A stretch of 63,751 nt of DNA, filler included, from Thraustochytrium aureum (taxonomy: Eukaryota), in the NCBI GenBank assembly GCA_012862495.1. It is 4 parts of 3 records of this genome, joined end to end, with 100 filler letters (N's around TTAATTAATTAA, not from the genome) between each part and the next. Parts side by side here need not be neighbours in the genome. Positions count along the whole stretch, not along the records: positions 5,752 to 35,452 come from BLSG01000103.1; 3 more parts are not named here. One strand, 5' to 3'. Positions 1 to 63,751 of the stretch are shown here, piece after piece. Made by a program: the position numbers and the translations under genes. How positions within the stretch are numbered: position 1 is the stretch's first letter; each line of letters starts with the position of its first letter. The notes below the pieces were generated by a model, which was not told where the DNA came from, made no database searches, and was given only the letters and a program-made list of their open reading frames with translations.

Positions 1-284
1 CAAGGACACAGTGACCGTCGAAGGCGCAGGGCTTCAACGAGGCTGTGCTCTTGAAAGAGAGAGAAAAAAAAGCTGTGCTCTTTTGATCATGGATGTAGAT
101 TTGGCACTGGTGAAGGCTGTGCTCCGTACAGCCGGCCGAGACGAGTTTGCCGCGATCGCCCGGCAGGCGCTTCGTGCCAACCTCTCAACAGCTTGGCAAA
201 GTTGTATCGCCTTCCCGCGAAGTCGCGCAGCCAGGTGAAGGGCAGGCTGCAAAGCAGGCCTGGGAGGCGCCCTGTCGTCGTGCC

Positions 285-377
285 GCTCTGCTCTGCTCTG
301 CTCTGCTCTGCCCACCAACAAGCGCCGATGAACACCTTTTGACGACACAACACTTTTGACGACACAGCATTTTGACG
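285..377. repeat. (CTCTG)n microsatellite followed by a 17-bp tandem repeat (core TTTTGACGACACA, about 2.7 copies) downstream of Ariadne
   Basis: Read directly: CTCTG x5 at about 285-310; TTTTGACG at 337, 354 and 370. Confidence 0.85.
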
Positions 378-606
378 GTGAGGTCGAATCAGGTGGCCTT
401 CCTTTCCACACTTTCCACACGGAAGAAAGAGTGCCGTATCCGCCCTGCTGAAACGGCTGCCAACAAGCTCGGTGTGCAGCGGCTCAAGTTGCAAAAGTAG
501 GAAAGGCTGGTTCTGTGAAACAGGACTTGATGGTGTACATTGGCGCGCACGTTCGCGCTCCGTTTCCTACCTAGCAGTCGGCCGGCCGGCGCACAACGGC
601 AAGCGC

Positions 607-2353
607 TCACTTTTTCGTGGAGCGGCGCAGCCCCGTTTTGGAGCGCTTGCTGGCCGCTGAGGCAGACGTGGCAAGCGATGCAACGGCGTCGGATTCCTCC
701 ATTGCAGTATCCCCGTCGTTGGCCCGGGTCGCAGCAGCTGCTGACGCTGCGTCTTCATCGATGCCGATGCCCTCCGAGTCGACCTGCTCTAGCAATGAAT
801 GGAGGAACTTGCCAGTGACGCGCGTGTAGTTGATGACTTCAGAGCGCTTGTGCGTGAGGCTGTTGATGTCTTCCTCGGTGAGCCCGCTGAGCTTTTCGGT
901 GTGGGACTCGAGCAGGCTCTGCAGGTACTCGAAGAGCGACTTTTTGGGCCCCGCTGGGAGGTAGTAGGCGTGGATGTAGGTGTTTTTCAGGACGCGGCGA
1001 CAGTCGATGACCTGCTCCACGGCCTGCGTGAGGAACTGGACGTCGACCCAGCCCATGTCGGACGAGGCCTGCTGGAGGTCGACCATCTTGGTTTCCGCGC
1101 GCTCGCGCTGAGTAGACGCAAACTTGCCGGCTTCGGCTTGCGCCGCGTAGCGCTTGTAGTAGTGCAAGTAGCGGTCCAGCTCGAGCTTGGCCATCGCCAC
1201 CTTGTCGTTCGGGTCTCCCGTGGCCTCCTTCACCTCGTAGCGGTTGCAGTTGTAGTAGCCCCCCGGTCGTGGTCCCGTGGTCCGACCAGGACCCCATGCA
1301 GACCCAGCAAAAGTCGGCCTTGCACACCTTGCACTGCATGTGGTTGCACCCTTGGTTTTTCTCGATCCGCGTCGAGCACTTGGGGCACTTTTTCGTGTTG
1401 GCCAGGATCCAGTTGGCCGTTTCCGACTCGTTCGAGCACTTTTCTTGCCACAGAGCCAGCCAGGCGCACGAAGTCGGCGCGTGCGCCTCCTGGCCGCACT
1501 TGAAGCAGAACAGAGTGTTGCACGCCGAGCACTTTACGCTCGCGACGGCGCCCGAGCTCTTCACGGCGGCGTTGCAGTTGCGCCCCGGGCAGTAGCGCAT
1601 CGTCCGGTTAATCTCGACAAAGCTCGTGCCCAGGAACCGTTTGTACTTGGCGAGCGTGTCGCGGTTCTCCTCGACCTGGGAGTCCTGGGCGCCCTCCGCT
1701 TTGGCGAGCAAGACGTGCTCCCAGTTCTTGGGCGAAACGGTCGCCGTGCACGATTCGCTTGGGCAGAGGGTAAAGATACAGTCCTTGCCGTCGCCCACCT
1801 TTTCGCGCAGGTAGTTTTGCCAAGCATCCAGGGAGTACCGGTGCCCGCAGGCCATCGCGAAGGTGTCTTTTATCGGCACGTCCACGAACAGGATCTCGCA
1901 CAAGAAGGTGTCCGAGTCGTTGGCCGCTTCGCCTCCCGTCGCGCTCGTTTCGCTCTCGGGCGACGGCGCCCAGACTGCGCCGGCATTTTTGCAGGTCGTC
2001 TCTGCGTCGGCGTAGTAGGCGTCGAACAGCCGCTCCTTGTTCCAGCGAAAGTGGAGGAGCAGGACGTTCGAGGTGTCGTAGTCGATATCCAGGACTTCGC
2101 TCACGTTCGTCACCAGCTTGTCCTGTTCCGCCTCGAGCATCTCCGGTGTCAAAATCGCGTACTCCGCGTTGCTCCTGCTGGCCGCCGCGGCCTCGGCGCT
2201 GGACCCCACCGAGGCGCTTGAGGCCCTCCGCTCCGTCGGCGTCCCGGGCTCGGCGCCGTCCTCCTTCACCTCGGCCCCTTTGGCCCCGTCCTCCCCCATC
2301 GAATAGTCATCCTCATCACTGTAATAATAATACTCCTCGTCCCCGGACTCCAT
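607..2353 (-). CDS. ARI1: Ariadne-family RBR E3 ubiquitin ligase (one apparent +1 G error at 1259-1264)
   Basis: Acidic N-terminus (MESGDEEYYYYSDEDD), LLLHFRWNKERL, RING1, IBR (YCPGRNC...FCFKCGQEAHAP) and RING2 (TKKCPKCSTRIEKNQGCNHMQC...FCWVC). Removing one G restores GGYYNCNRY and joins the Ariadne domain (LDRYLHYYKRY...CRRVLKNTY). Confidence 0.95.
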
Positions 2354-2529
2354 CTCCCGTCCCGCGGCGTCCGCGAGCGGCGCCGCCGAGAGCCCCTCCC
2401 AAACGCCAGCCAAACACGCAGCAGCAGCGGCGCGAGTCGCTTTCGGCCGAGCCAACTCGCCCCCAAGCCCCCCAAAAAACAAGCCCCGCGACCGGCGCCA
2501 GCAGGACCGCAACCGCTATCGCCGCCGGC

Positions 2530-2635
2530 GCTGCAGCTCCTGCTCCCGCTGCTGCAGCTCCTTCTCCTGCTGCTCCTGCTCGCTCCGCTGCTCCCGCTGC
2601 TGCTCCTGTGCTGCTGCTGCTGCTGCTGCTGCTGA
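2530..2635. repeat. CTG/CAG-rich trinucleotide tract upstream of Ariadne
   Basis: Runs of ctgctg and gctcct read directly. Confidence 0.8.
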
Positions 2636-4226
2636 GCGCCTGCTGCTCGCCGCGTTGCTCGCCGCGTTGCGGGTCTGCTCGCATCCATCGGGGAACAAAC
2701 ATACGTGCTCCGCTCCTCCACTGCCCCTCTATTATAGGCCTGTGAAAGGAAGGGCTCACCTCCCACTCGGTCGGACGACAGACCAAAAAAGTGGCGAGGA
2801 TCAAGAGAGGAAAAGGCTAAAGGCCCGTAGTAAGTAGCTACGAGAGTGGAGCGCTAGCTAGCTAGAGAGCGAGTCACTCTCTCGCCCTGTCTTGAGCACG
2901 TTTCTTTTTCCTTTTTTTTCCCGTTTTTGTGTTTTTTTGTGATGCGTTTTATAGAGGGCCAGCAGGGAGGCCAGCCCGCAGGTGGAAAACGTGTACCGGT
3001 ATTGTCAGGCAGAATCAGGGCCATTGTAGAGAGTACTCCTCCTGCTGGTTCAAGGATGCCCCGCTGTTTTCTTCCTTCCAAACCAAAGTTCGCCGTTTGT
3101 CTGCCTCCTTGCCAGTGGTGGGTTCTCTTCTCCACCGCCTCCCTCCCTCACAAAGCCGCGAGAGAGAGTGGGAGAGAAGTGGGCTATCATGGTGAGTTTT
3201 CGAGGCCCTTCTCCCGGGCCTGTTCTGAATGCTCCCGGACCTGTGAGTGGCTCGAGGGCGATAGATAGAGGGNNNNNNNNNNNNNNNNNNNNNNNNNNNN
3301 NNNNNNNNNNNNNNNNNNNNNNNNNNNNNNNNNNNNNNNNNNNNNNNNNNNNNNNNNNNNNNNNNNNNNNNNNNNNNNNNNNNNNNNNNNNNNNNNNNNN
3401 NNNNNNNNNNNNNNNNNNNNNNNNNNNNNNNNNNNNNNNNNNNNNNNNNNNNNNNNNNNNNNNNNNNNNNNNNNNNNNNNNNNNNNNNNNNNNNNNNNNN
3501 NNNNNNNNNNNNNNNNNNNNNNNNNNNNNNNNNNNNNNNNNNNNNNNNNNNNNNNNNNNNNNNNNNNNNNNNNNNNNNNNNNNNNNNNNNNNNNNNNNNN
3601 NNNNNNNNNNNNNNNNNNNNNNNNNNNNNNNNNNNNNNNNNNNNNNNNNNNNNNNNNNNNNNNNNNNNNNNNNNNNNNNNNNNNNNNNNNNNNNNNNNNN
3701 NNNNNNNNNNNNNNNNNNNNNNNNNNNNNNNNNNNNNNNNNNNNNNNNNNNNNNNNNNNNNNNNNNNNNNNNNNNNNNNNNNNNNNNNNNNNNNNNNNNN
3801 NNNNNNNNNNNNNNNNNNNNNNNNNNNNNNNNNNNNNNNNNNNNNNNNNNNNNNNNNNNNNNNNNNNNNNNNNNNNNNNNNNNNNNNNNNNNNNNNNNNN
3901 NNNNNNNNNNNNNNNNNNNNNNNNNNNNNNNNNNNNNNNNNNNNNNNNNNNNNNNNNNNNNNNNNNNNNNNNNNNNNNNNNNNNNNNNNNNNNNNNNNNN
4001 NNNNNNNNNNNNNNNNNNNNNNNNNNNNNNNNNNNNNNNNNNNNNNNNNNNNNNNNNNNNNNNNNNNNNNNNNNNNNNNNNNNNNNNNNNNNNNNNNNNN
4101 NNNNNNNNNNNNNNNNCTAGTACCTTGTGTTGCCTTTTTTTTTTGCCTTCCCCGCCAAGCAGAAGCGTCAAGCCAAAACTCGCACTGCAGCGCTTGTGGC
4201 CCAACTCTTGATGTTGACCAATTCGG

Positions 4227-4271
4227 GCGCATCGATCGCTTATGCGCATCGATCGCTTATGCGCATCGATC
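4227..4271. repeat. 17-bp tandem repeat GCGCATCGATCGCTTAT x2.6
   Basis: Read directly, just downstream of the HRD3 stop. Confidence 0.9.
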
Positions 4272-4348
4272 TATCGCAGACGGACGGAAACCAAATATTC
4301 AACATACTTTTTTGCGCGTGCGCGTCAGTCCAGCTTGTACTTTCCTGG

Positions 4349-5651
4349 TCAGTCCTGGTGCAAGTGCGGCTGCTGCTGCTGCCGCTGGCGGTGCACTTCG
4401 AGGCGGCGGCGCTGCTCGCGGCTGCGCATCATGAGCACAAAGCACATGAGAATAAACAAGCAGATCGCAACAATCGTATCGTCCTCCAATGCGAGGAGCA
4501 AGTCTGCAAGGCCTTCATCCTCGTCGTTTTTGGCAGCAGCCTCGGATCCAGACGCCCCCGCCGGGTTCAGTCCCGCTGCCGCCTTTGCAGGCCCGACGGC
4601 ATCAGACTCCACCTGGTCGCCTGCAAAAAAGGCAAACCAGTTGGCGATCGTACCGACGGCTGGCGGCAAGTCCGGGCTGATCTCCTTGAACACGATCGCA
4701 CGAAACACGCGGTGCGCCCAAAGGCCGGAGAGGGCGAGCGAGACCGGCACCTTGGCGTCTGGGTGGGCGCTCTCCGCCGCGTCGTAGAACCGCTTTGCAA
4801 GGTGAAAGTCGCGGGGAAGCCCCACGCCATGCTGGTGCATAAAGCCCAGGTTGAACATCGCCTGCGCGTTGTGCAGGTCGCTGGCCTGCTTGTAGTGATG
4901 AGCCGCGAGCTCAAAGTTGGCCTGCTCGCCGCCGAGGCCGTAGTAGTAAAAGTCGCCGATCCTGAGCCGCGCCTCCACGTTGCCCTGCTCCGCAGCAAGC
5001 TGGTACAGGCGCAGGCTGTCCAATGACCCGGTGACCGCCGGGAAGTTCTCCACCACCAGGTCTTGCACCGCGTTGACGTACTCCATGATCGGGTCATCCG
5101 AAACGTGCGCCGAGTCGCCTCCGTCCATGGACTCTGCCGCAACGCCCGCCCCGCCAGCACCCGGTCCTTGCACGGCGTCGTCGTGGGAGGCAACACCGCC
5201 GCGCAGGTCGGCCCCGTTGTCCAAAAGCCAGGCAGCGTTCGACTGAGCGACCTCAAACCCAAGCTCAGCCGCGACCAGGTAGACCTGCAAGGCGCTGTCG
5301 ACGTCATCCTCGTTGTTCCAGAACGAGTAGCCCCTGGCCAGGAGGCGCACCGGGTCGCCGCGCTCTGCCACCGCCTTGAACAGTTGGAGGGCGTGGTCGC
5401 AATTGCGTACCGGTATACCCACACCGTGCAAGTTCATCTGGGCGAGCTTGTGCATCGCGAGCACGTGGCCCTTTTGCGCTGCCAGCGTAAAGTAGTTGAG
5501 CGCGGTGGGAAAGTTGCGGCGGCGCACGCCCACCCCGGACACGTGCATGGCGCCGAGGTTGTAGTGCGCCTCCGCGTTGCCCGCGTCGGCGGCGTCGTAA
5601 AAGTACTTGCGGGCCTTTTCGACGTCCTGCTCACGCCGAGGCCGTAAAGGT
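4349..5651 (-). CDS. HRD3: ERAD Sel1-repeat membrane protein HRD3/SEL1L (5' part missing at scaffold end)
   Basis: Sel1 repeats, AAELGFEVAQSNAAWLLD, ARLRIGDFYYYG, AQAMFNLGFMHQHGVGLPRDFHLAKRFYD, and a C-terminal TM helix followed by a basic tail. Confidence 0.92.
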
Positions 5652-5695
5652 NNNNNNNNNNNNNNNNNNNNNNNNNNNNNNNNNNNNNNNNNNNN

Positions 5696-5707
5696 TTAAT
5701 TAATTAA
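5696..5707. other. Artificial six-frame-stop scaffold spacer TTAATTAATTAA within Ns
   Basis: The same 12-mer flanked by 44 N on each side occurs three times. Confidence 0.97.
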
Positions 5708-5756
5708 NNNNNNNNNNNNNNNNNNNNNNNNNNNNNNNNNNNNNNNNNNNNCTTTG

Positions 5757-8700
5757 ATGTGGCGTTCAGGCATACATTGTATGCTTGGAATAGGCGGGCG
5801 AACAACTGGAATTCCTTGCCGATCGAATTTGGGCATACATGTATGCCTGAAATGCGTGGCCGGGTTTGATGAAGATACGACCGCTGGCCTCACGACAGAC
5901 TCGGACGACAGACAATCCAGGCAGGACCTTGCGAGGTCCGAACTCACGATCGATCCCTCGCGGCCCGGCACCGGAGGGCGCAGCGTAGTAGAAGGGGCAA
6001 CACCGGGAGCGAGGAAGCCGCCCAACTTTTGCACGACTTTGGGAGAGATGTACGGTGCCAGGGAGGGCTCGGACGGCCCCGCAAGCACCTCGGCTGTGGC
6101 CGCGGCGCCTGTTGGTCGCGCACCGACGGCCCCGGTGCATGAGGCTGAAACAGCGAAGGGAAAGAGGAAAAAGCGACCGAGCTTCGCAAGCAGCTCGTCA
6201 AGCAGCAGCTCATCAAGCAGCGCCTCGAGCGCCAGCGCCGGAAAAAACGAGTTGGCCAGCCCCACAAGAAAATCGTCTGCGTCAGCTGCGACGGCACTGA
6301 GCGACGGCAAGAAAAGCCGGAAGCAGAAGAAGCCAAGAGTAGCCTCCAAGCGCAGCAAGCCCTCCGCGTCGTCGGCGGTGGCCGCAGCCCCTGCAAAAAT
6401 CTGCAATCGGTGTGGGCGTCGGGATCACCAGCGCTCCAACAGCGTGCTGTGCCCGTTCAACAAGAAGTCGCAAGGCGCGCCTGCGCCTGCGCAGCGTGCA
6501 CGTGGGGCCAAGACCAGCGCACCAACCAGCAATGCTTCTGCAGGGCTTACCGAGTGGACGCCGTGCCGGGTGCCTGATGAGTACGTCCTGAGGTTCGCTG
6601 AGGAGTCTCGAAACGAGTTCTTCGTCCCCCGCGTCTCCCAGCAATGCAAAGCTATCGTTGCCAACGTGCAGAGCGAGGCAAACAGCATGTTTCCGGGGAA
6701 CGATGGGCTGCGAAGCCTGACGCCATTTCAAATCTTCATGCTCATCGCCAAAGGTGTCTTGGCCAGATTGGCGCTGTGGACAAGCAAACGCATACGCGCC
6801 GCAGAGAAGGATCAAGCGCCTCTGTCGTTAGGCCAGTTCATGGCCGTATTGGGGGTGTACCTGTGGACGCAGCTTGTCGGAATGAAGTGCGAGCTTATTC
6901 TAGAGTGCTTTGAGAGTAGCGTCGGCATCCCCCTCCCGCTTCGCCAACGTTTCCTTTCAATTGTAAAGCACATCAGCGCTGTCGACCCTGACCTCGCCGG
7001 CCCTCGCGGCGCTGGGTTTGGCGAAACTGGCGACATTGTTCAGAACGTGAGGACGTTTGAGGGGCTACTTTTCAGACGGACTAGGCTTTTGGTTGCTTCC
7101 CGCAACCAAAACATCGTCGTTGAGGACGAACTCGTTGCAACCAAATCGGAGGAGGCCCCAAAGCGCGCGGCGAGCCGCCGAAAGGCCGGCAAAGACGGGA
7201 TCAAGTGTGTCGCTCTGGCCGACGCACTGACTCGTATTATGCTCTGCGTCAAGCACCAGGCGCGTTTGGATGGCAATCAAAGTGCTGTAGCGTCTGAGCT
7301 CTTGAATGAGGCCCACTCCTCGGGAGCAGCAGCTGCTGCTGCTGCTGCGCTCTGCGGGACCGTCCTCTCCGGGGACAGAGGGTACAGCAAAGCGGACCTC
7401 TGGAGCAAAGCCCGCGACTTGGGCGCCGGTTTCTTGATGGTCTCAGACACCTCTGCAAGCCCTTTCACTGCACTTAGCAAGGTATTGGACACTGTGGTCA
7501 AGAAGGAGCGCGCTGTGACGGGCGTTGCCGGCCCAACCAAGGACACAGCGCAGCATAGTGTCCAAAGGGCCAAGGCTGTGGGTATCCACCGGTTCACGGA
7601 GGCGCTCGTCGTCAGAGACGATGCCCAGCTCGGCCGCGAGGTCTTCGGCGCGACCTGCACTTCCCAACGTGATGGGAAGACCGAGGTGATGACAGCCATT
7701 GCGTTCCGCGACTACCAGGCCAAAGCCGCGGACACGCCAAGCCGAGTCGTCCATTTCGTTGAATGCGGAACTGGCCTCGGCGAGAAGCTTCTGAAGACGA
7801 TGTGCATGAGCAAGATGAACATCCCTTCTGGGACCGAGGTTCGCGCGGACCTGCTCTTCTATCCCTGCGAGAAGAAGAGCAAAGCAAAGCTGGTCGTGCG
7901 CGTGGAAAAGGACCTGCGCGATAGAGGCGTGGTCCCTTGCACGTGTTGGCAGCGGAGTGCGGATTGGTTCGTTCTGCGGGCCTTTTGCATTTCGGCAACG
8001 ACAAGTGGCCAGCTCGCGCGAAACGCGCCTGCAGCGCGTGCCCTGCTCATCCAACCAGCAGCTGACAAGGAAAGCGGGCAGGACGAGGTGGACGAGGAAG
8101 GCGGAGAAAGCGATGACGAAGAAGCGATGAACAGTGACGCTAGCGACGACTCTGCACAGCGCGCAAGCGACGGTGGTGTCCATGGCGACTCCGGGGACGA
8201 CGGCGACGGCTGCAGTTCGGACGGCATAAGCGCCGACGGGTGCAACGGAGGCCAGCGCTCCGTCTGGGCTTCGGAAGAATCGAACGGTGAAGGGTGGGAG
8301 AGCCCCTGGGCTGACGAGTCGGCAGGCGATAGCGAAGCCCACGACACGCTCGCAGATGGAGCGAAGACTCTTATGAGGTCGTGGTTCTTTGCCCGCGGGG
8401 CGAGCACACCAGCGACGCGCTCGGGGGCACTGAACGAGGCGAACTTGTTCAAAGCGATCGGGCGGACGGCGTGGTGCGAGGCAATTTTCAGGGTTGGCCT
8501 TGTGGCGATGGAAGACCATCCATACCTGGCGGTTTCGAGTGACGGTATTGCGCGCGTGCGCGCCCCTGGCGCACAGCTGGATGACAAACCTGTGCTCGCC
8601 AGCGTGAGATTCAAGACGCGGTCGGCGCGCACGCCTCTCAAGCGCGCCGCCCGCATTGCAGCAAGGGTTGGGCAGTACTTTTCCTGCACTGTTGGCGACC

Positions 8701-9785
8701 GGGACTGGTGGCGCACGGTTCCGCTAGAGTGCCGTGGCCAAGTTTTGCACCAAGCAATGGTCCTTGGCCTCGACCACGTCCTGTACGTGGAGGGCACCAT
8801 GCAAAGTATGTTATTTGCTTGCCTCGTCGAGGTGCCCAAGCACGCGCGGGACACCTACCGCGGCGCACTCACCAAGTACGGGCCACTGATGGACTGGGCC
8901 CATGACTCCGTATCCGTGGCTGGCCCACCGCCAGTCGCCCCAGCAGCGTTTAGCGCGGTCGAGCGAGAGGTGATTGCTTCGCACATGCGACTGTGGCGTG
9001 CAGTTCGCAAGCACGTGGCAAAGTCCGGGCCGCTCCACCCGATCCGTAGCTTCCACACCCTTGCCCAGGAGATCTGCAATTGTCTGAAAGGTGGAATTGA
9101 CGGCAGCTCGCAGGATGTTGCGGAAATCACGCCGCCGTCTGTGTTTCAACTCAGCCTGCAGCAACAGGTCGCGTTTCGTGGCTTGAAGCAGCTAGTAAGC
9201 AACGCCTTCGTCATCTATCGCACCGTGCGTGCCTGCTCTACGCAAGACGGGCCGTGCTTTCGCTTCACGTCGCTCGAGGGTTTTCGCAGGGGCTGCAACG
9301 AGGTGCTCACCATGAAGGAGTTTACTTTCATCCTGGCCAAAGCCCTTGTCAGAGCAAGCGTGGACACGCAGTACTCCGCCGGAGGGAAGGAAGCCCGAGC
9401 TCCAATGGGACCTGTCGTGGGGCAGGCTCCAAAGGAACCTGCCAACAAAGCCAAGATGACCACGGAAGACGCGCAGCGTATTATCAAGGGCGCGCCGTTC
9501 AGGGTGGCTGCAAAGCTTACTTTCTTCGACGGGGGTCTTGGAAAACGTGTTCGGCTCAACACTGAGCTTTCGCACAGCCTTCAGCCGCTGGGGCAACGCG
9601 AAACTACAGCACAGCGGCGAGTCTCGCGGCAGGGCGTATGCATCGTCTGTGGCGGAAGGGCTTCCCATTCTTGCTCCCTATGTCTCGTGCCGCTCCATGT
9701 CGCTGTCACCGAGGGGCAGAAGACCAACTGCTTCCACAAGTTCCACACCAGAGAGACCGTCCAGGGCACGAAGGAAACAAAATGA
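5757..9785 (+). mobile_element. piggyBac-like DDD transposase with an internal YqaJ/lambda-exonuclease domain, a zinc knuckle and a C-terminal Cys-rich domain (element ends hidden by gaps)
   Basis: CCHC knuckle CNRCGRRDHQRSNSVLC (6402). Transposase motifs VVEDELV (7122), RRKAGKDGIK...LADA, LSGDRGY (7374) and CNCLKGGIDGSSQ (9099; cf. piggyBac YNxxMGGVDxxDQ). CRD CIVC...CSLCLVPLH...CFHKFH (9639-9746). YqaJ motifs QRSADWFVLRAFCISAT (7950), GALNE, HPYLAVSSDG (8541) and QVLHQAMVLGL. Confidence 0.82.
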
Positions 9786-10594
9786 TTTACACGCGTCGCG
9801 CCTCCGCAGCAGACAGCACGCAAAGCGACGTGGCCAAGCAACTCAAACTCTTGATCAATCAAGCTGCTGCGTGTCTTCGTGTACGAGTACTTGTACTTAT
9901 TNNNNNNNNNNNNNNNNNNNNNNNNNNNNNNNNNNNNNNNNNNNNNNNNNNNNNNNNNNNNNNNNNNNNNNNNNNNNNNNNNNNNNNNNNNNNNNNNNNN
10001 NNNNNNNNNNNNNNNNNNNNNNNNNNNNNNNNNNNNNNNNNNNNNNNNGTGTGGTTGGTTGCGCGCCTTGATGTGGTTGTTTAGTTGCTGCCATTGATGG
10101 CGCGCTCCGCGCGCGCCTGGAGGTGGTGGTGCGCAAAGCGGCTTCTGGCGACCGCAGAGCAGAGTCGCTCGATCGGTGCCAACGACAAGGCCATGCATTC
10201 GTGGGTGCGGCGCCTCGCGTGCCTGCGCCGACAACACGCACCGATTGCGCTTGCGGAAGAGGGCAGACATTGCGTGGGCCGATTATCCAACTGTATGAAC
10301 GGTACCGAGGTATAGTTGCCTCTTTGCATGGCCTGTATTGATTCAGTAAATAGCCCTCGCGGAGGCGACAGAACGCGACGCCAGACGCGCTACGTGGACG
10401 CTGCGGGGGCTGCTACTGGTGCTGGTGCTGGTGCTAGTGGCTGCGAAAGAGGATAGCGCGGCTTGGCTGCAGCTGCAGCTGGGGTTGTCGGCTTTCGGTG
10501 TGCTCTGGCGGCATGGCGGACGAATTCGCCGTCGCGGTCGCGGTCGTCGTCGTCGTCCTTGCTGCAGCGGCTGCCACGTGGGCCTCGCGAGGCC

Positions 10595-12036
10595 ATGCAG
10601 GCCATCGCGAGGAGGAATGGGGCAGAGACGGGCGACGCCAAGGTGATGCGCAGGAGGCTGTGCCAAATGGAACGCGCGTTCCAGCGATGGGCGAGTTGGT
10701 ACCACGGTGGCAACAAGGTGGCCATAGCCGTCGGGCTGCAAGGCGAGCATTTGCTTCGGCTCGAGGATCTGGAGCGGGCAGCGAGGGAGATGGAGCGGCG
10801 GCACCCGATGGTTCGCGCCGTTCTGTGCGAGGGCGGCTTCATCGAAGCAGGTCGCGACGACAATCACACTGCGCGTCCTGTTCTGCGTGTTAGCCAGGTC
10901 GAGCGCGAAAATGAAGACTCGTGGGAAGCGGCCTGGCAACGATGCGAAAGCTCGGCGCTAAAGGTCGGGGAAGGGTTCTTCGAAGTCGTCCTCGTAGCAG
11001 GGCCGGCGGCCTCTGGCAGCTGCGAGGTCCTCGTCGTGGGCCACCATCCTGCCTGCGACGCGGATTCTCTGATGCAGCTCGGTCACGAGCTCATCGCGGC
11101 TGCAGCTGGCGTTGCAGAGCGGGACATGAGCCCGCGTCCTTTTGTGCCTGCGCCGACGACGTGCGTGCAGCGGGACCTCCCCAGCTTTTGGCGCGACCGG
11201 CTGCCGGGCTACGTGAGCTACTTTATTTGGGTGCTGTATGTGTCCATGGTGACGAGGGGGCTGAACCCCTCCCGTGCGGCGAACCCTCGAAAAGTCGGCC
11301 TGCTCTGTCCCACAGCGCACCATCGCGCGCGGCTCGACATGGAGACGACTGCCAAACTGCGAGCTTCCGCGCGGGCCCACGGCGTCACCGTGAACGCGGC
11401 GGTGATGGCCGCAGTGGCGCAAGCGATCGTGGACGAAAACGCCAAGGCATCGAGCGTCGCCGACGCCCGAAAGCACACTGTATGTGTCAACTGCACGGTC
11501 AACCTGCGCAAGCGATACTCTGCCTCGAAGGGCCTTTCGAGCAGCGACATTGGCAACCACGCAGTTGGCACCTACGTGGCAGGCCACGTTCAAAGCGGTG
11601 CGACCCAGCGCGCTGGCGCAAGCGCGCTCGCAAGCACGGCGCAGGAGATGGCCCAGGAGCTCGGCAAGTTGCTGTGTGAGCCGCGCCGCATCATGCCACC
11701 CCAGCTGTGGAACTGGCTTGTGTTCCGCGTCATTCCAACAAACGTGGTCGTCCTGGGCTCCACAGTGGCGGTCCTCGGCAATTGGGGCGTCTCGCCGCTT
11801 CCAGCCGAGTACGCAGGCCGCGCGGCAGGCCGAAGCGCATTGTCCGTGCGCTTCATGAGGCCTCTCATCAACTTTAACGTCTTCAACTGCTCGTACGTTG
11901 CGACAACGACCACTGGGGGCTGCTTGGATGTCACTGTGATCGGCTCGCGCCGCGCCTTTGAGAGCGAGCAGCTCGCGGCGCTCTGCAGCAGAGTCACCGC
12001 CAACCTGAGCCTGTTTGCCGCCACACAAGCACCGAC
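10595..12036 (+). CDS. Condensation-domain (PapA5/alcohol acetyltransferase-like) acyltransferase; start 10595 or 10646, stop in gap
   Basis: RRLCQMER, RRHPMVR, HHxxxD motif (GHHPACDADS), RAHGVTVNAAVMAA, VNLRKR...IGN. Confidence 0.8.
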
Positions 12037-12403
12037 NNNNNNNNNNNNNNNNNNNNNNNNNNNNNNNNNNNNNNNNNNNNNNNNNNNNNNNNNNNNNNNN
12101 NNNNNNNNNNNNNNNNNNNNNNNNNNNNNNNNNNNNNNNNNNNNNNNNNNNNNNNNNNNNNNNNNNNNNNNNNNNNNNNNNNNNNNNNNNNNNNNNNNNN
12201 NNNAGGTAGCCGACCCGTCGGGCCCCCGCCCGCCCGCGTACGTATGCATAATTATGTTAGCCAATAGATACTTTGCAGGAGATTCTATCGCGACAAGCGG
12301 CGCTGATTCGCCGAACCGCGCGAGGTCGCAGCCCAAAGCCTATTCGGTCACGCCACAACGGGCTCACACCCCACTCGGACTCGTGCTTCCACTTTCGGCC
12401 GCC

Positions 12404-14224
12404 TCATGCCACGATCGGGCTCGGCTTCTCCTCCATCTCGCACGACCACATAATGACCGCGTGGCTCTCCTCCACCGACTGCGACACAATCGGGAACTGG
12501 CGAGGCTCGGCGGCCATGATGCCGTTAAAGTTGGTGGCTCCGGCCACGGTGTAGGCGCCAAAGTTGGGGAACAGCAGCCAGTCGCCAACGTCCATGTTGC
12601 TAGGCAGCATGACGTTCTTGTACACGCAGTCCATCGAGTCGCACGTGGGCCCGTACACATTGGAGCGCGTGAGCGAGAGCTCGCCGTCGTCACTCGTGGC
12701 TCCTGCTGGCGGCGCGTCAAGCGGGTTGGAGAGAAGCCAAGCCCGCGGGCGCGCCCCGTCGTAGAGCACCGCGTTGAACGAGCCGTAAAGCCCGTCGCTG
12801 ATCAGGTAGTCGACAAACTCGTTGCCGCTCTCCGGGTCGATGCGCGTGCGGTACGAGTGCACGACGCAGGCGAGCGAGCTCGAGCCCTCCGCAAAGTAAC
12901 GGCCGGGTTCGCTGATCACTTGCACGTTGGGGAAGGGCGACGAGGGCCCGAAAAATTCGTCCAGGGCGCGGTTGATGCTGACAGGGATGTCCCCGAGCAT
13001 GCTCAGCACGCGGCCGTGCGAGTCAAAGCGCCCCACGAACCCGCCTCCAATGTCCAGCAGGCGCATGCCGGCATGGCCCTGCGCGACGGCCATGTCGAAG
13101 GCGACGCGCGACTCCTTGATGGCGTTGTAGAACGCGCTCGCGTTCTTGGCCATGCTGCCCACATGGAAGCTGACGCCCACGACGTGCAGGCCGAGCTCGG
13201 CGGCGTGGGCGAGGAGGCCCTCATACTCGTTGCGCATGGCGCCAAACTTGACGCCGAAGGCGATGGCGGCGCCAGGGTCGTCAGCGCGGATGCGCAACAC
13301 CAGCTCGCAGTTCTTGTGCGACTTGGCGATCTTGCGCAGCTCGACGAGCGAGTCAAACGTGGCGAGCGGGACCTTCTTCTCCGCCGCAAACCGCAGGTCG
13401 GCGGGCGCCTTGCTGGGGTGGGCGTAGATGATGCGCTCCGGGCCGACGCCCGCGTCGAGCACGAGGCGGATCTCGGTGGCGCTCGCGCAGTCAAACCCGC
13501 ACCCGTTGGCAGCGAGGAGCCGGATAACGGACGGGTCCGGGTTGCACTTGACGGCGTAGTGCGGCGTGACGCGAGGAAGCGCGCGGCGCCACGCGTCGTG
13601 CAGACGCTGGACGTTGCCAAGGTCGACGAACCAGAACGTGTCGTCCAGGTTGTGCTCGCGGATGACCTCGGCAGCGAGAGCCTTGATGGCGATGGCGGAT
13701 CCGTTCTCCACGGGACGGGCGTTCAGGTCCTTGCAGACTTTCTTGGCGGCTTCAGGCATGCTGAGAGCGTTGCACACCGCGTCCAGGGTGAGTACCACCT
13801 CGTTCTCGTCCTCCACCTGCACGCAATCTTCCTCGGTGTCGAACACGTTCTCCATCAGCTTCTCGTGCAGGACCTCGAACTTGGACTCGTCCTTGAACAC
13901 ATCGTAGGCCTCGTCGAGGAGGTCTTGCGGGGGGGCTTCCAGCGAGTCGGAGCGAGTGCGGAAGGCGTCAATCGTGGCGGCGACGTTTTCGTTCCCGTCG
14001 AGGTCCTCCGTCTCGACGTGCGCGAGCACGATGCCCTGAAAGTCCGAGTCAGGCACGCCGTGCACGGCGTACGCGTCCGTCTCAATGGCGGGATCCACGA
14101 ACCACAGCGAGTTTCGCTCTTCCTCGCCCAGCTCCTCCAGCGCCTTGATCGCATCGGCGCCGTCCTCCTCCTCGTTGGCCTGGACCACCACGTCCTTCTC
14201 GTTCACATCCTGAGTGTCCGCCAT
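12404..14224 (-). CDS. ODC1: Ornithine decarboxylase (fold-type III PLP enzyme) with a long acidic N-terminal extension
   Basis: PHYAVKCNPD, GFDCAS, KFGA, SFHVGS, LDIGGGF, EPGRYF, DGLYGSFNAVLYD, GPTCDSMD and GAYT are all intact. First ATG at 14224. Confidence 0.95.
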   Translation of the reverse strand: MADTQDVNEKDVVVQANEEEDGADAIKALEELGEEERNSLWFVDPAIETDAYAVHGVPDSDFQGIVLAHVETEDLDGNENVAATIDAFRTRSDSLEAPPQDLLDEAYDVFKDESKFEVLHEKLMENVFDTEEDCVQVEDENEVVLTLDAVCNALSMPEAAKKVCKDLNARPVENGSAIAIKALAAEVIREHNLDDTFWFVDLGNVQRLHDAWRRALPRVTPHYAVKCNPDPSVIRLLAANGCGFDCASATEIRLVLDAGVGPERIIYAHPSKAPADLRFAAEKKVPLATFDSLVELRKIAKSHKNCELVLRIRADDPGAAIAFGVKFGAMRNEYEGLLAHAAELGLHVVGVSFHVGSMAKNASAFYNAIKESRVAFDMAVAQGHAGMRLLDIGGGFVGRFDSHGRVLSMLGDIPVSINRALDEFFGPSSPFPNVQVISEPGRYFAEGSSSLACVVHSYRTRIDPESGNEFVDYLISDGLYGSFNAVLYDGARPRAWLLSNPLDAPPAGATSDDGELSLTRSNVYGPTCDSMDCVYKNVMLPSNMDVGDWLLFPNFGAYTVAGATNFNGIMAAEPRQFPIVSQSVEESHAVIMWSCEMEEKPSPIVA

Positions 14225-14285
14225 CCAGTCGCGCCTCTCGCGTGCCGTTCGCCTCCTCGCTCGCCGACCCCGCCTCCTCGCCGAC

Positions 14286-14579
14286 CTACTCGAGCGCGCT
14301 TTTCGAAGGGCTCCTGCGCGTCTCGCGTTGCGGCTCTGCGTGTTGGCAACCTCCCGCCCTGGGCTTCTTCTCTCTCCTGCGGGCCTGCGGGCCTGCGGGT
14401 CTGTGGGCGTGCTCGAGCACCGCCGTCCAATCCGCCTTAGCGTGCCCCCGGCTCCTGGCCCACCCTCTCGGGGGACTCCCGGGAAATAAATCACGATTCG
14501 CGTTACAACTGACGGGTCCAAAAGGTCGAGGACACTTTCTCGGGGAAAAGCGAGGTTTTTGGATCGGCGCCGGGAGAAT
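14286..14579 (-). promoter_or_regulatory. Candidate regulatory uORF in the ODC leader (possible AUU start 14579; in-frame AUG at 14699; stop 14286-14288)
   Basis: Frame reads ILPAPIQKPRFSPRKCPRPFGPVSC...SPPRGW...HAEP...SPS and stops about 60 nt before the ODC AUG. RPFGPVS resembles RLFGPLS of the AZIN1/ODC uCC peptide (compared from memory). Confidence 0.45.
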
Positions 14580-16420
14580 GCCCGCGGCCCACCAGGCTCG
14601 CTCGTGCGGGGCGCTCAGCTTCGAGGAACAGCGGCTGTTCGGCGCGGTTAAGGCGCTCGCTCCGCTGGCAGGCTGACTGGTTGGCGAGGGATTTTTCATT
14701 TGCGCGAGTACCGGTGCGGGCTTCCTGCTTGTGCGCGCGCGCGAGGGCAAGAGCTCGTCTGCCGAGATGGGTAAGTAAGTATGTACCGGTACTCCTCTGC
14801 AGAGTTCTGCTCTGACTGACATCATCATGAGGCTGGACGAGCACAGGCTGGACGAGAACGAGAATGGGCTCACTCGCGCTCACGAATCAAGCAACCGATG
14901 AATCCATCAGATGAATCCATCAGGCGAATCAATCTAAATAAATAAATAAATAAACCAGTCAAGGGCGACCTACCTGTTACTCGACGCCCAGTGCGCGGTC
15001 CCTGAAGACCTGTTGACACAAGGCTGTTCGCACGAGTTGGACTCGAAGGCAAGCAGCGCTGGTTCTCCCACAACGAAGAACCGCATGCACCACAGTCGGC
15101 CTGCCCGTTCGTTCGACCGATGTTTACTGTACGGCGTCACCGCCGTCGACACGAGCCCATCGGCCCTTCACACTCGTTGTTTCTCTTCGGTTTGCTGCTC
15201 GTGCCGCCGTCGCGCAGCTTTCCTTGCTGTGCCCTCGCTCGCTTCGCGCAGCTGGAGACAGAATCCAACCTCCACACCTCGTTGCCGATGCGAGGGGGGA
15301 TGCCGCTGCGCAGACTTTCAGCAACGGCAGGCCCTTCCGGTGTCATCTACTGTTGCCAGATCTGCAATTTGCAAGGACAGGAGGATCCACCCCGTGGCCT
15401 GGGCGTGGGCGTGTCAAGGATAGCGTCGGTGGTGGAGGCACGCGTTGGGAGGAGACCCGGAAGTGAGCTTATTGCGGCACGCTGGATCCAGAGCTTGGGA
15501 CGCATGCCGGTGGCACGCAGGTGACTCGCGCACCCGGCAAGCGACGTCTGCGACCGTTCATTGGCTAGAGGTTGCTCTGCGGACGCGGAACTGGGAACCA
15601 CACAACCAAACGGAACATAACGATGACAAGACCGTTCTGAGTAGGCTCCCGCTTCTCCGGCCCGGCCCGCCTTGCGCAGCCGAGCTGTTGCCCTGAGCTC
15701 CTGAGCTGCTCGAGTACGCTCGAGTTCATCACAATCGGGAGCCCTTGCGGTCGCTCGCCCGACGCTCCCCACCAAGGGTCATCGTTGGTTCGAGCACGTC
15801 GTGGTCTGCCCCGCTTCCTTGCTCGCCGACGCACCGCCGTCAATCGCTGTTGCTCATCGGAGCGCGCTTGCCGTTGTTTTCTGAACTGGTCAAGGGTTCG
15901 AGGAGCTCGCACCTCGGTGCCCAACGGTACTCCTTTTTCGAGGACAGTAACGGCCCAGCTCAGGCGTGCGGGCTTGTTCTCAAGCAGCAAGCGGGGCGTC
16001 GAGGGAGAGGCATAAGCCTAAGGTACACATTCTGCGTGCGCGTGCTGGGTGGCCGTCACCCGGCCGTTGTACACTTGGTCATCAGTCAGCTGCTGATTGT
16101 TGACCTACCCCACTCACGAAAAAACTCGCCTGGAGATGCCAGCCCGCGTCTTCGTGCGCGCTGCTGGCGGCGACCCTCCGTGACAGAACTTGACTAGTAC
16201 TAATAGGAGAAGGCTGCCGCGGCCGTTTCAGGACGGACGTGCCCAGCCGTTTGGGAAACCGAGATCTGGCACAAGCGACTTCACAGCGCTCCAGCAGACT
16301 GCAATTCATCCATCAACGGCTTGCAGCAGAGCAGCAGCAGCAGCAGCAGCACCAACAAAGGCAAGTCGCACCGCGCGTGGAGGCGAGGCCTCAATTGCGA
16401 CGCAGCGCAAAAACGGGAAA

Positions 16421-19400
16421 ATGGGCGGCTGGTGGCGGGCCCTTGGCGCGCTGGCGGTGCTGGTCACAAAGGTTGCGGCTGCGTCGGCGAGCCCAGATGT
16501 GAGCGAAATGGCTTTAGTGCGCACGATACAAGCTGCAGAGCATGGCTCCGTTTTGTCGCTAGCGCTCGTCGTCCTCGAAGACGCCAAAGTGCTGCTTGCT
16601 TCCGCGTTCTCGGACAACACGGTGCGTGTCTGGGACCCTGCGACCGGGGCGCACATACACACGCTTTCTGGCCACACCAGAACCGTCTACTCTGTCGCAA
16701 CTCTGGTTCTCGAGGACGGGTCAGTCCTGCTGGCTTCAGGGTCCGAAGACACGACTATTCGCACCTGGAACCCGGCGACTGGTGCGCAGCTAGACAAGTT
16801 GGAGGGCCACACAAACTGGATCCGCGCCGTCACATCCGTGGTTCAAGAAGATGGCACGGCCCGGCTCGCTTCCGCGTCTCGGGACGAGACCTTGCGCCTC
16901 TGGGATCCCAAGTCAGGCACCGAGGTTTTCAGGCTCAAAGGGCACAGCGACACGCTCACATCGGTAGCACCTGTGGTTCTCCAGGACGGCACCGTGCGCC
17001 TGGCTTCGGGGTCCAGAGACCGGACGATACGTCTTTGGAACCTGGACACCAGGGCGACCGTGCATACCCTCCGGGGCCACAATGATGTTGTTGTCAGCCT
17101 TGCGCAGGTTCCGCTAAGCAGCGGGGCCGTGCTCTTGGCTTCCGCGTCCCATGACAACACGGTGCGAATTTGGGACCCGGCAACTGGACAACTGCAACGC
17201 ACGCTCGAGGGCCACACCAATGCCGTCCGCGCTACTGCTCCTGTGGTGCTAAAGAACGGAACGGTCCTGCTCGCTTCCGGGTCCGACGACAAGTCAGTTC
17301 GCTTATGGAACCCGGAAACAGGCGCGCTCGTGCGCACACTTGAAAGACATACTGACGTCGTCACGTCTGTCGCATCTGTGGAGCTGCAGGACGGCCGGTG
17401 TTGCTGGCCACCGGGTCCTGGGACAATAAAGTGCACCTCTGGGACCCGGCGACTGGCTTGGTTCAGCGCACGCTTGGCCCGAGAGTGTTCGCTGTAGCAA
17501 CGGTTACAATGCAGGATGGCGCGGTGTTGCTGGCCTCCGTGTCAGAGATCACTTCGCAAGAAGATGGCCATGCGATCAAGCTGTGGAACCCGCTGAGCGG
17601 GACGTTGACCCGCAAGCTCTCTGGGCATACTGAAAATGTGCACACCATCGCACCCGTCGTGCTCCAGGACGGCACTGCTCTGCTAGCTTCCGGGTCGGCC
17701 GACAACACCGTTCGTCTCTGGAACCCGTCCTCGAGCTCGATCGCTCTGCGAACACTCGAGGGGCATACCGCCACTGTTGTTTCTGTCGCGCAAGTGGTGC
17801 TCAAGGGCGGCAAAGTCTTGCTGGCCTCTGGGTCTGCGGACACGACAGTCCGCCTCTGGAATCCGCAAACTGGCGCGCTTGAACGCATCCTCTTGGGGCA
17901 CACCGAAGGTATCGTTTCTGTTGCGCCTGTCGTGCTGCAAGATGGCACAGTGCTTCTGGCCTCCGGCTCAGCGGACATGACGGTCCACCTTTGGGAGCCA
18001 GAGACGGGCGCCCTCTTGCGCGTCCTCACCGGACACACAAACGAGGTCGTTTCCGTTGCCCCTCTCGTGCTGCAAGACGGCACGGTGCTTTTGGCCTCCG
18101 GATCCAAGGACGCGACCGTGCGCCTGTGGGATCCAGCGACAGGCGCTCTCGTACGGACGCTGAACGACCACTNNNNNNNNNNNNNNNNNNNNNNNNNNNN
18201 NNNNNNNNNNNNNNNNNNNNNNNNNNNNNNNNNNNNNNNNNNNNNNNNNNNNNNNNNNNNNNNNNNNNNNNNNNNNNNNNNNNNNNNNNNNNNNNNNNNN
18301 NNNNNNNNNNNNNNNNNNNNNNNNNNNNNNNNNNNNNNNNNNNNNNNNNNNNNNNNNNNNNNNNNNNNNNNNNNNNNNNNNNNNNNNNNNNNNNNNNNNN
18401 NNNNNNNNNNNNNNNNNNNNNNNNNNNNNNNNNNNNNNNNNNNNNNCGGTTCGCTTTTGGGACCCCAGCCCGACAGCGCATGTGCGCAGCTTCGACGTCC
18501 ATACAGGGCCGATTGTCGCCGTCGCACCCGTCCTCCTTCAAAACGGTGAGACGCTGCTGGCAACTGGAGCTCGAGACAACACCGTGCAGCTTTCGGATCC
18601 AGCAACTGGCGCGCTCGTTCGTACGCTCGAGGGTCACACCAACTCTGTTCGCTCCGTCGCTGCGGTGGTGCTCAAGGGAGGCACGGTGCTTTTGGCTTCA
18701 GGCTCTGCAGACAGGAATGTGCGGCTGTGGAACCCGGCAACGGGCTCGGAGGTGCTCACACTTCAGGGCCATAGCGACCGCATCACCTCTGTCACACCTG
18801 TGGTGCTGCAGGATGGCTCGGTGCTCCTGGCTTCCGGGTCTCGAGACAAGACCGTCCGCGTTTGGAATCCGGAAAACGGGGCGCTCGTGCGCGTCATCAC
18901 AGCCCAGCGGCCTGTAACAGCCATCGCTTCCGTGACGCTGCCGGATGGCACGGTGCTTCTGGCGTCGGGCGGTGACGATGGCGTGCAGCTTTGGGACCCG
19001 ACAACAGGACGACTTGTTCGCAAACTTGAGGGAGGGGAGGCCCCCTCCGTCTCCTGCATCTCACCTGTGGTCCTGCAAAACGGCACCGTGCTGCTTGCGT
19101 ACGGTACTTTTGACAATGTTGTGTACGTGTGCGACCCAGCCAGTGGAGCGCAGTTGCGCGCAATCGAGGGTCTTGCCAACGATGACGAGAGCGGGAACCT
19201 TCACTACGACGAGAGTTTGGACGGGCCCTTTGTTCGGACCGTGACCACCGTGACCCTGCAGGACGGAACGGTCCTACTGGCCACTGGGTCATCCAGCAAC
19301 ACGGTGCGCCTTACCGACCCGGCTTCCGGCGCGCACCAACGCACCCTCTTCGTTGACGACGTTTACTCCATTGCGTCCGTGGGTTTGCAGGACGGCACGG

Positions 19401-19917
19401 AGCTCCTGGCGTCAGCGTCAATTGGTACAGTGAGTCTCTGGGACCCGAACCCGACTTCAGCAAGCCCCACGGCGAGCCCAACAGCGAGCCCAACAGCGAG
19501 CCCAACAGCGAGCCCAACGGCGCCAAGCCTCGCGACGGCCAATCCGACAACGGCAAAGCCGACGATAGCAACCACGGCTAGCCCGTCGCTGGTTTCATCT
19601 GCCAACTATAGCGTGACGTGGCCTGCAGCGACATTTGTGGCCGAGGTCCACCACTCAGAGTCGTTCAAGGTCTTTATCGCATCGATCATCGCCGACGCAG
19701 CCAGCGTCCCGAAAGAACGCGTAAAACTATACAGTATCAGGAGCGGCAGCGTCGTCGTCGAATTCGGAGTTTCCGGGCTTGTGGGCAACCCCTCTCCAGA
19801 CTCGGTCGTGCTTCAGACGAAGCAGCTTGCACGTGAAAGGAACGCTGGCAAGCTTTTCGGGCTCGTTGAAGCACCCAGCGAGACGGCGGCCACCCCGCCC
19901 CTCCGTCGTCCGGCGAA
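16421..19917 (+). CDS. Signal peptide + about 21 WD40 repeats + (ASPT)5 stalk + SEA-like juxtamembrane segment; probable ectodomain of a receptor kinase
   Basis: N-terminus MGGWWRALGALAVLVTKVAAASA. 46-aa repeats GHTxxVxSVAPVVLQDGTVLLASGSxDxTVRLWxPxTG: 12 before the gap, about 2 in the gap, 7 after. One base missing at about 17395. SIRSGSVVVEF motif. Confidence 0.9.
19460..19519 (+). repeat. 12-bp coding tandem repeat (GCGAGCCCAACA) encoding (ASPT)5
   Basis: Read directly. Confidence 0.95.
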
Positions 19918-20208
19918 NNNNNNNNNNNNNNNNNNNNNNNNNNNNNNNNNNNNNNNNNNNNNNNNNNNNNNNNNNNNNNNNNNNNNNNNNNNNNNNNNNN
20001 NNNNNNNNNNNNNNNNNNNNNNNNNNNNNNNNNNNNNNNNNNNNNNNNNNNNNNNNNNNNNNNNNNNNNNNNNNNNNNNNNNNNNNNNNNNNNNNNNNNN
20101 NNNNNNNNNNNNNNNNNNNNNNNNNNNNNNNNNNNNNNNNNNNNNNNNNNNNNNNNNNNNNNNNNNNNNNNNNNNNNNNNNNNNNNNNNNNNNNNNNNNN
20201 NNNNNNNN

Positions 20209-21393
20209 CTGCCCGCAAGTCTAAGCCTGTCCGAGTTCGGAAGGCCAACCGCCTGGAGCGCTTCAACTGGGAGCACCGAAGGAAGCCTCAAGTCAGTAGA
20301 GTCACCTCGCAGCAGCTCGGGCTGCCAAGAGTCTGTGCTCCTCGCGATACACACTGCCCAAAGCCTCTCCGAGCTCGTCGACCAAGCCATCGAGCACTCG
20401 CCCGTGCGAGACGAGATTCTCAGAGTAGCTCAGCGAGCAGAGTCCTTCGCCTCAACTTCGAGGAGCGTGCAGCACGCGACGGAGCTGGATGAGATCGATG
20501 CTCTGATGACCGAGTTGGGCAACCTCGTTTCCCAGGTGGCCGAGATCGATGAGGAGAGTGCAAGCGCGAGCAGAAGCGCCCCGAAAAGCGAAATCTTCGA
20601 CCTTCACGAGATGATCTACGCCGCAACCGACAAGCGACGGCAGGACACCACAATGTTTACCTTGGTCAAGAAGATCAACGCAACGCTGGACCGGTGCGGG
20701 GCCGACCCGCCTAGACTACCCGCGGGTGCGCTGGAGGCAGGGAGCTCGAGCTTCGACCCGCACGCCATCAATGTTGAGTGCGCTCGCCGCGTAGCGCGCG
20801 CGTTTGCCGAGCACGACAGCACCGCCACCGAGAGCCAAGTCGTCGTTTCCACAGATGGCTCCCGCCCGCCAACAACGGCCTCAGTGGCTGACATCGTGCG
20901 CAAGGCTCGGCTCGATCAAAGCGAAAGCGCTCGGCTCGTGGTGGCAGGCTTCGAGGATGCCGACCCGGCCTCGCTGAGCCGCGCTCTGGACGACCTCGCT
21001 GCCAGTTCGACACTCCGCGTGACAAAGGACCGCGCCGACGTCAAGCTGGAGGACCTAGCGTTTGGGAATCTGCTTGGCCAGGGCGGGTTTGGCGTGGTTT
21101 TGCAAGCGACGTGGCGTGGGATGGACGTTGCAGTCAAGTTGATCGACGAGGCCGGAGCCGCCTCGCTGTCTGCCAGCGCGGTCCTCGAATTCTCCAGCGA
21201 ACTCGAGCGCTGGCGCCGCCTCAACCACGTCAACCTTGTGCGGCTCTTGGGGCACATGTTTGACCATGCCAAAGGGCAGTTTGGCTTTGTGATGGAGCGC
21301 TGCGACCGTTCGCTAAGCGACATGCTGTACAAAACGCAGGAGCCGATCGATCTCCCTGTGCTGGGGCGGGTCGGGACGGGCGTCGCCCGCGGT
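20209..21393 (+). CDS. Cytoplasmic region with a TKL-type protein kinase N-lobe, probably the same gene as the WD40 ectodomain (partial)
   Basis: Frame is open from the gap edge. LGQGGFGVV, WRGMDVAVK, EFSSELERWRRLNHVNLVRLLG and FVMERC are present. The catalytic loop is lost in the next gap. Confidence 0.88.
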
Positions 21394-21800
21394 NNNNNNN
21401 NNNNNNNNNNNNNNNNNNNNNNNNNNNNNNNNNNNNNNNNNNNNNNNNNNNNNNNNNNNNNNNNNNNNNNNNNNNNNNNNNNNNNNNNNNNNNNNNNNNN
21501 NNNNNNNNNNNNNNNNNNNNNNNNNNNNNNNNNNNNNNNNNNNNNNNNNNNNNNNNNNNNNNNNNNNNNNNNNNNNNNNNNNNNNNNNNNNNNNNNNNNN
21601 NNNNNNNNNNNNNNNNNNNNNNNNNNNNNNNNNNNNNNNNNNNNNNNNNNNNNNNNNNNNNNNNNNNNNNNNNNNNNNNNNNNNNNNNNNNNNNNNNNNN
21701 NNNNNNNNNNNNNNNNNNNNNNNNNNNNNNNNNNNNNNNNNNNNNNNNNNNNNNNNNNNNNNNNNNNNNNNNNNNNNNNNNNNNNNNNNNNNNNNNNNNN

Positions 21801-23963
21801 TGCTTGTGATCGTCAAACGAGTGCCGCGGGAGCGCTTCTGGCGGGAGCGGGGCAAGGTGCTGGACGCGCTCCCAGGAGGCGCCTGCACGTTTTTGCGGCG
21901 CCTGCTCGTCTCGGGCAAGTTGTACAAGCGCCTTGGCGCCGCGGTGCTCCGCGCAATGTGCGACGATGCTGCGCCGGGCGATCCCGAGTTGCAGCGCCTA
22001 GACGGGTGCCTCGGGGCCCTTGAGCAGGTACTCTCGGCGCAAGACGCTCAAGACCTCGAGTTCGCCACGGATGCACTGGTCTGCTGGGAACGGCTCGGGG
22101 CGGCTCGGGCAGGCGGGCACATGCGGCAGTGCGAGGCTGTGCGCGCCCTTGCCGCGGCCGTTCTGTGCCGGCACAAGTCCAACACAGCCGCAGCCAGCAG
22201 CGACACGCTTGTCCGAACTGCCACGGAGAACGAAGCAAGTGTTTCAGCGGCTCGGCGCTCTGCGCCTTGCCGGCAGAGTCCATCGACGCCGAAACACTGT
22301 GCGCCCTGGCGGCCAATCTCGAGGGCACTGCGAGCGAGGCCGTGCCAGAACTCGCGCAGGCGTGTGCAGCTGCTCGACGCGGGCTGCGGCGGCGACCTCG
22401 GGTCACAAGCCCAGAGGAAAGGACGGCAAACGCGAGCATTAGCAAGGCCACAGCGCTCCTGGGACGCGCGGTTTTCAACGTGCTGCAGAGCGGTTCACGC
22501 CCGCCCGTGGCGCATCGGCGCGCGGCGCTGGCCTTGGCCCTTGCGCTCTGCCGCCGGTGCGGACCAGGCTGGGTTGCGCTGGCTGCGCCCGCGCGCGACA
22601 AGGCCGAGACCGGGCGCCGGGTCGCCCCTTCTACTGCGCCTCGTGGCCGTCGAAACCACTGTAGCGTTCACAGACCTCCGCTACCAGGTCGTCCAGTCTT
22701 CCTCGCAGCCGACCGAAGAGCTCGTCCGCGCACTTAGCGCCTGTTTTGGGCTGGTGGAGACCGCCACCGACTTTCTTCTGGACGATCTGCCCCATGGAAT
22801 GCAGGTCCCAGAGCAATTCTTGTGGAGCGGGCTCGCGCCGAGTGCCATCCTGCAGTGCCGCGCCGCGCTCGAAGAAGCGCTTGCGGCAATCGTCCAGTTT
22901 GTTGGGCTCGTCCGGCGCGCAGNNNNNNNNNNNNNNNNNNNNNNNNNNNNNNNNNNNNNNNNNNNNNNNNNNNNNNNNNNNNNNNNNNNNNNNNNNNNNN
23001 NNNNNNNNNNNNNNNNNNNNNNNNNNNNNNNNNNNNNNNNNNNNNNNNNNNNNNNNNNNNNNNNNNNNNNNNNNNNNNNNNNNNNNNNNNNNNNNNNNNN
23101 NNNNNNNNNNNNNNNNNNNNNNNNNNNNNNNNNNNNNNNNNNNNNNNNNNNNNNNNNNNNNNNNNNNNNNNNNNNNNNNNNNNNNNNNNNNNNNNNNNNN
23201 NNNNNNNNNNNNNNCTCCGAGACGGCCCAGACGCTTCGCTCGCCGCTGTCGAGCGCGCAGAGCTTGGCGACCGCCCTGGCCGGGCTGGAGGCCTCGAAAC
23301 GCTGCTCTTCTTGGCCCTCCGCGGAGAGTCAGGGACACTGGCAGCCGCGCGCGCCTCGTCGCCTTGATCGAGGCGAGTCCTGAGGACGCGCTGTGGGACG
23401 AGGCCGCGTCGCTCCTGCTCCCAGCTCTGCTCCGGCTTGCAAGCAGTTGCGCCGGCGCGCTGGCGCCAGTGGTCGCGCTTGGGGACCAGCCGAGCTGGCA
23501 GGACTTCGATTCGGGCGCAGCTGGGGGACTGCTGGACGCCATAGCGCTTTTGCGAGCCCTCGACTTCCAGGCAGGGCTCCGCGCAGCAGACGCTGCGGTA
23601 GAAGACGCATGCAGCGAGGCGTTGCCGGCCTTGGCGCGTCTCGCCTTTCAGCGTCGTGCTCTTGATGAGGATCCGTCTTGGCCGAGCCACGCTTTGGCTG
23701 CGACAAGCGCCTTTCAAGCGCAGTTCCTCGACCTCCAAGTCCGGTCCATGTGCCTGTTCTTGTTTGCCGAGTTGGCGCCGCTCAGAACGCGTGCCGATCA
23801 GGCGGACCAGCCCCGCCTTTTGCACGTCGAAGCTCGGGCCTCTGCACTCGTCTCGGCTCTGCACCGCGCCGCGGCAGTGGACGAGTCGCTTTCAACTCGC
23901 GCTGCGCAGGCCCTGCTCAGCCTCAGCTGCCGTGCTCCTCCGGCGTCTTTAGCGACAAGATGA
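21801..23963 (+). CDS. NCDN: Neurochondrin-like alpha-solenoid protein (partial; compensating frameshifts near 22240 and 22620)
   Basis: FLRRLL, RRAALALALALCRRCGPGW, LLRLVAVET and LSACFGLVE...LEEALAAIVQF match neurochondrin blocks as recalled. Confidence 0.6.
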
Positions 23964-24079
23964 AGACACCAACGCCCATGAGCAGCTCCGACAACACACC
24001 GCTTCGCGACAGCCAGCCGCCCGTGCAGGCCAGCGCGTTTGGCGAGCCGGAAAGCCCCAACAAAATGCCTCGACGCTGC

Positions 24080-24205
24080 AACATCGACCGTCGCATCGCC
24101 ACATCGACCGCCACATCGCATCGCCACATCGACCGCAACATCAACATCCACGTCCTCAACATCCACGTCCTCAACATCGCATCCTCAGCATCGCGTCCTC
24201 AACGT
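24080..24205. repeat. Low-complexity CAT/CAC-rich tandem repeats (CATCGCCACATCGACCG; CAACATCCACGTCCT)
   Basis: Read directly. Confidence 0.8.
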
Positions 24206-24763
24206 CACGGCATCCACCATCACCACGCCGGCGGGCGCATCTTCAATCAAAAAACAAGTCCATCCACATGTCCCATGTCCTGCGCAGATGTGGCCCACCG
24301 GCAGTTTCGTCCCACACGTCACAGGGCCCTCTTCGCGACGCAGACTAGACGCGGACCGTGGTCACGGGGGCGGGCCGTGACGGGCGTTGGCGCCAGCGAT
24401 GCCCAGATCGCGACGTGTCCCCTATGAGACGCGAGTTGGACAACCGTCAGCGTCATTGGGAGGTTTTCGTGACGTGAAGGGAGGGTTAGACGAGCCCAGC
24501 GCGTCACGGGAGTACATACGAGACGTAGAAATCACGTCTAGCGTCGTCACCGAGAGGCACCCTGACGCGCGCGGGGGTCAATGTGGCCCATCGCGTAACA
24601 GAACCCCCGAAATGACGAGATTTGCAGTCGTGTATGAGTCACGCGGGCGGCCCGTGACGGCGGGAGGGAGGGTCAGAGAGGCCCAGCCAGGGACAGACGG
24701 CAGAGCCGAACGGGTGCGCAGGGCGACTCGCTCCGTGCGCAGAGGGCGGAGGAGGAGGAGCTA

Positions 24764-24840
24764 CTGCCTGCCTGCCTGTCTGCCTGTCTGCCTGCCTGTC
24801 TGTCTGTTCGCCTGCCTGCCTGCCTGCCTGTCTGCCTGTG
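24764..24840. repeat. (CTGC/CTGT)n tetranucleotide microsatellite
   Basis: Read directly; similar tract at 37620-37669. Confidence 0.9.
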
Positions 24841-24862
24841 TCAGGTGGCGGGTCTCGCGAGG

Positions 24863-26174
24863 ATGATGCTGCCACTTCGCGAGGTGGGCCTGGACGGCCG
24901 CACGGCGGAAATGGCCAAGCGCACGAGGACCTGGACGCGCACGAATGCGACTGGCGCAGCCAGGCGAAAGGAGGAGGCATGCGATGAGCAGACGCTGCGG
25001 GATATTGATGATCTGCTGAGGTCCCCTGTGGCACCTCGAGAGGACGACGCAGACGAAAACTTGGACACGCTCAACGTGATAACGGTGCCCGCGAAGCTCG
25101 GAGACGCAGCGCCGGGAAAGGCGAGATTGCAAGCTGTAGTAGAGTCACCAGAGCTGCCGCGGATGAATGGGTCGCGCATGGTGAGGACGCCAGACAGCGT
25201 CCACCGCGCCCTGCACCTGACCAAGGGCACCAGGGCCGATGGCGGCAAGCTCGACCTTGATGCAGACGATGCGACTGACAGCGAGGGCGACGGCTCCGCG
25301 CCGAAGAAGATCTGCCTACAGACGCCGAAGCCCTGTCCCTGACCATGCGCACAGCGCACGCTCGCGCACCGGCGTTGGACGGGGCCAGGCTGCGCGCCGC
25401 GAGCGTGGCTGTTGTTGCTGCGATTAAAGCACGGCCGCGCGCTGAGCTCGCGCGCTGGGGCCTGCTTTTGCTGCTTTGGATGCTGGCTCTCGTTGGCCCG
25501 CGGCTTCTTCACCGCCTGGGGAGCGGGGACACGTCGAGCACGTCGACGGCCATCGCTCCGGCTGTGTCCCTCGCAGAGACGCAAGTCCAGGCTCCAGTTG
25601 CGGTAGAGCCGACTCTTGCGTCTGATGCTGCTGACGAGAGTGGGGAGAAGAGTACAGCAAGCGCCATTGTGCAAGGGCCTCGGCGAGGGCACAGCATGTC
25701 GCCAGAGATCACAATTCTCGAGCCCAGCCGCGATCTCGTCGGGGTACCACCAGGCGACCTGCACGTGCATTGAGCGTGCAAAACCTGTTCCCGGAAGACA
25801 TTAGGGTTCACCGCAATGCGCGCGTTTGCATGCGCTTGGCCGGGGACCAAGGCGTCAGCACGGCCCTTGGGTGCGCCGAGGTTCGCGGGCAAGCCGTCCA
25901 GGTTTTGCTGCGCGACTTGCGACCGGGCCAGATCACGCTCCATGCGTCGCTTCTCTCTGACGTTAAGAAGCTCGCCAAGGCTGCGCGGTCCTTTACAGTT
26001 CTTGCTGGGCCAGGGGCCTTGAACATGCACCAGCCCGAGTTCATCCACCCCGCCACAAACCCCGAGCCCGTGCCGCGCAAGCGGTCGCAAGTACCGCCGC
26101 CCCCGGCAGGCGACACTTGCGTCACCACTTGCACGCGGACCTGCACTACTACGTTCGAGCTGGACGAGGCGTAG
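24863..26174 (+). CDS. Unknown single-pass membrane protein reconstructed across two 1-nt homopolymer deletions
   Basis: Three abutting ORFs join if one C is added at about 25331 and one T at about 25770. TM segment WGLLLLLWMLALVG; beta-rich C-terminus (PEITILEP...LHVHLSVQN). Confidence 0.5.
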
Positions 26175-26789
26175 GCATCTGTCGGTCTTCGAGCCATCTT
26201 GCGAGCAAGCAAGGGTCGTTGCGGCAAAGGCTGGCTCGAGAGCGCGGGCGCCTGCGGCGGATCAGGCCAGGCCGCGTCCGGCCACTGCGCGCCTAGCTGG
26301 CGGGGTTAGGGCTTGGAGGGGACAGGGAATCTCTCTCCAACGTGCAACCAATCCATCTGCCAGTGCACCAAGATCCAGCGCTTCCGTTGCGAAGGCGGTC
26401 TGCTGCCGACGTCGAAAACAAATCAACGCAAACACACATACCAAACACTGCAACGGGCGAGAGCATCGCAACTGCATGACGCATCAAGCGGCCATGTGCG
26501 CTCGTCCAAGCGCTGCACAACCAAAAGTCAAACGGCCGAATGCGCGCCGAAATGGGGGGGAAGCAACCTCGAAACGAAAAACCTGCGCGCCGCAAACGCA
26601 CGCCGCCAGACGCTTCCGGCGGTCGACAAGTAAGAGTAATCTTCGTAAGAAAGCACGAATCACGTTCCAATCCATCGAAACACCAAACAAACGCCACATG
26701 CCACCTCGCGCCAGCGCTGCTGCACGAGCTCCTCGAGGAAGAAACGGGTCAGCTCGCGCAAGGCATGCTGCTCGTCCCCAACAGCCTCT

Positions 26790-29037
26790 CTAACTGAGGG
26801 CACGAGGAGGTTTGTCGGCCGGCTGGCCGGCAGCCAGAGCGACGTGCATGCTGAGGTCCAAGCCGTCGATGTTGCAGCCCCGCTCTGGCGGCACCTTCTT
26901 TCGCAGCACCGCCCGCACCTCGGCCTCAGCAAGCACAGGGACTGCATACGGAAGTTGCTCGACGTGAGAAGGGCGTTCCAGGCTGACTAAGAAAGAGATT
27001 TGCTTGAGCCGCGCAAACCGCGTGCGCAACTCTTGCAGCAGCCACGCTCGGTTCCCAGAAGCTTCGCCAGAGGGGCCAACGTGCCCTCCCTCCTCGTCGT
27101 CTTCCTCCGCGCCCCCGGTGAGCTCTGCCACGCGGACTTGCTCGCGCTCCTCGGCGGTGTAGTAGCAGTCTGCGAGACAGGCCTCCATCGCCCGCACGTC
27201 GTGGTCAAAGCGCAACGCGCCAAGGTCGTTGAACACGTTCGAAGGGCGAAGCAGGGCCGTTTCCCAAGTCGAGGCCACGATCCCAGCAACCTTGTCGAGG
27301 AGGAGGCAAAAGTTGGACTTGGTGAGGTGGGTCTGGCACTTTTTGAAGTTTCGTCCCTGAAGCAGGTGCTCGCCAACCACCTTGCTCACAAAGGGGTCCT
27401 CGCGCTCGTACTGCTCGTACATGGCGTGGGTGAGGTCGTAGGTAATCGCGCTGGCCAGCGACTCCACCCGGTGCACGAGCGCGGGGCGCAGCCCGTCGCT
27501 AACGACGCCCTGGATCGCCCGCAGCCGCAGCTCGGCGTGGAGCTGCGCGGTCGCCTGAAGGCCCTGAAGCGTCATCTCGACCATGGGCACCTGGTCCGGG
27601 AAACGCTGCTCAAACTGGTAGTGAATCTCCCAAATCAGCTCCGGGAGGTACGCTGCGCTCAGCTCGACCGTGTTGATGGCCACAAGTACTGACGACGACA
27701 GCGTGCCTGTGCCCTGCAGGTCGCTGTCGAGCGCGGCAGCGAACAAGTCCTCCGCGGCCTCGCCCTCCGAGGAAGCCTGCCGCGCCATCCCGCGAGGCTT
27801 TAGGCCGAGCCCGAGGTCGATGTCAAAGTCGTCCGCAGAGGGGCGCGGCTCGCCGTTCGCGGACGCGGCCGCCCCGACAGCCTGCCCCTTGAGCAGGGCC
27901 AGCACATTGGGCGAGTACTCGTCCTCGAGCAGGCGGCAGATGCGGTCCGCCGCTGCGCAGCAAGCCAGCTTGCTCTCGGTGTGCACTGCGCGCGCAAACG
28001 CCTTGCGCACCACGAAGAGGGTGTCCTCGACGATCGAGTTGACGCGGTCCGCGCCCTCCCCGCTCGCGCCAGCGAGCCGCTTGGCCTTGGCCAGAGAGCA
28101 GGTCACCCAGACTTCCTCCAGCTGCGTGTAGGCCTGCGCTAGGTCAACCTGTCGGCTCGCGATCCCGTTCGAGGCGAGAGCTGCCTGGTCTAGGACGCCA
28201 AACGACGCGAGGAAGCGCGTAAAGTGGCCGCAGTACTTTTGCGCCTCCATGACGGCGTTCAAAAGGCCGTCCAGCTCGCTCACCTCGTCTTCCGAGAACA
28301 GCGACTCGGGCGCAAGCGAAGGTTGCGCCTGCGCGCCCCGGCGCCGCGCCCCGTTCGACTTGTGCTGCGCCTCGGAGAACGCGGCGGCGCGCTCGACCCA
28401 GGCGCTCACGTTTTTGTCCTTCTGAAAGGCATCAAGCACAAAGCAGACCGTCGTGCTGGTCTTGGACTCGACCACGCTGACGATCTTGGTCGTCGCCAGC
28501 TGGTTGACCGCCTGCGCGCGTTCCGACTCTTTCACGGTCGCCTGCGCGTTCGTGGAGGCCACAGCATACTCGCCAAGCATGAGCTTTTCGATCAGGCTGT
28601 CGGCGTACAGGAGGATGAACGAGAGCGCCTTGAGGTACGGGTCGTCGTCCACCGCCTCAACTTGCTGGACAACCCCGTTGGTCCGCGTTGCGAGCGCGCG
28701 GTGGGCCTTGAGCTCGTTAATGATCAGAGCGTATCGCTCCTCGAGGCCCGCGCACACCAGCGTGGAAAACAGCGCCAGGGCGGCGTCGCTGAACTCGTCG
28801 CCGCACGTCAAACCGGAGCCCTCCTTGTTGATCACGACGCGGAGCGACTCGGCGAGCCGGCAGAGCTCGGCGGCGCGGTGCAGCCGCGGAACGTCTTCCG
28901 CCTCCCGTTGTTGCTGCCGCCGCAGCTCAAACTCCTCCCTGGCCTGCTTTTCCTGCAAACGCTGCTGCTCCTTGAGCTTGAACTTTTTGTCTGCTCCATC
29001 AGCTTGGCGCGCCGCTCCTCGGCCGTCAGAGGTTTCT
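26790..29037 (-). CDS. COG4: COG4-like Golgi tethering subunit (5' end in gap)
   Basis: SIVEDTLFVVRKAFARA, YDLTHAMYEQYEREDPFV, FNDLGALRFDHDVR, RFARLKQISFLVSLE, LAEAEVRAVL. Confidence 0.8.
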
Positions 29038-29732
29038 NNNNNNNNNNNNNNNNNNNNNNNNNNNNNNNNNNNNNNNNNNNNNNNNNNNNNNNNNNNNNNN
29101 NNNNNNNNNNNNNNNNNNNNNNNNNNNNNNNNNNNNNNNNNNNNNNNNNNNNNNNNNNNNNNNNNNNNNNNNNNNNNNNNNNNNNNNNNNNNNNNNNNNN
29201 NNNNNNNNNNNNNNNNNNNNNNNNNNNNNNNNNNNNNNNNNNNNNNNNNNNNNNNNNNNNNNNNNNNNNNNNNNNNNNNNNNNNNNNNNNNNNNNNNNNN
29301 NNNNNNNNNNNNNNNNNNNNNNNNNNNNNNNNNNNNNNNNNNNNNNNNNNNNNNNNNNNNNNNNNNNNNNNNNNNNNNNNNNNNNNNNNNNNNNNNNNNN
29401 NNNNNNNNNNNNNNNNNNNNNNNNNNNNNNNNNNNNNNNNNNNNNNNNNNNNNNNNNNNNNNNNNNNNNNNNNNNNNNNNNNNNNNNNNNNNNNNNNNNN
29501 NNNNNNNNNNNNNNNNNNNNNNNNNNNNNNNNNNNNNNNNNNNNNNNNNNNNNNNNNNNNNNNNNNNNNNNNNNNNNNNNNNNNNNNNNNNNNNNNNNNN
29601 NNNNNNNNNNNNNNNNNNNNNNNNNNNNNNNNNNNNNNNNNNNNNNNNNNNNNNNNNNNNNNNNNNNNNNNNNNNNNNNNNNNNNNNNNNNNNNNNNNNN
29701 NNNNNNNNNNNNNNNNNNNNNNNNNNNNNNNN

Positions 29733-30748
29733 CTGGGGTCGGCGACTCGTTCTCAGCTGCGAGCTGCGCTTTGACCTGCTCGATGACGCGGGGCCCGTCG
29801 TCGCTGGACTGGCACACGAAACGGATCCACTCGAGGTAGCGGCGCACAGACTCGGGGCGCGCCGTGTCGCACTCGATAACGCGAAACTCGAGTGGGTCTG
29901 TCGCGTACGTCCTCCGCGTCACGGCGAGCGCCTCGCGCACGCGGAGCGCCGAGGCGTCATCCGCCCGCACGCCACCGACGTTGCGGACGAAGGTCACGAC
30001 GAGGTACGGCTTGGATGGCCGGTCCAGGTCGACTGGCAGCAGCTGGTTGACGAAGCGGCGCCTCGGCGCGCCGGGCTGCGCTGCTGCTGGCGACTGCTGT
30101 CCTCGGCCTTGCTGCTGCTGCTGCTGTTGGTCATCCTCGTCTTCTTCTTGGCCCTGCCCAAGCAGCCAGACCACGGCGAAAAGAAACCCTCCGTAGATTG
30201 CAAACTGGAGTACTTCCTGCAGCTGCCACACTCCGCTGGACGGTTGCGCGGTGTGCCACCTTGCGCGGTTTCCACTCCTCGCGTCCCACTGCCTCGTCCG
30301 TTGGGCGAACTCCTCGCGCGACCCGCGCCCGGCGTGCGCGAACTGCCCGCGTTGCCGTTGCGCTTGGAGCCTTCGTTCTTGATCGTACTCGCTCCGCGTC
30401 CGCGCATCCGACAGCACCTCGTGGGCTTGGCTGATCTCCACAAACCGCTGCTCAGCACCCGGCGCACGATTCCTGTCCGGGTGCCACTCTCGCGCCATCT
30501 GCTTGTACGCCTTTCGTACATCCTTGGTCGGCGTCGTGGACGGCACGCCGAGCACGGCGTAATAGTCCACGAGCCCATCAAAGGCCTTCTTCCCCGGCTG
30601 CCGCTGCGAGTACTGCCTCTGCTGGCCCCAAACCGCCAAACCTGTACTCAAACCTCGCGCCGTGCGCGCCAGCGGCGCCCAGCACGACCGCGAGAGCAGC
30701 AGCGAGCCACACCCACGCGCCGCCCATCGTCCTCGTCGTCCTGGCCAT
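29733..30748 (-). CDS. DnaJ-domain membrane protein, probably with a signal peptide (frameshift at about 30630; 3' end in gap)
   Basis: DYYAVLGV...AYKQMAREWHPDRN...FVEISQAHEVLSD and a downstream TM helix. An adjacent frame gives the signal-like MGGAWVWLAAALAVVLGAAGAHG from ATG 30727 or 30748. Confidence 0.85.
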
Positions 30749-31253
30749 CCCCAGCCCCGCCGCAGCCTGCCGCAGCCCGCCGGACCGCGGAGGACAGACC
30801 GCACGCCCACCCTCGCGCGCCGCGCCGCCAGCACGACCGCGCTGTCCGGTGGCGCTCGATGCAGCTCTGCGCGGCCGGTCGTCATCGTCGGATCATCGCG
30901 CCATTTTGGCCCATTTCGCGCCATCCATGGACTCCATCCATGCCAGCATCCCTCCATCCCTCCATCCGTCGAGCCAGCGAGCGAGCGAGCGAGCGAGCGA
31001 GGGACGGGCAGGGCAGCGCCGAGGGGGGAAGGGCGGGCTGGCGGCTGCGGCGTTCGCGCGCAGAGGGCGCGGAGCGCGAGGGCGGGGTGGTTGCGGTGGG
31101 CGTTGTTGATCGAGGGGGAAAAATCGGACGCGCAACGTTGCTGCTGCCCGCCAGGCACGGCTGCGAAGGCAGGCAACGGCCGCGCGGCGAGCGGAGGTGA
31201 CTGGACGTGGCGCGGAGGAGGACGTGGCTGGACGGGCGCGAAGGACCGGGAGG

Positions 31254-32248
31254 ATGGCGGCGCCGATGCCGATTTTCGACAAACTGTACTTTTGGCTCCC
31301 CGAGTGCGCCGAGCGGTCCGAGCTGAAGAAGCTGATACAGCGGTACAGCGGCAAGCTCAAGGTGCAGCACAAGGTCGGCAAGAAGGACGTGATCCACATT
31401 GCGCCGCCCAACTTTCCCAAGGAGGAGCTCAGCGACAAGGTCAACCCGNNNNNNNNNNNNNNNNNNNNNNNNNNNNNNNNNNNNNNNNNNNNNNNNNNNN
31501 NNNNNNNNNNNNNNNNNNNNNNNNNNNNNNNNNNNNNNNNNNNNNNNNNNNNNNNNNNNNNNNNNNNNNNNNNNNNNNNNNNNNNNNNNNNNNNNNNNNN
31601 NNNNNNNNNNNNNNNNNNNNNNNNNNNNNNNNNNNNNNNNNNNNNNNNNNNNNNNNNNNNNNNNNNNNNNNNNNNNNNNNNNNNNNNNNNNNNNNNNNNN
31701 NNNNNNNNNNNNNNNNNNNNNNNNNNNNNNNNNNNNNNNNNNNNNNNNNNNNNNNNNNNNNNNNNNNNNNNNNNNNNNNNNNNNNNNNNNNNNNNNNNNG
31801 CGCAAGTCGCTGCGGCTCGACAATGGCGGGCTGGACGGAGCTGGTAAGTTGGGTTGTTGGTTGTGCGCCTTTGTCGAGGCTTGCAAGCTGACGCCGTGCC
31901 GCAGTGAGCCGGCTTGCCGACGCGTCCGGCCAGGACCACGCGGCCGTGTGCTGGGCCCTGTTCCAGTGCAACGGCCAGTTTAAGCGCGCCAAGAAGATCC
32001 TCTATGGCGAGATTACGCTCAACGACTTTCACCCTTGGAGCAACGACGAAGACGACGTCATCATCAAGTATGCTCGCGGCCTCTTGGAGGCCGAGGTCGC
32101 GCCTGACTCGCGCCACCAGCATGTCGTGACCGCGCACAACGTGATTGACCCGGCCGAGTCGCAGGCTATCGACGTGCTGCTCACGAGCCGCGACTACCAC
32201 GAGATCGCAGCGCGTGCGCGTTACCTGGTGGACGAGCGCCAGCTCTAG
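31254..32248 (+). CDS. RAP1: Rap1/TERF2IP-like telomere protein (N-terminal BRCT, C-terminal RCT); intron 31844-31904; middle in gap
   Basis: IFDKLYFWL...RSELKKLIQRYSGKL is BRCT-like. VCWALFQCNGQFKRAKKIL...PWSNDEDDVI...EIAARARYL is RCT-like. The GTAAGT...GCTGAC...GCAG intron keeps the frame. Confidence 0.7.
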
Positions 32249-32632
32249 CTTGAGCGAAGCGGTTGGCCTGCCACTGTTTCAACGTAGAGCGAGCGAGCGA
32301 GCGAGCGCACGCTCGTACTGGGCATTTGCAACGACCGAGGCGCCCGTTTGGCGTCCGGTTCGGGTCCTGCCGTTGACGGGCAGGGAGTCTCGCGAAAGAC
32401 CAACAAACCAACGACGATCGGCGGCGGCGGCGGCGGCGGGAACCCGTATTTTCTTCTCCTTTTACTTGAAGATCGCGAAAGAAAAGAAAGCAACAAGTCA
32501 TTTTCATCCAATGAGACCATTCTCCGCTTCCGCTCCTCCACGCGTTCGTCGACACTTTTTTACAGCCAGAACTCGTGCTAAAGTGGCCATTTCGAGGGGC
32601 CAGGGGATCCCGAGCTGGTCAGCCAGTGCCGG

Positions 32633-34304
32633 CTACCGAAACTCGACAGGCACGTCTGGGAACTTTTCCCGCATCATCTCGTACACCGCCTTCTTCTTTG
32701 GATCTGACATGGCGGCAGCCACTGACTGGTCTATGCGCTCCTTCTCTTCTTGCATCTTGCGCTGCGCAGCCATGGCCTCTGCGTCGGCGCGCTTTTCCTC
32801 GGGCGACTTTTGCGATTCTTCCCAGGCCAACTTGGCCATCTCGAGCCGCTGCTTCTCGGGCAATTCGCGCACGTCCGTGCCAACGTCGCAGTCTGCGACG
32901 TCAATGCTGGGGTCGCCCTCGAAAGCGGACGGCCACCACTCAAACCCCGGCGTTGGGTCTCGTGAGCCGTGCTCTTTGTGCAACGTAAGGTGGACGTAGC
33001 CGCCATCTTCCATCTCCCAGGTGCTCTCGTCCACAGTGATGGGGAAAGTGCACGACTTTTCCAGCACGGTGGCGTCGCCTACCTTGAGGCAAACGCTTTT
33101 CCTTCGCAGCGTGCAGGAGACGTCTTTTGCGCGCGTATCACGGCGGAGCTGGACGAGGACGTGCAGGTGCGCGAGCGTCTGGCCCCAAGCGTAGTCGTGC
33201 AGGACCTGGCCGTTTTTGACATAGCCGTCCAGCCCGCTTGCGCGCAAGCCATCTAGGCCGGCGCCAAGCGCCTCTTGTTTTTCGGCTCTTCCCCAGCTGG
33301 CTCGTCCCTAGCTGGTTCTGGCGCGCCAGCGGCGGCTCCGGCTTCGTCGTCGGGGATCGTGCTGATCTCGACGCCAGATTCTGCCGCTGCGAGTTCCGCC
33401 GCATGCTCGGTCGCCTCTGCCGCGCCTTGGGGTTGGGCGGCGGCGGCGGCGGCGCCGCCTTGCCTGGCTGCTAGGCGGCGCATCCCCTCCTCGGTTTCGC
33501 GACGAAAGGCCTCGGCCTGCTTTTTCTTCATGTCGAGCTCCTGACTCGCCGGTACTCTTGGCGGAGCTCTCGCGACGTAGGCAAGGCGCGCACCGCGGCC
33601 TCAAGGTCAGTGAGGNNNNNNNNNNNNNNNNNNNNNNNNNNNNNNNNNNNNNNNNNNNNNNNNNNNNNNNNNNNNNNNNNNNNNNNNNNNNNNNNNNNNN
33701 NNNNNNNNNNNNNNNNNNNNNNNNNNNNNNNNNNNNNNNNNNNNNNNNNNNNNNNNNNNNNNNNNNNNNNNNNNNNNNNNNNNNNNNNNNNNNNNNNNNN
33801 NNNNNNNNNNNNNNNNNNNNNNNNNNNNNNNNNNNNNNNNNNNNNNNNNNNNNNNNNNNNNNNNNNNNNNNNNNNNNNNNNNNNNNNNNNNNNNNNNNNN
33901 NNNNNNNNNNNNNNNNNNNNNNNNNNNNNNNNNNNNNNNNNNNNNNNNNNNNNNNNNNNNNNNNNNNNNNNNNNNNNNNNNNNNNNNNNNNNNNNNNNNN
34001 NNNNNNNNNNNNNNNNNNNNNNNNNNNNNNNNNNNNNNNNNNNNNNNNNNNNNNNNNNNNNNNNNNNNNNNNNNNNNNNNNNNNNNNNNNNNAGTGTGCT
34101 TGGCAAACAGAAGCCTTGCTTGTACTCCGCGTTGCCTTCGCGCTTGAGAGCCTCGGCGCGCTCGATCGCCACCTCAAGAGGTACGCTGGCCCAGTCCTCG
34201 TCCTCGGCGTCTACCTCATCCCGTGACTGCCCGGCTTGTCCGCGCGTCGCCTGGGCGGCAGCGTTCGCGTCGCCAGGCAACGGCCCCGACCCTGGACTAG
34301 CCAT
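32633..34304 (-). CDS. TPR + NudC/CS-domain co-chaperone (gap; apparent indels near 33540 and 33280)
   Basis: TPR start AEALKREGNAEYKQG. CS domain YAWGQT...AKDVSC...ITVDESTWEMEDG...LTLHK...WWPSAFEGDPSID. Confidence 0.8.
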
Positions 34305-35496
34305 GCGCTTCGGACCTTCGAACGGTCTTGCGCTCCTCAGCGAGCGACTGGCGGCACGACGTTGAGCCGACCATGAAGCGCGCCTGCGGCTCTGGACACT
34401 CGCCCGACCCTGAGCGCGCGCCTGCTGCTGGGAGGGCTTCCTCGAGGTTAGCCAGCTGCTGCTCTCCCAAGCGGAGGGAGATGACCGGCCAGATCCGACC
34501 TCGGACCTGGAGAGGTGCCCTGACGAACGCCGCGGCCCTCTCGCGGCTTTGTAGCTGTCGCTGTACGCGCGAGCACACGCTGCGCTCTGCCGCTGCGGCT
34601 GGGCTGCGGCGGCCTGTCTGACTCTAGAAGGACGCAAGGCCTGGCGAAGCATAGGGCTCTGGAGCGCGCCGCGTAGAGCTCGCTGACTTGCTCGCTGGGC
34701 GCTGTCGCCGGTGGCTCGACGGGCGTGCTGCTTGCAGCCAGGACGAATCGCGCAGGTCGCTGCCGCCGGATGTCTCGCTCAGCGCGATGAAGAGGCGGCC
34801 GGCTTGGGTTTTTCGCGATAGAGTTGTGTGAGGTCAAAACCTGGCCGCTCGGCGGCGTGGCACTGGCGCTCCAGCATGCAGCCTCCGACCGCAGCGCGCT
34901 GGGAGGGCGACCGCTTGCGGCTGACGCTGCCAGGCAGAGGCCCGATGGCCGCCAACACGAGGCCATGCATGAAGGCCGTTGCTACCCTGCCGCTTGTCCA
35001 CTTCATGGGGCGTCAACGAAAAGCGATGATATGATATCCAAGCGCCACGTTTCCAGGCCAGCCAAGAGCCGCATCGCCACGCGTCCCGCGGCGGCCTCCG
35101 GCATCGCCCCGAGCGAGCTCAACCGGCGCCAGCTGTCCACCCACCCGGCAACAGTTGCAACCAAAATGCAGCATCGAGGCGAGTCGCAGCGGCAGATAGC
35201 CAGGCAGGTCTGCGGTGCCCACCGTTGCCAGCGCGGGCCGGCCGGCCGGCGCCGCGTCGCTCGCTGCTCCGCGCTCGATGCGGGCCAAACTAGTTGCTCC
35301 ATGATCGTAATCATGTCACATGTTCGGATAGAATCTCGCCTGTGGCATGGCATTTCAACCTTGAAGTTGCGAAAACACGCCCAGACCCGGACGCGAAGTC
35401 GGCGGCGCTCGGCCAAAGGACGCCTGCGCCCGGCACTGACTCGGTCGCGGGGNNNNNNNNNNNNNNNNNNNNNNNNNNNNNNNNNNNNNNNNNNNN

Positions 35497-35508
35497 TTAA
35501 TTAATTAA
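35497..35508. other. Artificial scaffold spacer
   Basis: TTAATTAATTAA within Ns. Confidence 0.97.
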
Positions 35509-35552
35509 NNNNNNNNNNNNNNNNNNNNNNNNNNNNNNNNNNNNNNNNNNNN

Positions 35553-36413
35553 GGTGCGGTGGCCGCCGTCGCGGTTTATGTTGCTGTCAAGGTCAGCCTC
35601 GGACGCGGGGCCTGGCGGGACAGGCTGTGGGAGGACCTCGCGTGGTGGCGCGATGCGGTGGATGCCAAGCTCAAGTGGAGGCTGCCCAGCCATATTATCC
35701 TGCTGAGGCACGGCGAGTCGCTTGGGAACTTGAAGGAGAGCGTGTACCGCGTGATCCCGGACCACAAGATACCGCTGACGGAGAACGGGAAAGCGCAGGC
35801 GCGCGCTGTGACGGGCAAGATCATGGAGGTCGTGCGCGATCGCAAGGTCGTCATATACTACAGCCCGTACACGCGGACGGTCGAGACGCTCGATCAGGTC
35901 CTGGAGGTGATCCCTGCAGACCAAGTCTGCATCGTGCAGGAGGAGCCGCGCATCCGCGAGCAGGACTTTGGCAACTTTCAGGACAACTCGATGAAAGATA
36001 TCAAAAAAGAGCGAGCGCGCTTCGGTCGCTTTTTCTACCGGTTCCCGGAGGGCGAGTCCGGGGCCGACGTTTTCGACCGCGTCTCGTCCTTTTTCGAGAC
36101 GCTCTTCCGCCAGTTCAAGCGCAGCCCGATCTGCGAGCTGCCGAGGGACACCGACTACACGCTCCTGATCGTCTCGCACGGGCTCACAATCCGCCTCTTC
36201 CTCATGCGCTTCTTTCACTGGACCGTGCGCGATTTCGAGCGGGTGCGCAACCCGGGAAACTGCGCCCCTATCGTGCTCAGGCGTCGGGACGGCTCCCTGC
36301 TTTACGAGCTGGATGACGAGTCGTGGGCGAACCTCGGCATCTCGGACGGCTCGCCGTTCCCGAGCAACCACTTTCAGTTCCCGGTGCACTATTGCAGCAG
36401 CACCAACGCGTGA
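35553..36413 (+). CDS. Histidine phosphatase / phosphoglycerate mutase-like protein (5' partial)
   Basis: LLRHGESLGN, SPYTRT, EPRIREQDFG, FFYRFPEGESGADVFDR, VSHGL. Confidence 0.93.
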   Translation, partial: GAVAAVAVYVAVKVSLGRGAWRDRLWEDLAWWRDAVDAKLKWRLPSHIILLRHGESLGNLKESVYRVIPDHKIPLTENGKAQARAVTGKIMEVVRDRKVVIYYSPYTRTVETLDQVLEVIPADQVCIVQEEPRIREQDFGNFQDNSMKDIKKERARFGRFFYRFPEGESGADVFDRVSSFFETLFRQFKRSPICELPRDTDYTLLIVSHGLTIRLFLMRFFHWTVRDFERVRNPGNCAPIVLRRRDGSLLYELDDESWANLGISDGSPFPSNHFQFPVHYCSSTNA

Positions 36414-36738
36414 GTCAGGGGGCCGATCGGATCACGGATCAGATCACGGCAGCGCTGGCTGGGCTGGGCTGGGCCAGGCTGGGCTGGGCCAGCTGGGCCG
36501 GGCCAGATGTCAGTTGCCTGGCTGCCGGAGCGCCAGTCCTACAATTCGAGATCTCCTGGCGTTCTTTGGGGCAGACAAAAACACAAACACATTTAGCAGG
36601 GACGTTTGCAGGCTAATGCTAGAGACCTCGCCACGGGGCGTCCCAGAGTTTCTCGGCCAGGATTTGAAACAAGCGGACATTCGGACTTTACTTCCCACGC
36701 CGCGGGCGATGGCGTTCGCTCCTCCGTCCCTGAGGCCG

Positions 36739-37563
36739 TCACGTCGTCAGGCCGCGGCCCAGGGCCGCGTCAACAACCGACACAAACTGAACCGAAAAGT
36801 ACCAGACTGCCGCGAAAACACCAAACAGACCAACATAAGCCACCGGCGCCCACCAATGCTTGTAGTCCAGGAAAAAGTAGTAAAACACGCCCGTCTTGTA
36901 GTTCCACGCCCAGGCGAAGAGCACGTACGCGTTGCAGAACAACAGGGGAAACAGCCAGTGCGAAGCGTGCACGCGAAACCCGCTCAGCACGGCCTCGGTA
37001 AACATCATCACAATGTTCGCGTAGTGAAGCATGAGCGCACGCCAGTTCATCAGCCGTTCGTACCTGTATGGGTCCTTGCGCCGCGCGACGGGGACGAGCA
37101 CAAAGTGCACGACCACCGTGACCAGGAGCGACGTGCAAAAGCACACTTCAAACAGGACAGGCAGCCAGGTCCCGGACCGGCTACCCGCAACCTCCGTTTC
37201 ATACACCATCCCCGAAAAGTACGCGGTCAGCAGCAGCCAGCACCAGCAGGTGAACGTCGTGAACCGCTTGATCCCGCACACGTGCATCGTGTACCCATAG
37301 CTGCTCTTCACCAGGGGGTAGTTGCTCGTCCAATACACGTGCACCGCCAGTGCGACCGCAACCACGCACGACACGGCCCGCGTGGCCCTCAGCAGCGTCC
37401 CATGCCCCAGCCCGACCTCGCGCACCACGATTCCAATCCTCTCGAGCTCTACCACGGCCCCATCCACGTGCTCCGCAGGGCCGAGCTGCGAGTACGCCCA
37501 GGCATTCAACGCGTCCACGCCCGCGACGGCCGCGACGACGCCAGCAAACCTCCCGAGCCCCAT
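36739..37563 (-). CDS. Multi-pass membrane protein, possibly FAR-17a/AIG1-like
   Basis: About 6-7 hydrophobic helices; FTTFTCW, LMLHYAN and YYFFLDY motifs. Confidence 0.65.
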   Translation of the reverse strand: MGLGRFAGVVAAVAGVDALNAWAYSQLGPAEHVDGAVVELERIGIVVREVGLGHGTLLRATRAVSCVVAVALAVHVYWTSNYPLVKSSYGYTMHVCGIKRFTTFTCWCWLLLTAYFSGMVYETEVAGSRSGTWLPVLFEVCFCTSLLVTVVVHFVLVPVARRKDPYRYERLMNWRALMLHYANIVMMFTEAVLSGFRVHASHWLFPLLFCNAYVLFAWAWNYKTGVFYYFFLDYKHWWAPVAYVGLFGVFAAVWYFSVQFVSVVDAALGRGLTT

Positions 37564-37636
37564 CTCCGCAGGCACACGCTGCAAGCCAAACCACCCGCCG
37601 CCGCCACGCCAGCCAGCTAGCCTGCCTCTCTGCCCG

Positions 37637-37668
<32 letters not shown>

Positions 37669-38580
37669 CNNNNNNNNNNNNNNNNNNNNNNNNNNNNNNN
37701 NNNNNNNNNNNNNNNNNNNNNNNNNNNNNNNNNNNNNNNNNNNNNNNNNNNNNNNNNNNNNNNNNNNNNNNNNNNNNNNNNNNNNNNNNNNNNNNNNNNN
37801 NNNNNNNNNNNNNNNNNNNNNNNNNNNNNNNNNNNNNNNNNNNNNNNNNNNNNNNNNNNNNNNNNNNNNNNNNNNNNNNNNNNNNNNNNNNNNNNNNNNN
37901 NNNNNNNNNNNNNNNNNNNNNNNNNNNNNNNNNNNNNNNNNNNNNNNNNNNNNNNNNNNNNNNNNNNNNNNNNNNNNNNNNNNNNNNNNNNNNNNNNNNN
38001 NNNNNNNNNNNNNNNNNNNNNNNNNNNNNNNNNNNNNNNNNNNNNNNNNNNNNNNNNNNNNNNNNNNNNNNNNNNNNNNNNNNNNNNNNNNNNNNNNNNN
38101 NNNNNNNNNNNNNNNNNNNNNNNNNNNNNNNNNNNNNNNNNNNNNNNNNNNNNNNNNNNNNNNNNNNNNNNNNNNNNNNNNNNNNNNNNNNNNNNNNNNN
38201 NNNNNNNNNNNNNNNNNNNNNNNNNNNNNNNNNNNNNNNNNNNNNNNNNNNNNNNNNNNNNNNNNNNNNNNNNGTACACGGCGATGTTGCCAATGCCGAC
38301 GATGATGCCTTCGACCACAATGCCGACGACGATGGACGCACGCGGCAAATCCTGCTCGGCGCACTGCGCGCGCGACGGCGTGCGAGGCGCTACCGTGCTC
38401 TCGGCGTCGGCTCTGACGGCTCCTCTGGAGCAGCTCCGCGACGGCGCTCACGGCCCTGAACGACGGCCATTGTGACACTGACTGGGATGGAAACGGATGG
38501 ACGCGGCAGATCCTGTTCGCGTCGCGCGCGCGGGTGTGCGAGGCGCTGCGCAGCGGTCGTAGAAGGCGATTGGCGGTGGC

Positions 38581-39768
38581 ATGCGCGTGGGCTGGCTCGC
38601 GAGCACGCTGCGCGAGCACGTGAAGGCCCTCGGGGGGTGCGCGACGGTGATCGGTCAGGCGACGCGCGGCGCTTGTTTCTGCCAAGCACGGCGCGAGCTG
38701 AGCGGCCTGACGTGGACGAGGATGAGCGCGCCAGGCGGCGAGGACGGCGCGGGCGCGGAGAAACGCGCGGTGGCGGAGGAGGTGGAGGGCGGGGAGAGCG
38801 CGCAAAAAAAGGCGCGCACGAGCGAGGGCAAGGAGGGCCTGGCGGACGACGGCCTGAACAAGGTGTTCAAGAGCACGAGGTCCAACAAGGCGAAAGCCGC
38901 CGTGATCGACGCAGCCTACGCGGAGGCCTTTGGGCCGCTGCGGCTCAACGAGCTCAACACCAATACCGGCAAGACCAAGACGCGCAATCACGTCAACCCG
39001 CTCTCGTCAAAGTTTCAGACGCCAGTGACGCCTCCCAAGTGGGAAGACGTCTACGCGGACACGTCCCGCCCGCTGTGGGTGGACGTCGGCTGCGCACAGG
39101 GACGCTTTGGCATCCAGATGGCGCTGCACGAAAAGTGGGGTTTGTGCAACCACCTGGGCCTCGAGATCCGCGAGCCGCACGTCACGCGCGCGAACGCGTG
39201 GGCGCGCGAGAAGGGGCTCAAGAACGCCCTCTACGTGGCCTGCAACGCCAACGTGTCGCTCGAGGGCCTGCTCGCCTCCTACCCGGGCCCCGTCTCGCAC
39301 GTCGCCGTGCAGTTCCCTGACCCCATGTTCAAGCGCAAGCACCACAAGCGGCGGGTCGTCAAGGCTGACTTTCTCGAGATGCTCGGCCGCCGGCTCGCAC
39401 AGGGGACCGCCCTCTTCTTCCAGAGCGACGTCGAGGAGGCCGCGGCGCAGATGCGCGATCGCGCCGACCAGTGCAAGTACTTTGACCGCCAAGGGGCCTA
39501 CTCGCCGCGCGACCCGATTCTGGCCGTTGAGCTCTGCGCTTCCGGCGACGACGACTCGTTCTGGACGCCGGACGGCAAGCGCGCTCGCCCACCAGCAGGC
39601 GCGGCTGAGGACGCCCAAGCTTCGGCCGCCGACTATGGCGACTGGCTGGAGGGGCCCAACCCGATCGGGGTCGTAACAGAGCGCGAGGTGCAGAACACGG
39701 CGCTCGGCGAGCCCATCTATCGCTGCCTCTTTGTCCGCAACGCGGTGGCCTACGAGGAGAGCGCGTGA
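38581..39768 (+). CDS. trmB: tRNA (guanine46-N7)-methyltransferase, cyanobacterial/plant-organellar TrmB type
   Basis: RNHVNPLS, VDVGCAQGRF, LGLEIR, QFPDPMFKRKHHKRR, QSDVEE, TERE. Confidence 0.92.
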   Translation: MRVGWLASTLREHVKALGGCATVIGQATRGACFCQARRELSGLTWTRMSAPGGEDGAGAEKRAVAEEVEGGESAQKKARTSEGKEGLADDGLNKVFKSTRSNKAKAAVIDAAYAEAFGPLRLNELNTNTGKTKTRNHVNPLSSKFQTPVTPPKWEDVYADTSRPLWVDVGCAQGRFGIQMALHEKWGLCNHLGLEIREPHVTRANAWAREKGLKNALYVACNANVSLEGLLASYPGPVSHVAVQFPDPMFKRKHHKRRVVKADFLEMLGRRLAQGTALFFQSDVEEAAAQMRDRADQCKYFDRQGAYSPRDPILAVELCASGDDDSFWTPDGKRARPPAGAAEDAQASAADYGDWLEGPNPIGVVTEREVQNTALGEPIYRCLFVRNAVAYEESA

Positions 39769-40693
39769 CTGCACAGTTAGATCAACCCGGTTTTTTACAT
39801 CTTTTCCCTGCAGCAATGAGCCACAGGTCGACAGCAAAGTTGCTTTCGTGCACTAGCGCTCGCCGTCCATCGCCCGGGCGGGACCACGCCGTCGGCCTGC
39901 TGCCCGCCGAGGCCCTGCGCCCAGCCTATGCTACTTTCCGCCGAGCTGGCCCGGCTCGTGGCCAGGGAACGCTCGGGCTGCGGTATTCCAGGGCCGCGAG
40001 CACCAGCATGATAAAGTTGCAGACGTGAAAGCTCGTGCAGACGACGCAAAAGTCCTGCAGCACTACCTTGATGACCCAGANNNNNNNNNNNNNNNNNNNN
40101 NNNNNNNNNNNNNNNNNNNNNNNNNNNNNNNNNNNNNNNNNNNNNNNNNNNNNNNNNNNNNNNNNNNNNNNNNNNNNNNNNNNNNNNNNNNNNNNNNNNN
40201 NNNNNNNNNNNNNNNNNNNNNNNNNNNNNNNNNNNNNNNNNNNNNNNNNNNNNNNNNNNNNNNNNNNNNNNNNNNNNNNNNNNNNNNNNNNNNNNNNNNN
40301 NNNNNNNNNNNNNNNNNNNNNNNNNNNNNNNNNNNNNNNNNNNNNNNNNNNNNNNNNNNNNNNNNNNNNNNNNNNNNNNNNNNNNNNNNNNNNNNNNNNN
40401 NNNNNNNNNNNNNNNNNNNNNNNNNNNNNNNNNNNNNNNNNNNNNNNNNNNNNNNNNNNNNNNNNNNNNNNNNNNNNNNNNNNNNNNNNNNNNNNNNNNN
40501 NNNNNNNNNNNNNNNNNNNNNNNNNNNNNNNNNNNNNNNNNNNNNNNNNNNNNNNNNNNNNNNNNNNNNNNNNNNNNNNNNNNNNNNNNNNNNNNNNNNN
40601 NNNNNNNNNNNNNNNNNNNNNNNNNNNNNNNNNNNNNNNNNNNNNNNNNNNNNNNNNNNNNNNNNNNNNNNNNNNNNNNNNNNNNNNNNNNNN

Positions 40694-43600
40694 TGACGTA
40701 CGGAAAGTGCATGTCGTCCACCCGCGCGGAAAAGACCCCAACGCGAGTCCCCGCCTTGCGGTCGGGGTAGTTTTCGTACGGGCCGCGCCCGAGGTACTCG
40801 ACTTGGTCGTACTCGCCCGGCAGGACCAGTTCCATGCCCACGCGCGGCAGCGAATCAGTACCCTTTTGCGTTGCAGGGGCTGCGGTGACAGTCACGTCGA
40901 GCAGTACGGATTCAGCACAAAACGTGTACAGCGTCTCCGTTGCAAAGCGCAGCGCACCATTATACTTGTGGTCTTCGTGCACGCGGATGACGACCGAGCC
41001 CGTTTTCTCGTTGTCCCGATCGATCGATACCTTGGTCGTGAGCGGCACGAGCGCGTCGAGGCCGAGATTGCGCCAGTGCCCGTTGAACGAGGTCTGGCTC
41101 CTGCTCACGAACGGCTTGAGCAGCTTGTTGGGCAGCATCGAGTCCAGGCCGCCGAGGTCGTTGTCGGTGGGCGCTCGGAAGAAGCAGTGCTTGAGCCCGT
41201 GCGCCGCGAGCACGAGCTCCTCGCCCCCGGAACTGCTCATCGACGCCACGGCGCCCGACGCGATGTCAAAGTCGACCACATACGTCTTGCCCTCCAGCCG
41301 CAGGAGCCGGCCGCCGTCGAGGTTGGTCGTCTTGAGTGGGGACGTGTTCGCCATGGCGAGCTTCTCCGCGTCTTCGTAGCTGGCCCGCACTTTGCTGAGC
41401 GGATTGGGGTCGAGGGCAAACGACTGGCTTGCGACGAGGTGGCCCTTCGGCGCGTACGGGAGGTCGGTGGCGAGGACCATGCGGACCTGCAGCGTGGCGA
41501 GGCCCGTGCTGGTCGCGACCTCGCTCGACTTTGCCCTGGCCTGCTCGAGCACGAGCGAGTACGTGCGCGCGCCCGCGTCCACGACAGAGAGCTTGCACGG
41601 CCCGGACGCCGCTGGGTCCGCAGAGGCAACCCCAAACACGACGTACTCGAACGCGACCTGCTCTACAAGCGGGGCGTGCGGGTAAAACTCGAGCTGCATC
41701 TCAAAGGAGGCGTCGCCCCCCTGGCTCTCATAGTCAAAGGCAAACTCGACGGGCTGCATGAGGAACTTGGCCTCGTGCATGGCCGGTGGGCGTGCGGTCG
41801 GGGANNNNNNNNNNNNNNNNNNNNNNNNNNNNNNNNNNNNNNNNNNNNNNNNNNNNNNNNNNNNNNNNNNNNNNNNNNNNNNNNNNNNNNNNNNNNNNNN
41901 NNNNNNNNNNNNNNNNNNNNNNNNNNNNNNNNNNNNNNNNNNNNNNNNNNNNNNNNNNNNNNNNNNNNNNNNNNNNNNNNNNNNNNNNNNNNNNNNNNNN
42001 NNNNNNNNNNNNNNNNNNNNNNNNNNNNNNNNNNNNNNNNTAGCCCCACGCACCGTTCGCAAAGCCCGGTAGGGAGAGCCCTTGGTCCGCAAAGTCCCAA
42101 ATGAAGCCGCCCTGCATCTTCGGGTGCGCCTTGGAGCGAAATAGCTTCCAATACAAGTGCAGGTTGCCGCTGCTGTTGCCCATCGCGTGCGCATACTCGC
42201 ACAGAATCATAGGGCGAGCGCGGTCCGAGCCCGACGCCGCGGTAGTTTTCTGGTGGATCTCGGCCATAAGAAGCGGCGAGTCGTACATGGGACAAACAAT
42301 GTCGGTGCAGTGCGGGTCGCAGCCATCGCCCATAAGCATCGGCGAGTCGCCGCCGTGGATTCCGCCCTCGTACTGCAGCGTGCGGGTCGGGTCGACCTGG
42401 CGCACCCAGTCCGCACATGCGCGCATGTTTGGCCCGCACCCTGACTCGTTGCCGAGCGACCAGCCAATTATGCTGGGGTGATTGCGCGAGCGCCGCACGC
42501 ACGCCTGCACCCGCGCCATGAAGGCGCCGGCCCAGTGCGAGTCGCACTGCAACAGCGAGAGGTGCGCCACCTTGGCGAACCCGTGCGTTTCGATGTTGGC
42601 CTCGTCGATGAGGAAGAGGCCATACTCGTCGCACAGTTCGTACCAGCGGTGGACGCTCGGGTAGTGGCAGTTGCGGACGGCGTTAAAGTTGAACTGCTTG
42701 AGGAGCTTGATGTCCTTGATCATCTGCGCTTCGTGCATCACCTTGCCGCTCTCGGGCTCCCACTCGTGCCTATTGATCCCGCAAACCAGGATCGGCTCGC
42801 CGTTGACGCGGACCTGCGCGTCCACGATCTCCACCGTCCTGATGCCCACGCGCGTGGCCTCGATCTGGCGCACCACGGCGCTGGCGCCGCCGGCAAGGAC
42901 TGCGTCCACAGTCCCCTCCACCGCCTCAACCACCAGTGTGTACAGGTACGGGCGCTCCACGCCCCAGAGGGTCGGGTTTTCAACGCGGAGCGCTGCAGTG
43001 GCGCAGAACGCCGGCTGCGCGAGCGTCTCGTTGCCAAACTCTGCGCACAAGGCGACCTGCGCGGCGCTCGAGGCAACCAGGCGCTCCTCTGCGTCAAAGA
43101 GCGACGCGCGAATCACCGTGCCGCGCTCCATTGTCTCTGGCGAGTCGTTGGTCTTGACGTGCACGGTGACAGAGCCGCCTGCTCCTTCCTCGGTGAGGCT
43201 TGTTTCGACAAAGTAGTCGACGATTCCGCCGTGCCGGGGCCTGCACGAGAGCTCGACGTCGCGGAAGACGCCGCTGAGCCACCACTGGTCCTGGTCTTCC
43301 ATGTACGAGCCGTCCGTCCAGCGGTAGACAATGAGCGTGAGCAGGTTTTGGCCCTCGCGCAGGTTGGCGTCGGAGATTTTCACTTCCGTCTCGGTCATGG
43401 AGTCCTGGCCGTACCCAACGTGGGCCCCGTTCACAAAAATGTCGACGCCTGCGCCTGCCCCATGGAGAATGAGAAAGACGTCGCGCTCCCCCTTGTCGAG
43501 GGCGCTGACCCAGCTGGCGGGAACGCTAAACTCGATCCTGTAGCAGCCCGTCGGGTTGTCGGCCTTGGGGACGCTCGTTGTCAGCGGTGTGAGTCGCTTC

Positions 43601-44004
43601 CACGGGAACGTGATGTTGGTGTAGATGGGCGGGTCCACCTCGGGGTACTTGAACTGCCAGTTGCTCGGGATTTCGGTCTCGTCCCAGTTCGCAAACCCGT
43701 CCTCCTCGGCCGTGCTTGGCGCCGTGACCTGGTCCACGGGGCAGCTCGCCGGGTTGGAGAACAGCCGAAACCTGCAGTTGGTCGGGGCTTCGGCTCGCGC
43801 CACAAACTTCACCCACTCTGTCTCTCCGCGCGCCGCGCTGAGCGCTGCGAACGCGTCCTTGGTGTCTTCCAGTAGCCTGAGCGGGGCATGATGCTCCACG
43901 CCATTCACATAGACCACCCTCGGATCCTGCCAGTGCTCAAGCCGGCCCGTCAGCACGTGCTTGACCGCGTTGATCACCTTGAGGTACCCGGTCTTCACGC
44001 CCAT
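40694..44004 (-). CDS. GH2 beta-galactosidase (LacZ-like); two gaps, 3' end hidden
   Basis: YMEDQDQWWLSGVFRDV, NFNAVRNCHYP, DEANIETHG, WSLGNESG (acid/base), LCEYAHAMGNS (nucleophile), GGFIWDFADQG, RAPTDND, GRGPYENYPDRK. Confidence 0.96.
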
Positions 44005-44037
44005 CCTGGCAGGCAGCCGCGTCGACCACCGTTCGTC

Positions 44038-44100
44038 CGTCCGTGCGTCAACGCGACGTTCGTCCGTGCGTCAACGCGACGTTCGTCCGTGCGTCAGCGC
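44038..44100. repeat. 23-bp tandem repeat CGTCCGTGCGTCAACGCGACGTT x2.7 just upstream of the beta-galactosidase ATG
   Basis: Read directly. Confidence 0.9.
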
Positions 44101-46248
44101 CCGTCCTCGAATCGACGAAAGGCAGCCCAGCGTGCGCGCGTCAACGCTCGAGTCTCCCCGTCCCCGTGTGCCCCAGCCCGCCTGCCACGCACGCTCCCAC
44201 CGCGCCAGCTCCCCGCCCCTGGGCTCGCGCTGTCCTGCCCGTCCCGTTCGGGCTCTGCCACACCCTCGCAGCGCCTCCACCTTGCTGCATGCACCCTCAC
44301 CGTCGCATTACCCCGATTTCTCCGTCCCCACCTTGGCGCGGCTTCCTCGGCCCAACCTTGCGCGCCGGCCACCTTTTCACGCAGTAGAGAGGTTTACCCG
44401 ACGCGGGTCGAGGATATGCCGAGAGGGGAAACGGCGGTCGAGGGGAAGTACCTGTGAAAGGGTAGTGTACCGCGTAAGGTGCAGTATACCCCCTACCCCA
44501 CCCCTCGTACATACTTTTGCTGAGAACAACCAATTGACTCGTGCCGGTGATGATGATGATGATGACAAAGTGATGATGACAGTGGTGCGTGAGCTTGGCT
44601 GCTCCCAGTACGCCCCAGCAGGACGCGACGCGTGCGTGCGTGTAGAGTTTGCTCGACACGCTCGGACTTTGCACGCACGATACGCGCGCTGGCGTACTTA
44701 CTTCGATGCGGAGTGCAAGGGCAACTCCGCGCATCGTTCAGAAGGGCCGTGCTTTGCCGTGCTCACCGGCGCGTTGGTCGATCGTGGAGCGTCAATGCGA
44801 GGCTCGCATTGCGCGCGAGGAGGTCACCCGAGGCATGGATCGGCGTGATGGTGGTTCGAGATTCGAGGTTTCGTTCGGGTTCGTTGACGCGCGGCCGCCG
44901 CGTCACGGGCGGTGCCAGTGATGGCGGGCGTGGATGCCGAGGCGCGGCAGCCACCACGTCAAGCAGTCAGCCACCACTACAGCGCACTGGCCGCACGCCG
45001 AACGGTAGAGTACTCTACATTTATTGCGAGAAAAGGAGGCGGGACGGAAGACCGGTGCGACGCCGCGTGTCGGAGACTCGACTGTTCTCCACCAAAACAA
45101 GGCCGAGGGGGCCTGTTTGTTTTGTGCGTGCCAAACCACGCGGAGTCGGTGATGGTTGGCAAGAGAGATTCTGGGCAAGTGAGGTTTGCCACCCCGAAAA
45201 GCGAAAGGTGGCAAGCACGGCTGAGACTCCAAAGGAACTCGGAGCAAGCGAGCCAGTGAGCCAGTGAGCCACGGAGCGACTGAGCGTGTCGATCGCTCCA
45301 GCGCTCTTAAAATGTGCGACTAGCAGCTGATTCGCTTGCCGTTCGTCCAGTGCACATTTTGTTCGGACGCCGCGCGGCAACGGGCAACAGCGCCCCTTTG
45401 AGTCTGCTGGGGCGGCCGCCGGGCGGGCGGCAACCAGTGCAAACGAGGCGGAAGCTGATGCGAGTGGTGGACCGTTTTTCCGTTGGACACAGCTGCTGCT
45501 GCTCAAATGCGCTGGATGTGCGTGAGACAACTCAACTTGGCGAAAAATGAGTTGAGGCTACTTGCTCTATTTTGCTGGCAATGACGACACCATCCTGCAT
45601 GACCGGACGTCGGTAGTTTGGCTGCCGAAAGTAGGTATGCAAGGAAACGCTTGTTTTGGCAAGTTGGGGCCATTCAACGGACACGAAAGTAGTTTGCTGC
45701 CTTGTTTTGCGGCTTCCTCCGTCTTGGACCACAGGAACTGGCGTGAGGATCTGCGGGCCACGAAGCTCAGCGGAAGGAAAAGCGCGACTCTCCGCGCTAG
45801 ATGCTCGTCCAACTACGGCCTTCACGAGCGGAATGCCTTTTATTTTGTTGCTTGACCGCATGGAAAGGATCTCAGGCGCACCGCTCGGCCGAGCTTTTGC
45901 AAGCTGGGCGTCATAAATTGGGCGACTAGGAAAAGACGGTGCTTGTCCGGCAACCGACCCTTTTAAAAACGACTTGAGACTCACTTGATGAGCCAACCGC
46001 CTCGATGAAAGCACGGAAATAACTCGTAAGGTCACATTTGCCTCAGTTCGGCAGCACTTGTGAGAAACTCCTTTGGCGCTCAACGCATCCAGTCACCGAA
46101 TAGGCCATCACTTTGCCGCGAATCTGAGCGAAGGGAGCTGTTGCGATCCAGGCAGGCCCCGCGAGCATTTCCAGCGCAGCTTGGTTTGACTCTGAACGAG
46201 CGCGGAGACGCCGGCCATCTCGCCGACCCGATCTGCGTCCTTGCAAAC

Positions 46249-47352
46249 ATGAACACAACCCTGACGAGCACGGCGGCGCTGTCCTGCAGCGACACCTCAG
46301 CGATGGAGCTAGCTGAAATCGAGCAGTGCGAGGAACTGAAGCGGCTGCAGCAAACGTACTGGACATGGGCGGTGGTTGCATCGACCGTTCTTTGCTCGGC
46401 CTCCTGCGCCTTGCGTGGGAATACAAATCCAACCCCAAAAATGAGGCGGCGCCCGTTCACCTACTTTTACGTAATGCTGCTTGGCGACCTGGTCTTTGTC
46501 CTCACCTACCTGCCTTACCACCTGAACAACGTGGTCCTCCTGAATGCCAATGGCAGCGTGGACGTCAACGACAACGTGGCATGGTGCCGATTTTCGTGGG
46601 CCACTGCCACAGCGTCGCTCTTGCTCGAGTTTTCTGGCCTGGCCCTTATCAGCTACTACCCGTACCGAACGATGGTAAACGCAAAGTCGATGAAAAAGAC
46701 CTCAACGGCGATCTCCAAGACCACTTTTGCAGCTGTTATTTCCGTGTCGTTGTTCTTCGCCTTGGTCTGGTTTACCAGTGGGATCATCCTGGACCAGGTT
46801 GGCTCATATCGCGGGCTCTATTGGTAAGTTGGGCTTTCCACCTCCGCCCCAAGAGCAAACCCACTGACAAGATTCCGACGCGCGTCGGCTCCATTGCCCA
46901 GTGGCCCGAAAGAGTGGGGCAACATCCAAGGCGTATTTCTGTTTACCTTTCCTTCGATCGCGTTCGGGTTCATGATCTACTTTTACTACAACGCGTGGAA
47001 GATGCTCGAAGCCGCAAGCCACGCTTCGAATACTGAAAGCACGACGGCGGGCGCTGACAAAAAGGTCGCAAAGGCGGCCAGAAAGGTATTGAACTTTGGC
47101 CTCTTGATGGTGTCAACCTTCTTCTTGACCTGGGGACCGCTCACAATCACATGTTTTTGCAACGTCGTTGGCATCACTGTGCCAATTCAACTCGAGATGT
47201 TTGCAGGGAACATGACCAAGTGGAAGGGCTTCGTCGACACAATGATCATCCTCCAGATGCCTCAGCTACGTGAAAAGTCAAGCCGCGTCAACCCGAGTGC
47301 CGGCGACGCAACCTCGGTCGCGCTAACGTCAGCTTCGTCACACCACGAATAG
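46249..47352 (+). CDS. Rhodopsin-like 7TM receptor; intron 46824-46901
   Basis: N-glycosylation site MNTT, TM2 LLGDL, TM3-start WC, ECL2 YRGLYC after splicing (GTAAGT...CACTGAC...CAG), TM6 FFLTWGP, TM7 GNMTKWKGFVDT. Confidence 0.8.
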
Positions 47353-47716
47353 TGCGCTCGACCCTTCGAAAGATCTGAACTGCAGGCGAACTCGTTCACA
47401 TGAAAGTCCCGAAAAAACTGTGTGTTGCAGCATACTACATGGTACTCTACGTTGACAGCAGCCTTGTTGACGCTGGGATGAAACAAGCGCGTCCCAGCAC
47501 TCGCCCGATTCAAAGCGGCTGGCTGCAGTCGCTATCTTCTCAATTTCTATCGCCTCCACCTCGAGCACTTGGACAGCATTTCTGGCATACAAACGCGCTG
47601 TAGCGACTGCCTCTGCACCGCGCCAAGCGTTGCCTGCCCCGTGGCAACACTTTAGCTAGCTCTAGCTAGCGCTAGTTGAGTAGAGTTGATACTTACAAAT
47701 GCAAGACAACATCCGC

Positions 47717-49132
47717 TTAGCCAAGGTCGCCAGGCTGCAGCTCCATAGGAATCGCATCAGACGGTTGGGGCGTCCTGGCCGAGAAGACAGCGTCCGGCGT
47801 AGGCTGGATCTTGGGCTGGCTGCCCCGGGTGGGCCCAGACCTGGCACTCTCTATTACAGCGTCCGAGTCATGCGCGACTTGCTCTGGGCGCANNNNNNNN
47901 NNNNNNNNNNNNNNNNNNNNNNNNNNNNNNNNNNNNNNNNNNNNNNNNNNNNNNNNNNNNNNNNNNNNNNNNNNNNNNNNNNNNNNNNNNGGCTCCAAAC
48001 CAGGCGGCCGGACAAGAGGGCGACGGTTCCTCTGCCTGGCCTGGAAATCGGCCCAAGCGCCCTTTGTGCGCGCCAAGGACTTTAGCAAGCGAGCCGCTGG
48101 CAGGGGCACCTGGTTGGTCTCCATCGCGCTGCGAATGACCACAAAGCTGTTCGGGTGCCAGATGGCAACGTAGAGGTTTTTCAACCCAAACAGCAGGAGC
48201 GTGAACAGGCAGTTGTAGCCGCGGGTTCGCAAACTCACAGTAAAGACGAGCAGGTCAACCGTCAGGTCCCTCTGCTCCAAGAGCTCGCCGGACAGGGCCA
48301 AGCCCATTCCAGACAGCACAGCCACGTAAAATGCAAACATGGCGATACTGCCACGCCTCAGCGAGGTGGGAAACCCGTCCATGAACAGCACCAGGACAAG
48401 CTGCATGCTCAGCGGGGCGAGGTACGGTGCTCGGCTTGAACCTGCCAGAACCGCAAACAGGCTCAGGAGCAGGACGAGGTTGAAGAGCAGGAAGGCGCAC
48501 TCGAACCGGACCAAAACCTCTCTCACGAGTACAGCGTTCAGCGTCAGCGAAAGGGCGACTGCCATCACCAACGAGACTGCTGACAGTGCGAGCATGACAG
48601 GCTCAGCTCGACCCTGGCACAGACGCGCGTTTGCCATCGAACACGACAGCGAGCTCAGCATTCCAGCACCGATCATTGCAGCACAGATGGGAAAGGCAAT
48701 GCGTGATGCGACGGCCTTGACCACCAGCGAGCTGGCCCATTCGACGCCGAGTCGTTTGCCCACGGTGTCCCGGGCCCAGAGGATGTACGGGTCGCTTGAG
48801 GGCTGGCACACGCGCACAAGTATGTCATCGTCAGAGCTCGACGATAATGCCGCCTGGTAAACTTGCTTGGCAAGAGCCGTCGAGTTGCGCCGCCTGTCGT
48901 CCATGAGCGACTTGGGGTCGCTCGCACGGAGCTCTTGCTCGAAGGCCTCGGCCGCAGTCCGTGCTTTGGGGGACGGGAACGTGAAGCTTCCACCGAGGTT
49001 CAGCCGGCGCGGCGTGGACCCGCGCATCTCATAACTACGTCGACGTCTTGGCGAGCTCGAAGCCGAGGCGGCCGAGCCCCTGCTTGACGGGCTTGGGCTC
49101 GGCGCACTTTCCGCAGGCGCGACCTGCGCCAT
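47717..49132 (-). CDS. Unknown multi-pass membrane protein
   Basis: 471-aa ORF with a Ser/Arg-rich N-terminus and about 6 hydrophobic helices (FECAFLLFNL, FMDGFP). Confidence 0.7.
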   Translation of the reverse strand: MAQVAPAESAPSPSPSSRGSAASASSSPRRRRSYEMRGSTPRRLNLGGSFTFPSPKARTAAEAFEQELRASDPKSLMDDRRRNSTALAKQVYQAALSSSSDDDILVRVCQPSSDPYILWARDTVGKRLGVEWASSLVVKAVASRIAFPICAAMIGAGMLSSLSCSMANARLCQGRAEPVMLALSAVSLVMAVALSLTLNAVLVREVLVRFECAFLLFNLVLLLSLFAVLAGSSRAPYLAPLSMQLVLVLFMDGFPTSLRRGSIAMFAFYVAVLSGMGLALSGELLEQRDLTVDLLVFTVSLRTRGYNCLFTLLLFGLKNLYVAIWHPNSFVVIRSAMETNQVPLPAARLLKSLARTKGAWADFQARQRNRRPLVRPPGLEXXXXXXXXXXXXXXXXXXXXXXXXXXXXXXXXXXRPEQVAHDSDAVIESARSGPTRGSQPKIQPTPDAVFSARTPQPSDAIPMELQPGDLG

Positions 49133-50179
49133 GTGCTATCTTAAAAAATAGCTGGGTCTCAGCTCAGCCTTGACATCTGCGATTTTCGCAGTTCGGGCGC
49201 CGAGTGCTCTGGCGCTCGTGCGCCGTTGGCATCAGGGATCTGCGCGACACAACGTGGCTCGAGAACCGCAAACGCTCATCAGTGGGCCCAGAAAAGCAAC
49301 TCTGGACTGCAAGGGAGACACAGCGCATCGCAAACGAGTATGGAGGTCCACACAAAGTGCTCGATCGACTAGCAAACTCCTGCCCGGTTGAAATTCAATT
49401 GAAAGCGGTGTGACCCCAGCCTCTCCTTTCTTGTTGATTGAATGAATGAGATTTCTGCAGCGCAAACACTCGTCGTCGCCTGTGTCTTTCGCAATTGCGC
49501 GTGTGGTAGTCGGCTGGCGGCGCCGCTCCGCACGGCAACGGCCGCAATAGAGCAACTGTCTCATCAGCGGAGTCCTTCGACGCGCTTTCGAGAGTGGTCG
49601 CTATGGCGGGGGTGGTCGATTTCTCTTTTTTGACAACGACGGCCTGGCATGGCGCCTGAGCTGTGCAGAGAGTGCACAGGAGCCAAGCCGTCCATGGTGG
49701 CTGCAAGAAGAATCCAGCCCGTTGCAGGTGGCTGCCAAATTACGAGCCGTTACAACTAGTCGCTCCTGGCCTGGGATGAGTCCCAGCAACCGACGTTCCA
49801 ACCGGTCCTCCGTCGAACCGTGCTTGCTTCACGCGGAGACCTCGATCGAGCTGGGCTTGCTGCGTACAGGCAGCAAGCCGTCGCGCGATTCACGAGCTCG
49901 GCTCCGAGGCATTTGCGGTTCGCTGCTCGGCGAACGAACGGAGCCCACCAACTGCAATGCCGCACGCATTGCGCGCGTGCGGCACGAGCCCAACGCGCGG
50001 CCGTCGAGCTGCCTCGCACGCTGGCCAGACGCGCGCGCGACGCGAGGGACGGGCCCCGAGGCGCCAACTGCGGTTTCAAAAAAAACAACATGTGACGCCA
50101 AAACGCCAACCAAACGTGAGTCGTTTTTTGTCGACATGGATGGGACCACCAGCAGCAAAGGCTCAACTGCGCCGGTGGG

Positions 50180-51714
50180 ATGCCGCGCGAGATCGTGACT
50201 GTTCAGGTGGGCCAATGCGGCAACCAGATCGGAAGAAGGTTCTGGGAGCTGGCACTGCAGGAGCATGCAGCGGTCGTCAAGGGCGGGATGTTTGACGACG
50301 CGATGAGCTCGTACTTTCGGAATGTTGACGCACGGACTGGCGCCGACTTTGACGGCGTGCAGCACCCAATCAGCTGCCTCAAGGCGAGGGCAGTTCTCGT
50401 CGATACGGAGGAGGGCGTTCTCGCGCAGACGCTGGCCTCGCCGCTCGGCGAGCTGTTTGAGGAGAATGAGTTTGTCCGCGGCGTGTCGGGCGCCGGCAAC
50501 AACTTTGCGCATGGATTCTTCGGGTACGGGCCCGAGTATGGCGGGAAAGTGATCAACTCGGTGCGCCGCGTCGCCGAGAAGTGCGACTCGCTGCAAGCGT
50601 TCTTCCTCCTGCACTCTACCGGGGGCGGCACGGGTTCTGGGCTCGGATCCTACTTGCTGGGCGCTCTTGAGGACGCCTTCCCGGGCAAGCTCCGGTTTGC
50701 GGGGAGCGTGCTACCGTGAGTTTCCCCGCTTGACCTGCGCGCTAGTTTTGCGCGCTTGCTTGTGCGGCTCCGCAGCGGCTAGCGCTGACGCGGGGCGGGG
50801 CTGCTTGCGGAAAGCTCAGGTCGGAGGACGACGACGTGGTGACGTCGCCCTACAACGCGGCATTCGCGATTCGCGAGCTGCGCGAGCGCGCCGACTGCGT
50901 CTTTCCGATGGACAACCAGGCCCTGCTGGATATCTGCGATGCTGCGCGCGCGCAGGCGGCCAAGCCTGCCCGCGGCGCGCCCCGTGACCGTCCCGACAAG
51001 AAAAGCGCAGCGGGCGAGGACCGCGGCGCCTTCGACGACATGAACGCCATCGCGGGGCAGATGCTCTCCAACCTTACTAGTTGCGCTCGCTTCCACGGAA
51101 AGATGAACGTGGACATAAGCGAGCTGACGACCAACCTCGTCCCCTTTCCCAAGATGCAGTTTATCCTCTCGAGCCTGAGCCCGCTCGGGCCAGACGAGCC
51201 GCCAGGGCAGCTCCAGGGCTCGCGCGAGACGGCGCAGGCCAGGCAAGTCGACCGAACCTTTGCCGGGGCTCTGGCGCGGTCCAACCAGCTCCTAAAGAGC
51301 GACCCGAGCAACGGCCAGTTCTTCTCGTGCGCCCTCCTGATGCGCGGTGCGGTCAACCTGAACGACCTGCAGCGAAACGTGGACCGGCTCGCGGGGCAGA
51401 TCGACCTCGTGCCGTGGAACCCGCAAGGCTTCAAGGTGGGGCTCAGCCCAGTTGCTCCTGTGGGCCACGCGCACTCGCTGCTCTGCCTGTCAAACAACTC
51501 TTGCGTTCGAACCACCTTTTCCAGCATGGAGGCGCGCTTTCGCGGACTCTACGGGCCGAGGCGCAAAGCGTACATGCACCACTACACCCAATACACTGAG
51601 GCGGAGGCGTTCGAGGAGGCCCTCGAAGCGCTTCGCGAGCTTCAGGACGAGTATGCGTTTCGCTCCAGCGCGCGGACAGAGCACGCGCAAACCCGGCCCG
51701 TGCTCCTCGGCTAG
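50180..51714 (+). CDS. TUBE1: Epsilon-tubulin; intron 50716-50819
   Basis: MPREIVTVQVGQCGNQIG, ALQEHA...FDDAMSSYFRNVD, LKARAVLVDTEEGV, GGGTGSG, PSEDDDVVTSPYN after splicing, RKAYMHHYTQY. Confidence 0.96.
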
Positions 51715-51857
51715 CCTCCCCACAAGGAGCCTGTGCTGTGCTGCTTGTCAGGGCGGGAAAATCAACGGGGTATTTTGTAAACGATGTGTATTGGGAGATG
51801 AGCTAGCGAGAGCTACGGCTGCTCGATCGATCGCCTCGGCGGTGATTCTGCCCGGCC

Positions 51858-51940
51858 GCCTGGCTGGCTCAGCCAGGCTGGCTCAGCCAAGCTGGCTCAG
51901 CCCGGGCTGGCTCAGCCAGGCTGGCTCGCTGGCTGGCTGC
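51858..51940. repeat. About 14-bp GGCTGGCTCAGCCA tandem repeat between the convergent tubulin and PDI genes
   Basis: Read directly, about 5 copies. Confidence 0.85.
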
Positions 51941-51960
51941 CTATCTATCGCATATCCAGC

Positions 51961-54002
51961 TCAGAGCTCGTCGCGCTCGACAGCGCCGCCCTCTTGCTCC
52001 TCCTCGTCGACCTCGTCGGCTTCCAGGTCTTCCGGATTCATGGGCTCCAACTTGCCGGCCAACATCGCGTCCAGGAACGCGCCGAGGCCGTCAATTGTCA
52101 CTTCGGCGCCCTCGAGCTTGAACTCGCCAGACTCACCAGCCATGCCATAAATCGCGCCGCCGATGTCGTTGTTGCGAACATGAACAGCACGCACGAACCG
52201 GACGTTGGTCCCGATCTCGTCGTCTACGAGAAAAAAGTCCATGGCGAACTCCATCTCCTCGTCGAAAAAGTCGACCCAGGTGAACATGACGCGATCCTCT
52301 CCGCCGCTGCGCATCCGCGCAAATTCTTTAAAGGTCGGCCGGCTGATGTCGTCAGGCGGGGAGATCAGAAACACAAACACTTTGATGCCGATGTCGATCC
52401 CGTCATCCAGAACGTCGTCCGTAAAGAGCGGAACCAAAGGAAGCGCCTTGATCCGGATCGCTTTGCGCACGTCGTCAGCGCTCGCCCAGTCTTTTACGTC
52501 GGCCGAGCTCACCGTTGCGACCCCGTCCTCGTGAACGACGACCATCGCCTGCTCAAGCGCGGCGCCGTCCGGGCCAAAATACTTGCTCCAGGCCTCGCTG
52601 CTGGCACCAGGAGCCAGCGCAAACTCAAAGTCCAGGCCATATGCGACTTCGTCCAGCACCGCGCTCGGCTTGGCCGAGGGATCCCGGAGCAAGAGGACGA
52701 TTTTTGGCGGCCCGTCTCAGCCACGCTGGCGGTGAAATCCTCAATGTCCTGAACAGTCGCCCCGGCAAGTGTCGCAGAAAACGTGGGCTGGATCATGCGC
52801 TTGATCCACTCGAGCAGAATCCCTACATCTTTGCGCTCTTGCGAGTTGAACGGGTGCGCCTGGCCATTGCGGAACCAGTAGAGCGTCGGATAGGCCGAGA
52901 CTTCGTACTGTTCTGCGATTGCCTTCTCCGCGGTGGCGTCAACCTTGGCGATGACGACGTTTGGGGCTGCGGTGGCAGCTTGAAGCGCTAGTCGCTCGTA
53001 CACTGGCGCCAATTTCTTGCAAAAGCCGCACCACGGCGCCATGAACTCGACGAGCACAAACTCGTTGCTCTCGATTGTTTTCACAAAGTTGTCGCTCGTA
53101 AGATCCACGATTGCGGAGGGAATCGAGCAGGCGTCGCCCAGGAAAGTGTCCATGGCGATGTTGTACAGGTCTTCTTCGCTAAAGTCGTCCTCGTCGTCGT
53201 CCTCGTCGTCCTCGTCCTCCTCGGGATGCTCTGCCTTGTACTTGAGTAGCTCATCAAGCGCGATCGACCTGATCCCAAACCTTTCAGGCCGAACGACGAT
53301 GATGCCTTCGTTCAGCTGGATGTCCTCAACCGCCCGGCCTGCAGCGCGGAGGGCAGCGACAACCGCCTTGACAGGCTCGGTAGATTCGTAAAAGGCGAAC
53401 TTGCGGTCGAGGACGTCCTCTCGGGCCATAAACTCCAACGCGCTCCAGAGGTGCTCGTTGGCGGTGGCGTTGCGGGCTGCGAGGATTACGAGCGAGTCGC
53501 GAAAGGTAACGCTTTCGTGTCCCCGGGCGAACCGCTCGAGGTCCTCTTTGGAGGTGAGCGACTTTATCGGCTGGCGCGCCGACTGCTTAACGAATCGCAT
53601 GATCCCGTCAGCACTCATGGCTGCAGCAAAGTCCTGGGGCTTGCCCCCAACTGGAAACCACTTTAGCGTCGGGTAGGCGTCGATGCCGTACTCCTTGGCA
53701 ACCTCCTTGTACGTGTCCGCGTCAATCTCAGCGAAAACCACCTTCTCAACCGTGCCGTCCGTCTGCATGTCGGAAATCTTGCGCGCCGCACTCCGAAAGT
53801 CCGGCATGAACGCCCTGCAGTTTCCGCACCACGGGGCCATGAACACCACCAGCACGTTGGCGCCCTCGCCGTTCTTCTCCTTGATCCGCTCCTCAAAGGT
53901 ATCCCCGAAGAAAACCTCGACAGGGTCGCTGCTCGCGCCCAGCGCGACCTCCGAGCCAGCGAGCGCCGCGACCAGCGCGAGGAGGAGCTTCCAGGCCATC
54001 AT
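51961..54002 (-). CDS. Protein disulfide isomerase-like ER protein (frameshift at about 52711)
   Basis: Signal peptide, two thioredoxin domains (APWCGNC, APWCGFC; YPTL), an acidic linker and a C-terminal RDEL. Confidence 0.92.
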
Positions 54003-54927
54003 CGCGCGCACGTGCCGAAACCGCCACAATCCGCCCGCGCGAGGAGGGAGATCCGCCGCGCCGGTCCACGCCTGGCCGCCTCGTCTCTGCCGCTCAAGTA
54101 GCCTGCCTGCGNNNNNNNNNNNNNNNNNNNNNNNNNNNNNNNNNNNNNNNNNNNNNNNNNNNNNNNNNNNNNNNNNNNNNNNNNNNNNNNNNNNNNNNNN
54201 NNNNNNNNNNNNNNNNNNNNNNNNNNNNNNNNNNNNNNNNNNNNNNNNNNNNNNNNNNNNNNNNNNNNNNNNNNNNNNNNNNNNNNNNNNNNNNNNNNNN
54301 NNNNNNNNNNNNNNNNNNNNNNNNNNNNNNNNNNNNNNNNNNNNNNNNNNNNNNNNNNNNNNNNNNNNNNNNNNNNNNNNNNNNNNNNNNNNNNNNNNNN
54401 NNNNNNNNNNNNNNNNNNNNNNNNNNNNNNNNNNNNNNNNNNNNNNNNNNNNNNNNNNNNNNNNNNNNNNNNNNNNNNNNNNNNNNNNNNNNNNNNNNNN
54501 NNNNNNNNNNNNNNNNNNNNNNNNNNNNNNNNNNNNNNNNNNNNNNNNNNNNNNNNNNNNNNNNNNNNNNNNNNNNNNNNNNNNNNNNNNNNNNNNNNNN
54601 NNNNNNNNNNNNNNNNNNNNNNNNNNNNNNNNNNNNNNNNNNNNNNNNNNNNNNNNNNNNNNNNNNNNNNNNNNNNNNNNNNNNNNNNNNNNNNNNNNNN
54701 NNNNNNNNNNNNNNNNNNNNNNNNNNNNNNNNNNNNNNNNNNNNNNNNNNNNNNNNNNNNNNNNNNNNNNNNNNNNNNNNNNNNNNNNNNNNNNNNNNNN
54801 NNNNNNNNNNNNNNNNNNNNNNNNNNNNNNNNNNNNNNNNNNNNNNNNNNNNNNNNNNNNNNNNNNNNNNNNNNNNNNNNNNNNNNNNNNNNNNNNNNNN
54901 NNNNNNNNNNNNNNNNNNNNNNNNNNN

Positions 54928-55518
54928 AAACTGATCCCGCATCTGCGAGGCCGTCCCTAGCGAGCAGAGAGCCTCGACGAGGTCACCAAAGCGCGAGGAG
55001 CGCGCGCACGTTACAAACGCGCCGCGGAACGCCCTGCCCTGGTGCCTGCCGGACCCCGTGCTGTCAGCATATGTGGTTTCGCACTGCCGTTCGTAGGGCA
55101 GCACGACGTGCAGCACGACGTCGTCCAGCGTCCACTCTTTTCGCGGTTTCGCCGTGACTTGGCTTTGGGAGAATTCAACAAGCCGGCCGTCTCTAGCGCG
55201 ACCGACGAGCTGGCCGGTCGGCAGCTCCTCGACCAGCTCGATCGTGTCGCCTGCTAAGACAGCCTTGCACAGGTCTTCGGTAGCTACGAAAAGCATCACG
55301 TCGCGCGCCTCGGCCCGCGATCGCACCTTTGCCCACAAGCGAGCGAGGTAGCGAATGCTCAGGCCGTGCCACGTTGGCTCGGCGGCCTCTGCCGCCGCTG
55401 GCGTGCTTTCGGCCGAGTTTGACCGGTCCGTGCGGCTGGTCAGCGCGCGCCGCTTGCCATTCTTCGCCTTGCGGAGCGCCCCAGCCACGTTCTTCGCAAT
55501 CAGTTGCAGCACCGCCAT
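54928..55518 (-). CDS. Partial protein with a degenerate TIR/HET-like N-terminal block
   Basis: GLSIRYL...TLDDVVLHVVLP...YAD...AFVTCARSSRFGDLVEAL resembles the FVSHAWxxxFxDLVxAL block of protist TPR proteins. It runs into a gap. Confidence 0.5.
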
Positions 55519-57574
55519 CGCGCGCCACGTTCTCCGCCGGTGGCCCGAGCGTCGAACAGCGTGCACCACTCGAGCAGCTTGTGCCAGGCGAACACGTCCT
55601 CGTGCCCGTACCAGCGACCTCGCCTTTCACAAGAGGCGCTCTTCCACGCCTGCCGCAAGCCGCGACGCCCCGCGCGCAGGCCAAGGGCCTTGCTCGTTTC
55701 AACTCGAAGAAACGTGGTGTTCTCCTGGGCAATCGGTGTCTGTCGACGGCACCGAGTCGCATTGGCCGAGTCCCATTGCACATGCTCACTCCGCCTTACC
55801 TCGCGCTGTGACGGTACGCGACTCTGTCCGTCCAACGTATCTCTTACGGACGGGAACCGGCTCTCCAGGCCACTTGCAGGACAGCGACGAGGTGGCCAAG
55901 CAGCGCCTCGGGCGAACCTGCTCGGCGGGGCGCGTGCCCGTGCGAGATTCAAGTGGGAATTTAAGGCGGATGAGGGCGAGTTATCGATCTCATTACTTCT
56001 ACCGAGGTCGTCACGGTGAAGGTATTCATTCTGCTCCGAGTCGAGCGGCGATATTTGGCCTGGCGGCGGGGGGCTCCTGGTGTCTCCTACGACTCATGAA
56101 GGGGAGTGCCGTTTGCCAATCCTCCGTTTACCAACCACCTGGCAGGCCAGCATTCGTGCTTTCTTTCGCCTGTCTCCAACTGGCGTTGCGAGAAAGTACG
56201 ACGCGCAGACGAAGCGAGATGCTCGAGTGGCATGGCGACCATCGCTCGCCCTCTTCCGCCGCTTTGGCGCCCCGAGTCCTGGGAAGGCTGTCCAGCGTGT
56301 TTGCTGAATTCTGTGCTGGGCTCTGTCGGGAAGCAACGCTCAAGCAGGGCGCGGCAGCGCGGCACGGAATAGGTGCTAGCAAGGGCGGGTGCTGAGCCCC
56401 TGGGGCCGGCCGACAGCGCGTCGTCTATTTGGTTCGACTGCGGCGGCGCCCAAAACAGCGCCGAGGCAAGTGCGGCGACGGCGCGCGGGTCGTCTGGAGA
56501 AAGCAGTTGGAGCCTGTGCTCGTGCAAAAAGCTGCAGTTGGCTTCAAGCCGGACAAGAGATGGGTGCGAGCGAAGTCGCGGCGATTGGCAACAGTGCGTG
56601 GAGCTGGATTCCGTTAGGGAACTGCCAGAGGCTATCATGATGTCATGGGGCGCATGACTGGAGGCAGACAGGTGGTNNNNNNNNNNNNNNNNNNNNNNNN
56701 NNNNNNNNNNNNNNNNNNNNNNNNNNNNNNNNNNNNNNNNNNNNNNNNNNNNNNNNNNNNNNNNNNNNNNNNNNNNNNNNNNNNNNNNNNNNNNCTCTGT
56801 TGACAATCGTTTGGTCTCAGCGCGCCAAAGGCCAAGCCGGCAAGGAGTTCGAGTGAGGCGATCTTTCGTTTGCTTTGCTAGAGTCCTTTCACGGGATCGC
56901 TTCCGTTGGAATGACGACCTTGCGCTGCGCCATGCCGAGCAGCCTGTCGCGTGGATGCTTTTGCTTCCACATCCTCGCTTGGCCTGTCTCGCTTGAACTC
57001 TCTCGGGCTCAGTCAGCTAGCTTCCTCACGGTTCCACCGTTTCTTGCCGAGCAAGCGCCCTGTCGACCCGCGCGCCGAGCTGAACGAGGTCCTTGGCGCA
57101 GTCGCAGAGTCCTGCGACGAGAAGCCTCACCTCGGCCTCCGCGAGCACGACATCCAGTTCCAGGCACGCATCTTCGTGCCCTCGAGCATCCTGCGCGCGA
57201 CGCCCACAAATCAGCCCGCCGCTCCCTTCCTCCGGCGTTTCGCCGCGGCCAAAACTCACATTTCCCACGCGCGCGGCCGCAGCGTCCACCCGCGCGACGA
57301 AGGCCTCCAGCGCCGCTCTCGGCGCCTCCATACCGGCAGCCCGCGGCGGCCCCCGTGACCGGGGACCGAAGGCCTTGGAACTCGGCGTGCCAAGCCAGCC
57401 AGCCCTAGGGAACCAGCTCGACGCACGCGACCGACCGACCGCTCCCAGCGCAGCCGCAGACCTGCAGGATGCTGGCCCGGAAGGCCCTATGCCGTTGTCG
57501 CGGCTGCCTCCAGACCCGTTCCTGTCGCGCTGCGCTGCCGATGCCGGAGTGCTCCTGGGACACCGACCACGTTC

Positions 57575-57770
57575 ACGAAAAACGTCGAAAAACGTCGAAA
57601 AAAATCTGCAAAAACGAGGGTGTATACGGGCAAAGGTACACTTTTATCGTATAAAACTTGTAATTTGTAAATAAAGTTTTACAAGATATTTTGGAGTTTT
57701 AATTAAAACTCTTGTTTTTTTCCTTTACATTGTAAGATTTTATTTGCCCGAAGATTTTCGTTTCGTTGTT
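57575..57770. other. AT-rich island with a perfect 18-bp palindrome (57694-57711) and imperfect inverted arms
   Basis: GAGTTTTAATTAAAACTC is self-complementary; CGGGCAAA at 57627 pairs with TTTGCCCG at about 57743. Confidence 0.7.
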
Positions 57771-58959
57771 GGTTGTGCGTTGGGCAGGTGTCCGTTGACG
57801 TGGACTTGGGCAAGCAGGTTGCGAACTGTGTGAGCTGCGCGTGGAGCGCGGCGGGCTGGGCTGGTGGCCTGAAGGCTGGGTCGTTGGCGACGCTCGCTCG
57901 CTCGCTCGCTCGCGATTCCTAAGTTGAAGAGCGCCGCCGTGTGCGTCTTTTTGCACTGATGCGCAGACGCGCGCGCCTGGCGCGTCTCGAAGGAGTTGGT
58001 TGACCAGCGGCGTCCGTCCGACGAGCCTGGATGGCCCATGGCGGCAAGGCGTTCGCTCGAGTCTCGTCTGGAGTGACGAGTTTCCTTCTCGCATCGTGTC
58101 GGCCAGTTCTCGCAATCATCCAGGTCAACGGCTATCTCTTCTCCTACGTTGACGGTGGTCAGTTGATGGGTCGGCTGCATTGCCGGCGCCGTCGGCCAGG
58201 CAAAAGCGCTCGAGGTTTCCAGTCGTCGAAGCTACTGCAGAGACGGAGCTGCTGCCGTTGCTGTCTGCGCCTGCTTATTTTGTGAAGGGAATTCGCTTCC
58301 ATGGTTGGCAGCCGGTCGGCATTTCCTAGCCGTTGGCACTGCATTGGCTCTNNNNNNNNNNNNNNNNNNNNNNNNNNNNNNNNNNNNNNNNNNNNNNNNN
58401 NNNNNNNNNNNNNNNNNNNNNNNNNNNNNNNNNNNNNNNNNNNNNNNNNNNNNNNNNNNNNNNNNNNNNNNNNNNNNNNNNNNNNNNNNNNNNNNNNNNN
58501 NNNNNNNNNNNNNNNNNNNNNNNNNNNNNNNNNNNNNNNNNNNNNNNNNNNNNNNNNNNNNNNNNNNNNNNNNNNNNNNNNNNNNNNNNNNNNNNNNNNN
58601 NNNNNNNNNNNNNNNNNNNNNNNNNNNNNNNNNNNNNNNNNNNNNNNNNNNNNNNNNNNNNNNNNNNNNNNNNNNNNNNNNNNNNNNNNNNNNNNNNNNN
58701 NNNNNNNNNNNNNNNNNNNNNNNNNNNNNNNNNNNNNNCAAGCGTGTGCGGACGAGTCCGAGCAATCATCGGAGCTAATCAGCAGCGCGCTACCTGCGCA
58801 GCGGAGCGGGCCCTGCCCTCGTGCGAAGGCAGGCTTCCGCTGGCTTGCGCCCGAGAGGTTCGACGCGCGCAACACCACCTCCTAGTGGCGGCTGCGACTC
58901 GAACGGGCGAGCGAGCGCCAGTCCAGGCCGAGACCTGGGTCCTCCCGCAGACGGTGGGC

Positions 58960-61817
58960 ATGGCGCATGGCGCGCACAGGTCGTCGGGCATGGCCTCGGT
59001 TGAGATTGGCGGCGGCGGGGCCCCCAAGACACAGAATGGATCGCGGTCGTCCTCGTCCCTGGGCTCGCCAGGAGCTGGGTACAGCATGCGCTCGTCCGGA
59101 AATCGCAAGGTCATCCCATCGTCGAGCTCAAACGCCAACGACGGCGAGGTCGCTCGTCTGCGGCAGAGATTCTACAGCTCCCTCAGTGCGATGCGTGGCG
59201 AGTCACAGGTTGAAGGCCCTGGACTGGACTTGAACATCAAAGGCAGTGCAGATCGGCCGTTCTTGCAACGTACTATGGGCATGCTTCGATTCGATGATGC
59301 GCGCGTGGAGGGCGAGTTCCTCATGATCCAGAAGCGAACGGCAAGGCCAACACTGACGTTTGTGATCCTGCTCCTCGCCGGCGTTGAGATCACAAATGTA
59401 GGCTACGACACAGCATTCTCACCGGGCCCCCGAAACGTGCGCCTTCTTCGCTCCTTGCTCTGTGTGCTGGGCCTTCTCATCAAAGCGGGGCTGGCTGCGG
59501 CCGCGCGGTTCAAAGCTACGGCGCTATTTCGAAGCCTCAACACGAAAGCGGTCACGCTCGTTTTTATTCAAGCGCTCACGCTCGTGATGACGCAGCACAA
59601 GCGCGCACTTGCGATATTCGACCTCTCAATCGACGAGCTGTGCACCGTGAGCGCGAGCGAGGAAAACGGTGGCGGCCAAATTGCTCAAGTCTATTGTCAG
59701 AACGAGTGGAGCTCGTCTGACAGCCTGCTGCTCCTGTGCCTTGTCGTGCTTCTCGTTTCGGTCACCTTTGCGCTGGGCAACGTGCGCGTCACATTCTTGA
59801 GCTCGGCTGCTGTGTTTTCCGTTTACATGGTCGTCTCTGCAATAATCAGAGTTCAAGTGCACCCCCTCGACGCCTTCATGCTGTTTGTCCTCGCCGGGTC
59901 ATGCACGTCCGGTGCGTTCCTGATCGAGACTCGACTGCGCGCTCTTTTTGAGCGCACTGTAATGACCCGTGACGCGCTCAGGCGCAACAGGCGTTTGCGG
60001 GCCTCCTTCGACCGCCACGTGGACAACGAGCGGACGCTCCTCGAGCAGACGCAGCAGCTTCACGAAGAAAACCAGTTACTGCGCAAAAAGGCCAAGGTGC
60101 TGGACGAGACCATGACCGACGTCGAGTTCGAGTCGCCGCTTCTAGCCGCGATATACGACTTGCGCGAGTTGCAGCGCAAGGCGCGGCACAGCAGCAACTT
60201 GGGCACGGTCGACACGATCGAAAAAGTAATCAAAAACTTGCAGAGCAAGCGTCTCCAAGACATCGACGTCTCGGTGGGCACCAAGCAGAGCTCAACGCTC
60301 GATGCGAACACGAAGGAGTGGCTCTCCGAAGCAACGAGCGGGTGGGACCAGCGCCGCCACAAGAACCGCATGCACAGAACGGACAGCGACCCAAGGCCGA
60401 TCTTGCGCAACAGCGTCTCGATCTCGCCGAACGTGAACGAAAGGATTGCAGAGGACAAAAACGCGTCGCTTTCCCTCGCTTCCAGTGCGTCAACAAGCTA
60501 TTATTTGGCCAAGGGCCAAACGCGGGCGCGGCGGGCTCTTGGCAGGCCGGTGGGGGGCTGCAGGCTGTCGACTCATACAAGCCTCCAGCTGCAATCGAGA
60601 AGCTTGGAGAGCAAGCCAACGCGACGCCGGGGCCGCAGCTGCTAGCCGGGGACGACCTCGCGGTCTTGCTGGAACGAGCAAACTCTTGGGACGAGTTTGA
60701 CGCGCTCAAGTTTGCACAGGCTGCCGAGTACCCGCTCTGCTCCATGGTGGAGCACTGCGTAGCGCGGCAGGGCACGCTCACATTTCTGGATATCAGCTAC
60801 TCGAGGATGATCAATTTTCTCCAGTTCGTGGACCGCACGTACTGCTACGGGCAGCAGTTCAACCAATCCCCCGAGAGCCACGCCAAGCTGAGCAACCCGT
60901 ACCACAACAATTTGCACGCGACAGATGTGGTCCAGTCGGTCTTTTGCTTTATTAACGCCGCGGAGGCCTACCGCGACTTGTCGCCGCTTGACCTCTTCTC
61001 TACCCTGTTGGCTGCGGCATTGCACGACTACCACCACCCGGGGAAGACAAACCAGTTCCTCGTGACGCAGGGGCACCCAATCGCTATTCAGCACAACGAC
61101 CAGAGCCCGAACGAGCGCTTCCACCTATCCGAGGCGTTCCGCGTCATGCAGGACGACCGGCGCAACTTTCTCGTCCGCCTGCCCCGCAAGCAGCGCCTCG
61201 AGGTACGCCAGACCATCATCGACCTCGTCCTCGCTACCGACCTCTCGGCCACCATGAAGTACCTCTCAAGCTTTCAGCTCTTCCTCTCGCGCCGCCAACA
61301 GCGGCTCAAGGAGACTGGAACCGGAGCCGATGCGTACCAGCTGGGCACCGTCAGCGAAGAGCCAATGGTGCGGCGCAACTCGAGCGAGTCGCTCAGCTCC
61401 GGGGGGTCGTCCCAGCTGGACACTGAGGAGAGCATCCTCCTGTTGCAGATTGCAATCAAGGTTGCCGACATTGGGCACCCAGCCAAGCCCCTGAACCTGC
61501 ACTTGGCTTGGAGCGACCGCATCCAGAAGGAATTTTTCATTCAGGGCGACATCCAAAAGGCCGGCGGGTTTCACGTCGACCCGCTGTGCGACCGGGACAC
61601 GGTGAACATGTGCAAAGCCCAGATGGGCTTCATCGACTTTGTTTGCCGTCCGCTCATCCAGCCGTTCTCAGAGTTCATCGAAATGCCCAGCCTCACGGAG
61701 AACTTGGTCCGAAATTACAAGTACTGGAGCGACCAGGACAGCACCGTGCGCAAGACCGGTTTGACCAAGAGAACGCTGCTTTCGCCGATCAAAAAGCCCA
61801 AGCTGGTCGTTGATTGA
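58960..61817 (+). CDS. Membrane-anchored class I 3',5'-cyclic nucleotide phosphodiesterase (frame join somewhere in 60320-60640)
   Basis: About 6 N-terminal TM helices and a coiled coil, then NPYHNNLHATDV, ALHDYHHPG, LVLATD, IKVADIGHPAKP, EFFIQGD and QMGFIDF. Confidence 0.92.
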
Positions 61818-61922
61818 GGGCCAGCGCGCGCCGAGCGCGCGCGGACGCACAGTTTCGAACCCGCACCGCCTCGAAGATAATCATGAAAAGTATTCACAGT
61901 TTCGCCCAGCGCGAGAGCTACA

Positions 61923-62468
61923 CTAGTAGGACAAGGCCCCGGAGTCGTTCGGGATCTCCAGCCGCAAATTGAGCGGGTTGCTGCTGTCCTCGCCCTCCCC
62001 GCCGGAGCCTTGGGCGCTCCCACGCCCCTCACTGGCAGCGGCCCCGGCCGATGCGCTGTCTGTCTTTCCTGCGAGGGACTCGCTCTGCTTGAGCGGCTCG
62101 TCGACGGGGCCGTCCCAGCGCTGTGAAAAGGGCGACTCGCCCGAGTCGTACAGAAGTGCTGCACTCCGTCTTGGCTGGAGCCGTCGCAGCGCGATAGATT
62201 GCAGCTTGGCCTGGATTTCCAGCCAGAATTCGACCGAGTCGCAGCCCTTCGTGACGGCGGCTTCCTGCTCGACATCTTGCAGCGTGAGCGCAAGCTGCTC
62301 GGTGAACGCGACCACCGACGAGGACCGCGGGAGCCCAGCCACCTTGCAAATCTCGCGAAGTCTCTCCTCCTCACTCGGAAGAACGCCGCACAGGACGTCC
62401 AGCAGGTCCTGCTGCGCGTACACCGGAAGCAACAGCACGCTGTTTGGCACGGGCGGCCTCGGCGGGTC
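61923..62468 (-). CDS. C-terminal fragment with an RGS-like motif (scaffold end)
   Basis: DSVEFWLEIQ resembles the RGS ENLxFWL motif. The frame is open to the gap. Confidence 0.4.
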   Translation of the reverse strand, partial: DPPRPPVPNSVLLLPVYAQQDLLDVLCGVLPSEEERLREICKVAGLPRSSSVVAFTEQLALTLQDVEQEAAVTKGCDSVEFWLEIQAKLQSIALRRLQPRRSAALLYDSGESPFSQRWDGPVDEPLKQSESLAGKTDSASAGAAASEGRGSAQGSGGEGEDSSNPLNLRLEIPNDSGALSY

Positions 62469-62512
62469 NNNNNNNNNNNNNNNNNNNNNNNNNNNNNNNN
62501 NNNNNNNNNNNN

Positions 62513-62524
62513 TTAATTAATTAA
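62513..62524. other. Artificial scaffold spacer
   Basis: TTAATTAATTAA within Ns. Confidence 0.97.
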
Positions 62525-62737
62525 NNNNNNNNNNNNNNNNNNNNNNNNNNNNNNNNNNNNNNNNNNNNCTCGTGCTACAAACACCTTGGCGTTTAAATGG
62601 CGCTCCAATGGTCAAGCGATGAAAACTAGGAGCACTTGCAGACCCAGAACGCCATCGTGCTCGAGCAACCCCAGCGCCGTCCTGCAGCCGACACATTTCC
62701 CCATACGGCGACAAAAGTTCCTGTACGCTGCCCAATC

Positions 62738-63184
62738 ATGCGTAGCGCCTACTTCCTCGTTTTGGCGCTCAGCAACGTGCTCAGCGCTTTTGCGGGCTGC
62801 TGTGACGATGTTTGCGGATATGGAAACACCTGCGTCGGGCAGTGCGTACTTGGTGTAGTGCAGTGTTCGTGCTCCGGGTCGTGCTCCGGATCGTATACGC
62901 AGTGCGTCGAATACGCCTGTGGGCCTCAAAGTAGCAGTGGTATGTGCTTCGGAGGAGATGGCTGCAACTGCATTGGAGGCAATGTGGGCGAAATGTGCCT
63001 CTTGACGTTTATCGGTTTGCTTGCGGCTATTGCAATTGTGGCGAGTATCTCGTGCTGCTGCATTGGCCTGTGCGGGCCGCGATTTCAATTCAATCGCACT
63101 GTCGTTACCCAGCCGTCCACTCAAGTCCAAGCGCCTGCGACGGCGCAGCCTGTGGCACAAAAGGCAGACCCGAACAGCGTCTGA
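62738..63184 (+). CDS. Small Cys-rich single-pass membrane protein (Shisa-like architecture)
   Basis: Signal peptide MRSAYFLVLALSNVLSAFA, Cys-rich ectodomain, TM helix ending in CCC, Pro/Gln/Thr tail. Confidence 0.75.
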   Translation: MRSAYFLVLALSNVLSAFAGCCDDVCGYGNTCVGQCVLGVVQCSCSGSCSGSYTQCVEYACGPQSSSGMCFGGDGCNCIGGNVGEMCLLTFIGLLAAIAIVASISCCCIGLCGPRFQFNRTVVTQPSTQVQAPATAQPVAQKADPNSV

Positions 63185-63751
63185 CCTGAAAAGGACTCGA
63201 ATCCGACAGGAAGACCAGAACGTATGCACTCTCCCAATACGTTTTAACATATAGGTACCGCACAACTGCACTCGCGCGTATCCAGACAAGCTTTTAAAAA
63301 ACAACTCGCAGCCCAACATCGCGATCACTTTTGGCGAAGCTATCCGCTCTTTGGGGTGCACCATCGCATTTTTGAAAGCAAACAGGGACGGCTTGGCTGT
63401 TGATGACGGACATCAGACTCCGCAGTTCTGTTTGTGCTCGCGCCAGGGCGTGCAGCGGGCACAAGCACATGCACTTTCGATTTGCAAGCTCGGCTGTTCA
63501 GCAAGTTTTGACGACACACTGGGGCTCGGTTTCTTGAAAAAGTGGTAGGACCTCGGGCGGGGCCGACCCGGGATACTCGCCAAACTCGCAGTAGGCGTGC
63601 CTTCGCGCGGGGTCGGCTTCTTGCACGAACTGCAGGGGGTTTAGCAGTTTGCATCGCACAGGTGAGCTCCATCCGAACGCCTCGCTGTTGAGCAGGTCCT
63701 TGGAGAGGAAAGTCGTGGATGCCCTGCTTCATCGTCGAGTTGGTGATCTTG

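Follow-up and report, generated by a model that had tools for sequence, protein, structure and literature searches.

piggyBac transposons are valued for excision that leaves no trace, and they gain no copy at the donor site. Elements of this superfamily carry terminal inverted repeats of 12-19 bp and duplicate a 4-base target, TTAA or, rarely, ATAT or ATAA. Several piggyBac genes have been domesticated, among them those encoding the Paramecium PiggyMac-like proteins. The host genes PGBD1-5 and KOBUTA likewise combine an open frame and purifying selection with an altered DDD triad, and the main text of the survey that covers them contains no mention of exonuclease, YqaJ or nuclease (PMC5381638). 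Lambda-type exonucleases accompany other eukaryotic DNA transposons. KolobokE couples a DDD/E transposase to a lambda-exonuclease-like nuclease that, according to the available part of its description, lies downstream of the core of a Kolobok transposase with a C/DxxH signature (PMC9587614). ISL2EU carries a YqaJ exonuclease on a separate ORF beside a PIF/Harbinger-related transposase with a THAP domain, again as given in the available part of the source (PMC4122938).

Here, we describe a locus in a 63,751-nucleotide stretch of Thraustochytrium aureum DNA (the window) at which a predicted lambda-type exonuclease is nested inside a piggyBac-like transposase core. Within the literature searched, only the nesting appears to be new; pairing of such exonucleases with other transposases outside the core is already documented for KolobokE and ISL2EU. 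The uninterrupted ORF of more than 1340 aa reported in the initial annotation holds: positions 5757-9785 (+) form a single frame of 1342 codons with zero stops (Table 1). The motifs and the domain order were all located where that annotation had placed them, except for the residue identities at D1 and xFK, and its residue numbers of about 457, 541 and 1116 are corrected to 456 (D1), 540 (D2) and 1115 (D3). The ORF starts only 5 bases past a joint composed of 44 N, TTAATTAATTAA and 44 N. Because this joint is artificial, the gene upstream of it is no true neighbour, and because the ORF begins so close to it, the element ends are not assessable from the window.

Table 1. Features of the transposase-exonuclease locus (positions in the window)
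Feature	Position	Strand	Basis
Artificial scaffold joint, not biology	5652..5751	.	100-base linker recurs at 35453 and 62469
In-frame leader, probably non-coding	5757..6047	+	Codons 1-97
Likely CDS, piggyBac-like transposase with nested exonuclease, ~1245 aa	6048..9785	+	Predicted start codon
Zinc-knuckle-like C-x2-C-x4-H-x7-C in basic, low-complexity N-terminus	6402..6452	+	Read from sequence
Helical N-terminal half, piggyBac dimerisation/DNA-binding domain	6648..7091	+	6x67 structural alignment, pLDDT mostly 75-90
Catalytic D1 column, Glu456	7122..7124	+	Asp 20, Asn 2, Glu 0 of 22 relatives
Catalytic D2, Asp540, DRGY, intact	7374..7376	+	Asp in 24/26 relatives
Lambda/YqaJ-type PD-(D/E)xK exonuclease, residues 723-1078, between D2 and D3	7923..8990	+	Structure match and family profile
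Acidic disordered loop, ~75-100 residues, inside exonuclease domain	8097..8324	+	pLDDT <50
Exonuclease Asp929, equivalent by motif to lambda D119, intact	8541..8543	+	Asp in 46/47 relatives
Exonuclease E-x-K, R951-F-K953, metal-binding Glu lost	8607..8615	+	Glu in 39/42 relatives
Cys1107 in piggyBac Y439 column (hairpin contact)	9075..9077	+	Tyr in 14/16 relatives and sister
Catalytic D3, Asp1115, KGGID, intact	9099..9101	+	Motif and relatives
C-terminal cysteine-rich domain	9639..9746	+	Conserved Cys/His and family profile, by sequence

The Pfam match and the structural model both point to membership of the piggyBac-like transposase family. Residues 322-518 match DDE_Tnp_1_7 (PF13843; E 9e-6, 25.6 bits, above the 22.4-bit cut-off), and a search of the PDB by sequence gave no relevant match. 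An AlphaFold model built on a 66-row alignment (pLDDT 71; a single-sequence fold with pLDDT 36 was set aside) aligns over residues 298-1205 with the Trichoplusia ni piggyBac transposase 6x67 (Z 22.6, rmsd 4.0, 367 aligned residues), starting with residue 298 at chain residue 117, and reaches Z 20.5 with piggyBat 9c0f. The RNase H-like halves postulated initially were therefore recovered by profile and by structure. The structure search spanned 48,161 chains, with piggyBac and lambda exonuclease each the best of its own kind; the next kind of transposase was Tn5, at Z 13.6. Shared with piggyBac and piggyBat are the DNA-binding and catalytic fold, the D-D-D order, Y-N-x-x-x-G-G-x-D before D3 and the Cys-rich domain. 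Identity to piggyBac is only ~11%, however, the window copy reads E456/D540/D1115 in place of three aspartates, and where piggyBac has a small beta-stranded insertion domain of 60 residues and three strands, it has a whole exonuclease segment of 350 residues. The D2-D3 distance is 575 residues here, 454-544 in seven relatives and 101 in T. ni piggyBac. The Cys-rich domain scores 35 bits with a family profile versus 6.1 for shuffles, and its residues are kept in most relatives (C1295 9/9, C1298 10/10, C1325 7/8, H1330 8/8). Val1315, a Cys in the family, was rejected as a loss: His1314 can substitute, the relative L058 also reads L-H-V, and the sister copy is unchanged there among the differences listed. 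L058 also has a motif similar to the zinc knuckle.

The modelled insert matches lambda exonuclease 3sm4 (Z 14.9, rmsd 4.0, 209 of 229 residues); four lambda exonuclease entries lie at Z 14.4-14.9 and LHK-Exo at Z 13.6. With lambda exonuclease (3sm4, 1avq), YqaJ (PF09588) and LHK-Exo it shares the fold and the motif order Q..W...R, E, D, E-x-K, Q. It differs from lambda exonuclease in its position inside a transposase, in the long acidic loop and in the Arg that replaces the Glu of E-x-K. Most relatives are without a loop at that place, and the sister copy spans it too. W737 (41/41 relatives) and R741 (35/42) correspond by motif to lambda W24 and R28. The proposed YqaJ assignment stood in part: Pfam YqaJ does not match the window copy, but it matches 32 of the 66 aligned rows, and a profile made from the segments of 51 relatives, window protein excluded, gives the window copy 134.6 bits against at most 2.7 over 200 shuffles. 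Apart from this family profile, the only profile to match the insert was the RecE-like phrog_434 (E 0.02), lambda exonuclease itself had no detectable sequence score (1.3 bits), and tblastn of the insert against phages gave no match. Atlas features of the insert point to YqaJ clusters at 0.84, a mere lead. In the model, the piggyBac fold is complete on either side of the insert and closes around it, in agreement with the expectation that the exonuclease is looped out between the halves. Fold, family profile and seven relatives bear out a YqaJ-type exonuclease inside the transposase core, predicted to sit where piggyBac has its small insertion domain. It lies before D3 of a piggyBac-like fold, unlike in KolobokE, to which the locus does not conform. 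No annealing partner for the exonuclease was seen.

A motif scan of metagenomes uncovered a family with the same design. Seven relatives span D2 to D3, all with the same insert at 20-28% identity, and six of them keep D2, D3 and all seven scored exonuclease residues, which suggests, from sequence, that the family is selected for both enzymes. The three catalytic aspartates are present in L072, L083, P0004, P0005 and P0006; L083/P0002, P0004, P0005 and P0006 are intact. The family range given here and the closer relatives are under-sampled. Word-based searches for homologues of the window protein gave no scoring match among 7990 and 7993 candidates. Peptide-pattern scans with this protein returned 24 metagenome and 7 viral-contig matches, and one with P0004 returned 2 in viral contigs, none of them a relative; six loci from a motif scan of viral contigs were likewise rejected as chance. 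In the single copy of L083, the ORF is flanked by a 28-nt inverted pair that matches at 93%; beyond it, CCCTA occurs on either side, with ATAA and ATAT outside these CCCTA ends. The family looks like a distinct piggyBac-like transposon lineage, and no description of the nested fusion was found in the published literature searched, so that the novelty considered at the outset stands within this scope.

The window copy itself is likely unable to cut DNA, as judged from its residues. The codon at 7122, annotated as the D1 motif, occupies the catalytic column but encodes Glu; the sequencing run X1 also reads Glu, and the sister copy, 88% identical, reads Asp. In T. ni piggyBac, one assay recorded zero excision for D268E, from which Asp was concluded to be required (PMC2533014). 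In the xFK element taken earlier for a YqaJ motif, Arg951 stands where the family has a metal-binding Glu; its letters are confirmed by contigs of runs X1, X2 and X3. By motif equivalence to the PD-(D/E)xK metal site (D119, E129, K131), D929 and K953 are kept and the Glu is replaced; in lambda exonuclease, E129 binds the catalytic metal (PMC6199318). The Glu-to-Arg replacement could stem from a one-base slip with the frame preserved, as it ranks first among 1608 two-codon windows (score 15.5, next 13.1). Cys1107 sits 8 residues before D3, as Y439 does before D447, and M887T alters a residue that is Met in 48/50 relatives; the sister keeps both Tyr and Met. Because D1 is Glu and the Glu of E-x-K is Arg, the working two-nuclease enzyme envisaged initially is unsupported for the window copy.

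It is intriguing to propose that the host retained this disarmed copy in a DNA-binding role, a reading to which we give an even chance. The core runs for at least 1,245 codons without a stop, whereas neutral decay would be expected to bring about 9-11 stops alongside 3-4 conserved losses over 39-43 non-synonymous sites; this test rests on 2-4 events, and at the lower 95% bound P(no stop) is 0.05-0.18. Among the differences listed, 23 of 50 changed codons are synonymous against the sister (24% expected, p 0.0006). Run X1, from a different study than X2-X4, carries the same insertion beside the same gene as a 99.5%-identical variant, and 7 of 12 listed differences to it are synonymous (p 0.012-0.039). 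The core differs by 0.40%, against 1.1% for the 3' intergenic DNA taken together with the 5' piece (p 0.027); the 5' piece overlaps the likely N-terminus. The absence of stops together with the synonymous lean favours host retention over recent decay. Against retention, the synonymous excess relative to the sister may reflect past time as an active element, two conserved positions are altered in the sister as well (K463R, S883N), and the X1 variant differs again at residue 887, to Pro. Alternatively, the copy died recently and decays neutrally, without function, its catalytic losses being due to chance and a stop not yet acquired. This is a serious contender, though on balance unlikely. It would account for four clear losses, at sites where the sister keeps Asp, Met and Tyr, and open but dead copies do exist: another relative, L016, has lost D3 and the exonuclease Glu while its frame stays open for 1151 codons. 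The upper end of P(no stop) above, 0.18, leaves room for it, and run X1 also contains contigs of more distant family members, which points to an abundance of such copies in the genome or community. The point estimate of 9-14 expected stops, the synonymous lean of between-strain variants and the possible frame-preserving origin of Arg951 speak against it. The initial choice between a distinct lineage and a domesticated gene appears to apply partly on both sides, the family looking like the transposon lineage and the window copy like a retained, disarmed descendant.

In intact relatives, excision would proceed through hairpins, as in piggyBac. The exonuclease, in the place of the insertion domain that lines the flank/target DNA channel in piggyBac, would then resect the 5'-phosphorylated donor ends. 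Resection would block seamless rejoining, so that the element would be copied back from the sister chromatid or homologue and cut-and-paste would become copy gain. Lambda exonuclease acts as a trimer and piggyBac as a dimer, which counts against this model. The window copy still has the dimer and DNA-binding helices, the Cys-rich domain and the residues of the 5'-phosphate pocket, so that it would attach to element ends or form dimers with the sister family's active transposase, thereby dampening or scaffolding it. Extended further, a widespread protist lineage would resect its own donor breaks for copy-back, hosts would repeatedly tame copies, and this locus would control the active sister family; we regard this as a doubtful conjecture. 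Instead of donor resection, the exonuclease of the family could trim 4-base 5' flaps after hairpin opening or prime homology-assisted insertion, which we consider rather improbable. piggyBac ends do bear 4-nt 5' overhangs once the hairpin is opened (PMC7351741), and the two exonuclease domains of a dimer, while no processive trimeric ring, would suffice for short trimming. However, ordinary piggyBac needs no such domain, and the best structural matches are double-strand-end exonucleases (lambda, LHK-Exo).

There is a small chance that the window copy remains fully or partly active as a transposase that tolerates Glu at D1, with an exonuclease that is dispensable or only binds ends. The frame is intact, as are D2, D3 and the Cys-rich domain, Glu retains the charge, and a second assay column gives a non-zero value for T. 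ni D268E (PMC2533014). Yet Glu at D1 occurs in none of 22 relatives, Y1107C and M887T alter further near-invariant sites, and contig depth in X1, a weak measure, stays level at ~5-6 across the ORF and its flanking gene, which gives no hint of numerous identical copies. Neither inverted ends nor TTAA were found on the 3' side: around the ORF, whose 5' side is cut by the joint and whose 3' side meets an N-run, there is no inverted pair of at least 12 nt with at most 1 mismatch, and TTAA is absent between 5752 and 11873; the 5' end of the element and the target site fall outside the window. Accidental nesting, whether by in-frame insertion of an exonuclease gene or element, for which ISL2EU with its separate YqaJ ORF shows mobile donors (PMC4122938, available part), or by assembly chimerism, is scarcely credible and is refuted by the architecture common to the relatives, besides the overlap of contigs from the independent run X1 across the ORF and the closure of the modelled fold.

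With this lineage, it can be asked in a single protein whether a transposase is able to select the host repair pathway, and why several unrelated eukaryotic transposons such as KolobokE and ISL2EU carry such an exonuclease. The accommodation of an enzyme insert of 350 residues by the piggyBac core is useful for engineering. The window copy is a candidate domestication event unsuited to activity assays, for which the intact relatives are better suited.

No second copy was found within the window; a weak match at 63042 was rejected as a Cys-rich unrelated ORF. Contigs of X2-X4, which may be RNA runs, cover the ORF and leave 9742-10371 uncovered, a gap that carries no meaning. Codons 1-97 are probably non-coding, with the ATG at 6048 as the true start. 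The leader has the lowest GC3 in the ORF (0.58; remainder 0.63-0.76), contains a 2-base insertion after 5892 in the X1 variant, and carries a perfect 13-nt inverted repeat (5765-5777/5839-5851).

The predicted fold indicates that the gene is a real variant of the piggyBac type, working like piggyBac by its fold. The initial annotation had proposed a piggyBac-like transposase with a YqaJ/lambda exonuclease inside its core and had suggested AlphaFold as a check; the proposal is supported by an AlphaFold2 model of residues 282-1342 built with a 66-row alignment, A3 (pLDDT 71, pTM 0.64; exonuclease part mostly >90 pLDDT, D1-D2 linker and acidic loop <50). In Foldseek the top match was piggyBac (E 7e-4), with lambda exonuclease in fourth place, and a structure search against viral models returned YqaJ proteins. 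VIA-align matched residues 298-1205 to chain 117-518 of piggyBac 6x67 (Z 22.6, rmsd 4.0, 367 aligned; piggyBat, Z 20.5) and residues 723-1078 to lambda exonuclease (Z 14.9, rmsd 4.0, 209 aligned), and a search over 48,161 chains ranked the matches alike. Given these two matches, the modelled piggyBac fold is closed around a complete exonuclease, which is looped out. Equivalences of catalytic residues were taken from motifs and alignment.

Word-based searches with the window protein found no relatives. The degenerate pattern Q-R-x-A-D-W-F-x-L-R recovered at least 120 metagenome loci, of which 15 among those listed, some redundant, resemble the window protein beyond the motif (E 0.001 or better), as do none of the six viral loci with the pattern. 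An 11-row profile found 54 proteins among 7993 candidates; A3 combines the window core with translations of 12 loci and all but one of the proteins (53), the exception being P0002, a duplicate of metagenome locus L083. Pfam matches among the 66 rows were YqaJ in 32, DDE_Tnp_1_7 in 10 and DDE_Tnp_1 in nine. Because the exonuclease motif was used to find relatives, exonuclease-free members cannot show up in this sample. Nine rows carry letters at both catalytic Asp columns D2 and D3, and seven relatives were left once protein P0008 was dropped for a misaligned tail in the D3 column. The D2-D3 spacing is 454-544 in these seven, 575 in the window protein and 101 in T. ni. All but one keep D2, D3 and all seven scored exonuclease residues; the exception, locus L016, has lost both D3 and the exonuclease Glu and is thereby another candidate for a disarmed family member. 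In a tree of the exonuclease region (48 of the 66 rows), the window protein forms a long branch within a seven-row group (100/100; with L126, L120, L058, L016, L072 and L123) that stands apart from the other 41 rows, and its closest relative is L126 (49% identity over 111 columns). Acidic loops of about 80 residues occur in the exonucleases of L072 and L016 at a different site than in the window protein, and the domain thus accepts such loops at two sites. The ORF of L083 is bracketed by a 28-nt inverted pair, with CCCTA further out and flanking ATAA and ATAT, both given as rare piggyBac sites in the part of PMC5381638 consulted. In this one copy, the ends fit a mobile family, and L083, apparently complete and intact, is the best candidate among family members for assays.

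PiggyBacA and piggyBacX are labels of piggyBac-related groups; the latter name did not occur in the literature found on this subject. No description of a piggyBac/exonuclease fusion was found in the literature searched, a scope outside which subscription journals and Repbase lay. Nor do the portions consulted of PMC4122938, PMC9587614, PMC6431247, PMC7351741, PMC3424549 and PMC5381638 describe one, although such sequences might be present in the supplements to PMC5381638 and PMC9587614. As the annotation had stated, the exonuclease of ISL2EU is a second ORF (PMC4122938, in part), whereas here it lies in the same ORF, within the transposase core. KolobokE carries a lambda-like nuclease downstream of its Kolobok transposase (PMC9587614, in part), again unlike the nested arrangement. 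The family as a whole differs from piggyBac in having an exonuclease instead of the insertion domain, and the window protein, despite its piggyBac-like fold, has Glu at D1 of the three-Asp triad. The architecture is striking and open to test, but the window copy itself is disarmed and lacks its ends.

The codon at 7122, annotated as the D1 motif, encodes Glu456, where 20 of 22 relatives have Asp, two Asn and none Glu. Arg951 occupies the E-x-K position, which is Glu in 39/42 relatives; with both losses, the two-nuclease enzyme proposed initially is not supported for this copy. Thr887 replaces a Met kept in 48/50 relatives, and Cys1107 a Tyr kept in 14/16. Sequencing errors are excluded for Glu456 and Arg951, because contigs of run X1 agree with the window at 7122-7124 and those of runs X1, X2 and X3 at 8607-8609. 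In the excerpts consulted, T. ni D268E gave zero excision in one assay and a non-zero figure in the second assay column, the authors regarding Asp as required (PMC2533014), piggyBac Y439 makes a hairpin contact (PMC7351741), and E129 of lambda exonuclease is a ligand of the catalytic metal (PMC6199318). Read one base upstream, the R-F pair at the E-x-K site becomes E-I (best of 1608 windows, though at 15.5 not far above the next, 13.1), and Arg951 possibly arose by a local frame-keeping slip.

Nine contig pieces from the same runs are 87-91% identical to the ORF; this sister sequence reads Asp456, Val467, Met887 and Tyr1107. The variant is confined to the ORF; a second copy is weakly favoured over a related species, since the neighbouring gene in X1 shows no comparable variant. 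Three more distant X1 contigs are similar at conserved motifs only. Over 39-43 non-synonymous sites (about 85 codons, sister copy fully listed), the window copy lost 3-4 conserved residues and the sister two. Among the differences listed, 23 of 50 changed codons between them are synonymous (24% expected; rough dN/dS 0.37), as are 7 of 12 between the window and the 99.5%-identical X1 version. We give retention of the window copy by the host about an even chance. That it is a recently decayed transposon copy appears less probable: neutral decay at that rate predicts 9-11 stops in 1245 codons and none is present, but at the lower confidence bound the chance of zero stops is 0.05-0.18. Residual activity is improbable.

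Intact family members would excise through hairpins of the piggyBac type. In piggyBac, target and flank DNA occupy a channel lined by the insertion domain. Residues W, R and T/S-x-T are kept across the family and match lambda W24 and R28, which serve as a 5'-phosphate pocket. The simplest predicted use of the nested exonuclease is resection of donor ends, which would shift repair from seamless joining to copying a template still carrying the element; the main rival is that it would trim flaps. The window copy may be a non-cutting protein that binds ends or partners another protein, for which Paramecium PiggyMac-like proteins are an analogue.

The single long ORF of the annotation was recovered, with 1342 codons without a stop at 5757-9785 and all quoted motifs. 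It starts 5 bases into its scaffold, as the 100 bases 5' of it are an artificial joint; gene neighbourhoods spanning the three joints are not real, because the window consists of four joined scaffolds. The true start codon probably lies at 6048 (about 1245 aa): upstream of it, two extra bases follow 5892 in X1, and GC3 is at its lowest over the first 100 codons, which also contain a 13-nt inverted repeat. A single X1 contig runs from the end of the ORF into the acyltransferase-like gene that lies downstream in the window too, and the insertion is thus common to samples of two studies. The source is an intron-poor eukaryote (G+C ~60%) with genes for ARIH, COG4, PDI, tubulin, SEL1 and ornithine decarboxylase.

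Features of the window and of two metagenome relatives
Feature	Position	Details
Artificial 100-base linkers, identical	5652-5751, 35453-35552, 62469-62568	joints of the four scaffolds
Short palindromic repeats	4211-4280	ATCGAT / ATGCGCAT units, just past end of SEL1-repeat gene
PapA_C / condensation-type acyltransferase-like gene	10595-12036 (+)	intronless, directly downstream of transposase; Pfam PF16911, E 1e-8
GH2 beta-galactosidase, LacZ-like	40698-44004 (-)	two pieces either side of N-run
Small ORF	62738-63184 (+)	cysteine-rich, signal-like start, hydrophobic stretch; Pfam match not found
Apparently complete, intact element	L083:300-5420	about 5.1 kb; inverted subterminal repeats; N-terminal Cys/His-rich region, PHD-like by eye
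1151-codon open frame	L016:3198-6653 (+)	D3 and exonuclease Glu gone; adjoins tandem-repeat tract 2551-2780
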